This document shows, one piece after another, positions 1 through 64,000 of a stretch of 64,000 bases of DNA; position 1 is the stretch's first letter, and each line of letters opens with the position of its first letter. Source of the stretch: an uncultured delta proteobacterium (GTDB taxonomy: Bacteria > Myxococcota_A > Polyangia > Fen-1088). Where the stretch lies: the NCBI GenBank assembly GCA_963767925.1, contig CAVYGB010000001.1:160001-224000 (forward strand), read 5' to 3'. A program made the translations under genes and the position numbers. Below the pieces are notes generated by a model. It did not search any database and was not told the DNA's origin. It saw nothing but the letters and a program-made list of their open reading frames with translations.

Positions 1-1
1 C

Positions 2-349
2 GTGGTCCTCGGACAGCACGCCCCGCTCGGCCTCTTTCATGCGAGCGGCGATGATCTGCCGGAGTCGGGGCTCCTCGATGAACGTCGTCGAGCTGGCGTC
101 GCGGTAGCGCCAGAAATCCAGGCCCCCGACCAGCACCGCCTCGTTCAGCAGGTCCATCAGCGCGCCGGGGCCGTAGGTCGACACGGTCTGGCTGGCGCGC
201 GCCGTGCCGACGAAGTTTTGCGTGGTCGCGCCACCGCTCGCGCGCCCGGCGCCCTTGAACCACGGCTTGCGTCTGGGCGGCAGGCGTCCCGCCGGCGCGC
301 CCGCGTCCTTCGTGCGCGGCGCGGGCGTCTTACTCTTCGGCTGCGCCAT
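2..349 (-). CDS. drmB: DISARM DrmB (DUF1998 family), 5' part; runs off the window start
   Basis: Manual translation from the ATG at 349 (AGGAGG RBS upstream): MAQPKSK...GTARASQTVSTYGPGALMDLLNEAVLVGGLDFW...IEEPRL, matching the DrmB N-terminal RxSQxxxTxGPGAxxDL motif. Lies directly downstream of drmA. Missing from the ORF track because this frame has no stop in the window. Confidence 0.85.
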   Translation of the reverse strand, partial: MAQPKSKTPAPRTKDAGAPAGRLPPRRKPWFKGAGRASGGATTQNFVGTARASQTVSTYGPGALMDLLNEAVLVGGLDFWRYRDASSTTFIEEPRLRQIIAARMKEAERGVLSEDH

Positions 350-417
350 CAGGCATCTCCTCCTTCGACCTGGCCCCGATCCCGCACGATCGGCAGCAGG
401 CGGCACGGCCGGCGCGC

Positions 418-3400
418 CTACTTCTGCTCGCCTGCATCTCGTTGCTCCGCGTTGCCGAGGCTTCGCCGGGCGAGCCACAGGGACACGGGCGCCTCCACGT
501 CCCGCATCGAGGTCGGCGCCTGGAAGCGGGCGGCATCCGCATCGAGGGCGACACCGCTGTCCTCCAGCCGCGTGCGCAGCAGAGCCTGGCGCTTGCTGCA
601 GCCCTGATCGAAACGCGAGTACACCCGCGGCTGCTCGCCCTTGCTGGCGCCCTGGACGATGCGATCCCAGGAATCGAACAGAACTCCCGCACGCATGCGG
701 ACGTCGCGGGCGATCTTCTCCGCAACCTCGGGGGTCCCATCGACGGCTGCGCAGGTCGCGGCGCGCTCGGCGATCTGGTCGATGACCCGGTCGCGCTGGG
801 CGAGGTTGTCGCGGATCGAGCCGGCAGCGCCCGGGGTGATCAGCGCTGGCAGCCCCAGGCGGGTCATCGCCACTAGGGCGCCGGCCAGGCCCCGTTCGAG
901 GGCGGGGATGGAGAACGGGGTCACGCTGGTGGCCTCCACGTTGGCGTAGAAGGCCTCGTGGTAGGCCTGGAAATGCTCGTAGTGCGAGCGGTCGCGCGGA
1001 CGGTAGGCGTTGAACGCGACCACGACAAGGCCGGGACGGTTGCGGTCGCGGCCGACGCGGCTGGTGGCCTGGATGTATTCGCTGGTTGTCTTGGGCTGGC
1101 CGGCCACCACCATCAGGCCCAGGCGGGGGACGTCCACTCCGACCGAGATCATGTTGCTGGCCAGGGTCACGTCGACGGTCTGGTTGCCGCCATGGGCCTG
1201 CTCCAGCCGGCGCTTGGCCTCCGTGATCCGCTGGGTGCTCTCCCGGCTGGTCAGCTCGAGCGGCTCGCTGTGCAGGTGCCGGACCTGGAACCAGGGGCTG
1301 GGGCCGTCGTGATCCTCGGGCACACGCTTGTCGGCCTGCGCGCAGCGGGTGCGCACCTCGTCCTCGACAAGGCGGCGCATGCCGCCCAGCTCGCGCAGGC
1401 TGTTGAAGTACCCCACCAGGGTCATGTACGTGTCGGCCAGCTCGGGGCCGTCCGGGAGCTGCTCGTACGCCCGCTGCGCGGCAGTGAGCAGGGCGCTGTA
1501 GATCCGAAGGAGGACGGCCTTCACCGCCCGCCCCGGAGCGGCGACGCCCAGGTAGAGGCGGCCGTGTCCGCCCCTGCTCGTGGGCCCCGAAGAAGGAGTC
1601 CGAGGCGTCGATCCCGGCCGGGGGAAATACGGCGGACGGCCGGGCGAACAGCGCGCGGATCTGCTGGCGGGCGCGGCGGACGGTGGCCGTCGAGGCGATG
1701 ACCTTGGGTCGCAGCGGGCGCCCGTCGGGGCGCTCCCGGGCGCACAGGCCATCGACCGCCATCTCGTAGAGGCCAACCATGGTGCCCAGCGGGCCGGAGA
1801 TCAGGTGCAGCTCGTCCTGGATGATGAGCTCAGGCGGGCGCAGGCCGTCGGGCAAGGCCTGCCCGCGGGCGGCGTCGGCCGGTCGGTCCATGTGACCGAC
1901 GAAGGCGCGGCCGTCACGGGCCAGCACCCGCCCGAACAGCGCCGCCGTCTCGCCGCGGAAGGGCAACATGGCCAGCTTGTCGACGGTGGCGATCACGAAG
2001 CCGGGTAGCTCGCGGTAGAGCAGCTCGTCGATGAACAGCACCGGGATGCCGTCGCCGCTCGCCAGCGTGAACGGGCAGGTGCCGTCGGTGGACACGCAGC
2101 CGACCCGCACCTCCGGGAAGCGCACCCCCTCCTCGCGCACGTCGAGGCTGGCCCGCGACAGCGGCCGCTGGCACCACGGGCAGCTCGTCAGCGGGCAGGG
2201 GATGGCGTCGCCGGGTTGCTCCCGGTAGGCCTCGAGAAGCTCCTTCATCCCCTTGACGTCGTTGGCGGTGGCCGCCTTGCCGACCCAGAGGCCGAGCGAG
2301 AAGCGCACGCTGCCCAGCCGCCCCGGATCGGCTTGCCGCAGCAGCTCCAGGGCGCAGACGAGGGTGGCGGCTCGCCCGAGCTGGTCGAGGGTCAGCAGGC
2401 GCAGGGTGTAGCGCAGCAACACCGCCACCCCGAGCCCCCCGTCCGGGCGGGCGGCCCCGCGCAGCCGGCGCAGGATCAGGATGAAGGCCGCCAGCCCCAG
2501 GTAGGCCTCGGTCTTGCCGCCGCCGGTGGGAAAGAAGATCAGCTCCACCAGCTCGCGGTCGTCGTGCCCGTCGTCGGCCACACCGGGGAGGCTGAGCAGG
2601 AGGAAGGCGAGCTGGAACGGGCGCCAGGCCGGCACGACGTTGGTCCGGGAGCGGTCGCGCTGCTTCGCCTGGTCCGCCATGGCCCGGTTGGCGAGCCGGA
2701 AGGCCTCCCGGACCTGGTCGTCGCTGGCCAGCAGGTCGATCCCCTCGCGGATGCGGTCGCGCGCGCGCCGGGCCTTGTCCGCGAGCTGCCGGGCAAAACT
2801 CGCGCGCCGGCCGGTCAGGGCGGCGCCCTTGCCCGCCTCGCGCTCGATCCAGGCGGCGTAGCCGTCGACCAGGCCGGTCAGCGCCGCCCGCACCGCCGCG
2901 CCGTCGGCCAGCCCCGCGAGCGCCTCCATGCCCAGGGTGACCCCCGCCCCCAGGTTCTCCCGGGTCTCGACGAGGGGCACCACCGCCCGGGGCATCCACA
3001 CCGTGCGCGCGCCGATCACGCGCCCGGTGGCGGGATCGGGGTCGGCGATCGGCTCGGCGGAGATGCCGTGCCCCACCGCCCACTCGCGTTGCCCCCGGTA
3101 CTGCAGGTCCGCCGTGCGATCGTCCTCGTCGTCGAGCCGCTCGCCCCGCTGCTTGGGCCAGGCGACGAGGGCATGTGACGAGTCGATGGTGACTGCCAGC
3201 TCGACCTGGAACACGAGCGCCTGATCGGCCTCGCGCCCATCGAGGGGGCGGCGGCAGTTCACGATGAAGACCGAGAGCGCCCGGGTGCCCTCGGGGAGGC
3301 CGGGGGCGGGGAGGAGCTGGTATTCCACCTCGAGGCTGTCCGGCTGCCCGTCGCCGGCGTCGGCGCCGTCCCCGGTGGAGCCGCCCGGCGGGCCGGCGCT

Positions 3401-4033
3401 GCCCGGAACTCGAAGGCGCCCGGTCGTGCCGGTGAGGGCGATGGGAATGGACACGGGGGCGTGCGGGATCCGGCGCCATAGCAGGCGCGCGGGGGACGGC
3501 CCGCCGCCGGCGGCGTTCTCGGCGGCGTCGCCGGAGGCCGGCCCGGGCCGTTGCCCGTCTCGATCGCCGACCTGGCCCCTGCCGCGCCCCACCCCGGCTC
3601 CATGCTCCCCGTCACCAGCGTTTCCGCGGAAATCTTCCTCGGATTCGGGGAGGTAGTCGGCCCAGCCGAGGGTGGCGGTGACCCTGTCCACCCCGGGCGG
3701 TAGCAGCAACGACAGCCCCATCGACGCGGGCCACAACATTCGCCGCTTCGGTTTCTGCTCCTCCGGCTCGGAGGTGGCATCGTCAGTCCCGGCGGCCATC
3801 TCCTCGTCGGGCTCCTTGTCCTCAACGGGAGACTCGTCGTCCTCGTTGAGAACCGCCACCCGCCGCGCCTCCGGCGCTAGGAAGCCGGTCAGGTACCAGC
3901 GGGAGGGTGCCCGGGGCAGCAGTTCGTCGGTGTGGGCGGGTTCGAAGGGGCCGATCAGGTCGGCATGCAGCGCCGAGACGAACTGCTCGCGGATGGCGGC
4001 ACTGCGTGCGGCCCGGGTCGCGGGGTCGCTCAC
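418..4033 (-). pseudogene. drmA: DISARM helicase DrmA (SF2), with one apparent frameshift near 1571-1590
   Basis: GTG at 4033 overlaps the upstream TGA. The N-terminus reads ADLIGP...PSRWYLTGFLAP, then Walker A FFPTGGGKTEAY and LIIQDELHLISGPLG in one frame. The C-terminal motifs VGYFNSLREL, ELTSR, SNMISVGVDVPRLG, QPKTTSEYIQATSRVGR and RPRDRSHYE are in the 418..1776 frame. Removing one G from the GGGG run (cccc at 1571-1574) restores the frame. Confidence 0.85.
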
Positions 4034-5496
4034 GAGGCTTTCCTCTTGCCGGGCTTCGCGCGGCTGGCGTTCTTGGCCGTCGCAACCGGCTTCCGCGGCG
4101 CCCGTCTTGGGCTGCGGCGGGGGCCGCTGGTTTCGGACACCGCGGCGGCGGCGTCGGTGGTGGCCGGATCGTCCGCGGTGGCGTCTTCGGCCGCGGCGCG
4201 CTCGGCGTTCAGGGCGAACAGGCGATCGATGACCGCATCGCTGAAGCGCTCGAAGGCGGTCCGCTGTTCCGCCGTGGTCGGGGTCTCGAAGAGTGGGACG
4301 TCGATCTCGGACCATCCGTAGGCGGCCAGGACGGCCCGATCCATCTCCTCGTGCAGGTGCCGAAGCTCGACGATGGCGGGGTCGCGGTTGGCGGCGTCCT
4401 TGAGCTGATTGTAGGTGGTGGTGAGGCCCTGATCGCGCCCGACCATCAGTTTGGCACGAGCGTCATAGAGTCGCTTGCCAATGTCGTTGAGCTGGCCGGA
4501 GTTGGCGAATCGGTTCGAGTCGGGAAAGGGGAAGGTATCGAAGCAGTCGCTTGCGGCGTAGCGAAGGTCGGTCTTCATCGAGGAGGATAGGAGGCGCGCC
4601 CAGAGCTCATGAATGCGCGATTGGAGAGTCCCGAAGTCGGCGGCACGTTTGAGAATAAAGACGTACATACTTTCGGCGAATACGCGATCAGTATCCTGGA
4701 GTGAAAAACATAGGTGCTTCGTGACCCTCGATGTTACGAGGCATCGATCGTTCATTCCTAGAGCCGCGGTTAAAGCCGGTCGTTTGTCTGCGTAGTGCCA
4801 CCAGTACTTTCGGTGCGCGGCTCGGTTCACGCGATCGCGTTCCGGCTTAACTTTCTCACGAACGATATGAAGTAGATCGGGCCAGCGCTCCGCCTCTTGG
4901 AGGCTCATGTCTCCAAAATTGATCACGAAACGATCGAAGTCCTGCGTCGGGCTTGTGTTGACCTCCTCGCCCCCGAGATAAGGAAAAATGAGTTTTTCGT
5001 TGGCCGCATTCTGGCGGATCAGCGCCTTCCGTTCCTCGGGCGTCAACACGAAGCCCATCCCTAGGACATACGAACCCACGTAGCAAAGGCCCTTGTTTGC
5101 CCGGAGCGGTCTCGGGTCGGGACGCTCTTCTGCGTTCAGAAGCCGCGAATTGATATTGGTGACCTCGCGGCCATCGAGACGTTTCAGGAGCGCCGGCAGG
5201 TCACATAGATGGCCCTTCGCAATGTGCACCAGTGAAATCGAGACCGCAGCCTCACCTGGCCAAGGCATGTTTCGGACCGCATCATAAATTGCGCCGCTTT
5301 CGCTCAATATTCGTTGTAGCCCAGATTGTCGAGTATCGCCCTGAGCTATCGTCTTCGTCGCGACCACCTCGCGCGCCTGCGGCGTCAGGGGAGGAAAGCC
5401 GCGCGAGCCGGTCTGGACCCGGGTATCGTCCTGCTCGGCCAGCGTCTCGTCGTCGATATCCTCGCCGTCCTCGGTAACGTCCGCCGAGGTGGACAC
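4030..5496 (-). CDS. C-terminal half (TRD/MmeI-like) of a DrmMI/type IIG-IIL adenine methyltransferase; catalytic N-terminal part missing
   Basis: ATKTIAQGDTR..GL..I, WPGEAAVSISLVH, PYLGGEEVN, RFVINF, LQSRIHELWA, DLRYAASDCFDTFPFP, GLTTTYNQL and LRHLHEEMDRAVLAAYGWS are typical of Eco57I/MmeI-like C-termini. No motif I (FxGxG) or NPPY/F motif IV is present. Coupled to drmA. Confidence 0.75.
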   Translation of the reverse strand: MSTSADVTEDGEDIDDETLAEQDDTRVQTGSRGFPPLTPQAREVVATKTIAQGDTRQSGLQRILSESGAIYDAVRNMPWPGEAAVSISLVHIAKGHLCDLPALLKRLDGREVTNINSRLLNAEERPDPRPLRANKGLCYVGSYVLGMGFVLTPEERKALIRQNAANEKLIFPYLGGEEVNTSPTQDFDRFVINFGDMSLQEAERWPDLLHIVREKVKPERDRVNRAAHRKYWWHYADKRPALTAALGMNDRCLVTSRVTKHLCFSLQDTDRVFAESMYVFILKRAADFGTLQSRIHELWARLLSSSMKTDLRYAASDCFDTFPFPDSNRFANSGQLNDIGKRLYDARAKLMVGRDQGLTTTYNQLKDAANRDPAIVELRHLHEEMDRAVLAAYGWSEIDVPLFETPTTAEQRTAFERFSDAVIDRLFALNAERAAAEDATADDPATTDAAAAVSETSGPRRSPRRAPRKPVATAKNASRAKPGKRKAS

Positions 5497-5724
5497 AGGT
5501 CGGGCTCGTTTCTCAATACAACCTTAGCAACTTGGGCGCACCGGGGCTTCTGACAGCCCCATGCCAACTTGGGCTGTCCAGGGGGTCGAGTCCAATTGGG
5601 AAATCCGCGTGCAATGGACGAGCGAATTTCGCGGGCCTGATAACCGCCCGTTTCCCGGTTTCCGAGATAGAAGAACTGACCGCATTTGGATCACAGAGCG
5701 ATACGGGCTCAGAAAGGCACACAC

Positions 5725-5985
5725 ATGTTCAATCGAAAATGGGTCTTCGGCTCCATCCTGGGAGGCATTCTCGCAGCCGCGCTGTCTTTCGTCGCGACCG
5801 AGAAAACCGCTGTCGCTTGCGGCGTGAGCATATACGACGCGATCGGGGCGTGCCCGCAGGGGTATTGTGACTATAGCCAGGACGTAGGAAGGTGCCTATG
5901 TGCGCCTGAGTTCATCGGGTTCCCGTGCTTTACTACATACTGCAATTGCACCGAGGGCCGACGCTGCCGAAATCAAAGCTGCTGA
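5725..5985 (+). CDS. Small secreted cysteine-rich peptide (86 aa, 10 Cys in the mature part)
   Basis: AGAAAGG RBS; signal-like MFNRKWVFGSILGGILAAALSFVATEKTAVA followed by CGVSIYDAIGACPQGYCDYSQDVGRCLCAPEFIGFPCFTTYCNCTEGRRCRNQSC. Confidence 0.6.
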   Translation: MFNRKWVFGSILGGILAAALSFVATEKTAVACGVSIYDAIGACPQGYCDYSQDVGRCLCAPEFIGFPCFTTYCNCTEGRRCRNQSC

Positions 5986-6294
5986 TTTGACGTTTAGCCC
6001 AAGCGAGGATGCGAGGCTTGTAAAGCGAGCACGCTTCCTCGCATACGGGCCACTCCCGAAGTTCGTCTCTTGGTCTTGGGAGCGAACCGCGTGTGGTAGC
6101 CTCGCTGGTCTAGCGAAAGGTAATTCTGCGACGCGTCACGCAGGGCGACCTCTGCCGTCGGTGCCATCTGGCGAGCAGAATCGGCCTGCGGCTAACTGCG
6201 TGTCTCCAGGCGCGGAATAACGCGCCCACAGGTCTTTTTCCATTTTCCTGGTTACAACCCTGGGCTCGTCGAACTGCAGAAAGGAACGTCCATC

Positions 6295-7056
6295 ATGAAA
6301 CCGAGTTCGAGTCTTCCGAAATGGCTCATCCGTATCGGCCTGACCTGTTTGCTTGTGATGGTCGGGGCCGCCGGCGGGTTGGCCATCCGGTCTGTGAAGT
6401 CCAAAGTGCCAATCGAAGGTTTAGTTTCGGCCCTCCTGGACCCGCCGTTGAGGAGGGGAACCGCCTCGGCAGACAAGCAGGACGACCTGAAGACATCTTG
6501 CAATGTCCCGCTTCTTACCGTTTCCAATGACGTAGAGAAGGATCCGCGAAGCCCGCGCTACGATCCTGCCGCGCTCGCTTACCTCGGAGTCGAGCCCCGA
6601 GAGATTTTCGCAAAAGAGCCCCGCAATGGGCGCTGGGCAACCACGCTGGAATCGACCATCGGTCGGCAGATGCTCGCTGATGCCACGGTCATGGTTCCCC
6701 AGATCAAGGGCGGTGTCGTAGAATGTCGGACCAGAGCCTGCAAGGTCACCTGGACGCCCGGGACCCTCGAAGATGATAAGCGATTCGAGCGCGCGCTGGG
6801 CTTGGCCGGGCCCGCGTCGACGTATCGTCAGGTCCGTGAACCGGACGGGCGAAACGGCATCATATACCTCTTCCGGCCGGTCGAATACCTGCGAACCCAA
6901 TATGGTGATCGCGCCTCAGATTTCGACGCGAGCGACGCTGACGCTTACGCGAGAACATACCTCGCTCGCAGAGCAATGCTTCTGTCCGACTTTCGCGCCG
7001 GGAAGCGCAAGTTGCCACCTCTGATAGCTGACGCCCGGTTGCCGGAGGTGAAATGA
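6295..7056 (+). CDS. Hypothetical N-terminally membrane-anchored protein
   Basis: RBS AAGGA; N-terminal TM helix; EPRNGRWA..LE...VECRTRACKV motif of a kind recalled from myxobacterial hypothetical proteins. Confidence 0.65.
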   Translation: MKPSSSLPKWLIRIGLTCLLVMVGAAGGLAIRSVKSKVPIEGLVSALLDPPLRRGTASADKQDDLKTSCNVPLLTVSNDVEKDPRSPRYDPAALAYLGVEPREIFAKEPRNGRWATTLESTIGRQMLADATVMVPQIKGGVVECRTRACKVTWTPGTLEDDKRFERALGLAGPASTYRQVREPDGRNGIIYLFRPVEYLRTQYGDRASDFDASDADAYARTYLARRAMLLSDFRAGKRKLPPLIADARLPEVK

Positions 7057-7643
7057 TTCGGCGAATTGTATATGTCGTAGCGCCGATTTTTCTGGGTCTA
7101 TTTGCCGTTCTCGCCTGGCCGTTTAAAACGCAGACATCGCCGGTGATGTCAGAAGAAGTTTCCAGCGAAGCTCAGAGCAGGCCCGGGAGCGTTTCGAAGA
7201 GTCGAGTGCAAGCGACTAATACAGTGTCACTCGCTTTGAAGGCCGTTGAACTTGCCCGTCGGGAACCTCAAGCGGAGATCCAGCGACCATTGTCGGACTT
7301 CGACAGGATTGCGATAAGGGATCGTCGTGCGACAAATCTTAAGGGCGGGATCATGGACGCCATGGACGAGCGAGACGCTGTAGTCGAAGAGACCTGCCCG
7401 GGATTTTCAAACCTGGAAAACACGACCCTGGAAGTCGTATTCCAAGTGGAGGCGAGCCAGGGTAAGGCGGCCGTTCGGAACCCCTCGTTACGTGTCCTGA
7501 GCGGCGCCCCGATAGAGCCGAGCCTCGAGCGTTGCTACCTGGGCGTGATCTCCTCGTTCGAACTGACGGCGCGGCCCTCGAGAGACTTCCTCGACTACGA
7601 AGGGTCTGTCGACATCCAATCCGTGTTTGGAGCAAAACCCTGA
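7053..7643 (+). CDS. Hypothetical membrane-anchored protein, possible TonB-C/AgmX-PglI-like C-terminal domain
   Basis: ATGA overlap with the upstream gene; N-terminal TM; C-terminal domain with a Cys pair (ETCP...ERCYLGVISSF). Confidence 0.55.
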   Translation: MIRRIVYVVAPIFLGLFAVLAWPFKTQTSPVMSEEVSSEAQSRPGSVSKSRVQATNTVSLALKAVELARREPQAEIQRPLSDFDRIAIRDRRATNLKGGIMDAMDERDAVVEETCPGFSNLENTTLEVVFQVEASQGKAAVRNPSLRVLSGAPIEPSLERCYLGVISSFELTARPSRDFLDYEGSVDIQSVFGAKP

Positions 7644-7756
7644 GAATTCCGGCAGAGAATGCCTTCTGTTCGGTCGTCAGGTGGCATTGGCAGTAACAAG
7701 ACCGCTCTGTCGGCTGGTCCTGGTAGTTCTCGGGCCGGCCGCGTCGCCACTAATCC

Positions 7757-8683
7757 CTAGAGCTGCGCCAGCCACCAGGGGAGCGAGCGGTGGTACCAGG
7801 CGAGCATGTCGGCGTCGAGCTGGGCGGTTTCGGCGGCGCGGCTGGCCCAGCAGGTGGTGAGGGCGATGCGGTAGCGGACGAAGGCTTCCAGGTGGGTGGG
7901 CCAGGGGGCGGGGAGGGGGTGGCGGGCGAAGTAGTGGGTGAGGAAGGTGGCTTCGCTGGCGGGGGCGTCGACCTGGCCGGGGTTCTCCCAGGCGGCCTTG
8001 CGGATCGAGGTCACCGCCACCGCGACGTCGTGCAGGTACCAGTGGTGGCAGGCGTCGTCGAAGTCGAAGGCGGTGACCTGATCGTCGTCGACGCTGAGGT
8101 TGCCGAGGTGCAGGTCGGCGTGGGTCAGGCCGAAGACGTCGCGGCCGGTGGCGAGGCCCTGCATCCAGGTGACGAGGGTGCGCAGGGCCTTCTGGGCGGG
8201 GGCGGTGGCGGGGTCGTGGGCCTGCAGGGCGATCTGGAAGACGCGGTCCTCGTCCCAGTTGCCGCGGCCGCTGGGGCCGGTGCGCCGGCTGGCGTGCATG
8301 TGCAGGTCGGCCAGCAGGGTGGCCCAGCTGGCGATCACCTCGGGGCGGTAGTCGGCGGGCTTCTCGGCGGGGCGGCCGGGGGCCTCTTGCAGGCAGGTCA
8401 GGAAGACCGGGTCGCCGGCGACGCGGCCTTGCTCGCACAGGCGGCCGGCGGTCGAGCGGATCGGGCGGGCCACCCGCAGGCCGGCGCCGGCGAGGTCGTG
8501 CATCCAGTCGATCTCCCCCTGCACCTCGCGGGCGGTGCGGTAGCTGGCGGGGGTGACCCGCAGGTACACCGTGCGTCCGTCGCGGCGGGCGCGGAACACC
8601 TCGTTCGACGAGCGGCGCACCAGCTCGGGCGGCGCGCCGGGGTCGATCTGCCAGGGGGCGAACAGGTCCTCGGGGGACGCCAC
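7757..8683 (-). CDS. Phosphotransferase (APH / homoserine kinase type II family)
   Basis: C-terminal part of ORF 7757..10798: SSNEVFR, YLRVT, THADLHLGNL, AFDFDD motifs. GTG start inferred just downstream of the lactonase stop. Confidence 0.85.
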   Translation of the reverse strand: MASPEDLFAPWQIDPGAPPELVRRSSNEVFRARRDGRTVYLRVTPASYRTAREVQGEIDWMHDLAGAGLRVARPIRSTAGRLCEQGRVAGDPVFLTCLQEAPGRPAEKPADYRPEVIASWATLLADLHMHASRRTGPSGRGNWDEDRVFQIALQAHDPATAPAQKALRTLVTWMQGLATGRDVFGLTHADLHLGNLSVDDDQVTAFDFDDACHHWYLHDVAVAVTSIRKAAWENPGQVDAPASEATFLTHYFARHPLPAPWPTHLEAFVRYRIALTTCWASRAAETAQLDADMLAWYHRSLPWWLAQL

Positions 8684-8706
8684 GGGTGGCTCGCCGCTCC
8701 CGGGGC

Positions 8707-9837
8707 TCAGCGGGGCATCAGGCCGACGAAGGTCGGCTTGGTCTGGACGGCGGTCTTGCCCTGCAGGGCCAGGCTGCCGTCGCCGTTGATGCGGAAGACG
8801 AGCACCTCGCCCGAGCCCTGGTTGGCGACCAGCAGCCACTTGCCGGCGGGGTCGAGGGTGAAGTCCCGCGGCGTCTTGATCAGGCCGCCCGCGGTCTCGT
8901 GGCCCTTCGGCTCGAGGCGGCCGGCGGCGTTCACCTCGTAGATCGACAGGCTGTGCGACAGCCGGTTCGAGCCGTAGACGAAGCGGCCGCTGGGGTGGAC
9001 CTCGACGTGGGCGGCGGCGGTCTCGGTGGTGCCGGCCGGCACGTTGCTGACCGTCTGGGGATCCGACAGCCGGCCCTCGATCGGATCGAAGGCGAAGCTG
9101 GTCATGGTGCCGTTGGTCTCGTTGATCACGTAGGCGAAGCCGCGCGAGGGGTGAAAGGCGATGTGGCGCGGGCCGGTGCCGGTGGGCACCGTGACCTGGG
9201 CGGCGGGGGTCAGCTTGCCGGTGGCGGCGTCCATGCTGAACTGGGTGATGGCGTTGCCGTCGCGGCAGGGGACCAGCACGAACTTGCCGTCGCCGGCGGT
9301 CATGGCGTGGTGGGCCTGGGGGGCGGTGGCCTGCAGGTCGGTGGGGCCGCCCACGCCGCCGTCTTCCCGGATGAGGTGGGTCGAGATGTGGCCGCTGGCG
9401 AAGTGGGCCACCACCACCCACTTGCCGCTGGGGTGGACCGACAGATGGGTGGCGCCGGCGGCGCCCTCCACGGTCACCTCGTTGATGCGGGTCAGGTTGC
9501 CGTCGGCGGGGTTGATGGCGTAGGCCACGACCTTGGCGGGGGTGCGGTTGATGCCGTAGAGGAACTTCTTGTTCGGGTGCCAGGCCAGGTAGCCGGAGCC
9601 GGGGCCCGCCTCCACGGTGGCGACGGGCGTGAGCGCGCCGCTGCCGAGATCGAAGCGCAGCACGCGGATCTCGGGGCTGTCCGAGCCGCTCGTGTAGACG
9701 AAGGCCTCGGGGCCGGCGGCGGCGGAGGCGCCGGGCGCGCCGTTGCCGTTCTTGCCCGCGCAGGCCAGGGCCAGGGGCAGGGCGCCGAGGAGCCAGGTGG
9801 CGAGGAGGAGGGACCGTCGCGGGCGCTGGGAAGGCAT
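8707..9837 (-). CDS. Lactonase family beta-propeller (6-phosphogluconolactonase/cycloisomerase-2 like), lipoprotein
   Basis: Lipobox LALAC; GTGPRHIAFHP, AYVINE, GRFVYGSNR, TPRDFTLDP, LLVANQ. Confidence 0.9.
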   Translation of the reverse strand: MPSQRPRRSLLLATWLLGALPLALACAGKNGNGAPGASAAAGPEAFVYTSGSDSPEIRVLRFDLGSGALTPVATVEAGPGSGYLAWHPNKKFLYGINRTPAKVVAYAINPADGNLTRINEVTVEGAAGATHLSVHPSGKWVVVAHFASGHISTHLIREDGGVGGPTDLQATAPQAHHAMTAGDGKFVLVPCRDGNAITQFSMDAATGKLTPAAQVTVPTGTGPRHIAFHPSRGFAYVINETNGTMTSFAFDPIEGRLSDPQTVSNVPAGTTETAAAHVEVHPSGRFVYGSNRLSHSLSIYEVNAAGRLEPKGHETAGGLIKTPRDFTLDPAGKWLLVANQGSGEVLVFRINGDGSLALQGKTAVQTKPTFVGLMPR

Positions 9838-9849
9838 GGGGCGCCGATG

Positions 9850-10860
9850 CTACCCCAACCCCCTTGCGCGCCCCATGGCGATCCGCGCGGAGGTTGTCTC
9901 GTTGATGGCGCGCAGCAGGGAGCTGCCGTCGGCGGTGTCCTGGGTGATCTCCCAGATCATGACGCCGCTGCCCCGATCGAGGGCCAGGGCCGTCTTGCGC
10001 CGGATGGTCGAGAGGCCGTTGTAGTGCACGCCGCCGACCTCGTCCTTCTGGGGGGCGGCGGGGTCCTGGCTCACGAGCTGGCGGTAGGTCCGCTGCGGCA
10101 GCTTGCCGTAAAAGGGGAGGCCGAGGACCAGCTTGTCGCGGGGGAGGCCGCGCTGGCTCCAGTAGTCCAGGCAGGTGACGGCGTAGTCGTAGGTCGAGTG
10201 GGGACGCTGGCCCTGGTCGTCGTTGTCGTAGGCCATGATGTTGATGAAGTCGCTGCAGGCGAAGACCTCGGGCAGGACGCCGGCGCCCTGCGCGCCGTCG
10301 CCGACGACCGCCGCGGTCAGCAGCCGCTGCGGTCCCAGGCGGGCGCGCAGCTCTTTCATCAAGGTGACGTTGTGGCGGGCCGACTCGCCCGCGTCGGGGT
10401 ACTCCCAGTCCATGTCCACGCCGTCGATGCCGTGTTGCTCGACAAGGGCGCCGAGCGCCTCCACGAACACCGCCCGGGCGGCGGGGTTGGCGGCCAGGAC
10501 CTCGAAGGCGCTGTCGTCGCCGCCGTGCCAGCCGCCCACCGAGAGGGCCACCTTGACCCCGTGGGCCCGGGCCCCGCGCACGATGGCCGCCAGGCGATCG
10601 GGGTGGGGGAGGGGGCGCAGCCGCCCGTCGGGCTCGGGGAAGGCGAAGGCGTAGTTGATGTGGGTCAGCTCGCGGTAGCGCACCCCCTCGGGCGCGACCC
10701 ACGACGGGAAGTAGCCGATCACCCGGAACGCCCGCTCCGCCGCCGGCAGCGGCGCGGGCCCGGCCGGCGCCCCGGCACCGCCGCCCCGGCCGGCGCAAGC
10801 GGCGCCCAGGGGGAGCAGCCCCAACCCACCGATCACCTTGCGCCGATCTGGTCCGCTCAT
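9850..10860 (-). CDS. GH18 chitinase-family glycoside hydrolase, exported (Tat/lipoprotein-like signal)
   Basis: MSGPDRRKVIGG...GAAC; VIGYFPSW, LTHINYAF, SVGGW, DGVDMDWEYP (DxxDxDxE), IMAYD, KLVLGLPFYG, GVMIWE. Confidence 0.92.
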   Translation of the reverse strand: MSGPDRRKVIGGLGLLPLGAACAGRGGGAGAPAGPAPLPAAERAFRVIGYFPSWVAPEGVRYRELTHINYAFAFPEPDGRLRPLPHPDRLAAIVRGARAHGVKVALSVGGWHGGDDSAFEVLAANPAARAVFVEALGALVEQHGIDGVDMDWEYPDAGESARHNVTLMKELRARLGPQRLLTAAVVGDGAQGAGVLPEVFACSDFINIMAYDNDDQGQRPHSTYDYAVTCLDYWSQRGLPRDKLVLGLPFYGKLPQRTYRQLVSQDPAAPQKDEVGGVHYNGLSTIRRKTALALDRGSGVMIWEITQDTADGSSLLRAINETTSARIAMGRARGLG

Positions 10861-10871
10861 GTGCGCTCCGC

Positions 10872-12110
10872 TCAGCTCGGGAAGCCCGGCACGTTGAGCT
10901 CGATCCGGTACAGGGCCGAGGCGGTGGTGATGAACAGCGTCTTGCGGTCCGGTCCCCCGAAGGCGGCGTTGCTGACCGTGCTGCCGCCGAGCCCCATGAT
11001 CGAGCCGATCACGCGCCCGTCGGGGGCCAGCACGCGCACCGTGCCCCCGGTGGTGATGTACACGTTGCCCGCGCAGTCGATGGCCATGCCGTCGCTGCCG
11101 GCGTTCGTGAACACGGTCGGCGTGCCGACCACGCCGCCGTCCTCGTCGAGCACGAAGCGCCGCACCGGATCCCCCTCGCTGCTCGAGACGTAGAGGACGC
11201 GGCCGTCGGGGGCCAGGGCGATGCCGTTGGGCTGCGGGCCGGCGCCCAGCCGGGTGATCTGCCCGGCGGGGGAGTAGCGGTAATAGGCGGTGGTCTCCTG
11301 GCCGGGGCGGCCGTCCTGGCGGTAGTTGGTGTCGGTGAAGTAGATGTTCCCGTCGCTGCGGACCACGAGGTCGTTGGTCTGGTTGAAGGGCTTGCCGTTG
11401 TAGACGTTCGTCCCGGGGATGCTGCTGCGGGCGGCGGTGCCCGGATTGAACTGGGTCAGGTTGCGGCTGTCGAACGAGGCGGCCACGATGGCCCCCATCG
11501 GGCTGAGCGCCAGCCCGGCCACGTCGACGCCCATGGCGAAGGTGCTGAAGGTGCTGGTGGCGGGCACATATTTGTCGATGCGGCCCATGCCGGGGACGCC
11601 CGAGACCACGCAGAAGACCAGCGCGTCCTGCTCGGCCAGCCACAGGGGGCCCTCGAGCGAGCCGGCGTTGGCCTTGATCAGCGTGGCGGTGCGGTTGGCC
11701 GGCAGCGGATCGCCGAACGGCCCCGCCGGGCAGGAGTAGCCGGTGGGCGGGATGGCCCGGGCGGGCGCACCCACGTCGGCCGCCGCGGGCCGGTCGGCTC
11801 CTCGCCCCGCGTCTGCGGGCCGCGCGCCGGCGTCGGGTGCGCGCCCGTCGCGCCGGCCGGCGTCGACCCGCGGCGCCCCGCCGCTGCCGCCCGCGCCCGG
11901 TGCCCCCGCGCTGCCGCCCGTGCCACCGGGAGGCTGGGGTGCGGCGGGTCCGCCGGCCGCGCCGCCGGTGCCTGCCGGGGCGGGCGCGGCGCCGCTGTTA
12001 CCGCCGGTCGGCGCCGGCGGTCGACCGTTGTCGACCTGCTTGGGCTCGAAGCCGCAGGAGACGAGCAGGCTCGCGCCCGCGAGCAACAAACCGATCCGGG
12101 ATCCGCACAT
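10872..12110 (-). CDS. SMP-30/gluconolactonase/LRE family lipoprotein
   Basis: Lipobox LVSC; G/P linker; EGPLW, NDLVVRSDGNIYFTD, PNGIALAPDG, SDGMAIDCAGNVY, SNAAFGGPDRKTLFIT. Confidence 0.92.
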   Translation of the reverse strand: MCGSRIGLLLAGASLLVSCGFEPKQVDNGRPPAPTGGNSGAAPAPAGTGGAAGGPAAPQPPGGTGGSAGAPGAGGSGGAPRVDAGRRDGRAPDAGARPADAGRGADRPAAADVGAPARAIPPTGYSCPAGPFGDPLPANRTATLIKANAGSLEGPLWLAEQDALVFCVVSGVPGMGRIDKYVPATSTFSTFAMGVDVAGLALSPMGAIVAASFDSRNLTQFNPGTAARSSIPGTNVYNGKPFNQTNDLVVRSDGNIYFTDTNYRQDGRPGQETTAYYRYSPAGQITRLGAGPQPNGIALAPDGRVLYVSSSEGDPVRRFVLDEDGGVVGTPTVFTNAGSDGMAIDCAGNVYITTGGTVRVLAPDGRVIGSIMGLGGSTVSNAAFGGPDRKTLFITTASALYRIELNVPGFPS

Positions 12111-12171
12111 GACGGCCGACTCTAGCCGACCCGCGCCGAGCGTTTTCCGGCGAATCCGCCGTCAATCTCGC

Positions 12172-12915
12172 TCACGCCGCCGCGACGGGCCGGGGGCGAG
12201 GGGCGGGCGGGGGCACCAGGAAGGGGGTGAGGAAGACCTCCGCCTCGGCGAGGGTATGCGGCAAGGTGGCGGTGAGATCGTGCACGTCGGGCAGCTCGAG
12301 CAGGCGCACGTGGCGGCGGGGCTCGGCGAAGGCGCGCGAGAGGGCGACGTCGACGGTGGCGTCGTAGACGCCGTGGACGACGAGGGTGGGGACCCGGACG
12401 TCGGGCCAGCCGCCGTCGCCGGCGTCGTGGGCCGCGAGGTCCTCGAGGAAGCCGTGGTCGACGCGGCCCTTGCCGCGGGTGACGTAGTCGTCGACCTCCA
12501 GCCAGCCGCTGTCGCGCCAGGCGGCGATCGCGGCCTCGCCCATGCGCGCGCGCCAGCGCTCGGCGGCGCAGAAGGCGGGGGCCAGCAGCACCAGCGCGCA
12601 CACGCGCGCGTCCAGCGCGGCGACGCGGGCGGCGGTGAGGCCGCCGAGGCTCGAGCCCAGCAGCACCGCGCGATCGCGTTCGCCCCCGATGGCCCGCCGC
12701 GTGGCCGCGATGCCCGCCGAGAGCCGCAGGTGCTCGAGCGACGGCAGGCGCAGGTCGAGCCGGTCGATCGCGAGCCCCAGCCGCGCGAAGTGCGCCGCGA
12801 AGGCGAGGCCCTTTGTCGATCCCGGGCCGGAGGCGAAGCCGTGCAGGTACAGGAAGCGCGGCGCCGTCGGTCGGGCCGGTGCGACAGGCGCGGCGTGCGG
12901 ATCGTCGGGTGCCAC
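12172..12915 (-). CDS. YqiA/YcfP (UPF0227) alpha/beta hydrolase
   Basis: LYLHGFASGPGSTK, GSSLGG nucleophile elbow, HGVYDATV, and a C-terminal His. Start approximate. Confidence 0.85.
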   Translation of the reverse strand: MAPDDPHAAPVAPARPTAPRFLYLHGFASGPGSTKGLAFAAHFARLGLAIDRLDLRLPSLEHLRLSAGIAATRRAIGGERDRAVLLGSSLGGLTAARVAALDARVCALVLLAPAFCAAERWRARMGEAAIAAWRDSGWLEVDDYVTRGKGRVDHGFLEDLAAHDAGDGGWPDVRVPTLVVHGVYDATVDVALSRAFAEPRRHVRLLELPDVHDLTATLPHTLAEAEVFLTPFLVPPPAPRPRPVAAA

Positions 12916-12969
12916 GGAGCATCGATCATGGCCCGGAAAACCGCGGGTGGTTTGGTTAAACTCGCGGCC

Positions 12970-13614
12970 ATGGGGACCGGGTCGTGCGGAGCCGTGACGC
13001 TGGGCGCGCTGAGCCTGCTCGCCACGCTGGGGCCGGCCGGGTGCGGGAACAGCCCCCCGCCGGTCTTCGCCGACGAGGCGCGCGCCATCGCCCGGGACTA
13101 CCAGGCCTGGGGCCGGGTCGACGACGAGGTCCGCTGGGCCCCCTGGCTGTGCCGGATGCCCCTGCCGGGCATCGCCCGCCTCAGCGATTCGGCCGACACC
13201 GACACCCACGGCAAGAAGCTGTATTCGCTGTTCGCGAAGAACCGGGCCGACTATCCGAGGGGGCCCAACGTCGGACAGGTGATCGTGAAGCAGGCCTTCA
13301 CCGCCGTGCGCGCCGACGGGGTCACCTTCGATCCGGCCGCCGCCGATCGGGCTGGCACCGATCACTTCTACCCCTACGCCGAAGACGGCGGCGTCGTGTA
13401 CCGCACCGGCGACCCCGCGGGCCTGTACATCATGTTCAAGGTCGACCCCGCCACGCCCGACACCGACGCGGGCTGGGTGTACGCCACCCTCTCGGCGCGC
13501 GGCGATCTCACCGCCAGCGGCCGCATCGCTTCCTGCATCGGCTGCCACGAAAAAGCCCCCCACGATCGCCTGTTCGGGATCGACGTCGTCGCCTACGCGC
13601 CGGCGACCAAGTAG
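12970..13614 (+). CDS. Cytochrome P460-like c-type cytochrome lipoprotein
   Basis: Lipobox PAGC; GQVIVKQAF, GLYIMFK, GWVYAT, and C-terminal CIGCH followed by DRLFG. Confidence 0.7.
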   Translation: MGTGSCGAVTLGALSLLATLGPAGCGNSPPPVFADEARAIARDYQAWGRVDDEVRWAPWLCRMPLPGIARLSDSADTDTHGKKLYSLFAKNRADYPRGPNVGQVIVKQAFTAVRADGVTFDPAAADRAGTDHFYPYAEDGGVVYRTGDPAGLYIMFKVDPATPDTDAGWVYATLSARGDLTASGRIASCIGCHEKAPHDRLFGIDVVAYAPATK

Positions 13615-13665
13615 AAGCGGATCGGGCAACTGTCAGGCGGGATCCGTCTGCTACGAATTGTTGTA

Positions 13666-15726
13666 ATGAGAGTCCGCGCGACAAACGGAGATGGACGCTG
13701 GTTTGGACATGTCCAACTAGACAGTCGCGTGCTGAGCCTGGCGGGGCTTTCGAGACCCGTCGACGGTCCTGGAGCCAGGCGCAGCCGGGTTGCCGCCGGC
13801 GTGCTCGCGTTCGGTCTCGCGCTCGGCGCCGCCGCCTGCGCGGGTGGGTTCACCGAGCCGAGCGGGACGCGGCCGGCTCCGACGCCAGGCGCGCCCGGCG
13901 GCCCGTCGCCCAGCCCGACCGTTCCCGGCCAGCCGGTGCAGCCCGGGCAGCCCGCGCCGCCGATGCAGCCTGGTCAGCCCGCCCAGCCGGGTCAGCCCGC
14001 GCCGCCGCCACCCGCGCCCGGCACCCCGCCCCCCGACGGGACTCCGACGCCGCCCCCGCCGCCGATGGGCTCGCCGCCCGCGCCCGGCACGATGGAGCCG
14101 CCGCCGCCCGCGCCGGGGGTCGCCAATCCCTACACGCTGCCGCCCGCGCCGCCCTTCCCGCTGCCGCTGCCGGCCTATCTACCCACGCCCGGGCCCGCCC
14201 CCGCCGCGCCCAACGCGGTGGTCTTCGATCCTTCGCCGGGTAGCTTCGTCGGCACCCAGTCGGTGCGGCTGTCGGCCGGCGCCGGCAACGCCGTCATCCG
14301 CTTCACCGTCGACGGATCGCTGCCCACCGCCGCCTCGCCGGTCTACAGCGCGGCCATCGCCGTGCGCGACACGACGATCATCCGCGCGCTCGTCGACAGC
14401 TCCAGCGCGGGCAAGGGCCCCGTCCGGGCGGCAGTCTACCTGCGCGCCGAGAGCGACGTGGCCAGCTTCGAGTCGCGCTTGCCGATCGTCGTGCTCCACA
14501 GCCACGACGCGGGCGCCATCAACCCGGCCATCGGGACCAGCTTCGTGCAGGGCTCGGTCAGCGTGATCGAGCCCGGCGCCGACGGGCGGGCCCGCCTGGT
14601 CGGGCCGGCCACCTTCGGCAAGCGGGCCGGCCTGCGCGTCCGGGGCAACAGCTCGCGCAGCTTCGCCCAGAAGAGTTACGCCTTCGAGCTGCGCCAGGAG
14701 GGCTCCGACGACGACGACGACCGCACCGTGGGCGGTCTCCCCTCCGACTCGGACTGGAACCTCATCGCCCCCAGCCGGGCCGACCGCAGCCTGATCCGCA
14801 CCGCCCTCGGCTTCACCCTCAGCAACGAGATCCAGCGCTACGCCCCCCGCGTGCGCCTGGTCGAGGTGTTCACCGTCGAGACCGGCAAGACCGGCACCGT
14901 CGGCCAGGCCGCCTACAAGGGCGTCTACACGCTGACCGAGAAGATCAAGATCAACAAGAACCGCCTGGCGATCGCCGACGTCGACGTCAACGCGCGCACC
15001 GAACCCGGGATCACCGGCGGCTACGTCGTGCGCACCGACCACGGCGTCCCCCACTTCATCTCCGGCCAGACCCCCTTCCAGCTCGTCGAGCCCGACTGGG
15101 ACCGCCTGGCGCCCGCCGCCCAGGTCGCCCTCGGCGGCTACATCAGCGGCTACATGCAGGGCTTCTTCGACGCCGTCCGGGGCCCGGAGTTCAAGGACCC
15201 CGCCACCGGCAAGCACTACTCCGACTACATCGACGTGTTCGCCTTCATCGACCACAACCTCCTCACGGCCGTGTTCAAGAACGTCGACGCCCTGCGGTTC
15301 TCGGCCTACTACCACAAGAACCGGAGCGGCCTGCTGGCGGCAGGCCCGATCTGGGACATGGACCGCTCCTCCGGCACCCCCTTCGACGACGACTTCGGCG
15401 GCCGCGCCGCCGAGCCGCGCGAGTGGGCCCGCGCCGACGGCACCCACCCCCTGCGCCAGGGCTACTGGTCACGCCTGTTCGCCGACCCCGCCTTCCGCGA
15501 CGCCTACAACCGCCGCTTCACCGTGCTGAGCAGCGGCGCCTTCTCCCTGGCCCACATCCAGGCGCTCATCGACCACTTCGCCGCCGAAGTGCGCGAAGCC
15601 CAGGCCCGCCACTTCGCCAAGTGGACCCAATACCCCCCCACCGGCGGCGCCCACGCCAACGAGATCCAGCTCCTGAAAGACTGGTTCGCCGCCCGCCTCC
15701 CCTGGCTGACCGACCAGCTCCGGTAG
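13666..15726 (+). CDS. CotH kinase family lipoprotein with Pro-rich linker and Fn3-associated/CHB_HEX_C-like domain
   Basis: IRFTVDGSLPT; GLRVRGNSS..FAQKSYAFEL, DRSLIR, YAPR, YKGVYTLTEKIK, GPIWDMDRS. The true start may lie downstream of 13666. Confidence 0.88.
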   Translation: MRVRATNGDGRWFGHVQLDSRVLSLAGLSRPVDGPGARRSRVAAGVLAFGLALGAAACAGGFTEPSGTRPAPTPGAPGGPSPSPTVPGQPVQPGQPAPPMQPGQPAQPGQPAPPPPAPGTPPPDGTPTPPPPPMGSPPAPGTMEPPPPAPGVANPYTLPPAPPFPLPLPAYLPTPGPAPAAPNAVVFDPSPGSFVGTQSVRLSAGAGNAVIRFTVDGSLPTAASPVYSAAIAVRDTTIIRALVDSSSAGKGPVRAAVYLRAESDVASFESRLPIVVLHSHDAGAINPAIGTSFVQGSVSVIEPGADGRARLVGPATFGKRAGLRVRGNSSRSFAQKSYAFELRQEGSDDDDDRTVGGLPSDSDWNLIAPSRADRSLIRTALGFTLSNEIQRYAPRVRLVEVFTVETGKTGTVGQAAYKGVYTLTEKIKINKNRLAIADVDVNARTEPGITGGYVVRTDHGVPHFISGQTPFQLVEPDWDRLAPAAQVALGGYISGYMQGFFDAVRGPEFKDPATGKHYSDYIDVFAFIDHNLLTAVFKNVDALRFSAYYHKNRSGLLAAGPIWDMDRSSGTPFDDDFGGRAAEPREWARADGTHPLRQGYWSRLFADPAFRDAYNRRFTVLSSGAFSLAHIQALIDHFAAEVREAQARHFAKWTQYPPTGGAHANEIQLLKDWFAARLPWLTDQLR

Positions 15727-16325
15727 GCGCCGCCCCCCCCTCCCTCACCTCTCCCCTACCCAGGCGCCGCCCCCCCCCTCCCTCACCTCTCCCCTACCCA
15801 GGCGCCGCCCCCCCCCTCCCTCACCTCTCCCCTACCCGGGCGCCGCCCCCCCCTCCCTCACCTCTCCCCGCGGTCTGCCGTGGGGAGAGGTCGGCGCGTC
15901 TGCGCGCCGGGTGAGGGGCCTCCGGCGAGGCAACCGCCCCTCACCCTTCCCTCTCCCCCCGTCCGCAGACGGCCGCGGGGAGAGGGCAAACATTCAGCGG
16001 GACCTCTCCCCTACCCAGGCGCCGCCCCCCCCTCCCTCACCTCTCCCCTACCCAGGCGCCCCCCCCCTCCCTCACCTCTCCCCTACCCAGGCGCCGCCCC
16101 CCCCTCTCTCACCTCTCCCCTACCCAGGCGCCCCCCCCTCCCTCACCTCTCCCCTACCCAGGCGCCGCCCCCCCCCCTCCCTCACCTCTCCCCGCGGTCT
16201 GCCGTGGGGAGAGGTCGGCGCGTCTGCGCGCCGGGTGAGGGGCCTCCGGCGAGGCAACCGCCCCTCACCCTTCCCTCTCCCCCCGTCCGCAGACGGCCGC
16301 GGGGAGAGGGCAAACATTCAGCGGG
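15725..16325. repeat. Composite tandem array: about 9 copies of a 34-39 bp unit AGGCGC(CG)CnTCCCTCACCTCTCCCCTACCC plus two copies of a ~150 bp double-palindrome REP-like block
   Basis: Units start at about 15725, 15762, 15800, 15838, 16017, 16054, 16089, 16126 and 16160. The duplicated tails lie at about 15853-16001 and 16177-16325. Located between convergent genes. Confidence 0.9.
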
Positions 16326-16359
16326 GGGGCCTGACTGAACAGCCTTTCCGACGGCTACG

Positions 16360-17700
16360 TCAGGGCGCCGGGGGTAGCGCGACGATCAGGGTGTTCAGAC
16401 ACATCTCGTTCTGCGTCCCCCATCCGGGAACCGTGGGGGTCTGATCCCGCGAAGTGTCGTACGTGCAGGTGAGCTGGATCTCCGTATCCGGCGTCAGCCG
16501 CGGCCGGGTCCCCTCGTAGAAATAGAACTTCTGCCAGTGGAAGTTCCAGTTCTCCACCCGGGCCACGCAGTCGTCGCGGCCGCCGCTGCCGATGAAGCGC
16601 AGCTCGCTCTTGCGACCGCGCTCGTGCATGTGGGGCATCACGCCGATAACCTCGAGCGGCGGGGCCATGCCGAGGCCCAGCTCGGCCATCGACTTCTTCC
16701 AGGTGTAAGCGACCGAGGCGCGTCCGGGGGGCAACACGTCGGGCTGGGGCTTCGTGTACAGCGTCTCGAGCAGGCCGTCGGGCAGGAGGAAGACCGCCGG
16801 CCGCTCCACCTTCTCGACGTAGCGGAGGCGGACGGTGGTGCTGTCCGCCTGGCCGCGGAGCTGCGGGTTCTCCAGGTTGTAGTGGACCTGGATGACCAGG
16901 CGGTCGGTGGGGCGCTGCTGGATGCCGATGTTGCCCGGGAAGGTGACGGCGCCCTGGCCGGGCGCCCACACCACCGGAGCGGCGTTGTCCTCGATGCCGT
17001 CGCCGGCGCCGCCGAAGCAGCTCCAGCCCACCCGGTCGTCGGCCGCCTCGAGCCCGGCGATGATCTCGCCGTTGCTCTTCCCGCTGCGGGTCATGCGCGC
17101 GGGATCGACGACGAAGGCGAGCACGTGGTGCACGATGGCCGCGTTGCCGGGCAGGACCTCGTAGCCGGTGATGAAGCGATCCCCGGCCAGGGCGGTGTCG
17201 ACCTGGAAGCAGCGGTAGTCGTCGTTCTGGGCGAGCGCGTTGCCTGCGGCCACCGGGACGATGGACGGCGTCTTGTAGTCGGTGCCGTCGGTCAGGTGCT
17301 GGACCGCGGGGACCGACAGGGATGCCCTGGTGCCCTCGACCTTGTTGCCGGCCGCCCAGGCCTGCAGCTTGTCGATCTCGGCCTGGGTGAGGGCGGCCGA
17401 GTCCTCGAACTCGCCGCACGAGCCATCGTGGGTCACGAGGTAGGGGGGCATCATCTTGGCCCGGGTCATGGCGGCGATGCTCGCCGCCTTCGGCAACACC
17501 TCGCTGTAGTCGACCAGAGAGAAGGGGCCGATGCCGCCGGGCTGGTGGCAGCCCACGCATTTTTCATGGAGCAGCGGGGCCACGTCGCCCCAGTAGGTCA
17601 GGGGCGCGGTGGCGACCTCGGTCGCGGTTGAGTCGCCACAGCCGGCAGCCAGGACGAGCCCGACCAGACCGGAGGCGACGCGGGGGAAGCGCGTTTTCAT
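16360..17700 (-). CDS. Copper type II ascorbate-dependent monooxygenase-like lipoprotein with N-terminal heme c motif
   Basis: Lipobox AAGC; KCVGCHQPGGIGPFSL, DDYRCF, IVHHVL, IQVHYN, PHMH, WNFHWQ, NEMC. Confidence 0.82.
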   Translation of the reverse strand: MKTRFPRVASGLVGLVLAAGCGDSTATEVATAPLTYWGDVAPLLHEKCVGCHQPGGIGPFSLVDYSEVLPKAASIAAMTRAKMMPPYLVTHDGSCGEFEDSAALTQAEIDKLQAWAAGNKVEGTRASLSVPAVQHLTDGTDYKTPSIVPVAAGNALAQNDDYRCFQVDTALAGDRFITGYEVLPGNAAIVHHVLAFVVDPARMTRSGKSNGEIIAGLEAADDRVGWSCFGGAGDGIEDNAAPVVWAPGQGAVTFPGNIGIQQRPTDRLVIQVHYNLENPQLRGQADSTTVRLRYVEKVERPAVFLLPDGLLETLYTKPQPDVLPPGRASVAYTWKKSMAELGLGMAPPLEVIGVMPHMHERGRKSELRFIGSGGRDDCVARVENWNFHWQKFYFYEGTRPRLTPDTEIQLTCTYDTSRDQTPTVPGWGTQNEMCLNTLIVALPPAP

Positions 17701-17769
17701 GCGCGGGAGCATATTTCCCGGGTCGGGCCGGGGCGACCCGAAACGGCGATCGCTCCCGCAGCGTGGTCG

Positions 17770-18321
17770 CTAACCTGTGGCCCGCACCACCTGGGTGCCG
17801 CCCGCGAGCCGATCGTGCATACCCTGGCGCGAGGGGCTCGTCTCGATGGTCCGCACGATCCAGACCCAGGCGGCCACCGCGAGCAGCGGCCCCGCGAACG
17901 GGATGGCCCCGAGCACGGTGAACGCCTCGCGCGCCAGGGCCCGCCCGATGCTGGGGTTGCCCCCGTCAGGACCGAGCACGCGCAGCCCGAGGATCCGCTT
18001 GCCGGCGGTCGTCCCGAAGATCGAATCGAGCGCGGCGAAGTAGACCAGCACCACCAGCGCCCCGAGCAACAGCCAGTCGAAGCCGAAGCCGATCAGCTTG
18101 CCGAGCGCCAGGTCGAGGACCGCCAGCACGGCGCCGTCGATGGCCCGCGCCGCGAGGCGGATCGGGATCCCGGCCGGCACCTCCGCCACCCCATCGCCGG
18201 TAGTCTCGTCCTCGCTGTCATCGTAGAGCGCCGCCTTGCGGGGCGAGGTGGCGGGAGCAGCGGAGGTGGTGGAAGCGGCGGCCGCGGGGCCGTCGGGGGG
18301 CGGGGGCGCTGGGGTGACCAT
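17770..18321 (-). CDS. RDD family membrane protein
   Basis: GGAGGAG RBS; RLAARAIDG, GTTAGKRILGLRV, RQGMHDRLAGGTQVV. Confidence 0.9.
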   Translation of the reverse strand: MVTPAPPPPDGPAAAASTTSAAPATSPRKAALYDDSEDETTGDGVAEVPAGIPIRLAARAIDGAVLAVLDLALGKLIGFGFDWLLLGALVVLVYFAALDSIFGTTAGKRILGLRVLGPDGGNPSIGRALAREAFTVLGAIPFAGPLLAVAAWVWIVRTIETSPSRQGMHDRLAGGTQVVRATG

Positions 18322-18969
18322 GGGGCTCCTCCTGCGCGGCCGGGCAGAGCGCGCTGGTCGAATCATCATCCCGGACAACGGCATCGGGAGGGCGCCCGAA
18401 TCGACCGGGCGAACGACTTTTGCGGATGTTCCGAGTCCTCCGGGTGCGTCGCCCGTGCTCGCTATGGCACGGCACGCCCAGCGGAGTGACCCTGGGGGAG
18501 CGCCAACGCCTCACATTCGATGCTCACCTGCGACACCTGTCGCGAGTTCCTCGTGACTCGACGAAGCGGAAGGCGCTCCACCGGGCCTTCGGTGTGCACT
18601 CCCGCGCCGGGTGGCTGGCCGGTCAGGCCCGGCCGGCGCGGCAGCGCACGCACCTGCTCTCCGAGACGGCCTGACGCTAAATGCTGGAGCGAGTCAGCCC
18701 GGCCCGGCCCGCGACCAGGCGGCAACGAGGGCGCGTGCTGGGTCGAATGCGATGCACCAGGTGTGCTGGTCTGCTGCACGAAGCTGGGCCGTCGCGACGA
18801 GTAACGCGGACGGGCTTGGTTGCCCCGCGTTTTTTGCGTCTCGGGGTTGTTGCTCGGTCATTGCGGCGACGACTAGACTGCGTTCCGCCATGCTCGGCCG
18901 CCGGGCAGGGAGTTTCGGAGAGCACGGATGTCGCGTGCGGCAACGCCGGCGCAGTTGGAAGTAACCGGT

Positions 18970-21720
18970 ATGAACGGAATCCCCGAACGCTTGCCCTGCC
19001 TGCGGCGGGCTCCGAGCGCCCTTCTGCTCCTGCTGCTGGCGCTCGGCTGCGCCAGCGCCCAGGAGTCGGCCCGCGATCAGATGCAGGAGCTGCAGCAGCG
19101 GGCCCTGGCGGACCTGCGGCAGGGCCAGTCGGCGGCCGCGCGCCGGCGGCTGCTGGCGGCGGCGCGGGTCGGGACCGAGGCGGGGCTGGCCACCGATCCC
19201 GCCATGGCGCGAACCCAGCTCGCGCTCGGCGCGCTCTACGCGAAGGTGTTCCGGGACGACCGGCGGGCGGTGGCCTACATGAGTCGGGCGCTCGCCACCA
19301 GCCCCGACCTGCGCGTGCCGCCGGTGCTGGCGGGGCCGCGGGTGAATCAGGTGCTCAACCTGGCCCGCCTGCGCAACGCCAACCTGGCGCCGGCCGCGCA
19401 GCAGCCCTTCCGGCGGCAGCGCCAGGTGCCGCCGGTCGTCGTGCCGCCGGTGGCGGTCGCCCGCGCCGCGCCGGTGCCGCCGCCCCCCGCCCCGGGCGGC
19501 CGCAACAACCGCCGGATGCGCCCGGGCCGATCGACGGCCTTCGCCCAGCGGGCGCTCGCGGCCGAGCCGGTGGTGGAGTTCGTCCCCGAAGCGGCGCGCG
19601 GCGCGCCTGCCGCCGGCCAGGCGCGCGGGCGCGGACGTGGTCGGGTGGCCGCCGGTCCCGCCGGACGCCGGCGTCGCGGCCGGGCACCGGCCATCGCCCT
19701 CGTGGCGCCGCCCCCGGCGCGCCCGGCGTTCGTCGCCCCGCCCGTCGCGGTGGTGGCGCTTCCGGTGCCGATGCGTCCGCTGCTGCTGGCCGCCCCGGCC
19801 CCGCCTGTCTCCGTGGCGGTGGCGCCGCGGGCGCCGATGCGTCCGCTGCTGCTGGCCGCCCCGGCCCCGCCTGTCTCCGTGGCGGTGGCGCCGCGGGTGC
19901 CGATGCGTCCGCTGCTGCTGGCTGCCCCGGTCGAGGTGGTCTCCCTGAACGTGCCGCCGGATCTGTTCCGCGACCCCACCGCCGGCCTGGTGCCGCGCGC
20001 CTTCTCCGAGCGGGAGGCCGAGCTGGCCCGGACGCGGGTCGTCCCCGGTCGCGGGCGGACGGTCCCCATGGCCGGTGGGGCGGTGGCCACGGTGCCCGCC
20101 GCCGCGCCGCCGCCGGTGGGTTACGCCCCGGTCGCCGCGCCCGTGCCCCAGATGGCCCCGGGCGCTCCCGCCGCGGTGGTGGCCCAGGCGCCCGCCGCCG
20201 CGCGATCCGGAGCGTACGCGTACGCGCCCGTGCCGGTGGCACCGGTGGTGGTGGCCCAGGCGCCCGCGCCTGCCGCCGCTGATCCGCGCGCGGGGCAGGG
20301 CGCTCCCGCCCCCGCGATGGCCCAGGTGCCTGCCGCCGCTGCCGGGAGCGCCGGGCAGGGTGCTCCCGTTCCGGCGGTGGTGGCCCAGGCTCCCGCGGTG
20401 GCGTCTCCGCCCGGTTCCCGCGCAGGGCAGGGCGCCCTTGCCGGGGGAGCGGCCCCCGCCGTCGGTCAGGCGCCCGCGACCCCGGCCACCCCTCCGCCCG
20501 CCGTCGCCGAGGCGCCGCCCGCCGCCGAGCCCGAGCCGGAGATGCCGCCCACCGGCCAGCCCGCCTCTCCCGCGACGCCGGCCCCCGACGTGGCCGCGCG
20601 TCCGGGCGCCGAGCCCGCCCCCGGCACCACCGTCGCGTTGGCCTCCGGGCCCGCCGCCCTGCCGCCGGAGGAGCCGCCCCCGCCGCCACCCGAGCTGGCC
20701 TTCCCCGAAGGCCGCTCCGACCCGGTGTTCTGCCCGGTGCCGCTCGAGGCGCCGCCGTCGCAGGAGGTCCTGCTTCGCTGCGCCGTGCGGCCCGAGCTGA
20801 AGGCCGCCAACCTGATGTTGCACTACCGGCCGTCCGGGACCGAGACGTTCAGCGCGGTCTCGATGAGCTCCGCCGGCAACGGCGTCTTCCAGGGCGTCTT
20901 GCCGGCCGCCGCCACCTCGGGCAACTCGCTGCAGTTCTTCGTTCAGGCCGGCGGCCCGACAAAGGTCAACGTCGGCACCGCCGAGAGCCCCAACGTGGTG
21001 ATGGTGCGCGCCGGCGCCCTCCCGGTCGGCCTCGACGGCCCCGAAGCCGTCGCCGCCGACAGGGCCGCCGAGGAAGCCGCCGAAGCCGAGCGCATCCGCC
21101 GCGAGGACGACGACCCCCTCGCCGCCTCCGAGCTCCGGCGCGAGCTGGCCCTCATCCGCCGCCGCCCCGCCGGCAAGCTGTGGGTCGCCGCCGGCCTGGG
21201 CTCCGGCTACGGCTGGCAGCCCGGCTCGCCCCTCGAGTTTCGCCCCAACCGCCGCGTCGACTCCGGCCCCCTCGCCGCCGGCCTGGCCCACGCCCTGCCC
21301 GAAGTCGGCTACCAGCTCACCGATCGCCTGTCCCTGTCGCTGCAAGGCCGCCTGCAGTACCTCCCCGTCAAAGGCTCCGGCGACCCGCTGCCCGGAAAAC
21401 CCCGCCAGACCGCCCTCGCCGTCCTGGCCCGCGGCGCCTTCGCCTTCGGCGAGGGCCCCCTGCACGCCATCGCCACCGCCGCCCTGGGCGCCGGCCCCAA
21501 AAACGGCGGCTTCCGCCTGACCGTCCCGGACAACGCCAAGAGCGGCATGCCCCGCAGCGACACCGTCCGCGGCGGCCCCTTCCTCGCCGGTATCGGCGGC
21601 GGCGTCGTCTACCACTTCAGCCGCCGCATCTCCTTGCCCCTGGAGCTGCGCCTCCTGGCCGGCTTCCCGAGCTTCGCCGGCATCCTGGAAGCCGCCACCG
21701 GCCTCGCCATCGCGTTCTAG
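18970..21720 (+). CDS. Large exported protein: TPR-like N-terminus, long Pro/Ala repeat linker, Ig-like domain, C-terminal outer-membrane beta-barrel-like domain
   Basis: Lipobox LALGC; helical N-terminus; repeats; LHYRP...F....M Ig-like segment; amphipathic strands ending in the terminal F (GLAIAF). Confidence 0.65.
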   Translation: MNGIPERLPCLRRAPSALLLLLLALGCASAQESARDQMQELQQRALADLRQGQSAAARRRLLAAARVGTEAGLATDPAMARTQLALGALYAKVFRDDRRAVAYMSRALATSPDLRVPPVLAGPRVNQVLNLARLRNANLAPAAQQPFRRQRQVPPVVVPPVAVARAAPVPPPPAPGGRNNRRMRPGRSTAFAQRALAAEPVVEFVPEAARGAPAAGQARGRGRGRVAAGPAGRRRRGRAPAIALVAPPPARPAFVAPPVAVVALPVPMRPLLLAAPAPPVSVAVAPRAPMRPLLLAAPAPPVSVAVAPRVPMRPLLLAAPVEVVSLNVPPDLFRDPTAGLVPRAFSEREAELARTRVVPGRGRTVPMAGGAVATVPAAAPPPVGYAPVAAPVPQMAPGAPAAVVAQAPAAARSGAYAYAPVPVAPVVVAQAPAPAAADPRAGQGAPAPAMAQVPAAAAGSAGQGAPVPAVVAQAPAVASPPGSRAGQGALAGGAAPAVGQAPATPATPPPAVAEAPPAAEPEPEMPPTGQPASPATPAPDVAARPGAEPAPGTTVALASGPAALPPEEPPPPPPELAFPEGRSDPVFCPVPLEAPPSQEVLLRCAVRPELKAANLMLHYRPSGTETFSAVSMSSAGNGVFQGVLPAAATSGNSLQFFVQAGGPTKVNVGTAESPNVVMVRAGALPVGLDGPEAVAADRAAEEAAEAERIRREDDDPLAASELRRELALIRRRPAGKLWVAAGLGSGYGWQPGSPLEFRPNRRVDSGPLAAGLAHALPEVGYQLTDRLSLSLQGRLQYLPVKGSGDPLPGKPRQTALAVLARGAFAFGEGPLHAIATAALGAGPKNGGFRLTVPDNAKSGMPRSDTVRGGPFLAGIGGGVVYHFSRRISLPLELRLLAGFPSFAGILEAATGLAIAF
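19765..19931 (+). repeat. Intragenic 66-bp tandem repeat (about 2.5 copies; PMRPLLLAAPAPPVSVAVAPR)
   Basis: ccgatgcgtccgctgctgctggc recurs at 19768, 19834 and 19900. Confidence 0.9.
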
Positions 21721-21945
21721 TCCCACTCGTCGCCCACCCGCCGACCAGCCACGATTCCGCCCGGCCGCGGCCGGTCTTCCCACGAGCATTCGTGAAGACG
21801 CGGGCGGAGCGCACCCCACGGCGGACGGCGGGGAGAGGTGAAGGTCGCCCCGAGCTTCGGGCGTGAAGACGCGGTCGGGGTGCGGGCGAGCGGGTCTACC
21901 GCGTAGCCGGACGAGCCGGTGACGAGGTGGTGATGTGCTGTGGCT

Positions 21946-22962
21946 TCATGGGGTGAAGATGCAGGCGGGGGTGCCGCTGCATTCGGGGACCTTGGCGAGG
22001 AGGTCCTTGGCTTCGCCGGTGGACGAGGCGAGGAAGAAGGCGCAGGGGTCGCGCTTGATCTGTTCGAGGAAGGCGGGCATGCACTTGCGGGTCTGGTCGA
22101 CCGTCACGGCGCAGCCGCTCTTCGGGCGGCCGCCGCCGATGGCGCAGCGGCTGGGCCACTCGAAGGGGATCTTCTGGCCGTCGCAGTCGACGTCGGTGCC
22201 CTGGGCGGGCAGGCGGGTGCGGGCCAGGGCGGTGGTCCAGGCGCAGGCGGCCTCGAATTCGGGGGGCGCCAGCTCGGTGAGCTTCTTGCTGCCGGCCAGG
22301 TCCTCGAAGCGCGCGCTCCCGGCGCTGCCGGCGGCCGGCTTGCCGGCGGGGACGAAGCGGACCACGGGGGCCAGGGCGGCCTCGTTCTTGAGGTAGCTCT
22401 CGCGGAAGGCGAGGACGTCCTCGCGGCTGTAGCTGCTCTTGCCAGCCTGGAACTTCACGGTCGCCTGGACGGTTGTGTCGGGCTCCTTCTGGTAGGCGAT
22501 GGAGAACTGGGCCGGGCCGATCTTCATCTCCTCTCCGTCGGGCAAGGTGTCGGGCACGAAGCCCTCGGGGGCGTGGATGCGGTAGGCGAGCTCGAAGGCG
22601 TGGGGCGGCTCGAGCGCGAGCGTGTCGCCGATGGTCGGGGCGGTCGCCTCGGCCGACTGCGGGCGGAGCACCTCGGGCAACCCGCGAAACGGCAACCAGA
22701 CGTCGAGGCTGACCTCGACCGCGCCGTCGGTGAACTGGGCCACCTCCTCGGCCTCCCCCACCGCCGGGGTGGTCGCCGGATCCTGCACCACCCGGATCGA
22801 AGCGTCCGGCGCCAGCCAGAGCTCGCGCGCGAGCCGCACGGAATCGGGGGCCTTGCCCCCGGGCCACTGCTGCGTCCGAGCGCAGGGCGCTTGCGCGAGC
22901 GCGAGAAAGAGAAGCCCGATCAGACTTGCCGAACGCCCGTGGGTACCTGTCGCTGAAAACAC
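21946..22962 (-). CDS. Hypothetical exported protein (possible DUF3858-like segment plus Cys-rich C-terminal domain)
   Basis: GC3-biased ORF with signal-like N-terminus; YRIHAPEGF..DTLP segment; several Cys in the C-terminal domain. Confidence 0.55.
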   Translation of the reverse strand: MFSATGTHGRSASLIGLLFLALAQAPCARTQQWPGGKAPDSVRLARELWLAPDASIRVVQDPATTPAVGEAEEVAQFTDGAVEVSLDVWLPFRGLPEVLRPQSAEATAPTIGDTLALEPPHAFELAYRIHAPEGFVPDTLPDGEEMKIGPAQFSIAYQKEPDTTVQATVKFQAGKSSYSREDVLAFRESYLKNEAALAPVVRFVPAGKPAAGSAGSARFEDLAGSKKLTELAPPEFEAACAWTTALARTRLPAQGTDVDCDGQKIPFEWPSRCAIGGGRPKSGCAVTVDQTRKCMPAFLEQIKRDPCAFFLASSTGEAKDLLAKVPECSGTPACIFTP

Positions 22963-23063
22963 GGACGCATCGTACCCGTTTCCGTCGCGGATGGTGCGGC
23001 GTAACGGCGATTCACACCAAAGTCGAGCCGGCGGGCGGTGCGACCGGTCTGCCGTCCCGCGTT

Positions 23064-23219
23064 TCAGCCCGCCCGTGGCGGAAAAGGTTGCCAGCGCATG
23101 GCCCGAAACAGTCTGAGCCCGGGCGCGACCGTGGCGTTCTCGCCGTCTTCTGGCGCGTGGCGGAGGACCACCGCCGCGAGCGCCTTCAGGGTGTCCCGCG
23201 TGTCACCGTCGAGCTTCAT
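23064..23219 (-). pseudogene. 5' remnant of an AraC-family (AraC_N/YqhC-like) regulator
   Basis: MKLDGDTRDTLKALAAVVLRHAPEDGENATVAPGLRLFRA, then diverges and stops after 51 aa. Confidence 0.5.
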
Positions 23220-23314
23220 GGCTCGCGGTCGTCACGATGTCTCTCCTCGTACCGCTGCCCGACTGGGGGGTGCAGCAGGATTCGGCGTCAAGTCACCGAA
23301 CCTTTTGTCGGAGA

Positions 23315-23358
23315 CCCCTCACCCCACCCTCTCCCCGCTCCGCGGGGCGAGGGCGAAC
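23315..23358 (+). repeat. REP-like palindromic element
   Basis: CCCCTCACCCCACCCTCTCCCCGCTCCGCGGGGCGAGGGCGAAC; near-identical to the copies at 25037, 25223 (inverted) and 29107. Confidence 0.85.
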
Positions 23359-23395
23359 GGACAGCGGGGCGGGGAAATCTGTGGCGAATTCGCCG

Positions 23396-24295
23396 TCAGG
23401 CGGAGGCGCGCGCCAGGCGGGTGCGGAGGTGGGCGAGGGCGAGGTCGGCGAAGGCGCTGGCGGCGGGGACCTGGGCGCCGGGGAGCTGGACGATGTGGAT
23501 GGGGACGGGGGGCGGTTCGTGGGACTCGAGCAGGAGGCGCAGGCGCTTGCGCGCGACCAGGGCAGCGACCTGGTACGACAGGACGCGCACGAGACCCAGG
23601 CTGGCCAGCGCGGCGTCGACCGCGGCCTGGCCGGTGTTGACCACCAGGCGCGGGTGGACGGCGACGCTGCGCTCGCGGCGGCCGCCCTGGAAGAACGACC
23701 AGCGATCGGGGGTGGGGTTGGCGCCGGTGAAGGCGATGCAGGCATGTCCCGCGAGGTCGGCCGGCGCGCGCGGCGTCCCCCGGCGCCGCAGGTAGGCCGG
23801 GCTGGCGCACACGACCCAGCGGACGTGGCCGACCAGGCGGCTGCGCAGGGCCGAGTCGGGCAGCCCGCCGATGCGCACGGCGAGGTCCATCCCCTCCTCG
23901 GCGAGCGCGACGACCCGGTCGAGCAGCAGGAGGCGGACGTCGACCGCCGGGAACCGCTCGAGGAACGCGCGCACGAGCGGCAACACGTGGAGCTGTCCGA
24001 ACAGCACCGGCGCCGTCACCGCCAGCACCCCCCGCGGCTCGCTGGCCCCGCCCGCCTCGAGCGCCGCGAAGTCGGCCAGCACCCGGCGCCCGCGCTCGAG
24101 CAGGCGCGCTCCCGCGTCGGTCAGCGAGACCGCGCGCGTGGTGCGGTGGAGCAGGCGCGCCCCGACCCGCGCCTCGAGGGCGGCGACCGCCCGGGTCACC
24201 GCCTGGGGAGAGCGCCGATCCGCCCGGGCCGCCTCCCGGAAGCTCCGCCGCTCCGCCACCGCCGCGAACAGCCGCCACTCGTCGATGCGGTCCAT
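23396..24295 (-). CDS. LysR family transcriptional regulator (CrgA/DmlR-like)
   Basis: SFREAA..., LEARVGARLLHRTTRAVSLTDAG, DLAVRIG, ASPAYL; divergent from the PNPOx-like gene. Confidence 0.95.
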   Translation of the reverse strand: MDRIDEWRLFAAVAERRSFREAARADRRSPQAVTRAVAALEARVGARLLHRTTRAVSLTDAGARLLERGRRVLADFAALEAGGASEPRGVLAVTAPVLFGQLHVLPLVRAFLERFPAVDVRLLLLDRVVALAEEGMDLAVRIGGLPDSALRSRLVGHVRWVVCASPAYLRRRGTPRAPADLAGHACIAFTGANPTPDRWSFFQGGRRERSVAVHPRLVVNTGQAAVDAALASLGLVRVLSYQVAALVARKRLRLLLESHEPPPVPIHIVQLPGAQVPAASAFADLALAHLRTRLARASA

Positions 24296-24370
24296 TGTTC
24301 CTCTGAACGGAATACTCTAGCATAGGACGCGCCATTGTTCCGGAGGCTCGCCCGGCCCACCCTTTCCACC

Positions 24371-24991
24371 ATGGGCCATCACGCAATCGCCTCCGACGTC
24401 GCCTTCTCCCCCGCCGTCAAGCGCGTCCAGGAAGAGCGGGGCTCCCGCGCCGCCTACGCCCGCCAGGAGGCGCGCGGCGGCTTCGAGTCCGAGGTCACCC
24501 CCGAGCTCGCCGCCTTCCTCGCCGAGATCGACACCGCCTTTCTGGCCACCGCCAGCGCCGACGGCCAGCCCTACGTGCAGCACCGGGGCGGCCCCCCCGG
24601 CTTCATCCGCCCCCTCGACCCCCATACCCTCGGCTTCCTCGACCTGCCCGGCAACCGGCAATACGTCACCACCGGCAACCTGCGCGAAAACGACCGCGTC
24701 TGCCTCTTCCTGATGGACTATGCGCGCCGCGCCCGCGTGAAGGTCTGGGGCCACGCCCGCGTGGTCCCCGCCAGCGAGCCCGCCGCCGCCGCCCTCACCG
24801 GCACCGCTACCGCGCCCGGCGTCCGGGTCGAGCAGGCCGTCCTCATCACCGTGACCGCCTGGGACGCCAACTGCTCCAAACACATCCCCCAGAAAGTCGA
24901 CGCCACCGCCGCCGCCCAGCGCGTGCAGGCGCTAGAGCGGCGTATCGCCGCCCTAGAAAAGGAGATCCGCGCTCTCAACTCCCAGCGCTGA
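24371..24991 (+). CDS. Pyridoxamine 5'-phosphate oxidase-like FMN-binding protein
   Basis: PYVQHRGGPPGF, GNRQYVTTGNL, LFLMDY, WDANCSKHIP. Confidence 0.92.
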   Translation: MGHHAIASDVAFSPAVKRVQEERGSRAAYARQEARGGFESEVTPELAAFLAEIDTAFLATASADGQPYVQHRGGPPGFIRPLDPHTLGFLDLPGNRQYVTTGNLRENDRVCLFLMDYARRARVKVWGHARVVPASEPAAAALTGTATAPGVRVEQAVLITVTAWDANCSKHIPQKVDATAAAQRVQALERRIAALEKEIRALNSQR

Positions 24992-25036
24992 ACCCCGGTC
25001 GTCCCTGCGCGCTCGTCGATACCTGGAGCACCGGAG

Positions 25037-25083
25037 CCCCTCACCCCTCCCTGTCCCCCCACTGCCGCGGGGCGAGGGCGAAC
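25037..25083 (+). repeat. REP-like palindromic element
   Basis: CCCCTCACCCCTCCCTGTCCCCCACTGCCGCGGGGCGAGGGCGAAC. Confidence 0.8.
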
Positions 25084-25150
25084 AATCAGGCAGGGCAGCG
25101 GTCGTCTTCCGAGTGGTGCTCAGCGCGGAGTTGCCGGAGATGTTCGCTCT

Positions 25151-25220
25151 CCGTTGGCCGTTGGCCGTTGGCCGTTGGCCGTTGGCCGTTGGCCGTTGGC
25201 CGTTGGCCGTTGGCCGTTGG
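25151..25220. repeat. Heptanucleotide microsatellite (CCGTTGG)x10
   Basis: Ten perfect copies running into an inverted REP copy. Confidence 0.95.
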
Positions 25221-25222
25221 CC

Positions 25223-25268
25223 GTTCGCCCCTCGCCCCGCGGCAGCGGGGAGAGGGAGGGGTGAGGGG
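25223..25268 (-). repeat. REP-like palindromic element (inverted copy)
   Basis: GTTCGCCCCTCGCCCCGCGGCAGCGGGGAGAGGGAGGGGTGAGGGG. Confidence 0.85.
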
Positions 25269-25374
25269 TCTTCCGGCGTTCGAGGTTCAAGGCGCGGCCG
25301 TCCCTGGGGGGGCGGCGACCGCGCGCGGGGCGCGCCTCCTCGAATTAAGCTACCGCATCGGCGGCGAACGCCGG

Positions 25375-26442
25375 CTACTGCGCCGCGGGGCAGGGGATCG
25401 GTTTGTCGCCCCAGGCGAGGTCGTCGATGTACATCTCGATGGCGGTGTTGTTGCCGAAGTGGACGTGGCCAACCTTGAGCTGGCCGAAGGTGGGGGCGCG
25501 CCAGTCGCGGTTGCGGGCGCCGCCGGCGACGCAGACGCCCTGGTTGCCGGTCTGCTCGCCGTTCTGCACGGTCTGGCCGTCTAGCATCATCTTGTGCAGA
25601 TGGGTGCCGTCGGCGGCGCCCTTGAACTGCCACTGCACGCAGGCCCACTTGCCCTGGGGGAAGGGGGTGTCGGAGTCGACCGAGCAGTCGCCGGGGTGGT
25701 AGACCGACATGAACTTGCCGTACATCCCGCCGAGGATGTAGGTCGGGTTGCCGCCGCCGGCGTTCGAGGCGATGACGGTGTCGAAGTGGGCCTGACCGGG
25801 CAGGGTCTTGTGGAAGATCATCGCCCGGCCGTGCAGGTCGTTGCCGGGGAGCTGGCTCTGGATGTTGTTGAACACCAGGAAGGTCCCGGGGTAGGTGCCG
25901 CGCGACTTGATGACCACGGACTTGCTGCCGCTGAAGGCCTGGGTGCCGTCGACGGTCACGGTGCCGCCGCCCGAGCTCTGGATGCTGAACGTGCCCCGCG
26001 GCGACTGGCCCATCGCCTGCGCCTCGAAGTCGTCGCAGAAGCGCGCGCCCGCGCAGCGATCGCCGGGCGCGGCCGCCGGCGGTCCATCGCCGCCGCTGCG
26101 GTCCCCGCCGCCACCGTCGCGCGCGGCCGCCCTGTCGCCACCGCCCGCGTCTCGCGCCACCGGAGCGCCGCCGGTGCCGGCGCCGCCGCCACTTCCCGCG
26201 CTGCCGCCGCTCCCCCCGCCCGCACCGCTGCTGCCCGCCGCTCCGGCGCTCCCGGCGCTCCCGCTCGCGCCGCCGCTGCCGGCTGCACCCGCGTTGCCGC
26301 CGCCCGTTCCTGCCGCCGGGCTGGCGCTACCACCGCCGCCAGCGCTGCCCGCCGAGCCACCCGGCGCCGGTGAGCCGTTGTCACTGTCGCAAGATGCGAC
26401 ACCGAGGAGAAAGAGACCGCCAAGCAGCAAACGTTTGCGCAT
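25375..26442 (-). CDS. Lipoprotein with Gly/Ser linker and concanavalin/LamG-like beta-sandwich domain
   Basis: Lipobox VASC; FCDDFE, VDGTQAFSGSKS, GKWACVQWQF, MYIDDL. Confidence 0.7.
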   Translation of the reverse strand: MRKRLLLGGLFLLGVASCDSDNGSPAPGGSAGSAGGGGSASPAAGTGGGNAGAAGSGGASGSAGSAGAAGSSGAGGGSGGSAGSGGGAGTGGAPVARDAGGGDRAAARDGGGGDRSGGDGPPAAAPGDRCAGARFCDDFEAQAMGQSPRGTFSIQSSGGGTVTVDGTQAFSGSKSVVIKSRGTYPGTFLVFNNIQSQLPGNDLHGRAMIFHKTLPGQAHFDTVIASNAGGGNPTYILGGMYGKFMSVYHPGDCSVDSDTPFPQGKWACVQWQFKGAADGTHLHKMMLDGQTVQNGEQTGNQGVCVAGGARNRDWRAPTFGQLKVGHVHFGNNTAIEMYIDDLAWGDKPIPCPAAQ

Positions 26443-26604
26443 GGCCACGCACGATATACACACCCGGACCTGGATCACAGCATGGAACGATCCATGTGCC
26501 GCTTCGGCGCACCCAGAGGCGCTCCGGCGTCGCCGGGAACGCCGGGAACGCCTCGTGATCGCGCCCTTTCACGCGATCAGCCCCCGTACCCCCGACCGAC
26601 CCCC

Positions 26605-28110
26605 TCAATCTATGGTGCGGGTGGCGCAGCCGAAGAGGAGGTCGACGCGGGCGGTGGGGTCGGTGCGGAGGCGGGCGCAGCTCGCGGGGCAGATCACCAG
26701 GCGGGCGGGGGGCGCGCCGGGCGCGGGGGTTTCGTAGTACCAGCCGCCGCGGTCGGGGAGGCAGCGATCGGCGGCGGGGACCTGGGCGAGCTCCTCGACC
26801 GTTCTGGCGCTGGTGGTGCGCACGTTGACCCGGGCCAGATCGAGGGCGCCGGTGGCCGGGCGGGGGATGGCGTATTCGCAGGCCACCGCCTGGCCGCGGA
26901 TGGTCTGCAGCGCCTCGAGCAAGCGCTGGCTGAGGTCGTCGCCGGTGGTCAGGATGAACGGCGCGCCGGTGCCGCCCGCGCTGGCGAAGCGCTCGAGCGC
27001 GGGCCGGGCCTCGGCCAGCCCATTCGCCCCGAACACCCCCACCACGTAGCTGGGGATCGACGGGGCGCCGCTGCGGCCCTGCTCGAGCCGGCTGACAACC
27101 GCCTCCACCGGCTGCGCCTCCCCGCATCCGGGGGACGGAAGCCCGTCGGTGGCGAGCACCAGCGCCGCGCGCCGCCCGGGCTGGCTGCTGGCGCGCGCGC
27201 GGAGGAAGGCGAGCGCCGCCTGCGCCGCCACCGGCAGCGGCGTCGACCCGTCGGGCGCGCGCGCGGCCAGGGCGGCGGTCAGCGGGCCCGCCTGCGCCGG
27301 GAGCTCGCCGACCTCAACGTCGAGGCGCTGGTAGGGCGCCCGATCGCAGCCCCCGCCCTGGATCAGGCAGACGCCGGGGTCGATCCGGCAGGTGTCGCCG
27401 GCGGCGCCCGAGCAGGGCGCGCCCTCCACGCAGGGCCCGCCGCCGAGCGGGCAGCGCCCCTGCGGCAGGCACATCATTCCCGCCGGGCAGTTGAAAGGGC
27501 TCATGTAGTTCGGCGCGCAGGCCCGGTTGGTGATGACCGGCAGCCCGGGCGCGAAGCAGAAGCCCTGTTTACGACAGGCCCGCTCGACCGCCGGTGAGAC
27601 CGCCGCGCAGTCGCCGTCCTGCTGGCAGGCGGTCGTCGCGGGTGGCGTCGTGCTGGGGAAGAACAGCAACCCAACGCCCAGCCCGGCCGAGGCGGGATCC
27701 CCCACGAACGCCTGCAGCGCCTGCCGGGTCAGCTCCCACTTCGATCGGGCGCCGCTGAGCTGGTTCATCGAGTCCGACGTGTCGACGAGCAGCAGCAGGT
27801 CCACCGGCGCGCGCTCGGCGGTGTGCACCTCGCTGGCGCAGGTCCCGACCGCCGGCGGCGCACCCGCGCCCGGCCCCGGCTCGGGCAACACAAGCCCCGG
27901 CCCGCTCGCCGGAGCGCCCCCGCCCGCCGCGCCCCCACCCGGCCCGGGCGGCCCCGGCGCGAGCGCCGGCTCCAGCCCCCCCTCGACGGACGCGGCCCGG
28001 CACCCGCCCAGCGCGCCGCATGCGGCCACGACCAGCGCCACCGCCAGGGTCGCCCGGTGCCCCCGCGGGGCCACCCGCTCGACGGGCCCGATCCCGGATC
28101 TGCCAGCCAT
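26605..28110 (-). CDS. vWA domain lipoprotein with Cys-rich insert (myxobacterial type)
   Basis: Lipobox LGGC; MIDAS motif DLLLLVDTSDSM, STP, LATDGLP, SYVVGV; C-terminal CEYAIP...CPASC...FGCAT. Confidence 0.85.
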   Translation of the reverse strand: MAGRSGIGPVERVAPRGHRATLAVALVVAACGALGGCRAASVEGGLEPALAPGPPGPGGGAAGGGAPASGPGLVLPEPGPGAGAPPAVGTCASEVHTAERAPVDLLLLVDTSDSMNQLSGARSKWELTRQALQAFVGDPASAGLGVGLLFFPSTTPPATTACQQDGDCAAVSPAVERACRKQGFCFAPGLPVITNRACAPNYMSPFNCPAGMMCLPQGRCPLGGGPCVEGAPCSGAAGDTCRIDPGVCLIQGGGCDRAPYQRLDVEVGELPAQAGPLTAALAARAPDGSTPLPVAAQAALAFLRARASSQPGRRAALVLATDGLPSPGCGEAQPVEAVVSRLEQGRSGAPSIPSYVVGVFGANGLAEARPALERFASAGGTGAPFILTTGDDLSQRLLEALQTIRGQAVACEYAIPRPATGALDLARVNVRTTSARTVEELAQVPAADRCLPDRGGWYYETPAPGAPPARLVICPASCARLRTDPTARVDLLFGCATRTID

Positions 28111-28319
28111 GCCGGCACGATACCCCGTGCGCTGCCGCCCGGGCGCGCCCCTTCCGCTCGGATGCGGTTACCGCCCGTGAACCCTCCCGACGCCACCTGG
28201 AAACCGCGCTTGCCCCGCCGGCAGCGGCCGGCCGGCAACCGGTTCGAAATCGTTTTCATACGGCGGTTTGCCTGCACGGCAACCCACGCGAAAAACCTCC
28301 GGCCTTACGCTTTCGGCCC

Positions 28320-29060
28320 ATGAAGTCTCGCATCTGCCTCCCTCACCTCGGTCTCGTGTGCGTCTCTGTGCTCGCGCTCGGCCCCGCGCCCGGCTGCTCG
28401 TCGATGGCCGGCACCCGCTCCCAGGAGGGCCTGCCCCGGATCGGGCTTCAGCGGGGCGCCCGCACCTCGTCGCTCACCGTGCAGCCGCCCTATCTTTGGG
28501 GCCCACACTTCGGGCTCATGCTGAAGAACCGCGCCCTGACCGGCTGGGTGTCCGGCGAGCTGGCCCGCCCGGGCACCATGCGCGTGCAGATCGACGAGGA
28601 GGGCGCCGCCGGCTTCGGCCCCCTCGGACCGGTCTCGCTCGACTTCGAGACCGTCGACGGCAGCAGCCGGGTCGAGGGGCTGTGGAACGGGAGCTGGGCC
28701 CGCCTGCAGGTCGAGCGGGACGCCCTGCACGCCTCCTTCGCGGTCAACACCGCCGCCCACAGCCAGGCCGGGCGCGCCGACCTCGACGTCATGGCGCCGC
28801 CCGCCGAGGACGCCTCCTGCCAGTACGTCCTCGACGAGGCCTGCGCCGAGAGCTGCCTGGCGGGCATCTCGATCTGCACCGGGATCCCCCAGCAGACCCG
28901 CCTGGCGATCTCGCCCGGCGCCTTCACCCGCCTCAGCACGCCGGAGCTGCTCACCGTACTTGTGGCGGTCCTGGCCGCCCCCCCGCTGGCCCAGGCCGAG
29001 GCCCACCCCTTCCCCCTCGACGTCATCGAGGCCGACCGCGACCGCGACCTGTTTCGCTAG
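28320..29060 (+). CDS. Hypothetical lipoprotein
   Basis: Signal ending in APGC; strong GC3 bias. Confidence 0.65.
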   Translation: MKSRICLPHLGLVCVSVLALGPAPGCSSMAGTRSQEGLPRIGLQRGARTSSLTVQPPYLWGPHFGLMLKNRALTGWVSGELARPGTMRVQIDEEGAAGFGPLGPVSLDFETVDGSSRVEGLWNGSWARLQVERDALHASFAVNTAAHSQAGRADLDVMAPPAEDASCQYVLDEACAESCLAGISICTGIPQQTRLAISPGAFTRLSTPELLTVLVAVLAAPPLAQAEAHPFPLDVIEADRDRDLFR

Positions 29061-29106
29061 CCGGGCCCGCGCGGGGCGAACGACCTCCGGCAGGCGACCG
29101 CCGGAG

Positions 29107-29151
29107 CCCCTCACCCCACCCTCTCCCCGCTGCCGCGGGGCGAGGGCGAAC
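29107..29151 (+). repeat. REP-like palindromic element
   Basis: CCCCTCACCCCACCCTCTCCCCGCTGCCGCGGGGCGAGGGCGAAC. Confidence 0.85.
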
Positions 29152-29336
29152 AAGCTGCCAGGTGCCGCGATCAGCCTCGAGCGAACGGCTCTCTGCGGGC
29201 GCCACGAGGCCCGGGAATCCGACTCCCTCCCCCTAAGTGGCAGAACCGATCGCCTGACGCCAGGCGCAGCCCGGGACGCGCGGCTGCTTCCGTCGGGGAG
29301 GCGGTCGTGTAGGATGAAGGCGGCGGCGCCCCTGAC

Positions 29337-31280
29337 ATGGATGAGGCTTCGGTCTTCGAGAGGATGGTCGACTCGGTCGCCTGCTTCGAGCGCGACGGGA
29401 CCATCGCGTACCTCAACCCGGTGGCGGGGCGCCTGCTGGGCCGCACGCCGGCCGAGGTCATCGGGCAGAACGTCTGGACCCTCCTCCCCGCCGCGCGCGC
29501 CGGCCCCTTCGGCGTGGCCTTCGACCGGGTGGTCTGCTCGGGCGAGACCGAATGCTTCGAGAGCTCGGATCCGGCCAGCGGCCTCTGGGTGGTCAACCAC
29601 GTCTACCAGGTGGGCGGGCGCGTCTGGGTCGTCGCCCGCGACATCACCGAGCAGAAGCTGGCCGCCGCCCGGCTGGAGATCCTGGCCGACGCTGCCCAGG
29701 CCTTCTCCGAGGCGGCCAGCGACACCGCGAGCGTGTTCGAGCGGATCGCCCGCCAGGTCTCGGAGGTGCTGCGCGACCTGTGTGTCGTGCGCCTGCTGTC
29801 GCCCGACGGCCAGCACTTCGAGGAGCCGGTGGGCCTGTGGGACGCCGATCCCGGCTGCCGCGAGCTGCTGCAGGGCACCCCCGCGGTGGCCGCCAGCGAG
29901 ACGGTCGGCCCCGAGATCCTCCGCACCGGCCGGCCGGTCGTGATGATTAGCGTCGATCCCGCCGCGGTGGCCGCCCGCATCGCCCCCTCGCCGCGCCGGG
30001 ACCTGGTCGAGCGCCTGAAGATCCACAGCATCATGGTGGTGCCGATGAAGGCCCGCGGGCAGGTCCTCGGCATCCTCAGCGTGGCCCGCCGCCAGACCGG
30101 CACGCCGTTGCCCTACAGCGACGCCGACCTGTCCTTGCTGGAGGCGCTGGCCGACCGGGCCGCCCTGGTCGTCAGCCGCTGGCGCACCTTCGAGCTGGTC
30201 GAGAAGTCGCGCGCCCAGCTCCGGATCATCGGTGACTCGCTGCCCGTGCTGGTCTCGCTAGTCGACCGTCACGAGCGCTACGTGTTCGTGAACGCCACAT
30301 ACCAGAAGTGGTTCGGCCATGCGCCCGAGACCATCGTGGGCCGCACCCTGGCCGAGGTGCTCGGCCCCCCGGCCTACGAGGCGGTGGCCACCCACGTGCG
30401 CAACGTCCTGGCCGGCCAGCCGGTGAGCTTCCAGACCCGGGTCCCCTACGCCCACGGCGTCGCCCGCGACGTCGAGGCGTCTTACACCCCTTACGTGATC
30501 GACGGCCAGGTGGAGGGCTTCGTCGCCCTCGTCGCCGACGTGACCGACCGGGTCGAGATGGAGCAGTCGTTGAAGACGGCGGTCGCCGTGCGCGACGAGT
30601 TCCTCTCGATCGCCTCGCACGAGCTGCGCACCCCGCTGGCCGCCCTGCAGCTCCAGATCGACGGCACCCAGCGCTCGATGGCTCGCGGGTGGCAGGAGCC
30701 CGACCTCGAGCGGGCCCGGGCCCGCATCGGCAAGGCCAGCCGGCAGATCCAGCGGCTCAGCAGCCTCGTCGATGGCCTGCTCAACGTCTCCCGCATCTCG
30801 GGCGGGCGCTTCCGCCTCGAGCCCGAGGAGTTCGACCTGTCCACCCTGGTGGCGGAGGTGGTCGAGCGCTTCGAGGAAGAGGCGGCGCGCGTGGGAGCGC
30901 CGATCCGACTGCAGGCTCCGGCGGCGCTCAGCGGGAGCTGGGACCGAAACCGGGTCGACCAGGTGCTGACCAACCTGCTGTCCAACGCCCTCAAATACGG
31001 GGAGGGCAAGCCGGTGCTGGTGGCGCTGGACGGCGACCCCCAGCAGGTGCGGCTGTCGGTCCGCGACGAGGGGATGGGCATCGAGGAGGCCAACCTCGAT
31101 CGCATCTTCGGCCGCTTCGAGCGCGCCGTCTCCTCCCGCAACTACGGTGGCCTGGGCCTGGGCCTGTACATCGCCCGCCAGATCGTCGGCGCCCACGGGG
31201 GCACCATCCAGGTCGGCAGCACGCTCGGCCAGGGCGCCACCTTCACCGTCACCCTGCCCCGCACCGAAGCGCCCGCCTGA
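29337..31280 (+). CDS. PAS-GAF-PAS sensor histidine kinase
   Basis: IASHELRTPL H-box, NLLSNALKY, VRDEGMGI, GGLGLGL, GATF. Confidence 0.95.
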   Translation: MDEASVFERMVDSVACFERDGTIAYLNPVAGRLLGRTPAEVIGQNVWTLLPAARAGPFGVAFDRVVCSGETECFESSDPASGLWVVNHVYQVGGRVWVVARDITEQKLAAARLEILADAAQAFSEAASDTASVFERIARQVSEVLRDLCVVRLLSPDGQHFEEPVGLWDADPGCRELLQGTPAVAASETVGPEILRTGRPVVMISVDPAAVAARIAPSPRRDLVERLKIHSIMVVPMKARGQVLGILSVARRQTGTPLPYSDADLSLLEALADRAALVVSRWRTFELVEKSRAQLRIIGDSLPVLVSLVDRHERYVFVNATYQKWFGHAPETIVGRTLAEVLGPPAYEAVATHVRNVLAGQPVSFQTRVPYAHGVARDVEASYTPYVIDGQVEGFVALVADVTDRVEMEQSLKTAVAVRDEFLSIASHELRTPLAALQLQIDGTQRSMARGWQEPDLERARARIGKASRQIQRLSSLVDGLLNVSRISGGRFRLEPEEFDLSTLVAEVVERFEEEAARVGAPIRLQAPAALSGSWDRNRVDQVLTNLLSNALKYGEGKPVLVALDGDPQQVRLSVRDEGMGIEEANLDRIFGRFERAVSSRNYGGLGLGLYIARQIVGAHGGTIQVGSTLGQGATFTVTLPRTEAPA

Positions 31281-31371
31281 AGCTGGCCCGGGCCGGCGGC
31301 CACGGCCGACCAGGTGCTGGGCGGGTGCGGTCGGGTGTGAGACCCTCGATGTGAGGTCACGAGGAGGCAAG

Positions 31372-31698
31372 ATGGAGGGCAACTTGGAGGGCAAGATGCA
31401 CGGCAAGATGCATGGATTGATCGGGAAGATGATCGCCAGGGAAGGCCAGCGGGAGGCGCTGGTGGCCCTCATGCTCGAGGGGAGCGCGAAGATGCCGGGC
31501 TGTCTGGTCTACGTCGTGGCCCGCGATCCGGCCGACGCCGTCTCGATCTGGGTGACGGAGGTGTGGGACAGCAAGGAGAGCCACCAGGCCTCCCTGGAGC
31601 TGCCCGCGGTCAAGGCCGCCATCGACCGCGCCCGTCCCCTCATCGCCGGCTTCGGCGACTACGTCGTCACCGAGCCGATCGGCGGCCTGGGCCTCTGA
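31372..31698 (+). CDS. Antibiotic biosynthesis monooxygenase (ABM) / putative quinol monooxygenase
   Basis: GLIGKM..., MPGCLVYVV, IWVTEVWDSKESHQASL. Alternative starts at 31396 and 31408. Confidence 0.88.
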   Translation: MEGNLEGKMHGKMHGLIGKMIAREGQREALVALMLEGSAKMPGCLVYVVARDPADAVSIWVTEVWDSKESHQASLELPAVKAAIDRARPLIAGFGDYVVTEPIGGLGL

Positions 31699-31825
31699 GG
31701 GCAGGGCCCGCGGGCGCGAGGCGGGGGCCGGCGCGCGCTTGCCGTGGATCCATGACAGGGCCGTGGCTGCGGGCGACTTATCTTGTTCTCAGGTTGGTGG
31801 GAATGCCGGCCAGGGGGAGGTCGCG

Positions 31826-32434
31826 ATGGACCAGGGTGTTCGTTCGATGGGTCAAGATGCGCCGGCGTCCGAGCTGGTCGTGGACATCTTCAGGAAGGCC
31901 TGGTGGGCGCTGGCCTTTCGCGGCCTGGTGGCCATCGCCCTCGGGATTGTCGCGCTGGGCTGGCCAGGGGTGACCCTGTTCGTCCTGATGGCCATCATCG
32001 GGATCTACTTCTTCCTCGACGGTGTGTTGACCCTGGTGGCGACGTTTCACGCCGCCCGCGACGGGCGGAGCTGGTGGCCGTACCTGCTGCAGGGGCTGCT
32101 GGGGATCGGGGTGGGGCTGGTGGCCTTCATCCGTCCCGTGTCATTCGTCTTCGCCGTCACCATCCTGGTCGGCCTGCGGGCCATCCTCATGGCCGCGACC
32201 GAGCTGGCCGCCGCCACCTACCTGCGGCGCGAGATGGGCGCCTCGTTCTGGCTGCTGGCCATCGGCAGCGTGGTGACCCTGCTGTTCGGCGTCTTCCTGC
32301 TGGTGCGGCCGACCATCGGCGCCATGTCCCTGGTCTGGCTGTTCGGCATCCAGTGCCTCCTGTTCGGGTCGCTGCTGGTGGCCGCCGCCTTCGGCGCCCG
32401 CGGCAGCGCCCGCCGCCTGGCCAGCGTAACTTAG
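31826..32434 (+). CDS. HdeD/DUF308 family membrane protein
   Basis: GGGGAGG RBS; WWALAFRGLVAIALG..WPGVT; multiple TM segments. Confidence 0.88.
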   Translation: MDQGVRSMGQDAPASELVVDIFRKAWWALAFRGLVAIALGIVALGWPGVTLFVLMAIIGIYFFLDGVLTLVATFHAARDGRSWWPYLLQGLLGIGVGLVAFIRPVSFVFAVTILVGLRAILMAATELAAATYLRREMGASFWLLAIGSVVTLLFGVFLLVRPTIGAMSLVWLFGIQCLLFGSLLVAAAFGARGSARRLASVT

Positions 32435-32528
32435 GAGCTCCCTGCCGAGGGATGGCCGGGTTCCCTTGCAGCGCGGGCCCGGCCAGGCGGAACGCCGTAG
32501 TAAAGTGGCCTCCGAAACCGGAGGTCCC

Positions 32529-32832
32529 ATGCTGGCAGGGCTGCTCGTCCTTCTCGGTTCTCTCGCCGCCCCGGCAGCGGCGCCCGGGCGCACGCTCGAC
32601 AACTACTGGATCGACGCCGAGGGGGGCGCCTCCACCCTGCTGACGACCCACTACGTCTACCAGTCCCACCACGGGCTCGACCGCTCTCGACACCGACGAG
32701 GCGATGATCGCCAACCTCGAGCCCACCGACACCTGTCAGGGCCACTTCATCAAGCTGTCGGTCGCCCGCGACGGCAAATACACCGTCACCAACGGCCGCA
32801 CCGGCTTCAGCAAGACCTACGCTTCGCGGTGA
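32529..32832 (+). pseudogene. Internally deleted exported MBL-fold (ComEC-like) hydrolase
   Basis: Signal plus LDNYWIDAEGGASTLL (family N-terminus) joins almost directly to IANLEPTDTCQGHFIKLSV..DGKYTVTNGRTGFSKTY* (family C-terminus, another frame). The HxHxDH core is absent. Confidence 0.6.
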
Positions 32833-32857
32833 GCCTGTCGCCTCGGAGGCCACACCT

Positions 32858-35062
32858 GTGACCGGCGATGCCACGCACGCGCGCGCTGCCCGCCGGCGAT
32901 CCGGGAGCCGAGGGTGTCTGGATGGCGGGGCCGGCGGGGCCGACGTGAGGCACGATCCTTGCCTCTCGGGCCCCGGTATGTGGATCGCTCGCCGCTCGTG
33001 GACGCTCTCCTTTCAGCGGCCCGGGCCGGCCAGCTCCCCTCCGGCCGCGAGCGCGCCACGCGCGGCGACGAGGAGCGTAGGGACCGGGATCGGCGTGGTT
33101 GTCCCGGTCTTCGCGGTCTTCACGCTCCTGGCGCCCGCCTGCCGCTACGAACCGTTCGATCCCAGCACCCTGCCGGCGGCGCGCAACACCAGCTTCGTCG
33201 ACGGGGTCGACCCGGCCCGCTGTCCCGCCGTCGCCCCCCACGCGCCGAAGGCGGCGGGCGAGGCCTGCGCCTGCGACGTGCAGTGCGCGACCGGGACCTG
33301 TGCGGCGGGGATCTGCTGCGCGGGGGAGGCCTGCAGCGCCCTGCGCCCGCTCGGCATCGTCTGCCAGACCAGCGCCCAGTGCGCCTCGGGCTTCTGCGCC
33401 GACGGCGTCTGCTGCAACGTCGCCTGCAACGGCGCCTGCGTGGCCTGCAACCGCCCCGAGCAGATGGGCCAGTGTGTGCCCATCCCGGCCGGCAGCGAAG
33501 ATCGCCACGGCATCTGCCGGCGGGACCCGCCCGAGAGCTGCGGGCAGACCGGGACGTGCAACGGGCGCGGCGGCTGCGCCCGCTACCCGGCCAGCACGGA
33601 GTGCCGCCCCGCCGCCTGCGCGGGTAAGGGCGAGCTGCGCGCGGCCAGCCTGTGCGACGGGGAGGGAACCTGCGTCGACGGCGCCGCCGTGCCCTGCAGC
33701 CCCTCGACCTGCGAGGCGGGGACCTGCCGGGCGAGCTGCACGGCAGACGACACCTGCGCGCCACCTTTCAAGTGCACGGCCGGGAGCTGCGGCCCCCGCG
33801 GCCTGGGCCAGGACTGCAGCGCGGGCAGCGAGTGCGCCTCCGGCTTCTGCGCCGACGGCGTCTGCTGCGACAGCGCCTGCGGCTCCCCCTGCACCTTCTG
33901 CGCGACCGCCGACGCCCGCGGCCGCTGCCTGCCCACCCGGGTCGACCTGCCCGACCCTCGCGCCGCCCGCGGCGCGACCGACCCGGCCCGCACCTGCCCC
34001 GACGAGGGCGCCGCGAGCTGCGGCCGCAACGGCCGCTGCGACGGCCAGGGCGGCTGCCAGCGCTACCCCGAGGGGACCGTCTGCGCCGAGGCCCGCTGCG
34101 ACGGCGCCGCCAACCGCGAGACCCCCGCCGCCACCTGCGCCGCCGGCGCCTGCCGCCCGCCCGAATCGCGCGCCTGCACCCCCTACCAGGGCTGCAGCGG
34201 CACCCGCTGCCGCACCAGCTGCGGCGGCGACAGCCAGTGCGCAGCAGGCAACGTCTGCGTGGCCGGCGACTGCGGCAAGCGCCCGCTCGGCGCTGTCTGC
34301 ACTCGCGGCGGCGACTGCGGCAGCGGCGTCTGCGCCCAGGGCCGCTGCTGCGCCGGCGCCTGCACGGGGACCTGCCGCTCGTGCGCCCTGCCCGGCCAGG
34401 AGGGCACCTGCCGCGACGTCGCCGCCGGCGGCGCCGACCCCAGCGGCACCTGCCGCGACGACGCCTGCTCGAACGCCTGCGACGGCGCCGGCGGCTGCCG
34501 GCGCGAGCCAGCCGGCACCGCCTGCGGCCCCGCCCGCTGCGAGGCCGGCGCCGTCCGCCGCAGCCGCTGCAGCCCCGCCGGCGCCTGCGAGCCGGTCACC
34601 ACCCCTTGCGCCTCCGGCCAGGTGTGCATGGAGGCCCGCTGTGCCGCCCCTCCGCCGCCACCCCCTCCGCCGCCACCACCCCCCGCGCCGCCGCCCCCAC
34701 CTCCACCCGCGCCCGCGCCGCCCCCACCTCCGCCGCCGCCACCCCCGCCCCTGACGAAGTTCTTCGTCGACACCTTCGCCGCCGCCAACGGCTACCGCGA
34801 GCCGAACTGCCTGAAGATGAGCACCCCGTTCTGCAGCCCCGTCGGCCGCCTGCTCGCCCAGACCAACTACGTCTTCTGCAAGCGCTTCGGCGACGAGATG
34901 CGCGTCGGCGCCGACTTCAACCACTGGTGGCTCCTCACCGACCTCGACGTCGTCTTCCCCGGCGGCACCGGCCGCGCCTACGTCTCCGCCTACTACCTGA
35001 CCCGCTGGGGCAACGACGTAGCCAAAGACAACACCGGCCGCGAAATCCCCAACTGCCCGTGA
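32858..35062 (+). CDS. Cys-rich repeat exported protein with poly-Pro linker and SH3-like C-terminal domain
   Basis: Repeated C...C.SGFC.DGVCC..AC...C..C units; poly-Pro; C-terminal TNYVFCK...NHWWLLTDLD...YVSAYYL..WGND. Start uncertain, probably downstream. Confidence 0.8.
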   Translation: MTGDATHARAARRRSGSRGCLDGGAGGADVRHDPCLSGPGMWIARRSWTLSFQRPGPASSPPAASAPRAATRSVGTGIGVVVPVFAVFTLLAPACRYEPFDPSTLPAARNTSFVDGVDPARCPAVAPHAPKAAGEACACDVQCATGTCAAGICCAGEACSALRPLGIVCQTSAQCASGFCADGVCCNVACNGACVACNRPEQMGQCVPIPAGSEDRHGICRRDPPESCGQTGTCNGRGGCARYPASTECRPAACAGKGELRAASLCDGEGTCVDGAAVPCSPSTCEAGTCRASCTADDTCAPPFKCTAGSCGPRGLGQDCSAGSECASGFCADGVCCDSACGSPCTFCATADARGRCLPTRVDLPDPRAARGATDPARTCPDEGAASCGRNGRCDGQGGCQRYPEGTVCAEARCDGAANRETPAATCAAGACRPPESRACTPYQGCSGTRCRTSCGGDSQCAAGNVCVAGDCGKRPLGAVCTRGGDCGSGVCAQGRCCAGACTGTCRSCALPGQEGTCRDVAAGGADPSGTCRDDACSNACDGAGGCRREPAGTACGPARCEAGAVRRSRCSPAGACEPVTTPCASGQVCMEARCAAPPPPPPPPPPPPAPPPPPPPAPAPPPPPPPPPPPLTKFFVDTFAAANGYREPNCLKMSTPFCSPVGRLLAQTNYVFCKRFGDEMRVGADFNHWWLLTDLDVVFPGGTGRAYVSAYYLTRWGNDVAKDNTGREIPNCP

Positions 35063-35297
35063 CCGTCTCGACGATCCAACATCGTGTCTCCGTTCATTGG
35101 GTTCCGCAGCACCCCCGGTGCAAGTGCGGGGCCCGGCACCTCCGACCATACCCCCCTCCAGCGGGCGCTCGACCTCGGCGGCTCCAGCGCGACGAACCAG
35201 ATCCACGACATGCCTGTCGCGACGCCGTCGCTGGTTGCCGCGCGCTGGCGCCAACAACGCGCCGAGCGGTCCCATGCCATACTCTGCCGCCTCGAGC

Positions 35298-36398
35298 ATG
35301 CGAGAGACCTTCAGCTCCGTCTGCCGATCGCGCCGCCTTCGGCGCTGCGCAGGCCGCGGCATCGTCGCGCTGGTGATGGGACTTCTCCCGCCCGCTGCCC
35401 AGGCAGCGCCAGAGTCCCCGGGGACGCAGTGGACGCGCCAGTCGAGCGGGGTCACGGCCCGGCTCCGGGGGGTCAGCGCCGTGAGCGATCGCGTGGCCTG
35501 GGCCAGCGGGGCCTCCGGGACGATCTTGCGCACCGTCGACGGCGGGCGAACCTGGCAGAAGCGGACGATCCCCGGCACGGAGACCCTGGACTTCCGCGAC
35601 GTCGACGCCGTGGACGCGCGGACCGCCTACCTCCTCAGCATCGGCTCCGGCGAGGCGTCCCGCATCTACAAGACCACCGACGGCGGCGCCACCTGGGTGC
35701 TGCAGTTCCAGAACCGCGACCCGAAAGCCTTCTTCGACGCGATGGCCTTCTGGAACCCGGCCCGCGGCCTGGTCGTGGGCGACGCCGTCGACGGCCACTT
35801 CTCCGTCCTCCGCACCGAAGACGGCGGCCGCACCTGGGCGCCGGTCCCCGCGGCCGGTCTTCCGCCAGCCCTGCCCGGCGAAGCCGCCTTCGCCGCCAGC
35901 GGCACCAGCATCGCCGTCCGGGGGAGGCGCCATGCCTGGATCGGCACGGGTTCCGCCGCCTCGGCGCGTGTCCTCCGAACCGCGGACGGCGGGACCACCT
36001 GGGCCGTCTCGACGACCCCGATCCCGTCCGGTCCGACCGCGGGCATCTTCTCGATCGCGTTCCGCGACGCCCGCCACGGCCTCATCGTCGGAGGGGACTA
36101 CAAGAAGGAGACGCAGGCCCTCGCGAACGCCGCCCTCAGCCAGGACGGAGGCGCGACCTGGACGGTCGTCTCCCCACCCGGCCTGGCCGGCTTCCGCTCC
36201 GCCGCGACCTACGTCGAGGCCCCCGGCCCCCGGCGCGTCCTGGCCGTCGGGCCCTCCGGCGTGGACCAGTCCTCCGACGGCGGCCAGCGCTGGACCCCGC
36301 TGCCGCACCCGGGCTTCCACGCCGTCGCCTTCCCCCGCCACGGGACGGTTGGCTGGGCGGTCGGCGAGGGCGGCCTCATCGCACGAATCGCGCCCTGA
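35298..36398 (+). CDS. BNR/Asp-box repeat (Ycf48/WD40-YVTN-like) beta-propeller, exported
   Basis: Repeated T.DGG.TW boxes; LRGVSAVS..VAWASG, LDFRDV, EAAFAASG. Start approximate. Confidence 0.88.
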   Translation: MRETFSSVCRSRRLRRCAGRGIVALVMGLLPPAAQAAPESPGTQWTRQSSGVTARLRGVSAVSDRVAWASGASGTILRTVDGGRTWQKRTIPGTETLDFRDVDAVDARTAYLLSIGSGEASRIYKTTDGGATWVLQFQNRDPKAFFDAMAFWNPARGLVVGDAVDGHFSVLRTEDGGRTWAPVPAAGLPPALPGEAAFAASGTSIAVRGRRHAWIGTGSAASARVLRTADGGTTWAVSTTPIPSGPTAGIFSIAFRDARHGLIVGGDYKKETQALANAALSQDGGATWTVVSPPGLAGFRSAATYVEAPGPRRVLAVGPSGVDQSSDGGQRWTPLPHPGFHAVAFPRHGTVGWAVGEGGLIARIAP

Positions 36399-36456
36399 AA
36401 ATTCGAGACAGGTCACGCTCCCGCGGAAGCGTCCCACCGGATACGATACGGGCGCG

Positions 36457-38390
36457 ATGTCCGAGATCGAGGAGGCGAAGCGGGCGCTGGCCCAGGCCGA
36501 CGAGGCGTTCGGACGGGCCGACGTCGAGGCGGCCGTCGCCCATCTGTCCGCCGCCATCCGCCGCTTCACGGCCAGCGGTGACAAGCGGCAGGCAGCCATG
36601 TCCTGCGCCCGGCTCGGCGACACGTTTGCCAACTGGATGGGAAATCTGACCGCCAGCCGCGCCTGGTTCAGCCGGGCCCGGCGCCTGGTGGAGGACGAGC
36701 CGCCCTGCCTGGAACAGGGCTGGGTGGCGGTGGCCGCCATGGGCTGCGACGTCGATGACCCCGCCGAGCTCCTGGCCGCCGCCGAGCTGGCGCTGGATCG
36801 GGCGCGCCGGTTCGGAGACATCAACCTCGAGACAAAGGCCCTGGCGGACGCCGGGCTGGCCCACGTTCAGGCCGGCAGGATCGCCGCTGGCATGGCCCTG
36901 CTGGATGAGGCCATGGCCCTGGCCTGCGGACCGGCCGACGACGCCATGGCCGCCGGCAAGTCGGTCTGCTCCTTCTTCACGGCTTGCTACTACGCCACCG
37001 ACTTCGTGCGCGTGGCCTCCTGGACAGACCTGCTGCGGCAGCACGGGCTGATCGGTCTGGCGCCCGGGTCGATCGTGCTGTCGAACCACTGTGACAGCGT
37101 CCAGGCCACCTTGCTGATGGAGCTCGGACGCTGGGCCGAGGCCGAGGCGCTCCTGGTCCGGGCCAGGGTCGACTGCGAAGCCCTCATGGGCTCGTCGAGC
37201 TGGCATCCGGACATCGCCCTGGCCGATCTCCGCATCCGCCAGGAACGCCTCGCCGAGGCGGAGGCCTTGCTGCTGGGCAAGGACCAGGCCATGCAGGCCC
37301 TCCTGCCGGCCGCCCGCCTGCACCTGGCCCGCGGCGATCACCGGCTGGCCCGGGCGACCGCCCTGCGCGGCCTCCGCGCCGTTCGCCAGGACCGCTTGCG
37401 CGCCGTCGAGCTGCTGACCCTGCTTGTCGATGCCGGGCTCGCCGCGGGCGATCTGCCGGCGGCCACCGAGGCGTCGGCCAGGCTGCTGGCCTGCCTGGGG
37501 ATCTCCCCGTCGCCACGCTGCAAGCGCGGGCCGCGGCGGCGCGGGCCCGCGTGCTCATCGCCACCGGCGACTGCCCGGCAGCCGTGGCCCTCCTCGAGCA
37601 GGCCATCGACAAGCTCGACGCCCGCCAGCTCCAGTGGCTGCACGCGACCTTGCTGCTGGAGCTCGCCCGCGCCCGCCAGGGTGCCGGCGACCCAGTCGGC
37701 GCGACCCTCGACCTGACCAGCGCCGCAGCCGCGCTGGCCAAGCTGGACGTGGTGCTGGCGCCCGCCGACCGGGCCCTGCTGGAACGGCCGGACCCGCGCC
37801 CGCCCGAACCGCGCGCCGACCGGACCGCCGTGCTGGCGCGTGACGGAGGGTGGTGGGTCGCCACCTGCGCGGGCACCAGCGTCCGCCTCCAGAACAGCAA
37901 GGGGCTCGCCTACCTCGCCGAGCTGATCGCCCAACCCGGCAGCGAACGGCAGGTCCTGGACCTGGTCGACCGCGTCGAGGGCGTCGCCGGCGCCGGCGGC
38001 GTGGACCGGCGCACCCTGGGCGACGCCGGACCCGCGCTGGACGGCCGGGCCCGAGCCGCCTACCGCGACCGCATCGAGGAGCTGCGCTCGATCGCCACCG
38101 ACGCGATCGCGGACGGGCGCCTCGAAGCCGCCGAGGCCGCCCAGTCCGAGATCGACGCGCTGGCCGCCCAGCTCGCCAGCGCCTTCGGGCTGGGTGGCCG
38201 CGATCGGCGGGCCGCGTCGGCCGCCGAGCGCGCCCGCCTGAACGTCACCCGGGCCCTGCGCGCCTCGCTCGCCCGCCTCCGCGACGCGCTGCCCGCCGCC
38301 CAGGTCCTCGACCGGCGGGTGCGCACCGGCCTCTACTGCGCCTACGAACCCGCCCCCGACGACGAGACCCGCTGGGTCGTTCAGTCCTGA
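36457..38390 (+). pseudogene. MalT/LuxR-like TPR transcriptional regulator split by one frameshift near 37497-37500
   Basis: MSEIEEAK... TPR-like region; adding one G to the GGGG run gives LGDLPVATLQARAAAARARVLIAT, continuing into ORF 37551..38390 with SKGLAYLAELI..PG, LD.RARAAYR, AERARLNVTRALR. Confidence 0.75.
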
Positions 38391-38427
38391 TTGAACGGAA
38401 GCGGGCCCGATTGAACGCCCTGGGGGT

Positions 38428-39165
38428 ATGAACGACACACGCGCGACAATCGACGAAATCGCCAAGGGCATCTACCGGATCTCGACCTTCGTCCCCGAGG
38501 TCACCCCCGACGGCTTCACCTTCAACCAGTTCCTGATCGCCGCCGACCAACCGCTGCTGTTCCACACCGGCCCCCGCGGCATGTTTCCCCTGGTCGCCGA
38601 AGCCGTCGCCAGGGTCCTCCCCGTCGAGTCCCTGCGCTGGATCAGCTTCGGCCACGTCGAGTCCGACGAGTGCGGCTCGATGAACATGTGGCTGGCCGCC
38701 GCCCCCAACAGCCGCGTCGCCTACGGCGCCCTCGGCTGCGACATCTCCCTCAACGACATGTGCGACCGCCCCCCCCGCCCCCTGGCCGAAGGCGAGGTGA
38801 TCGACCTGGGCGGCAAACGCATCCGCCAGATCTCCACCCCCCACGTCCCCCACGGCTGGGAAGCCCAGGTCCTCTACGAAGAGACCACCAGCACCCTCTT
38901 CTGCGGCGACCTCTTCAGCCAAGTCGGCGCCGCCCCCCCCCTCACCACCGCCGACGTCGTCGAACCCGCCCTCGCCGCCGAGCGCATGTTCCACGCCACC
39001 TGCCTCACCCCCAACACCGGCCGCATCCTGCGGTCATTGGGGGATCTGTCCCCCCACACCCTCGCGATCATGCACGGCCAGTCCTTCCAGGGCGACGGCA
39101 AGGCAGCGCTGTACCGCCTCGCCGCGGGATACGAGGGCCTTTCGACCCGCGCCGAAGCCGCGTAA
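38428..39165 (+). CDS. MBL-fold flavodiiron-like / oxygen-binding di-iron domain protein
   Basis: FTFNQFLI, LFHTG, FGHVESDECG, TPHVPHGWE, LFCGDLF, LAIMHG. Confidence 0.88.
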   Translation: MNDTRATIDEIAKGIYRISTFVPEVTPDGFTFNQFLIAADQPLLFHTGPRGMFPLVAEAVARVLPVESLRWISFGHVESDECGSMNMWLAAAPNSRVAYGALGCDISLNDMCDRPPRPLAEGEVIDLGGKRIRQISTPHVPHGWEAQVLYEETTSTLFCGDLFSQVGAAPPLTTADVVEPALAAERMFHATCLTPNTGRILRSLGDLSPHTLAIMHGQSFQGDGKAALYRLAAGYEGLSTRAEAA

Positions 39166-39335
39166 CTACCGCTTCCTCATCGAGAGCCCCACCGACGTCC
39201 CGGAAGAGACGGTCTACTCCCAGTAGATTTCAAACGTGGGTAGAAGATGGTTGTGAGCCCCGACCGGAGGCTGTGGTTGCGTAGACCACCGCCCCCAGGA
39301 TCAGCCGTCAGCGGGCAACGCCCGACCCCGGTCGT

Positions 39336-39839
39336 TCACTGCAGCCACTGCCGGATGGCCTCGTGGGCCTGCTCCTTCTGGCGGTCGGGGGCCCCGTCCA
39401 GCAGATAGACCCGGCGCCCACCGCATTCGATGGACAGCCTCACGAAAACTCTCTGCCACTGATGCCACTGCGGCAGCAGGCCTACCTCCCAGGCCCGCCC
39501 GCGCAGCAGCGCCAAGCGCACGTTCCGTAGGGGAGCTTCGGCGATAGCCGTTCCGCCGTCGCCTCCGGATACGATCCGGGCGGTCGTGCGGCTCAGCTCG
39601 ATCCTATGACTTTGAAGCGCGAGCCGGACGCCGATCCGACCGACCCAGGCTCCCAGCGCGAGCGCCGGCACCGCAATAGCCAGCGACTGCCCACTCCCCC
39701 GCGTCGAGGCAGACACCAAGCACAGCCCGCCCAGCACGACCAGCAGCCCGCCGAGGAGCAGCGGAAACCCCGACACCCCGTTGAAACCGCCGCGCCCTGT
39801 CTCGATGACCAAGCTGTCTGCAGACCGCGCGATCTTCAC
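39336..39839 (-). CDS. Hypothetical two-TM membrane protein (candidate immunity protein)
   Basis: Two hydrophobic helices; directly downstream of a Gly-rich toxin-like ORF. Confidence 0.5.
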   Translation of the reverse strand: MKIARSADSLVIETGRGGFNGVSGFPLLLGGLLVVLGGLCLVSASTRGSGQSLAIAVPALALGAWVGRIGVRLALQSHRIELSRTTARIVSGGDGGTAIAEAPLRNVRLALLRGRAWEVGLLPQWHQWQRVFVRLSIECGGRRVYLLDGAPDRQKEQAHEAIRQWLQ

Positions 39840-39894
39840 TGCCTACGCCACTTTCGATGCATATTCGCCAAGATCCGAGCCCATCGCGCGAGCT

Positions 39895-40590
39895 TCAACG
39901 GCCCGGCACCAGAAGCTTACCATTCACGAACACCAACCTCGGCTCGACGAGGGGGATGACCGTCTGGGTGTTCGCCTGCGCCCAAGCGCCGACTCCAATT
40001 CCCATCCCGATTCCGAGCCCGCTTTCCATCTGACCGGGCTGGCCCTCGACCGCGACAGGCCCGGCCGCGATCGCAAGACCGCCAGAATTCTGCCAGGTTT
40101 CGTGGTTGCCGTGGATGGTCCCGGCGTTCGAGACGGAGGCATTCACGCCGACACCAACGTTAACGCCCCATCCCGCCAGGGCCGAAGCCCCGAGCGAAAT
40201 CCCAAAACCACCGAAGCGATCCCACACCAGCCCCACCGAGCCGGTGGCGCCACCACCGAAGCCGAACGGGCTCAGGGGCACGGCCACGCTGCCTTCGATC
40301 GCAATCCCCGCCACCGGCTGACCGTTGGCCTGATGGTAGCCCTCCGACGGCGAAGTCAAGAGCTTCGGGGGTTGCAGGTGGGCAGGGATGCGGGCGTCCA
40401 GCGAAAGGGATGGCTCGGAGGGCAGGTCGACTCCATCCGTGCCGGCAGCGGCAGTCGCTTCGACGTTACTCCGTTCGACGTGGCCGTCCGGCGAGATCCA
40501 ATCGCCGCGCTGCTCGATGGCGTTGAGCGCGTCGCTGCTGAGTTGGTCACTTTCACGGCACACGGGTGCGTTGCTGTTCGTCCGCATGGA
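39895..40590 (-). pseudogene. Orphan polymorphic-toxin-like (Rhs-CT-like) Gly-rich C-terminal fragment
   Basis: GIAIEGSVAVP..GFGGGATGSVGLVWD..GFGISLG...GVGVNASVSNAGTI...; lower GC; no YD repeats retained. Confidence 0.4.
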
Positions 40591-41399
40591 TTCTCCCTGG
40601 AGGGCGCTCGGGTCATCGGATCGACCTGTCGCGGAGTTGCGCGTCCGCTGTGGATTTTCCCGTCTGCGCGAGGGGGGAGTGCGCAGGTTGTCGATCAGGG
40701 CCTTGTGATGGCGGCTCCGTCCCCGGCACGGGCGCTCGGCTCCATGCGGGCAGGGGCACTGCAGCCAATCCGGAGGAGCTCCAGCCGGGTGGTGGTCGTA
40801 CACAGGCGCTTGATCGAGCGCACGAATCCCAGCGGAGGAGCTTCCAAGCTGATCCAGCACTCCCACGCGTCCCCCTGCAGTTGGCGTCGGTAGCCCTTCG
40901 CCGTCAGGCTACGGCCGCCCACCTGGATGCGCTCGGTACCGACCCCGCCTTCGCGGCCAGGAAGTCGCCAAACAGCGGCCCCTCCGGCAGCAGCGCCGGA
41001 TTGGCTGCCCGTCACCCACCTGCAACTCGAGCGAGCGACCGGCTTCCGTTGCACCGGCCTCGCGAGGAACGAGAAGCAAAACAAGGCCGGCTGCCGAAAC
41101 GCAGGGCTCTGCACCGACACCCCCAGCACCCGGCCTTCGCCTGCATCGCCGACAAGGGCGAACCGATGAACGTCCTCTCCCGTGGGCCCTCATGCCGGTA
41201 CTCCGCCCGCGCCGAGGGCGACCTGCCGGAGGTCGATGGCAGGTCGCGTGGAGGGGACCAGGGGCAGGTATTGCCCCCGCGGCCCCGAAGGCAGCAGCGA
41301 CAACGCCACGGCTACCAGCACCACGGCCGGGCCCGGGGCCCCGCGCCGCGGCTCTAGCCCAGTCCTCAATGTTTTCCACGCTCCGGCTCGCTACGCAGG

Positions 41400-42060
41400 C
41401 GGCCGGGGCCTGTCGAGTCTGGTCGCCCCAAGTCGGCGGTGGCGCCACCCAGGCTGTCCTCTTGCGGCTGGAAGGCATCCCATCTCTGGACTGCCGCCTT
41501 CCGTACGGAAGCGGCCTGCGTCGGATGGAGGCGTCGGAACTGCGGGTGAAGGATCTCGACCAGGTGCGAGGTCCACCTTCGGGACGGAAGTGTCGCAGGG
41601 ATAGACGCACCATGCTTCCCCAGACCTGCGCTGGCCGCCGTGCCCACCTGGACGCAATTCGCGAGATCCATCGCGTCGATCTGCTCAAAGGCGCCGGCCG
41701 GGTCGCCCTGCCACCTGGCCGGCGGACGAAATATGGCCGCGCTCCCGCCGAGTGGCGCTGGAATGGTATTCCCCACCGCCCGTCACGACCGCGACGCCCG
41801 GACAGTCGAGGCCCGTCGTCACCACGTCTACCTTGATCCAGCGGGCTGTGCGAGAGGCTGTCCGAAGGCGATATCGCTAAGCCCGTCACCCCAACGCGTT
41901 TTGCTACAGCCTCCGCCACCCGCTGCTTTAGGACGGCCACGACCTCCGTACCATCCAGGAAATCCTTGGCCACAAGGATGTCGCGACTACCATGATCTAC
42001 ACCCACGTTACAAAGCGCGGCTCGCCGGCGTCCGCAGCCCTCTCGACTGCTGGCCTGAAT
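41400..42060 (+). pseudogene. intI: Integron integrase (IntI), heavily degraded with multiple frameshifts
   Basis: Across frames: YGSGLRRMEASELRVKDLD, DRRTMLP, HLDAIREIHRVDLLKGAGRVALP..TKYGRAPAEWRW (IntI-specific insertion), [44 protein letters not shown]. Confidence 0.85.
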
Positions 42061-42205
42061 CCGCAGTTCGCCACATCGCGGCCACTCCTGCCTTCCCGCT
42101 CTTTTCGGAGAGCTATTCATCGCCGTCGCCCCGGAAATGCGATCGTCTCGCGAACGGTGGCCGATGCTGATTCAAGGTCATGCCGACAGAAGAAATGGAT
42201 GGACG

Positions 42206-42706
42206 ATGACCGCACCGTACGAGACTCCGCCAGATGCCCTCGATCGCGAACTCGTCTTCGAGTTCGTCTGGCGCTTCTCGGTTTTCGAGTGTGCTCTTAA
42301 GCGCGAAGGCTTTCTACAACGAGTCGAAGGTGGCCGAGACGCTGCTCTGCCGGACTGGGACAGCTTTGCGAAATCAATCGTGGGCCGTTTCTCACGGGTG
42401 CGCGTGGACGGTTTTGAGGAAGCCAAGAAGTTCCTGGCCGCCCACCCTCCGCAGCAACAGGTCGTGTGCGACAATCAGCTGGCGTGGAAGCCCCTTGAGC
42501 AGAAGTCGGGAGAATCCCACGAGGTCTTTGTCATTCGATTAATCAAGACCGCGAGGAACAATCTGTTCCACGGTGGGAAGTATCCCGACGGTCCGATTGC
42601 CGAAGTCGCCCGCGACACATCCATTCTGCGAGCGGCGCTCAAGGTCCTTGAGGGGTGCTACGAGTTGCACTCCGGGATTGCTCGTCGGGTGAAAGAGGCA
42701 GCATGA
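42206..42706 (+). CDS. HEPN-domain protein (cassette-like gene)
   Basis: FSVFECALK..., RNNLFHGGK (RxxxxH HEPN motif); flanked by GTCATGC (42177) and GCATGAC (42701). Confidence 0.75.
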
Positions 42707-42784
42707 CATCGAATCGCAGCCGGCGATCATCCTCACTCGCTTCGCTCCGTCGGCTGCTCGCCGCGGAATTCCAGGACGCCTTGC
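42701..42784 (+). other. Degenerate attC-like recombination site
   Basis: R'' GCATGAC, 5-nt spacer, L'' ATCGCAGC; stem GGCGAtCAtCC/GGCTGCTCGCC; loop with TCGCTTCGCTC; L' GCGGAAT; R' GCCTTGC. Confidence 0.65.
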
Positions 42785-42808
42785 GTTTACGATAGGAAAG
42801 GGGGAACG

Positions 42809-43276
42809 ATGGTTGGATCCGAGGCAGATGGGGACAGCGCGGTCCAGCGTGAAATCGAACCAGAGGTTCTTGCGGGTCTAGGGAGTCGACTCAGCGTTCA
42901 CCTGGCGCCCCAGTCGTTCCGGTTGGGAGATGGCTGCCGTGTCGAGATCGACGGTTGCAGTACGCACCCACCCGTGCTTTGTGAGGTCTTTGCTCACATG
43001 GGAGTTCTCCTTCCGGGCCAAAAGAAGAAGATCATTACGGATGCCTTTAAGCTCATTTATGCGGAGAAAGCTCTGGCGATCCAGGCTCACAAGATCTTGG
43101 CTCTCACGGACGACGCTGCTGCGGCGGCTCTGCGTGGCCGGGCTTGGTACGCCCAGGCGTTCACAGCACTCGGCATAGAAGTGCATGTCGTAAAACTAAG
43201 CGCTGCCTCCGAAGAGAGGCTTCGCGCTGCTCAAGGCAGGCAGGGACGGGCATTCAGGGCGAGACGTGTCGCATGA
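42809..43276 (+). CDS. Uncharacterised protein, probable PD-(D/E)xK-like nuclease fold (cassette-like gene)
   Basis: Strong purine RBS; DSAVQREIE, VEIDG...LCEVFAH.G....GQKKKIITDAFKL. The stop lies inside a GCATGAC box. Confidence 0.6.
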   Translation: MVGSEADGDSAVQREIEPEVLAGLGSRLSVHLAPQSFRLGDGCRVEIDGCSTHPPVLCEVFAHMGVLLPGQKKKIITDAFKLIYAEKALAIQAHKILALTDDAAAAALRGRAWYAQAFTALGIEVHVVKLSAASEERLRAAQGRQGRAFRARRVA

Positions 43277-43300
43277 CCGGGAATTCAGCGGACGCCTACC
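43271..43300 (+). other. Left half of a degenerate attC-like site
   Basis: GCATGAC-cggga-ATTCAGCGGACG; the right half is not recognisable. Confidence 0.45.
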
Positions 43301-43838
43301 CTTCGTTGCCTCGCTTGAGCGAGTGTTTCACGAGGTCTTGAACCGCCTATTCTTGTCGGAGTGTGGGCGCTGGGAGGGGGGCGTACAATGGCCAGGCGAC
43401 AAACAGTTCAAGCGGGGTTGGTGGCTTTCATTGGATGCCTCTTGACGACCGGATCCTCAGCGGAGGTAGGTGCGTCCGCTGATCGGCACGTGCGCTTCCA
43501 AATCGTCGACGAAGACTGTTCGCGCATGGCTACGTCACTGGGTGCCAGGATTGTCGAATCCGGTCCTGGCAGTCCTAGAAATCCCCTCAGTGTCGCCACC
43601 GGCCTGCGCAGCCCCACTTTTCCACCGGAGCCAACGGGTGCCCAGGAGCCGAACACCCGCGGCACGTCCTCGCCCGGATGACCCGCGGAACGCCCCGAAT
43701 GGGGCCGACTCAGACTCGTCAATAGAGCGAGGTCGTCTCGCGCCTGCGTTGTTTAAGCGCGCGCCATGAGCGCTGGGCGAAGAACGGTCCCAAAATCACC
43801 GGGGATCCCGGGCACCGGTGATGCCGGTGGTAGTGGTA

Positions 43839-45764
43839 GTGCGCCGGGATAAACCGGCAGAGAGGAGAGAATGAGAGAGTCTCACGTCGAAGGAGTAGCG
43901 ACCCACGACGGCCCCGAGTCATGCGGTGGCGCCCGCGAGGACGCCGTCGAAGCGTTGGACAGGGGCACAAGCGGGCCGGGTATTGAGCCGCGAAATCCAC
44001 TCATCCAGGACGCCGACGCCGTTACCATGGGCGGAAGGCAACACGACTCGCATCGCAAACGCGAGATGCGGGACGGTCCTGCGCGGTCGGAGACCCCGTG
44101 CACGCAGGGAACCTCTCTGCACGAGAACCGGGAGAGCTGCGCGTTGCCTGTCGCGATGGTGCGGCAGGACGTGCCGGAAAGGCCCAAAGGCCGTACGCCG
44201 GTGATGCACAACTCGCAGCAGTCAGACGGGCTCATAGTACCGATGAAGCCTCCGAACGAAACCGGTAGTACAACGGTGGAGGAGGGGGTGGAGGGAAGGA
44301 GCCCGGCCAAGGGGAACACGGCTGAGCAAAACGCGCCCCGGACTCAGTGCCGGACCAGCGCGCCGAGTGCGCTTAACCGTGTGCAAGAAGCAGCACGAAA
44401 GGACAGGAAGCAACGGTTCACAGCGCTTCTGCACCATGTGACCGTCGACCGGCTCCGGGATGCATACCACGCGCTCAAGCGCAAGGCCGCGGCCGGAGTC
44501 GACGGCGTAACGTGGAGCGAGTATGGGCAGGATCTCGAGGCAAGCCTTGCGGACCTGCACGCACGAGTTCATCGCGGAGCGTACCGAGCGAAACCTTCGA
44601 GGAGGGTGTACATCCCGAAACCCGACGGTCGACAGAGGCCGCTGGGGATTGCTGCGCTGGAGGACAAGATCGTCCAGCGCGCAGTCGTCGAGGTGCTCAA
44701 TGCCATCTACGAAACAGACTTCCTCGGCTTCTCGTACGGATTCCGCCAGGGGCGCGGCCAGCATGATGCATTGGACGCGCTCGCAACGGGTATCACGCGC
44801 AAGAAGGTGAACTGGGTGCTCGACGCCGACATCCGTAGTTTCTTCGACACCATCGACCACGAATGGATGGTGAAGTTTGTCGAGCATCGCATCGCGGACA
44901 AGAGGGTCGTGCGGCTGATCCAGAAATGGCTGGCCGCCGGCGTACTCGAGCACGAAGAGTGGTCGGCCTCAGAGGAAGGGGTACCGCAAGGCGCGACGGT
45001 TTCGCCGCTCCTCGCGAACATCTACCTTCATTACGTGATCGACCTCTGGGTCCAACATTGGAGGAACAACATAGCGTGCGGCGAGATGATCGTCGTACGG
45101 TATGCCGACGATTTCGTGCTGGGTTTCCAACACGAAAGAGACGCGGTCCGATTCCGGGCCGACCTCCAGCAACGTCTCGAGCAGTTCGGACTTGGGTTGC
45201 ACCCCGAGAAGACGCGGCCTATCCGGTTCGGAAGATACGCGGAGCAGCAGCGTCGGGAACGGGGGCTTGGGAAACCAGAAACATTCGATTTTCTCGGCTT
45301 CTCACACGTGAGTGCGAAGTCGAGGGACCGAAAGTATCGGCTCCTCCGGCGCACCTCAAAGAAACGAATGCGGGCGAAGCTGCAGGGTATCCGCAAGGAC
45401 ATCATGCGGCGACGTCACCAGGCCCTCGAAGCGCAGGGCCAGTGGCTCGGGAGCGTGGTTCGCGGATACTTCGCGTACCACGCAGTACCCATGAACATCT
45501 CCAGGTTGAGCAGTTTTCGGGCCGAGGTCATCCGCGCTTGGCATCGCGCTCTTCGGAGACGAGGTCAGCGAGACCGGGCTGGCTGGAGTCGGATGAACAA
45601 GCTGGCTCGGCGATGGCTCCCCGTCCCGCGACGCCTACATCCACATCCCTGGGAACGCTTCGACGCCAGAACCCAAGGCGGGAGCCGAGTGCGGTAATTC
45701 CGCCCGCTCGGATCTGTGCGGGGGGCGGCCCAAGATTCACGTCGAGGGCCGTCCCTACCGCGAT
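43839..45764 (+). mobile_element. Group II intron (IIB, bacterial class E-like), apparently intact
   Basis: 5' GTGCG at 43839; DV GGGAGCCGAGTGCGGTAATTCCGCCCGCTCGGATCTGTGCGGGG at about 45680-45725; DVI ending CCCTACCGCGAT at 45764; encloses the RT ORF. Confidence 0.9.
44204..45697 (+). CDS. ltrA: Group II intron reverse transcriptase/maturase, no endonuclease domain
   Basis: RFTALLHH, AAGVDG, YIPKPDGRQRPLGI, FSYGFR, DADI..FFDTIDH, GVPQG..SPLLANIYLH, YADD, FDFLGF, maturase X domain. The frame is open from 43871. Confidence 0.95.
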   Translation: MHNSQQSDGLIVPMKPPNETGSTTVEEGVEGRSPAKGNTAEQNAPRTQCRTSAPSALNRVQEAARKDRKQRFTALLHHVTVDRLRDAYHALKRKAAAGVDGVTWSEYGQDLEASLADLHARVHRGAYRAKPSRRVYIPKPDGRQRPLGIAALEDKIVQRAVVEVLNAIYETDFLGFSYGFRQGRGQHDALDALATGITRKKVNWVLDADIRSFFDTIDHEWMVKFVEHRIADKRVVRLIQKWLAAGVLEHEEWSASEEGVPQGATVSPLLANIYLHYVIDLWVQHWRNNIACGEMIVVRYADDFVLGFQHERDAVRFRADLQQRLEQFGLGLHPEKTRPIRFGRYAEQQRRERGLGKPETFDFLGFSHVSAKSRDRKYRLLRRTSKKRMRAKLQGIRKDIMRRRHQALEAQGQWLGSVVRGYFAYHAVPMNISRLSSFRAEVIRAWHRALRRRGQRDRAGWSRMNKLARRWLPVPRRLHPHPWERFDARTQGGSRVR

Positions 45765-46312
45765 CCCGGTGAGGCCGGAGGCGACACCAGGGTGGCGAGC
45801 TCGACGCCGGCGTCCTTCTCCGCGGCTTGCTCGACGGCGTGTTCCAGATCCACGCCCGCCCGAGCGAGGAAGAACAGATCGATCAGGTCACGAATCTCCG
45901 CGCGGCCGAGCGTGGCGCAGATCTTGTTGGCCGCGATGTCTTCCAGACTGTCGATCACGGCGCCATCGATGCGAGGTTTTTCCCTGGTTAGCTGCGGGGC
46001 GGAATCGTGAACCAAGTCTACTTTGAGATGTTCGCCATCTACGACGGCCTGAAGCTCCACGAAGCCGGGGTACTCCCTCACGATCTCTGCCTTTCCCTCG
46101 AGGTCGGCGACCGCGCTGTCGACCAGGCGTCTGCCGTGAGTGAAGGTCTCGGCCGTGACTGTAAAAAAGTCGAGATCGGCGCTGGTGCGGTGGTGGAGGT
46201 AGTAGCCCGAGAGCGCAGAGCCGCCGGTCAAGAAGAATTGATCCGTCCGGGAGAAGAAGGCCTCGATCAGCCTTTGCTGGGCGAAGCTGAGACCTTTACG
46301 GGATGAGGCCAT
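45755..46312 (-). pseudogene. AbiEii/AbiGii-type nucleotidyltransferase toxin, 3'-truncated
   Basis: FFLTGGSAL..YYLHHRTSADLDFF, DIAANKI, RAEIRDLIDL, KDAG. The family-like sequence ends near 45790 and the stop falls inside the intron end. Confidence 0.75.
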
Positions 46313-46592
46313 CGGCGCGCCAGCGGTCCAGGATCCAGGTCCAGAAGGCGCGTCGGCGGCCCAGCCTGGCCGCCAGCAGCGGCCACCGCACCAGGATGTC
46401 GTCGAGCGTGACGAAGCGCCAGACGTCGTCGAAGCGCGCGTCTCGAAGGACGCGCGCTGTCCAGGTCAGCCTTTCGTCCGGGTCCGCGTCGCTCAAGCGG
46501 CCGCGAAGCTCCGCCACCGTCAGGGGCTGGTCCCAGACGAAATAGGGTTGCGCATCGTCGGAGTCGAGTGCGCGGCTGCACGCCGGGCGCAT
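46296..46592 (-). CDS. Putative antitoxin partner of the AbiEii-type toxin
   Basis: PYFVWDQPLTV.ELR..L, ARVLRDARFDDVWRFV, LGRRRAFW; overlaps the toxin start. Confidence 0.7.
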   Translation of the reverse strand: MRPACSRALDSDDAQPYFVWDQPLTVAELRGRLSDADPDERLTWTARVLRDARFDDVWRFVTLDDILVRWPLLAARLGRRRAFWTWILDRWRADGLIP

Positions 46593-47449
46593 CCTGCCAG
46601 TTTAGCATTTGTCGGCCTCGTCGGTGGGACGCAGGTAGGGGGCCGCTTCGAGGGAGAGCTGGGCGAAGGTACGGGCGAACAGCGGCAGGCGGAGGCCGAC
46701 CCCCAGGCCCAGGCCGACAACGGTCGAGCGGCGGAGGCCCTGGCGCTCGATCTGCTGCCACCAGCGCTGCACTTCGCCGAACACGAACGCGCGCAGGTCG
46801 ACTCGGGAGAAGGCGCGCTCGTAGGCCAGGACCAGGCCTCCACCGAGGGCGGTGGTGGCGACCCTCGTGTCGACGGCGGCGAAGCGCGCCAGCCTAGCGC
46901 ACCGTCTTCGAACAGCATCAATCATTCGGCGACGATCCTGCGCCCCCGCTTCGTTGCTCCTCCTCGGAATATGCCCGATATTCGTCGTTGTCGCGCCTCG
47001 CGGGGAGGCAGGCTTGTCGCCGCCTGATTGACGCTACTTCGAAGACGGTGCACGAGCAGGCGCAGGCCCAGCTCGAACGAGCCGAGCTGCGCGCCCAGGT
47101 AGAGGCGGGTCAGCGGGGCGGCGGCGCCGCCGCGGTGGGGCGGAGAGGACAGGCCAGCGCCGCCAGCGAAGCGCGCTGGTGGATCTCCAGCTCCTCCCCC
47201 TTGAGGTCAGCTCCTCCCCCTTGAGGGCGTCATCGGGGGACCCTCCAGTCCCCTGGCTGCTGGCATTTCAGGTCAACGAAGCGAAAAGGTCCACACTCTT
47301 GAACAAGGTGCCCGCGCCCTCGGCCGCCACGATGCGATGGTGTCCCGATCCGCTGGCCGCTGCCGAACTTCAAATCTGGGCGGACCGAAGACCGATTGAT
47401 CTCTTCGAACTCTCGGACGCCTCGACCGCATGTATGGAGCAGAAAAGAC

Positions 47450-47818
47450 ATGTCTCGGAACATCGAAACCGTCAACACCTACCTGGACGGCTTCCGCAAG
47501 AACGATCACGCGCAGATCCTGTCCTGCCTGACCGACGATATCGAGTGGACCGTCTTCGGTGCGTTTCATCTGACGGGCAAGGAGGCCTATGACCGCGCCA
47601 TCGACGGCGCGCCCGAGTTCATCGACCCTCCGGAACTGAAAGTCGTGCGCATGGTCGAGCAGGGAGATGTCGTCATGGCAGAGCTCACCGGCGTGGCGAG
47701 GCGAGCCGCAGGCGGCGAGATGCGCATGTCCATGGCCGAGGTATTCGTCATGCGAGACGGCAAGATCGCCGAGCGGCGCGCCTGGGTGATTCCTCTCAGC
47801 GAGAACGACTACCGCTGA
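47450..47818 (+). CDS. SnoaL-like / NTF2 family protein
   Basis: YLDGF..NDHAQILSCLTDDIEW..., EVFVMRDGKI.ERRAW. Confidence 0.88.
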   Translation: MSRNIETVNTYLDGFRKNDHAQILSCLTDDIEWTVFGAFHLTGKEAYDRAIDGAPEFIDPPELKVVRMVEQGDVVMAELTGVARRAAGGEMRMSMAEVFVMRDGKIAERRAWVIPLSENDYR

Positions 47819-48058
47819 TCGCGTGCGCGCCTGGTCGTCTTCGCCGGACTTGGCCCCCGGGCAATCAGCGTGGTCTCACCAGTACCTACGCAAGCTGGGA
47901 GCCTGGGGGTCCCAGCTATGGAGACGTTTCCCTGTCTGGATCGCTTGGCTCGCCAGCGATCTCGCGGTCCTCGGAGCAGTGGGCGATGCGATCAACATCC
48001 GTCCTGCGGCCCGGCTCTCCGCCGGTTCGGCCGGTCTGACCGGGTTATACTGATCGTC

Positions 48059-48298
48059 ATGGCGCAGCCCCTGCCCATGCCGCCCCCCGGCTTCGACGAA
48101 CTCCCCGTGGAGGAGAAGATCGATTACGTCCAGGCCTTGTGGGACAGGATCGCGACAAACGCCGACCACCTACCTCTCCGGGATTGGCAGCGTCTGATTC
48201 TGGAAGAGCGGCTAGCCGCTCATCGCACTACGCCAAGCGAGGCGCGCCCCTGGCGGGACGTCCTGGACGGCCTCGAGCGTCGGCTGAAGACGCGATGA
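48059..48298 (+). CDS. Addiction module antitoxin component (TIGR02574-like)
   Basis: PPPGFDELPVEEKIDYVQALWDRI...WQ..IL.ERL......PW. Confidence 0.85.
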   Translation: MAQPLPMPPPGFDELPVEEKIDYVQALWDRIATNADHLPLRDWQRLILEERLAAHRTTPSEARPWRDVLDGLERRLKTR

Positions 48299-48387
48299 CC
48301 GAGCTGCGCGTTCGCCCCGAAGCCAGGCGAACCAGGACGCTCTTCATATTGCGGTCGCAGCCGCTCACGGCCTGGACTACCCGCTAA
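48295..48387 (+). pseudogene. RelE/ParE toxin remnant (internal deletion)
   Basis: ATGA overlap; MTELRVRPEAR N-terminus joined to a P..W..R* type C-terminus; only 30 aa. Confidence 0.55.
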
Positions 48388-48507
48388 CATGGAATTGCCG
48401 GCAATTCGCGAATGCGACGATGCGCGCCCGAATCGGAGCAAGCTGTGTCGATGCCGGCTGCGAGGCTCCGGTGATCTTGTGCGCCGGAAGAGCTGCTGGA
48501 GGGCTGA
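48384..48507 (+). pseudogene. 3' remnant of a PIN-domain toxin
   Basis: LTWNCRQFANATMRARI...C..AG...PVI(C)APEELLEG*, matching the LTWNCxHxAN...ICTPEEL PIN subfamily end; one frameshift. Confidence 0.65.
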
Positions 48508-48509
48508 CC

Positions 48510-48704
48510 ATGCCGTGGAAAGACGAAATGATTGAAGGGGTAAGGAAGGCCCGTCGAGAGATCGGCGAGGCCCACGGAAACAACCTCCGTCGCGTTGTCG
48601 AGTATTTGCGGCAGAGGGAGCATGCGTCCAAGCGCAGCGTCGTAACCTTTGCACCGCGACCTCCTCGGCGGACAAAGAACGTGTCTGGAGCGACCGCCAA
48701 GTAG
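48510..48704 (+). CDS. Small protein typically paired downstream of that PIN subfamily (antitoxin-like)
   Basis: MPWKDEMIEGVRKARREI...HGNNLRRVVEYLRQRE. Confidence 0.6.
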   Translation: MPWKDEMIEGVRKARREIGEAHGNNLRRVVEYLRQREHASKRSVVTFAPRPPRRTKNVSGATAK

Positions 48705-48829
48705 CGGGCGCCGCCCACGCTGATCTCTGCGGGTCGAGCGCGAGCGCAGACGAGATCGCGGGCCTCCAAGAACCCTTCTGAGTCTGGCGGGCGCCTTCGT
48801 AGAGCTGCGATGAGGATGACTCGCCGGCC

Positions 48830-48913
48830 GGATGACCGCGCGTTATAGACGGACGACGACTTCTCGCGCTCCGCCCGGTCTCTTTTCTCCGCTGAACGCG
48901 GAGATCGTTACGC
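48830..48913 (+). other. attC-like recombination site
   Basis: R'' GGATGAC, L'' CGTTATAG-ACGGACGA ... L' CGCTGAACG, R' GTTACGC; 84 bp. Confidence 0.65.
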
Positions 48914-49347
48914 CGAGTCGCCGTCCTTCTCCTCGATGTCTCGTGCACGCGAGACTACATCACCGCTACGGGCTCCAATAGTCGTCGCCGGTGAACGGTT
49001 GCGTGGCGCCGCGCGCGCGATCACGGCCGCGATCTTCGATCAGGTCCCATGGACGGGTGACACACTTGCTTGTTCTGGTCCTTCGCTGGAAGTTCGAAAC
49101 CCTTCCTCAGGATTTTGAGGGCTCAATCGGCGTTTCGATCCTGCTGATGGTCGTCTGGCCCACGCGAGTCCTGAGTCGATCGTGATCGCCGTTGCGTCGC
49201 CGACGCGCTTGCAGCCACCGAGGCGGGGCGAGCGCCGCAGTCGGCTCGGTTTTCTCGCGGTTGGTCCGTTTGTCGCAAAGGCGATCACCTGCTTCCGATC
49301 ACGTCGGGAGCTTCGGGGGGTCCGTGTACGAACAGAAAGCGAGCGAC

Positions 49348-50817
49348 ATGAAAAGAAACGTTCTGGTACTTCCAATCGTAGGCCTCGTTCTGGGGCTCAG
49401 CGGCGGCTGCGCTGGTGATGACGGCCCCTCCGCCGTCCGCTCACTCGAGCGGGCCACCTCCAACCTCGCAGTGGCGGCGACGATCGACCCGCGCCGGTCG
49501 CTGGTGGCCACCGAGCAGGTGATCCTCGCGCGCTTCGGCTTCAAGAAGGTGCTCGACCAGCTGGTGGCCGGCAGCGGGGTGCCGGGGTTGACCTCCTTGC
49601 AGCTCTTCCGTCAGTGGTGGGACACCCAGAATCCCAAGCCGGGACTGGGGCAGGGGGCTCACTGTGACGACCAGGTCGACGGCAGCGGGGCGCCCACGCT
49701 GAACAGCTACCCGTACAACTGCCGGCCCGCGCCCTCCGAAGGCGCGCAAGCCACCGCCGATCCCTTCGCCGAGCCGCTGGAAGCCAACCCGGATTCCTAC
49801 CTGCCCATCGGCGTCTTCACGCGGACCGACCTGGCGCGCCCGGCGACCGGATCCTGCGGGGAGTACCGGATCGTCTTCGCCAAGCGGTCGGGCGTCACCA
49901 GCGCAACCCAGCGCAACCTGATCATCTTCGAAGGCTTCCTGCCCAACGCCCGCAGCGATCGCAGGCTCCAGGGTTGCAGGCCGCTGTTCCAGTTCGTGGC
50001 CGATCTGTCGGCGCACAGCGATCCTGATCAGCGCGGGGCGCTGCTGGAGCAGCTCTTCTTCCGGGGCGCGGCCGGCTTCCCTCCGGTGGTCGACGTCGCG
50101 CACTACGGAGACAACCCACGCCGGGTGGGCCAGATCCGCACCAACCAGTTCGTCAACGCCCCCGGGTTCACCTGGAGCCTGCGCGAGTTCAAGCTTCTCC
50201 GCAGCTGCACCGGCCGATCCTGCAGCGCCATGCGGCTGGTCCCGGTCACCGTCAAGGTCAACCCGTTCGGACCGCTGTTCGGCGATCCGGCCGGGCACCC
50301 GCGGGCCAACGAGTTCCAGGCCTCCGAGCCCAACCGGGTGGTGGCCGACCTGGCCCGGCCGGACTTCGACGCCGCCGGGGTGGAGGTTCCCGACCAGTTC
50401 AACACGGGACAGAGCCACGCTTCGGGGCCGGCGGAGAACAACTACCTGGTCCAGTTCATGGGGGCACCCTCCGGTTTCCGAGACCGCATCCAGGATCGGC
50501 TCACCAGCGCCGGCAGCAACCTGACCCCGGAGAACGTGGTGGCCCGCTTCATGGCGCTGTCCTGCGCCGGCTGCCACAGCTTCAGCAACAACATGGACCT
50601 GGGGGGAGGCAACACCTGGCCGTCGTCCCTCGGCTTCACCCACGTCGGCGAGAACCAGACCGAGACGGTCGACGGCCAGGTCCGCTTCGTGATCTCGCCC
50701 GCCCTGGTCAACGTGTTCCTGCCGGCGCGCAAGGCGCTGCTGGAATCCGTGCTGGCGATCGACGATCCCCAGCCCAGCGCCCCGGACGAAACCCTGGGCG
50801 GCCGAGTGACCCACTGA
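49348..50817 (+). CDS. Uncharacterised lipoprotein with C-terminal heme c motif
   Basis: Lipobox SGGC; CGEYRIVFAK, GQIRTNQF, WSLREFKL, SCAGCH, FTHV. Confidence 0.75.
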   Translation: MKRNVLVLPIVGLVLGLSGGCAGDDGPSAVRSLERATSNLAVAATIDPRRSLVATEQVILARFGFKKVLDQLVAGSGVPGLTSLQLFRQWWDTQNPKPGLGQGAHCDDQVDGSGAPTLNSYPYNCRPAPSEGAQATADPFAEPLEANPDSYLPIGVFTRTDLARPATGSCGEYRIVFAKRSGVTSATQRNLIIFEGFLPNARSDRRLQGCRPLFQFVADLSAHSDPDQRGALLEQLFFRGAAGFPPVVDVAHYGDNPRRVGQIRTNQFVNAPGFTWSLREFKLLRSCTGRSCSAMRLVPVTVKVNPFGPLFGDPAGHPRANEFQASEPNRVVADLARPDFDAAGVEVPDQFNTGQSHASGPAENNYLVQFMGAPSGFRDRIQDRLTSAGSNLTPENVVARFMALSCAGCHSFSNNMDLGGGNTWPSSLGFTHVGENQTETVDGQVRFVISPALVNVFLPARKALLESVLAIDDPQPSAPDETLGGRVTH

Positions 50818-50827
50818 TCGAAAGACG

Positions 50828-50856
50828 GCAGCGGTGCGCCTGGAGCGCACCGCTGC
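50828..50856 (+). terminator. Perfect 12-bp hairpin after the lipoprotein gene
   Basis: GCAGCGGTGCGC-ctgga-GCGCACCGCTGC; no U-tract. Confidence 0.55.
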
Positions 50857-50862
50857 ACATCC

Positions 50863-50946
50863 GTGGTAACCATCGCCGGCAAGGCCGGCGATGACCTCGC
50901 CACGGGGACGCTGAACAGTGTGCTAAAACAAGCAGGTCTTCGATGA
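50863..50946 (+). pseudogene. hicA: 3' remnant of HicA toxin
   Basis: VVTIAGKAGDDLATGTLNSVLKQAGLR*; the TGA overlaps the hicB ATG. Confidence 0.8.
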
Positions 50947-51167
50947 GATACCTCGTGGTCGTTGAAGAGACGGAAGGGGGCTTCTCGGCGTATTCGCCCG
51001 ACCTCGCCGGCTGCGTCGCGACGGGTTCTACCCGTGAAGAGGTACAGCGCGAGATGGCCTCGGCTATCTCGTTTCACCTCGAAGGACTGCAGTCGGAGGG
51101 GCTCGACATCCCGGAGCCGCATTCGTTCTCTACGTACGTCGACGTGCCCGCTCAACCAGACCGTTGA
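50943..51167 (+). CDS. hicB: HicB family antitoxin
   Basis: YLVVVE....FSAYSPDLAGCVATG.T.EE.....AI.FHLEGL...G..IPEP. Confidence 0.92.
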   Translation: MRYLVVVEETEGGFSAYSPDLAGCVATGSTREEVQREMASAISFHLEGLQSEGLDIPEPHSFSTYVDVPAQPDR

Positions 51168-51399
51168 CGCTGACGGCCCTCTCCCACGCCTGCGGCTCGG
51201 TCGGTCGCAAGCGCCCCGACCTGCTACCCGACTGGATCGCCGTCTCGCATCCCGAGATCCTCGTGCAAGACGGTCCCACGATGTCCTCTCCTCTGCCTCC
51301 AGGCCCCGGCTCCTCAAGCGCCATCTTCCTGAAAGGCGCAAGCCCGGCCGGGACGATCCTCGTCGATGGATACGTCCCACCGGCCCTCCATCGCGGGGC

Positions 51400-54204
<2,805 letters not shown>

Positions 54205-54327
54205 GGTCGTGGGGCCTCCCGCAGCCTTCTTAACACCGAGCGGGCCGTATCACGCGCATCATCTGCCGGCGGTCGCCTTCGATGGTGCTCGTCAGGGCCG
54301 CCGCGCGTCGCCGTCGTGTTCGGATGC

Positions 54328-54670
54328 AACGATCGAGGTGATCGGGCATCCCCCTCCCGCCCGGCCGGTCGAGTGGCTTCGAGGCAAGGTCCGCGTCCTG
54401 GGCGATGTCGAGTCCACCGGCCTGAAGTGGGACGCCGGTGGTTAACCTCGACACCCATGTCCTGGTGTTCGCGCTGTCTGGTGACGTGACCGTCCGCGAG
54501 CGGCGCATCCTGCCGGCGAACAGCTGGAGCCTCTCACCGATGTCTTCTGGGAGCTCGCAAAGCTCGTTCATCTGGAACGTATCGACCTGGACCTGGATGA
54601 TGCGGAGGTCGTCCGCATTCTCTCTGGCATCCACGCCTGGCCGCTCGATCTCGCGGTGAGCCTGCGTCAC
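54328..54670 (+). pseudogene. Phd-type antitoxin 3' remnant plus frameshifted, truncated VapC (PIN) toxin
   Basis: LRGKVRVLGDVESTGLKWDAGG* overlapping VNLDTHVL...; second frame FWELAKLV..ERIDLDLDD. Confidence 0.65.
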
Positions 54671-54810
54671 GTGCACGATGGCCGCGGATGGGCGCTTCCG
54701 CGGAAACGTCAGGTGGGGGTGGTCACGCTCCCGCGGAAACGTCAGCGGCGCCGGCGACGCGGGCGTCACGGGGATGTCGCTCCTCGAACACGCGCGTGCC
54801 TGGATCCGGC

Positions 54811-55318
54811 TCAGGGTTGGGCCAGGGATTCGGCTTGCTTCAGGTAGGCGGCGTAGTTGGGGTGCAGGTTGGTGTGCAGGAGGTCCATGGCCTCGATGCC
54901 GCACGTGGGGGCGAGGGGAGCGCTCGGGGTGTGGTGGGGCGCGGCCAGGAAGACGACCGCCTGGTAGCTGGGTCTGGCGAGGGCGGTTTTCCACAGCTTG
55001 CGGGCGGGCCACTTGGGGTAGCGGTGCAGCCAGTGCTTGAGGTCCTTGCGGTCGGCGAGGCACTGGCTCAGCCAGGTAGCGGGCTCGGGGGTGATAGCTC
55101 CGGGTGACGGAGGGGCACGCAGGGTGCGGACGAGAGTGATCGACGGGGGACGGTTTGCTCGCGTGAGCTTGACGTCGACGACGGCGATGGCGGCGGCCTT
55201 GGCGGCGAGCTCTGCTGGCTTCAGATATTCACCGGCCAGTGCCGGTCGCGGACACCAGCATCGCAGACAGCGCCGCGGCCCGAGCGAACGTCTTCGAGTG
55301 CCAGCTCGTTCTCATCAT
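54811..55318 (-). pseudogene. Exported hypothetical protein with a frameshift in the signal peptide (candidate immunity protein)
   Basis: MMRTSWHSKTFARAAALSAMLVSA / PALAGEYLKPAELAAKA...PTCGIEAM...QP*; frame change near 55245. Absent from the ORF track. Confidence 0.55.
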
Positions 55319-55333
55319 TCACCTGTGAGCCTA

Positions 55334-56161
55334 TCATTCGCCCGCCAGCTTCTTCGGACGGAGGACGTAGAGCTCGTCGGCGCCGTCGGTAAAAGAGCGG
55401 TTGGCTGCGTTGGCGGTGGTGCCGGCGAGCCAGTTTCCGGTGTCCTCCGAGGCTCCGCCGTGATGGGCGCCGGTGGTCTTGAACGGGGAGACGCTGGTGA
55501 TCACCTCGATGTGGGCGGTGCCCTCGCCCGCGCCCGGCCGGTCGCGCACGATGACGTCACCCACCTTGATCTGCGACGGGTCGGTGATCCGGTCGAACAG
55601 ATCGTGGCGGGCCGGCCAGGTCTCGGCGCGCGCGTAGTGGAGCGAACCGTTGTCCATCGTCACGGTGGGGGCCTTCACGCCGGCCTCGGTGAGGGCGTCA
55701 CCCACGAACTGGTTGCATTTGTTGTTGCCTTCGAGCCAGCGGGGGCGGGTCTGCCCGGGGACGGTGTTGCCGGACAGTTCGGCGAGGGGGCTGGTGGGAG
55801 CGTTGGCGTAGGCATAGCCCGCGGGGTCCGCAGCCGCCCGGCTGGTGGCGGCCTGGGCGATGGCGGCTCCGTGGTAGGGCCCCTCCCGCCGGCCCAGCTC
55901 GAGCGCGCCGAACAGTTGAGCGGCCTGCCCCGATTTCTCGAAGCTGTTGCGTTCGCCGTTTCGGTCCAGGCTGTCGACGATGTTGAAGGCGGCTCGCAGC
56001 TCGCGACGACCCGAGACGATGCCGTCGCCGTCCAGGTCGGCCTCCGCCAGCTTCGATCCGTCGATCCCCGCGTTCTGGAGCGCGGTCTCGAGGTCGGCGT
56101 CTTCGAGATCGATGCCGTGCGCGAAGGTGTTGTTGAACTCCTGCCGTGTGACCTTGCTCAT
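55334..56161 (-). CDS. EF-hand-containing NlpC/P60-CHAP-like amidase (candidate effector)
   Basis: ADLDGDGIVSG EF-hand-like loop; NKCNQFVGDAL..AG, KVGDVIV, AHIEVIT (Cys/His dyad); no signal peptide. Confidence 0.6.
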   Translation of the reverse strand: MSKVTRQEFNNTFAHGIDLEDADLETALQNAGIDGSKLAEADLDGDGIVSGRRELRAAFNIVDSLDRNGERNSFEKSGQAAQLFGALELGRREGPYHGAAIAQAATSRAAADPAGYAYANAPTSPLAELSGNTVPGQTRPRWLEGNNKCNQFVGDALTEAGVKAPTVTMDNGSLHYARAETWPARHDLFDRITDPSQIKVGDVIVRDRPGAGEGTAHIEVITSVSPFKTTGAHHGGASEDTGNWLAGTTANAANRSFTDGADELYVLRPKKLAGE

Positions 56162-56544
56162 GTCGGTTCGCCTCGTGCGAGTTTTCGGTCGAGGTCCGAC
56201 GAAAGTTGCGCGCCGACGGCGGGAGAGCCTCCTGGAGACCTCCCTCCGCGCAGCGACTGGAGCCGAGGTCGAGGGCTACACAACCGACGGCAAAACGGTG
56301 AACAACTACCTCAGCGTTCTCCGTCGCATGCTCGGTGTGACGAGGAGTAGCTCCGCCGCTCAACCGCCAGCCGGACCTCATGACGCCGTCGGCGAGCGAC
56401 AACCCGCGTGGTTTCACAGGACTTTTGCAGGCGCGGGGTGGCGGGTAACATTATCTAGTATAGGTATAGAAACGTTTCGGTAGTGCGGCTGGCGACGTGG
56501 GGTTCTTCTCCCCGAAACACGGTCCCAACGAGACGAGGGTTTTG

Positions 56545-58191
56545 ATGCTGAGCTCTGGCTGGAGACGCCTTTCCTTTGTTGTGCTGGTGGGGGCGGGCCT
56601 CGGGTGTAACGGGGTGATTGTGCCCGGTGAGGGGGGCGGTTTGGGCGGGGGCGGGGATCCGGCGGCGGGGGCGCCCGCGACGGGACAGATGCGGCGGTTG
56701 ACGGCGGCGCAGTTTCGGCGGTCGTTGCAGGATCTTCTCGGCGGTCCGGTGGCGGGGTTGGGGGAGGTCGAGGAGCCGCCGATCAGCACCAGCTTGCGGG
56801 CGATCGGGGCTTCCATCTCGGCGGTGTCGCCGCGGGGGGTGGAGCAGTTCGAGAGCGCGATTGGCAAGGCGCTGGATCCGGTGTTTCGCGATGCGGGTCG
56901 CCGCATGGGGGTGGTCGGCTGTGAGCCCGCGGGGGCCTGGGATGCGGGCTGCGCGCGGCGCTTTGTCGAGGGGTTCGGGTTGCGGGCCTGGCGGCGGCCG
57001 CTGGCGGCCGACGAGATCGATCGCTACCTCGCGCTCGGCGAGGAGGAGGCGCGGGCTTCCGGGCGGTTTGCCGATGGGGCGCAGACCATCGCCTCGGCGT
57101 TGCTGCAGTCGCCGAACTTCATCTACCGGGTCGAGCTCGGGCGGGCGCCGGCGGCGGGCAAGAGCTGGGGGCGGTATGGCGGGTTCGAGCTGGCGACGCG
57201 CATGTCGTATTTCCTGTGGGGGACCACGCCGGACCCGGCCCTGCTGGCTGCCGCCCGCGAGGGGGCGCTGAACACGCCGGCGGGCGCGCGCGTGCAGGCG
57301 CAGCGCCTGCTCGATTCGCCCCGGCTGGCCGAGGGGCTCGCCGACCTGGTGGGGGACATGATGGCGCTCGACGGGGTCGACATCATGGTGAAGGACCCTG
57401 CCATCTACCCCCAGCTCACGCCGAGCTTGCGGCTGGCGCTGCGCGAGGAGGTCGTGCGCCTGGTCCAGGACATCGCCGTCACGCGCGACGGCGACCTGAT
57501 GGAGCTGTTCGACACCGACCGCACCTTCGTGAACGCGGAGCTGGGCAAGCTGTACGGCATCCCGGTTTCGGGCACGGGCTGGGTGGAGGCGCGCCACCCG
57601 GCGGGCGAGGGGCGCGCGGGGTTGCTGACGGCGGCGGCGCTGCTCACGCCCCACGACAAGGCCCACCAGACCTCGCCCACCCGGCGCGGGGCCTTCATCC
57701 GCAACACCTACTTCTGCGACCACATCCCCGACCCGCCTCCGGGCGTCGACACCTCCCCCGAGCCGCTGGCGCCCGGGGTGGTCATCAGCCGCCGGGAGAG
57801 CCTGGCCCAGCACAACACCGACGCGGCCTGCGCGCCCTGCCACGAGCTGATGGATCCCCTCGGCCTGGCGCTCGAGAACTTCGACGCCATGGGGGTCCAC
57901 CGCCTCAAGGAGGAGAACGGGCTGGCCATCGACGCCAGCGGGGTCATCGACGGGACGGCCTTCAGCGGGCCGCGCGCGCTGGGGGCGCACATGCGCCAGA
58001 GCCCGAAGGTGCGCGACTGCATGGCCCGCTGGATCTACCGCTACGCGACCGGGCGCGAGGAGAACAGCTACGACAACGCCCAGATCGAGCGGCTGGTGGC
58101 GGACTTCGCCAGCTCGGGGCAGCGGCTCGAGCCGCTGCTGCTGAACCTGCTGCTCAACGACGGCTTCGTGAACGTGTCGGCGACCCGATAG
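56545..58191 (+). CDS. DUF1587/1595/1592/1588/1585 (PSD/PSCyt) domain lipoprotein
   Basis: MRRLT..QF..SL.DL, RAWRRPL, LLQSPNFIYRVE, ELATRMSYFLWG..PD, TSPTRRG, CAPCH..MDPLG..LENFD. Confidence 0.92.
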   Translation: MLSSGWRRLSFVVLVGAGLGCNGVIVPGEGGGLGGGGDPAAGAPATGQMRRLTAAQFRRSLQDLLGGPVAGLGEVEEPPISTSLRAIGASISAVSPRGVEQFESAIGKALDPVFRDAGRRMGVVGCEPAGAWDAGCARRFVEGFGLRAWRRPLAADEIDRYLALGEEEARASGRFADGAQTIASALLQSPNFIYRVELGRAPAAGKSWGRYGGFELATRMSYFLWGTTPDPALLAAAREGALNTPAGARVQAQRLLDSPRLAEGLADLVGDMMALDGVDIMVKDPAIYPQLTPSLRLALREEVVRLVQDIAVTRDGDLMELFDTDRTFVNAELGKLYGIPVSGTGWVEARHPAGEGRAGLLTAAALLTPHDKAHQTSPTRRGAFIRNTYFCDHIPDPPPGVDTSPEPLAPGVVISRRESLAQHNTDAACAPCHELMDPLGLALENFDAMGVHRLKEENGLAIDASGVIDGTAFSGPRALGAHMRQSPKVRDCMARWIYRYATGREENSYDNAQIERLVADFASSGQRLEPLLLNLLLNDGFVNVSATR

Positions 58192-58201
58192 GAGCACCGC
58201 G

Positions 58202-59593
58202 ATGGCATCTTTTCTCTCTCGCAAGCCCCTCTCTCGACGCCTGCTGCTCCGGGGAATGACCGCCGGGGCGGCGGTCGGTGTGTCGCTGCCCCGGCTGGGG
58301 GCGATGCTCGACGGCAACGGCGCGGCCTACGCCGACGGGCGGGCCCTGCCGAAGCGGTTCGGGGTCTGGTTCTGGGGCAACGGCAACAACCCCTCTCGCT
58401 GGAACCCCAAGACGGTCGGCCTGGGGTCGGCCTGGGAGCTCAGCGAGCAGCTCGCCCCCTTCGCCAAGGTGAAGCAGAACCTCACCGTCCTCAGCGGCTA
58501 CGACTGCAAGGTCGGGGGCGCCGTGCACCGCACCGGTCCGGCGGCGGCCCTCAGCGGCGCGCCCCCCAGCCGGGCCCAGAACTACACCGCCGCCACCATC
58601 GACCACGTCATCGCCAAGCTGATCGGCGGCAGCACGCCCTTCCGCTCGCTCGAGGTCGGGGTCTGCCGGGCCACCGCCAACGGCTCGGGCCACGCGGTCA
58701 ACTACGCCTCCTCCTCGGGGCCCAACGCCCCGGTGGCGCCGGAGTACGACGCCAAGGTCGTCTTCGAGCGGCTGTTCGGCAAGGCCCCCAGCGGGGCGCC
58801 GGCGCTGCCCGGGACGCCGGCGGGGCCGGATCGCTCGCTGATCCGGCGCAAGCGGGTGCTCGACACGGTCGCCGAGGACGCCCGCGTCCTGCGGCGGCGG
58901 CTGGGGGCCGACGACGCCCGCCGGCTCGACCAGCACCTCGAGGGGATCGACCAGCTCGAGAAGCGCATCTCGATGATGTCCTTGCCCGGGGCGGGCCCGG
59001 CCGGCGCGGCCTGCAGCCTGGCGCCCGACGCCGCCGGGACCTACCCGGCGGTGCTGGCCGACAACAACGGCCTGGTCACCCACGAGCAGAACCAGGCCAT
59101 GGCCGACCTCGTCACCTACGCCGCCTCCTGCGATCTGACCCGGGTCTTCCTCTTCCAGCACGGCCGCCCGGCGGCCCACTACAACATGCGGGTCATCGGC
59201 ATCAACACCAACATCCACGACGACATCAGCCACGGGGAGGGCGGCGATCAGCCGACCATGAACCGGGCGATGCTGTACTGGATGGACCAGTTCCGCTACT
59301 TCGTGGAAAAGTTCCAGGACACGCCCGACGGCGCCAGCAACCTGCTCGAGAACAGCATCGTCTACGCCACCTCCGACGTATCGCTGGGGCGCAGCCACTC
59401 GGCCAGCGACATGCCGGTTCTCCTGTTCGGGCGGGGCGGCGGCGTGCTCAAGGGTGACCAGCACCACCGCGCGGAGAAGGACAACATCAGCAAAGTGCTG
59501 TTCACCCTGGTCAACCTGTTCGGCGCCAACGTGACCGAGTTCGGCCTCGGGCCGGGCCGGGTCACCAGCGGGATCCCCGAGATCCTGGCCTGA
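58202..59593 (+). CDS. DUF1552 (HXXSHH-type) Tat-exported protein
   Basis: LSRRLLLRG, PKRFG.WF.GNG, TIDHVIA, SLEVG, CDLTRV, HDDISH, NLLENS; follows the DUF1592 gene. Confidence 0.92.
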   Translation: MASFLSRKPLSRRLLLRGMTAGAAVGVSLPRLGAMLDGNGAAYADGRALPKRFGVWFWGNGNNPSRWNPKTVGLGSAWELSEQLAPFAKVKQNLTVLSGYDCKVGGAVHRTGPAAALSGAPPSRAQNYTAATIDHVIAKLIGGSTPFRSLEVGVCRATANGSGHAVNYASSSGPNAPVAPEYDAKVVFERLFGKAPSGAPALPGTPAGPDRSLIRRKRVLDTVAEDARVLRRRLGADDARRLDQHLEGIDQLEKRISMMSLPGAGPAGAACSLAPDAAGTYPAVLADNNGLVTHEQNQAMADLVTYAASCDLTRVFLFQHGRPAAHYNMRVIGINTNIHDDISHGEGGDQPTMNRAMLYWMDQFRYFVEKFQDTPDGASNLLENSIVYATSDVSLGRSHSASDMPVLLFGRGGGVLKGDQHHRAEKDNISKVLFTLVNLFGANVTEFGLGPGRVTSGIPEILA

Positions 59594-59637
59594 CCGGGGG
59601 CGCGTCCTGCGCCGGGAGGGGAGACCCGCCCCGGCGT

Positions 59638-60314
59638 ATGATGCTCCTGAGCATCGTACGCGCGCGGCGCGGGCCAGCGGCCCGTTCCCTGCCTTCCACT
59701 TTGCCCTCGCCCTGCCGCTGGCCCTGGCCGGGCTGGCGCTCGGGGCGCCGGCGGCGGCCGCCGAGTGGCCCCCCCTCGACAAGCAGGTGACCCTGCGGGG
59801 CGACCTCGTCGCCTACCAGTACTGGCTCGCCAACGGGCTCACCGTCGTGCTCACGCCCAACCCGGCGGCGCCGCTTGTGTCGATCTACCACTGGGTCAAG
59901 GCGGGCAGCCTGCACGAGACGCCCGGGGTGACCGGCATCGCCCACCTGTTCGAGCACATGATGTTCCGGCCGGTGGCGCCCAACCCGGCGGCGGGCAGCT
60001 TCTCCACCGCCTGCCGGGTGGCGGCCCGGTCTTCCAGCAGGTACCGCGCCTTCCAGGACCCCGAGGCGGACGGCGACGCTCTCTACCGCATCGGGTTCTC
60101 CGGCTCGCTCGACAGCCTGGCCTACTTCGTCGGCTACCGGATGGCCCAGACCATCGAGAAGCGCCGCGGCCGGGCCCGCCTGCTGCAGCTCATCGCCCGC
60201 GACCCCACCGAGTTCTTCCACGAATACGCCGCCACCCGCACCTCCCAGGACCCCACCTTCAGCGCTCCCTTCCAGCAGATCCTGGAATCTCTCACCACCC
60301 CCGTTACCCACTGA
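59638..60314 (+). pseudogene. Chimeric remnant: M16 zinc protease N-terminus fused to the C-terminus of an unrelated protein
   Basis: LANGLTVVL, WVKAGS..E.PG.TGIAHLFEHMMF (HxxEH), then an abrupt switch to AYFVGYRMAQTIEK..GR..LL. No in-frame ATG for the signal peptide. Confidence 0.65.
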
Positions 60315-60451
60315 GCGCTCGCGGCGATGGCCGCCGGCGTCCTCCTTCGGCGTCGACGGGGGCCGAGCCGAGATCGCGCAGCGGCGACTCGACCCGCCCG
60401 ACGGGGTGTAGCGCGAACGCGTCCGGCTCGCCCATGCTCCGGCCTCGCGGG

Positions 60452-61504
60452 TCAGCGGTCTGCGGGGAGGGCCAGGCTGTTGCCGTCGTCGACCTGCAGA
60501 TACGGGCCGAGCGGGACGGCGTCGTTCCAGATGTCGAAGCTGCCGAGAGCGGTGCTCGGAAACGATCCGGGCTGATAGGCGGTGGGGGAGGTGCAGGTGA
60601 CGCTGGAGACGCTGGCCGGATTCGGGGCCTCGCGGCGGAGGACGTCGAGGTACCAGTACTTCTTCAGCGCGCGCCGCTCCCGCGCCCGCAGCGGGGAGGC
60701 GCTGGTGCAGATGCCGTAGGCGAAGCGCAGCAGGGCCCGGACCGGCGCCGGGGGGGTGTATTCGGGGTCGATCGAGTCGCCGGGGCGGACGGTGAAGACG
60801 CGGCCCTCGGTGATGGTCATCTGCTGGGCCTCGGCGGCGATGGCCATGACCACGACGAGCCGCCCGCCCTGGTAGGCGCTGCGCGCCGAGCGAAAGCCGG
60901 GGGCGGTCGCGCGCAGGCGGGTCCGGCCGCCGGGGACGGCCACCGCAAACGTGCCGTCCGCGCCGCTCCACACGGTGGCGATCGGGGCCCCGCTCTCGCG
61001 GACGGCCTCCAGCCGGATGCCATCGAGCCCGACGCCGGTCTCGTCGACAACGCGGCCCCGCAGGACGAACCCCCGGGGGGACTCGACGCTGGCGGCGGGC
61101 TCGGCGGCGTCCGTGCCGTCGACGGCGCTGGGGGGCAGCCGGGCGACGACAAGCTCGAAGCGGCCGGGTCCGGCCGGGACGAGGCGCGTGACGCCGAACG
61201 CCGGCGAGACGACGCCGAAGTTGTACCGCCCCTGCGGGACGACGAGCTGGACCTTGCCCGCGGCGTCCGAGGCGGCCATGGCTGCCACGGCGTCGGTGCG
61301 GGCGTCCGCGGCGAACACCATCAGCCCATCGACCGGCCGGCCGGTCATGTCCATCACCGTCCCCGCGATGGTCCGCCGCTTGACCGCGGGAGCGGGCGGG
61401 TCGTCCGGCGCGGCGCGCGCGCCCCGGCCGCTGGTGACGCCCAGCAGCCCGACGAGGACCATCCCCCCGACGACCCTGGCGATTGTCCCGCGAAGCGTGC
61501 GCAC
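60452..61504 (-). CDS. Exported protein with two carboxypeptidase-regulatory-like (beta-sandwich) domains
   Basis: IAGTVMD..GRPVDG; LRGRVVDETG; ADGTF..., LRATAPGF. Confidence 0.75.
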   Translation of the reverse strand: MRTLRGTIARVVGGMVLVGLLGVTSGRGARAAPDDPPAPAVKRRTIAGTVMDMTGRPVDGLMVFAADARTDAVAAMAASDAAGKVQLVVPQGRYNFGVVSPAFGVTRLVPAGPGRFELVVARLPPSAVDGTDAAEPAASVESPRGFVLRGRVVDETGVGLDGIRLEAVRESGAPIATVWSGADGTFAVAVPGGRTRLRATAPGFRSARSAYQGGRLVVVMAIAAEAQQMTITEGRVFTVRPGDSIDPEYTPPAPVRALLRFAYGICTSASPLRARERRALKKYWYLDVLRREAPNPASVSSVTCTSPTAYQPGSFPSTALGSFDIWNDAVPLGPYLQVDDGNSLALPADR

Positions 61505-61862
61505 AGGGTCCGACGATCGCGCTCCCCCCGGGTGGTGTCAACACGGCCCTCGTGCGGGTGTAGATGCGCCGCGGGCGTGGGCGGGATGCGCTGGCGCGTG
61601 GTGGCGTGCGACAACGCCCCCATCGAGCGCCTCACCGACACCATCTTCCTGCGCGCCCTCTGGCACAACCAGGTCCGCCCCCGCGGCCCCGGCTGATCCA
61701 CGCCCGGCGCGCGGCGCCCGCTCCGTCGCCGCCGTCCGAACCGCCCGCGCCCGGCCCGCCGCGACGTACGGTCCGCCCGGTCTCCCCGCGAGGCCCGCCC
61801 GCTCTCGATCCGCGCCCCACGCGCCTCAACCCCCTGCGCCGAAGTACCGATGCAGGTCGCGC

Positions 61863-63581
61863 ATGCACCTCCGACGACACCCTACCCGAAACGGCGCCGC
61901 ACCCGCCGAAGCCCACCTCCCGTCCCCCGCGCTCCGGACGGCGCCGTGGTGCGCCCTCGCCCTGCTCGCGGTCAACCTCGCCTGCGGCGGCAGCGCCAGC
62001 AAGCCCCAGGACGGCGGCAGCGGCGGCTCGGGCGGAAGCGGGGGGACCGGTGGCAGCGGCGGCGCGGGCGGCAGCGGCGGCCGCACCCCCGACGCCGCCA
62101 CCCCGGACGGCCCGCCCACGGCCGGCGGCACCGTGCTGCGCACCTACGTCTACCACCAGCTCACCGACCTCAGCCCGGGCGTGATGACCCAGCAACGCTG
62201 GCACGCCGCCATCAGCGGCGACGGGCGGGGCATCGCCTTCGTCCAGAACACCTACAACCCCAGCAAGCTCTTTTACATCAACAGCGACGGCACCGGGCAG
62301 GTCGAGCTCGACTCCTATTCGCCGTACTGTGCCTGCAGCCCCCAGGTCTCCATCAGCGACGACGGCACGGGCATCGTCTGGGGCAGCCCCACCGAGCTGC
62401 GCTACGTCCGCTCCGACGGCAGCAACAAGAAGACGCTCCTCGAGGTGGCCGGCGAGATCTCCGACTTCCGCATCACCGGCGACGGCACCCGCGTCTTCTT
62501 CGTCGAGCGCCGCAACGACGGCGACCGCAACAGCGCCGCCCGCTTCAACCGGGGGATCTGGGTGATCAACGTCGACGGCACCGGCCTGACCCAGGTGGTG
62601 GGCACCGCCGCCCTGGCCGCGCTGTATGGCGTGACCGAGGACAACGTGTTCCCCTTCGCCGGCTGCGGCGTCTCACTCGGCGTGTCGCGCGACGGCGGCC
62701 GCCTGGTCTTCGTCGCCAACATCGTCGGCGCCGGACAGAAGGTGATCACGGCGACCGGCGCCGGCGGCGGCCTGCAGAAGATCGCCGACTCGGCCGGCGG
62801 CTACCTCACGATCGGCAAGGTCGCCATCAGCGCCGATGGCACCAGGATCCTCTACACCGTGACCCTCGCCGACGACTCCTACGACCTGGTCGTGGCGGGC
62901 TTCGACGGCGGCAACAAGCGCACCCTGGCCAACACCAACCAGATCAGCTTCTCGGGCGGCGGCGCCTGCGGCGATCCCGGCCTGCTCACCACCGACGGCA
63001 GCAAGGCTTACCTGGCCGACGCCGGCCTGCTGTTCGACACCGATGGCAGCGGCAAGAAGATCTCGCTGACCCTCCCGACCAACGTCACCGGCCCCACGCT
63101 GCTGACCGACCGCCAGTACGGCGGCTGGATGAACGGCGCCGGATCGCGCTTCTCCTACGTGACCCCGGCCGCGGGTGGCCTCTACCAGCTCGTGCTGCTC
63201 GAGCTCGATCCCGCCGGCCGCGGGCTGGCCCCCACCATCGACATGGCCAGGGTGACGCCACCGAAGCTGATGAAAGGCGGCGGCTCCGGCGGCTCCACCG
63301 TCAGCGCCCGGGTGATGGGCCAGGGTACTCTTCACGGCGTCTCGACCGTGTTCGCCCGCGAGGGCATGCGGGACAACGAGCTGAACGCGGCCCACTCCCT
63401 GGTCGACACCGGCATGCAGGGGGACAGCCAGGCCGGCGACGGCGTCTACTCCAGCAACCTCTTCAGCGCCTCCCAGGCCGCCGCCCCCGGCCCCCGCACC
63501 CTGCGCATCCACAGCGAGAGCACCAGCAACGGCCGCCGCCATGGCACCGTCGTCGAGCTCTCGGACATCGCGGTCGAGTAG
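61863..63581 (+). CDS. TolB-like beta-propeller lipoprotein with C-terminal choice-of-anchor-X-like domain
   Basis: Lipobox NLAC; repeated ISxDG..I.F blades; LVDTG..GD..AGDGVYS. Confidence 0.78.
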   Translation: MHLRRHPTRNGAAPAEAHLPSPALRTAPWCALALLAVNLACGGSASKPQDGGSGGSGGSGGTGGSGGAGGSGGRTPDAATPDGPPTAGGTVLRTYVYHQLTDLSPGVMTQQRWHAAISGDGRGIAFVQNTYNPSKLFYINSDGTGQVELDSYSPYCACSPQVSISDDGTGIVWGSPTELRYVRSDGSNKKTLLEVAGEISDFRITGDGTRVFFVERRNDGDRNSAARFNRGIWVINVDGTGLTQVVGTAALAALYGVTEDNVFPFAGCGVSLGVSRDGGRLVFVANIVGAGQKVITATGAGGGLQKIADSAGGYLTIGKVAISADGTRILYTVTLADDSYDLVVAGFDGGNKRTLANTNQISFSGGGACGDPGLLTTDGSKAYLADAGLLFDTDGSGKKISLTLPTNVTGPTLLTDRQYGGWMNGAGSRFSYVTPAAGGLYQLVLLELDPAGRGLAPTIDMARVTPPKLMKGGGSGGSTVSARVMGQGTLHGVSTVFAREGMRDNELNAAHSLVDTGMQGDSQAGDGVYSSNLFSASQAAAPGPRTLRIHSESTSNGRRHGTVVELSDIAVE

Positions 63582-63717
63582 CCACCGGCGACCGGGCCGG
63601 GCCGGTCGGGGCGGCGCTGGCCCCGGCCTCGCAGCCTCCGGGACGCCGGCAGGGCGCAGCGGCGGGGCCGTTCCAGAAAGGGTTGTTGCGGAGCGCGGTC
63701 GGTCCTACCTTCGTGGC

Positions 63718-64000
63718 ATGGCAGCCAAACGTGAGCTCATGAGTCCGAGGGGCGACAAGCGCTACGTCCGCCGGGACGCCCGGGGTCGGATCGTCGAGGT
63801 GGACGACGTGGGGCGCTCCCTGGCCCAGGACCGGCGCCGCAAGGCGGGCAAGACCGCCGGCAAGGGACAGGGGGACAAGGGCGACCGCGCCGCGACGCCG
63901 GCGCGCAAGGGCGCCCGGTCGGCGGCGGCCAAGAAGGGCGCGAGCGCCGCCAAGCGCGGCGCGGGCTCGACGAGCAGCGGCCGGGCCAAGCCCAAGGTCA
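63718..64000 (+). CDS. Small basic conserved hypothetical protein with Lys/Ala-rich tail; runs off the window end
   Basis: MAAKRELMSPRGDKRYVRRDARGRI.EVDDVGRSLAQDRRRKA...GQGDKGDR; not in the ORF track (no stop in the window). Confidence 0.75.
   Translation, partial: MAAKRELMSPRGDKRYVRRDARGRIVEVDDVGRSLAQDRRRKAGKTAGKGQGDKGDRAATPARKGARSAAAKKGASAAKRGAGSTSSGRAKPKV

Follow-up and report, generated by a model that had tools for sequence, protein, structure and literature searches.

Gene content of the locus

The window analysed here is a stretch of 64,000 nucleotides from contig CAVYGB010000001.1 of an uncultured delta proteobacterium, the genome of which has a G+C content of 71% and is 83.8% complete. 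The locus described below contains an intI pseudogene, an attI junction, two recognisable attC sites (a and d), two putative attC relics (b and c), truncated cassettes and an inserted group II intron, and a hairpin element has also been inserted in the array. The attC sites were searched for with a covariance model trained on this genome's 11 canonical attC sites (R1, which is family-specific and gives rough E-values) and with an nhmmer profile built from seven canonical attC sites of the same genome. These models superseded a strict attC regular expression, which retrieved only two sites genome-wide. In the following list and text, an arrow within a sequence marks a junction.

41447..42047, + strand: intI (integron integrase) pseudogene, identified by TIGR02249, tblastn and three-frame translation
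42170..42183, + strand: attI crossover region ATTCAAG-G↓TCATGC, placed by eye against the junctions of C9 and G001:C869
42178..42777, + strand: cassette 1, starting with TCATGC, R'' GCATGAC, carrying ORF1 (42206-42706, 166 aa)
42699..42786, + strand: attC site a; R1 46.2 bits, E = 4.4e-8; 15/20 model pairs standard
42809..43276, + strand: ORF2, orphan, 155 aa, with its TGA stop in the GCATGAC at 43271
43271..43358, + strand: relic b, a decayed attC-like stretch, the left half of which parallels site a and the consensus by eye
43361..43681, + strand: ORF3, 106 aa (shorter start possible at 43390), with its TGA stop in the GGATGAC at 43676
43676..43754, + strand: relic c, GGATGAC ... GTTGTTT, attC-like in length and end boxes only
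43839..45764, + strand (the cassette strand): group II intron with a reverse transcriptase/maturase ORF (RF02005, TIGR04416)
45755..46592, - strand: AbiEii-type toxin gene (45755-46312; PF08843, 1.4e-15) and an upstream small ORF (46296-46592)
47396..47818, + strand: SnoaL-like cassette gene (PF12680, 4.2e-15)
47870..48323, + strand: antitoxin gene (family matches TIGR02574/PF09720), followed by ~10 initial codons of its toxin gene
48828..48915, + strand: attC site d, the last of the array; R1 44.1 bits, E = 1.3e-7; 17/20 model pairs standard

The pseudogene, the attI junction and the two recognisable attC sites bear out the proposal of the initial annotation that an integron array lies here. 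The intI gene is frameshifted and has lost its first third; in a tblastn alignment with the intact IntI of G001:C869, residues ~107–313 of the 314-aa protein of this relative remain, distributed over three frames with an in-frame stop, and the three-frame translation ends with ...GVRSPLD. Both TIGR02249 matches (C1:201450-201773 and 201827-202024) are under the family cut-off, and no IntI above it was found anywhere in this genome, which is only 83.8% complete, so that an intact intI could sit in the unassembled part. Among 41 related genomes, 17 possess an intact IntI.

The attI junction of the window (ATTCAAG-GTCATGCCGAC) was aligned by eye with two others, namely that of the second integron of this genome on contig C9 (AATTCAAA-GTTAGCC; aligned as AATTCAAAG↓TTAGCC, 3' of intI) and that of G001:C869 (GAATTCAAA-GTTAGCG; aligned as GAATTCAAAG↓TTAGCG, 3' of the intact intI). 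The G↓T junction lies at 42177/42178, and the sequence from 42178 onward matches the 5' ends of homologous cassettes. GTCATGC at 42177-42183, which had been described as preceding the first cassette, is thus the attI/cassette-1 junction and the exact reverse complement of GCATGAC. As regards the parts of a complete functional integron, an attI beside intI with its crossover at G↓TT is present, the third base C coming from the cassette, and an intact intI with the IntI-specific extra domain is absent from the locus.

No Pfam or NCBIfam family was matched by ORF1, ORF2 or ORF3. Cassette 1 has 26 related loci distributed over many phyla, 25 of which were examined, and an attC site detected by R1 lies beside the ORF1 homologue in seven loci (L064, L066, L070, L072, L077, L080 and L082). 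ORF2 has no homologue in the 88 family genomes or in a metagenome pattern scan by which the 5' end of cassette 2 might be fixed.

The intron begins with GTGCG and is the sole Rfam match in the window (RF02005, 185 bits at 43876-44096; TIGR04416, 359 bits), no attC family of Rfam giving a match here. The probable ends of the intron are placed to within a few nucleotides and agree with the limits of related copies on contigs C4 and C13. A position in the attC-like site at 43676 (GCGTTGTT↓TAAGCG) was considered for the intron and rejected, since the C4 and C13 copies put the 5' end at GTGCG, 43839. The 3' flank lies inside the AbiEii-type ORF, the 3' end of which is cut by the intron, leaving positions 11–190 of the 238 positions of PF08843 covered. 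Downstream of the SnoaL-like gene, no attC was found by R1 or nhmmer. The antitoxin region (47903-48323) is 88% identical to an intact cassette, G001:C639; the likeness stops at 48323, whereas the toxin gene of G001 continues.

attC sites and GAC boxes

The motif positions given in the initial annotation are all correct: GCATGAC occurs at 42701-42707 and 43271-43277, GGATGAC at 43676-43682 and 48830-48836 (plus another at 48814-48820), GTCATGC at 42177-42183 and GTTACGC at 48907-48913. Three ORFs (42137/42206-42706, 42809-43276 and 43361-43681) end, as it had described, with a TGA inside an R''-like box; the TGA at 48833 closes no ORF because an in-frame TAG lies 33 nt upstream. The GSATGAC heptamer itself is not above chance: the window contains 14 copies, the expectation is 16.25 ± 4.04, and 14 or more were obtained in 74 of 100 shuffles. 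Nine of the 14 lie within 42177-48836, a stretch of lower G+C. It is homology, rather than heptamer frequency, by which two of the four sites are taken to be real attC sites.

These two sites, a and d, score below the 11 canonical sites of the genome (62.7–100.7 bits with R1) and well above the next-best R1 match in the window (18.0 bits, E = 0.095). Site a has its R'' at 42701-42707, and its R' is GCCTTGC (42778-42784) by spacing or, 7 nt further, GTTTACG (42785-42791); site d has its R'' GGATGAC at 48830-48836 and its R' at 48907-48913. They were also matched by the nhmmer profile, at 42712-42776 (E = 4e-8) and 48839-48910 (E = 3e-5), respectively, and a further nhmmer search gave E = 1.2e-7 for site d. 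The alignment gives the order R'' - 3 nt - L'' in both, so that the GAC boxes do sit at R'' in these two cases.

The L''/L' pairing and stem-loop that had been ascribed to sites a and d are reflected in their standard model pairs (15/20 and 17/20), but the bottom strands fold no better than shuffles (site a, -17.0 kcal/mol, z = 0.02; site d, z = -1.32), and the minimum-energy fold closes the R box in neither. Read by eye against its same-genus homologue G001:C70, site a shows one compensatory L''/L' change, from C:G to A:T, suggesting some time of evolution under structural constraint, which counts against the main reading given below.

Relic b reads GCATGAC-CGG-GAATTCAGCGGACG...TTGAACCGCC-TATTC-CTTGTCG. 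Neither 43271 nor 43676 obtained an attC score, the best R1 match in 43230-43800 (6.1 bits, E = 0.4) being off both sites. The arrangement at 43271, GCATGAC-3 nt-GAAT..CAGCGGACG, is the one seen in site a and the family consensus, with a weak nhmmer match at 43286-43326 (6.1 bits, E = 0.032 in 7.5 kb), and the boxes at 43271 and 43676 lie at expected cassette ends, 400–570 nt apart and each directly at an ORF stop. These features speak against the view that both are chance GSATGAC heptamers holding the TGA stops of ORFs, with no attC remnant involved. We consider this view doubtful, even though the heptamer is at chance frequency, R1 recognises neither site, their folds are no better than shuffles (b, z = 0.83 over the partial span 43269-43312; c, z = -0.73), and ORF2 and ORF3 lack homologues or families.

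Some other readings of these sites were abandoned. The idea that 43271 and 43676 are internal deletions, with R'' fused to the right half, was dropped for 43271, as nhmmer puts 43286-43326 on the left stem and loop; 43271 resembles the right half of site a because GAATTC is palindromic. The same alignment led to the withdrawal of GCCTACC (43294) as the R' of 43271 and, with it, of a C at R' position 3 in three of three cassettes. Only cassette 1 is clearly compensated, and the R' of site a is ambiguous. The shared loop TCGCTTCGCTC is misleading as an attC marker because the same words occur in a genome-wide REP-like repeat.

Comparison with relatives

The R'' sequence G[C/G]ATGAC appears, from comparison with relatives, to be derived from the canonical G[C/G]ATAAC by a single A>G transition. 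In the same genus, the homologue of site a (G001:C70) is 80% identical, has the boxes GCATAAC...GTTATCC and folds at -30.6 kcal/mol (z = -5.67). Among the 25 homologues of cassette 1, a recognisable 5' end was found at 11 loci, all of which begin with GTT (pattern GTT(T)A[TG]G...), and the commonest 3' box is GCATAAC (6/25); TGAC occurs in four of the 25 and is also found in L099, L104 and L105. In the 86 attC sites of relatives, the R'' triplet is AAC in 75 and GAC in two, and the R' triplet is GTT in 79 and GTC in one. The pattern GAC-N5-GTTGCAGCGGAC gave nine matches against eight for the reversed-pattern control, whereas its AAC form gave 212 against seven; in the 88 relatives, the GAC pattern is matched at most twice per genome and never on one contig.

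Erosion of the R'' triplet is general in this genome: six of its 12 sites have a triplet other than AAC (AGC in two, GGC in one, AAA in one and GAC in two), against at most 11 of 86 in relatives. A second compensated cassette, G↓TCAGCC...GGCTGAC, was found in a relative (G059:C407). Compensated TC starts are thus present in two of the seven GAC cassettes for which their own 5' end is known, compared with a GTC frequency of ~1% among R' boxes, and this speaks for selection on pairing over pure decay.

Origin of the GAC boxes

What survives here is very probably an ordinary chromosomal integron of the co-oriented type that has decayed, with GAC boxes that are secondary changes of normal AAC boxes and do not mark a new recombination specificity. 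In three cassettes, a TAA stop overlapping the box becomes TGA through the A>G change, and TGA is the commonest stop in this genome (455 of 696 long open frames, compared with 51 for TAA). In a genome lacking a working integrase, the AAC triplet would be under relaxed selection, while selection on stop codons may still filter which box changes survive, and TGAC would therefore accumulate; a point against such filtering is the box at 48830, which closes no ORF today. In cassette 1, the matching T>C change in its own 5' end (G↓TCATGC...GCATGAC) would keep the R box complementary, and the cassette probably integrated at attI already in this form. An ordinary integrase could integrate it thus, the crossover remaining between G and T. 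In the attC-mutant experiments with IntI1 described by Frumerie et al. (2010, PMC2811028), an attC-GTC site with the complementary change recombined with wild-type attI1 at the wild-type level, GTC x GTC recombination was 150-fold lower, and a non-complementary R box brought values from 2.2e-3 down to 6e-6. Because a GTC/GAC attC site recombines at the wild-type level with a GTT partner under the canonical IntI1 of those experiments, no new specificity is needed.

We regard it as unlikely that the boxes arose by pure post-mortem drift, in which all GAC triplets and the T>C at 42179 postdate the death of the integrase and the complementarity in cassette 1 is a coincidence of two A:T>G:C transitions. 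About 20% of the A/T positions have a G/C counterpart when the window sites are set against the closest homologues (7/35 and 6/26), the left arm of attI has undergone an A>G change as well (CAAGG, compared with CAAAG in C9 and G001:C869), half of the attC sites of the genome have eroded R'' triplets, and sites a and d fold poorly, all of which would fit drift. The existence of a second, independent compensated GTC/GAC cassette in G059:C407 does not fit it, nor do two compensated cassettes among seven when GTC occurs in one of 86 R' boxes of relatives, which is more than independent drift predicts. Since GAC is present in four of four R'' boxes, compared with a family rate of ~2–4%, drift alone would also need shared ancestry of the sites or strong stop-codon filtering, a point that weighs on the main reading too. 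A decay biased towards G+C was considered as well, and it was not clearly borne out when sites a and d were compared with the homologues closest to them (7 AT>GC and 9 GC>AT changes in site a; 6 and 13 in site d), which likewise counts against the main reading.

The initial annotation had favoured a variant integron with shifted crossover specificity, in which integrase and sites co-evolved to a GAC/GTC core, rather than random decay; the four GAC R'' boxes in one array, the perfectly compensated GTC/GAC pair of one cassette at the attI junction and a dead integrase that cannot be assayed for its former preference agree with it, but it finds no support otherwise and is highly improbable, because GAC in four of four R'' boxes is accompanied by GTC in only one of five R' boxes (GTC at the attI junction; GCC or GTT in a, at 42778 or 42785; CTT in b, 43352; GTT in c, 43748; GTT in d, 48907), the sites and cassettes of the closest relatives are AAC/GTT (R'' AAC in 75/86), the GAC pattern is matched no more than twice in any of the 88 relatives and never twice on one contig, the G↓T cleavage point is unchanged, the structure of the sites has decayed, only a pseudogene is left of the cognate intI, and IntI1, in the experiments cited above (PMC2811028), accepts a GTC variant against a GTT partner and is 150-fold worse with GTC x GTC, the reverse of the behaviour required of a system dedicated to GTC. 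The two observations that the annotation itself had named as telling against its proposal were both made, namely ordinary boxes in relatives (GCATAAC...GTTATCC in G001:C70 and GTT at 11 of 11 cassette-1 5' ends) and poor folding of the sites, with two of the four failing to score as attC. Its statement that one R' carries a compensating change holds for cassette 1.

It is equally hard to credit that a lineage-specific integron left this array as its fossil and that its integrase, before it died, favoured G:C pairing at R-box position 3 or could not do without it. If this were true, G↓TCATGC...GCATGAC here and G↓TCAGCC...GGCTGAC in G059 would represent a separate, partly incompatible cassette pool, and integrons could split into recombination-incompatible cassette pools. 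On the preferred reading of a decayed ordinary integron, the locus as such is ordinary, and relics of this sort have already been catalogued in the literature. Its GAC boxes would nevertheless provide a natural counterpart to the laboratory result, suggesting that real cassettes can vary in the last base of the cleavage triplet, a change linked to the replacement of a TAA stop by TGA in a G+C-rich host; the distant partner base, co-changed in at least two independent cassettes, would be field evidence for selection on R-box pairing.

Relation to known systems

The locus corresponds to a CALIN beside an intI pseudogene in the sense of the IntegronFinder description (Cury et al. 2016, PMC4889954), for which we asked for two or more attC sites sharing a strand, an intI pseudogene not more than 10 kb away and the lack of a functional intI in the vicinity: the attC sites at 42699-42786 and 48828-48915 are both on the + strand and the pseudogene lies at 41447-42047, although the two sites are 6.0 kb apart, more than the default clustering distance of 4 kb in IntegronFinder. 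As for the attC hairpins, two sites score with R1 (46.2 and 44.1 bits) with folds at the shuffle level, and two sites are unscored. The locus resembles the CALINs of that description in having cassettes mostly of unknown function together with toxin-antitoxin pairs and no working integrase found in this genome. Three features set it apart from them: an attI that homology serves to locate, further disruption of the array through internal deletions, a hairpin element and a group II intron, and GAC in every recognisable R''.

In the window locus, intI is transcribed towards attI and the cassettes, and this co-oriented layout is shared with the C9 integron and with those of the relatives G001:C869, G024:C1, G010:C72 and G002:C320. 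It corresponds to the 'atypical' integrons of the Treponema denticola type as described in PMC3607928, in which intI, attI and cassettes are on one strand and attI is 3' of intI; the likeness is one of layout, the host here belonging to a different bacterial family of high G+C content.

The engineered sites attCaadA7-GTC and attCVCRd-GTC described by Frumerie et al. (2010, PMC2811028) carry GTT>GTC together with AAC>GAC, its complement once the site is folded, and cassette 1 (GTC) likewise sits at an attI whose relatives read GTT. Those sites were laboratory-made for the class 1 integrase IntI1, whereas cassette 1 is natural, belongs to another integron lineage and is known from its sequence.

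The intron, like the group IIC-attC introns described in PMC3001079, is a short (~1.9 kb) group II intron in a cassette array, located just after a hairpin. The introns of that description insert in the bottom strand of attC, against the cassettes, whereas the intron here has no scoring attC in its 5' flank, has its 3' flank in the AbiEii gene and lies on the + strand, as do cassettes 1–3.

A degraded integron with a co-oriented layout

The genome (G000; 9.3 Mb, 71% G+C, 13 contigs, 83.8% complete) dips to 58-66% G+C at about 41.8-49 kb of the window, a region with the following features.

41447-42047, + strand: integron integrase gene (intI) remnant, matching TIGR02249 below the cut-off
42699-42786: attC site a; R' either GCCTTGC at 42778 (from spacing and covariance-model alignment) or GTTTACG at 42785
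43271: attC-like relic b; R' CTTGTCG at 43352
43676: attC-like relic c; R' GTTGTTT at 43748
about 43839-45764, cassette strand (+): group II intron of ~1.9 kb with an RT/maturase ORF (RF02005, 185 bits; TIGR04416, 359 bits)
46897-47051: hairpin element, a long, imperfect inverted repeat whose arms measure ~52 nt (GCACCGTCTTCGAA...TTCGAAGACGGTGC)
48511-48704: 64-aa ORF after a presumed PIN-like fragment
48828-48915: attC site d; R' GTTACGC at 48907

The locus is a true co-oriented integron, now dead, of a kind described previously (PMC4889954). The intI remnant can be aligned with the intact IntI of a same-genus genome (G001, contig C869) only over residues ~107-313, in three frames and with an in-frame stop. 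No IntI above the TIGR02249 cut-off was found in the whole genome at its 83.8% completeness; such genes are present in 17 of 41 related genomes. Relatives with an intact intI share the one-strand order intI, attI and cassettes (G001:C869, G024:C1, G010:C72 and G002:C320), and this layout, here and in the relatives, is the atypical one described for Treponema (PMC3607928). A second relic, on contig C9, makes the local arrangement plain, with a frameshifted intI, ~200 nt, AATTCAAAG|TTAGCC, and a cassette ending GGCTAAC...G|TTGGAC. This relic (intI pseudogene plus three cassettes, C9:~2100-4832) is flanked by copies of a 23-nt direct repeat, GGATCCCG[G/C]TGTTGATCGGCTCG, at C9:1835-1857 and C9:4812-4834 (part in the extracted locus L001), and this bracketing may reflect insertion or duplication of the whole unit in one piece.

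Recognition of two of the four GAC boxes as attC sites

The initial annotation had suggested a variant integron with a GAC/GTC attC core and a shifted crossover specificity. Every motif that it listed was found in place, and the cassette-like ORF1, ORF2 and ORF3 end at the TGA of the first, second and third box, respectively. The 7-mer GSATGAC is not significant on its own (14 in the window vs. 16.25 +/- 4.04 expected). By homology, two of the four boxes belong to attC sites: a profile made from seven of the canonical attC sites in the genome matched 42712-42776 (E 4e-8) and 48839-48910 (E 3e-5) using nhmmer, and a covariance model (R1), seeded with 11 canonical sites of the genome, with R-box pairs added by hand, and searched with filters off, scored sites a and d at 46.2 and 44.1 bits. 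The seed sites scored 62.7-100.7 bits, and the next best match in the window 18 bits (E 0.095; E-values from R1 are approximate, and both alignment A2 and alignment A4 were fitted to its structure). In the R1 alignments of both sites, GCATGAC and GGATGAC fall on R'', with 3 nt between them and the L'' stem, and these boxes are therefore true R'' boxes. The boxes annotated at 42701 and 48830 thus stand; those at 43271 and 43676 are not recognised by the model: over 571 nt around the latter two, the best R1 score was 6.1 bits, on neither site. The former of these shows a weak sequence match of the left stem and loop (nhmmer, E 0.032), and the latter matches neither R1 nor the sequence profile. 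The R' boxes of sites a and d and relics b and c show no array-wide GTC.

The bottom-strand fold z-scores of the four sites (0.02, -1.32, 0.83 and -0.73) are at shuffle level; the C9 site reaches -3.20, and a site on G001:C70 -5.67. In energy per base, sites a and d rank 88th and 78th among 98 aligned family sites, and neither closes its R box in the minimum-energy fold, which 55 of the 96 other sites do.

Triplets in related genomes

GAC is not a property of the lineage. Of 101 genomes searched with R1, 53 contain this attC family; for genomes of the same taxonomic family, the figure is 50 of 60. The 98 aligned sites came from 30 loci of relatives and from the genome itself; among the 86 from relatives, which are non-independent samples, R'' was AAC in 75 and GAC in 2, and R' was GTT in 79 and GTC in 1. 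The pattern GAC-N5-GTTGCAGCGGAC matched 9 times, spread over 8 of 88 relatives with never more than two per genome, vs. 8 matches for a reversed-pattern control; its AAC form had 212 matches in 51 of 89 genomes (control, 7). The nearest homologue of site a (G001:C70:2354-2434, 80% identical) reads GCATAAC-ATG-TCATTGCAGCGG...CTGAATGCCAGGTC-GTTATCC and folds into a full hairpin, and the antitoxin cassette (47903-48323) recurs on G001:C639 at 88% identity, in an array with GCCCAAC/GTTGGGC sites.

Neither Pfam nor NCBIfam has a family that matches the cassette 1 gene, ORF1 (42206-42706). The gene is nonetheless widespread in cassettes: relatives are encoded at 26 loci spread over Nitrospirota, Proteobacteria, Planctomycetota, Acidobacteriota and other phyla, of which 25 loci were compared (L087, a 23-residue match, was left out). 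A cassette 5' end, typically GTTATGCCGACTGAGAAG, was recognised by pattern just upstream of the gene in 11 of 25 loci, with GTT in 11/11 and GTC in 0/11; that of L062, identified by eye, likewise begins with GTT (GTTATGC). The stop-spanning 7-mer was GCATAAC in 6/25 and ended in TGAC in 4/25 (GCATGAC in L070, GAATGAC in L071, and GCTTGAC in L076 and L082). R1 gave 17 matches at E <= 1 across the 25 loci, and attC sites adjoin the ORF1 homologues in L064, L066, L070, L072, L077, L080 and L082. These ordinary AAC/GTT homologues (the C70 site and the GTT 5' ends) speak against the shifted specificity, as do the shuffle-level folds and the lack of a score at 43271 and 43676; the initial annotation had itself named both kinds of result as refuting.

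Compensated cassettes

The attI junction of the window (GATTCAAG-GTCATGCCGAC) was aligned by eye with those of C9 (AATTCAAA-GTTAGCCGCAC) and G001:C869 (GAATTCAAA-GTTAGCGAGAC), which places the GTCATGC at 42177 at the attI crossover. The crossover is still G|T. Cassette 1 (G|TCATGC...GCATGAC) has two differences from its family, separated by 525 nt, at positions that pair in the folded attC. The compensating change reported at its ends is real.

A second natural compensated cassette was found in another genus (L104, G059:C407, 889-1582), where the preceding attC ends ...GGTC-GTCAGCC and the next cassette has R'' GGCTGAC, its TGA stopping a ~180-aa ORF; no IntI was found in this genome (94% complete) at E <= 1e-30. 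Compensation is missing from the GAC cassettes of L099 (TTAGCC/GGCTGAC), L070, L071 and L105 (two cases), whose 5' ends are known. The opposite single change, GTCAGCC ahead of GGCTAAC, occurs in L036. Compensation in 2 of 7 GAC cassettes is far above the prediction from a GTC frequency of ~1%, and R-box pairing thus seems to have been selected while the cassettes were mobile. This fits published assays of class 1 IntI1 (PMC2811028), in which a non-complementary R box cuts recombination from 2.2e-3 to 6e-6, complementary attC-GTC recombines with wild-type attI at the wild-type level, GTC x GTC falls 150-fold, and attCVCRd-GTC gives no detectable cleavage in the attC x attC complex. By these results, an ordinary integrase could have inserted cassette 1 at a GTT attI, and an all-GTC site system would work worse, not better. 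A shifted crossover specificity is therefore not needed, the GAC boxes lying within the range that canonical integrases are known to accept (PMC2811028).

Origin of the GAC boxes

The GAC boxes are real, derived and, in one case, compensated; relaxed selection plus a TAA>TGA stop swap is the simplest explanation for them. After correction of two alignment slips, 6 of 12 attC sites of the genome have a non-AAC R'' triplet (AGC 2, GGC 1, AAA 1, GAC 2), whereas relatives have no more than 11 such triplets in 86 sites. A>G changes occur in five of the six, and the attC sites of the genome are eroding in general. In three of the four window boxes, the A>G change falls on the second base of a TAA stop and, as TAA>TGA, leaves the stop intact; TGA ends 455 and TAA 51 of 696 long open frames. 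Selection on the R'' triplet would thus be relaxed, with the stop codon filtering which changes survive, although no ORF now ends at the 48830 box. Compared with their nearest homologues, sites a and d have no clear surplus of AT>GC substitutions. Four of four GAC exceeds the 2-4% base rate unless ancestry was shared or relaxation long.

One TGAC box occurs on G010:C32. L105 (G128:C106, 470-2363) carries four attC sites, two with a TGAC R'' (GGCTGAC and AACTGAC), 1.4 kb from a partial intI match (model positions 191-314 only).

Intron, toxin remnants and repeats

The intron ends were set from related copies (~75% identity) at C4:~143259-145177 and C13:~125421-126578. It starts 16 nt past an 8-bp hairpin (ATCACCGG...CCGGTGAT), and its 3' flank falls within a truncated AbiEii gene. 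Published IIC-attC introns lie on the bottom strand of attC, pointing against the cassettes (PMC3001079), whereas this intron has the opposite orientation.

The hairpin element looks like a miniature inserted element. On G001:C733, where the element is absent, just 22 nt separate the homologous flanks (7231-7460 and 7482-7634), indicating an insertion in the window genome. No attC was found after the SnoaL gene using R1 and nhmmer. Just before this gene, 47346-47385 is a possible attC right-half relic (CCGCTGCCGAACTTCAAATC-TGGGCGGAC) without the GT of GTTGGGC (nhmmer E 1.7, not significant).

Of the toxin gene that accompanies the antitoxin (48060-48298), about 10 codons are left; it breaks off at 48323, where the G001:C639 homology ends. 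The stub (48295-48704 region) is fused to a C-terminal fragment (...HIAVAAAHGLDYPLTWNCRQFAN...), which we take to be PIN-like and which is itself frameshifted before ...PEELLEG*.

A REP-like repeat (...GTAGTCGGGTTCCC-TCGCTTCGCTCG-GGCCCGACTAG) has dozens of copies genome-wide, e.g. at C1:34173-34400 (outside the window) and C2:617526-617577, some of them forming a tandem run with a 57-nt period. The words in its loop are similar to the central loop of the attC family of the window.
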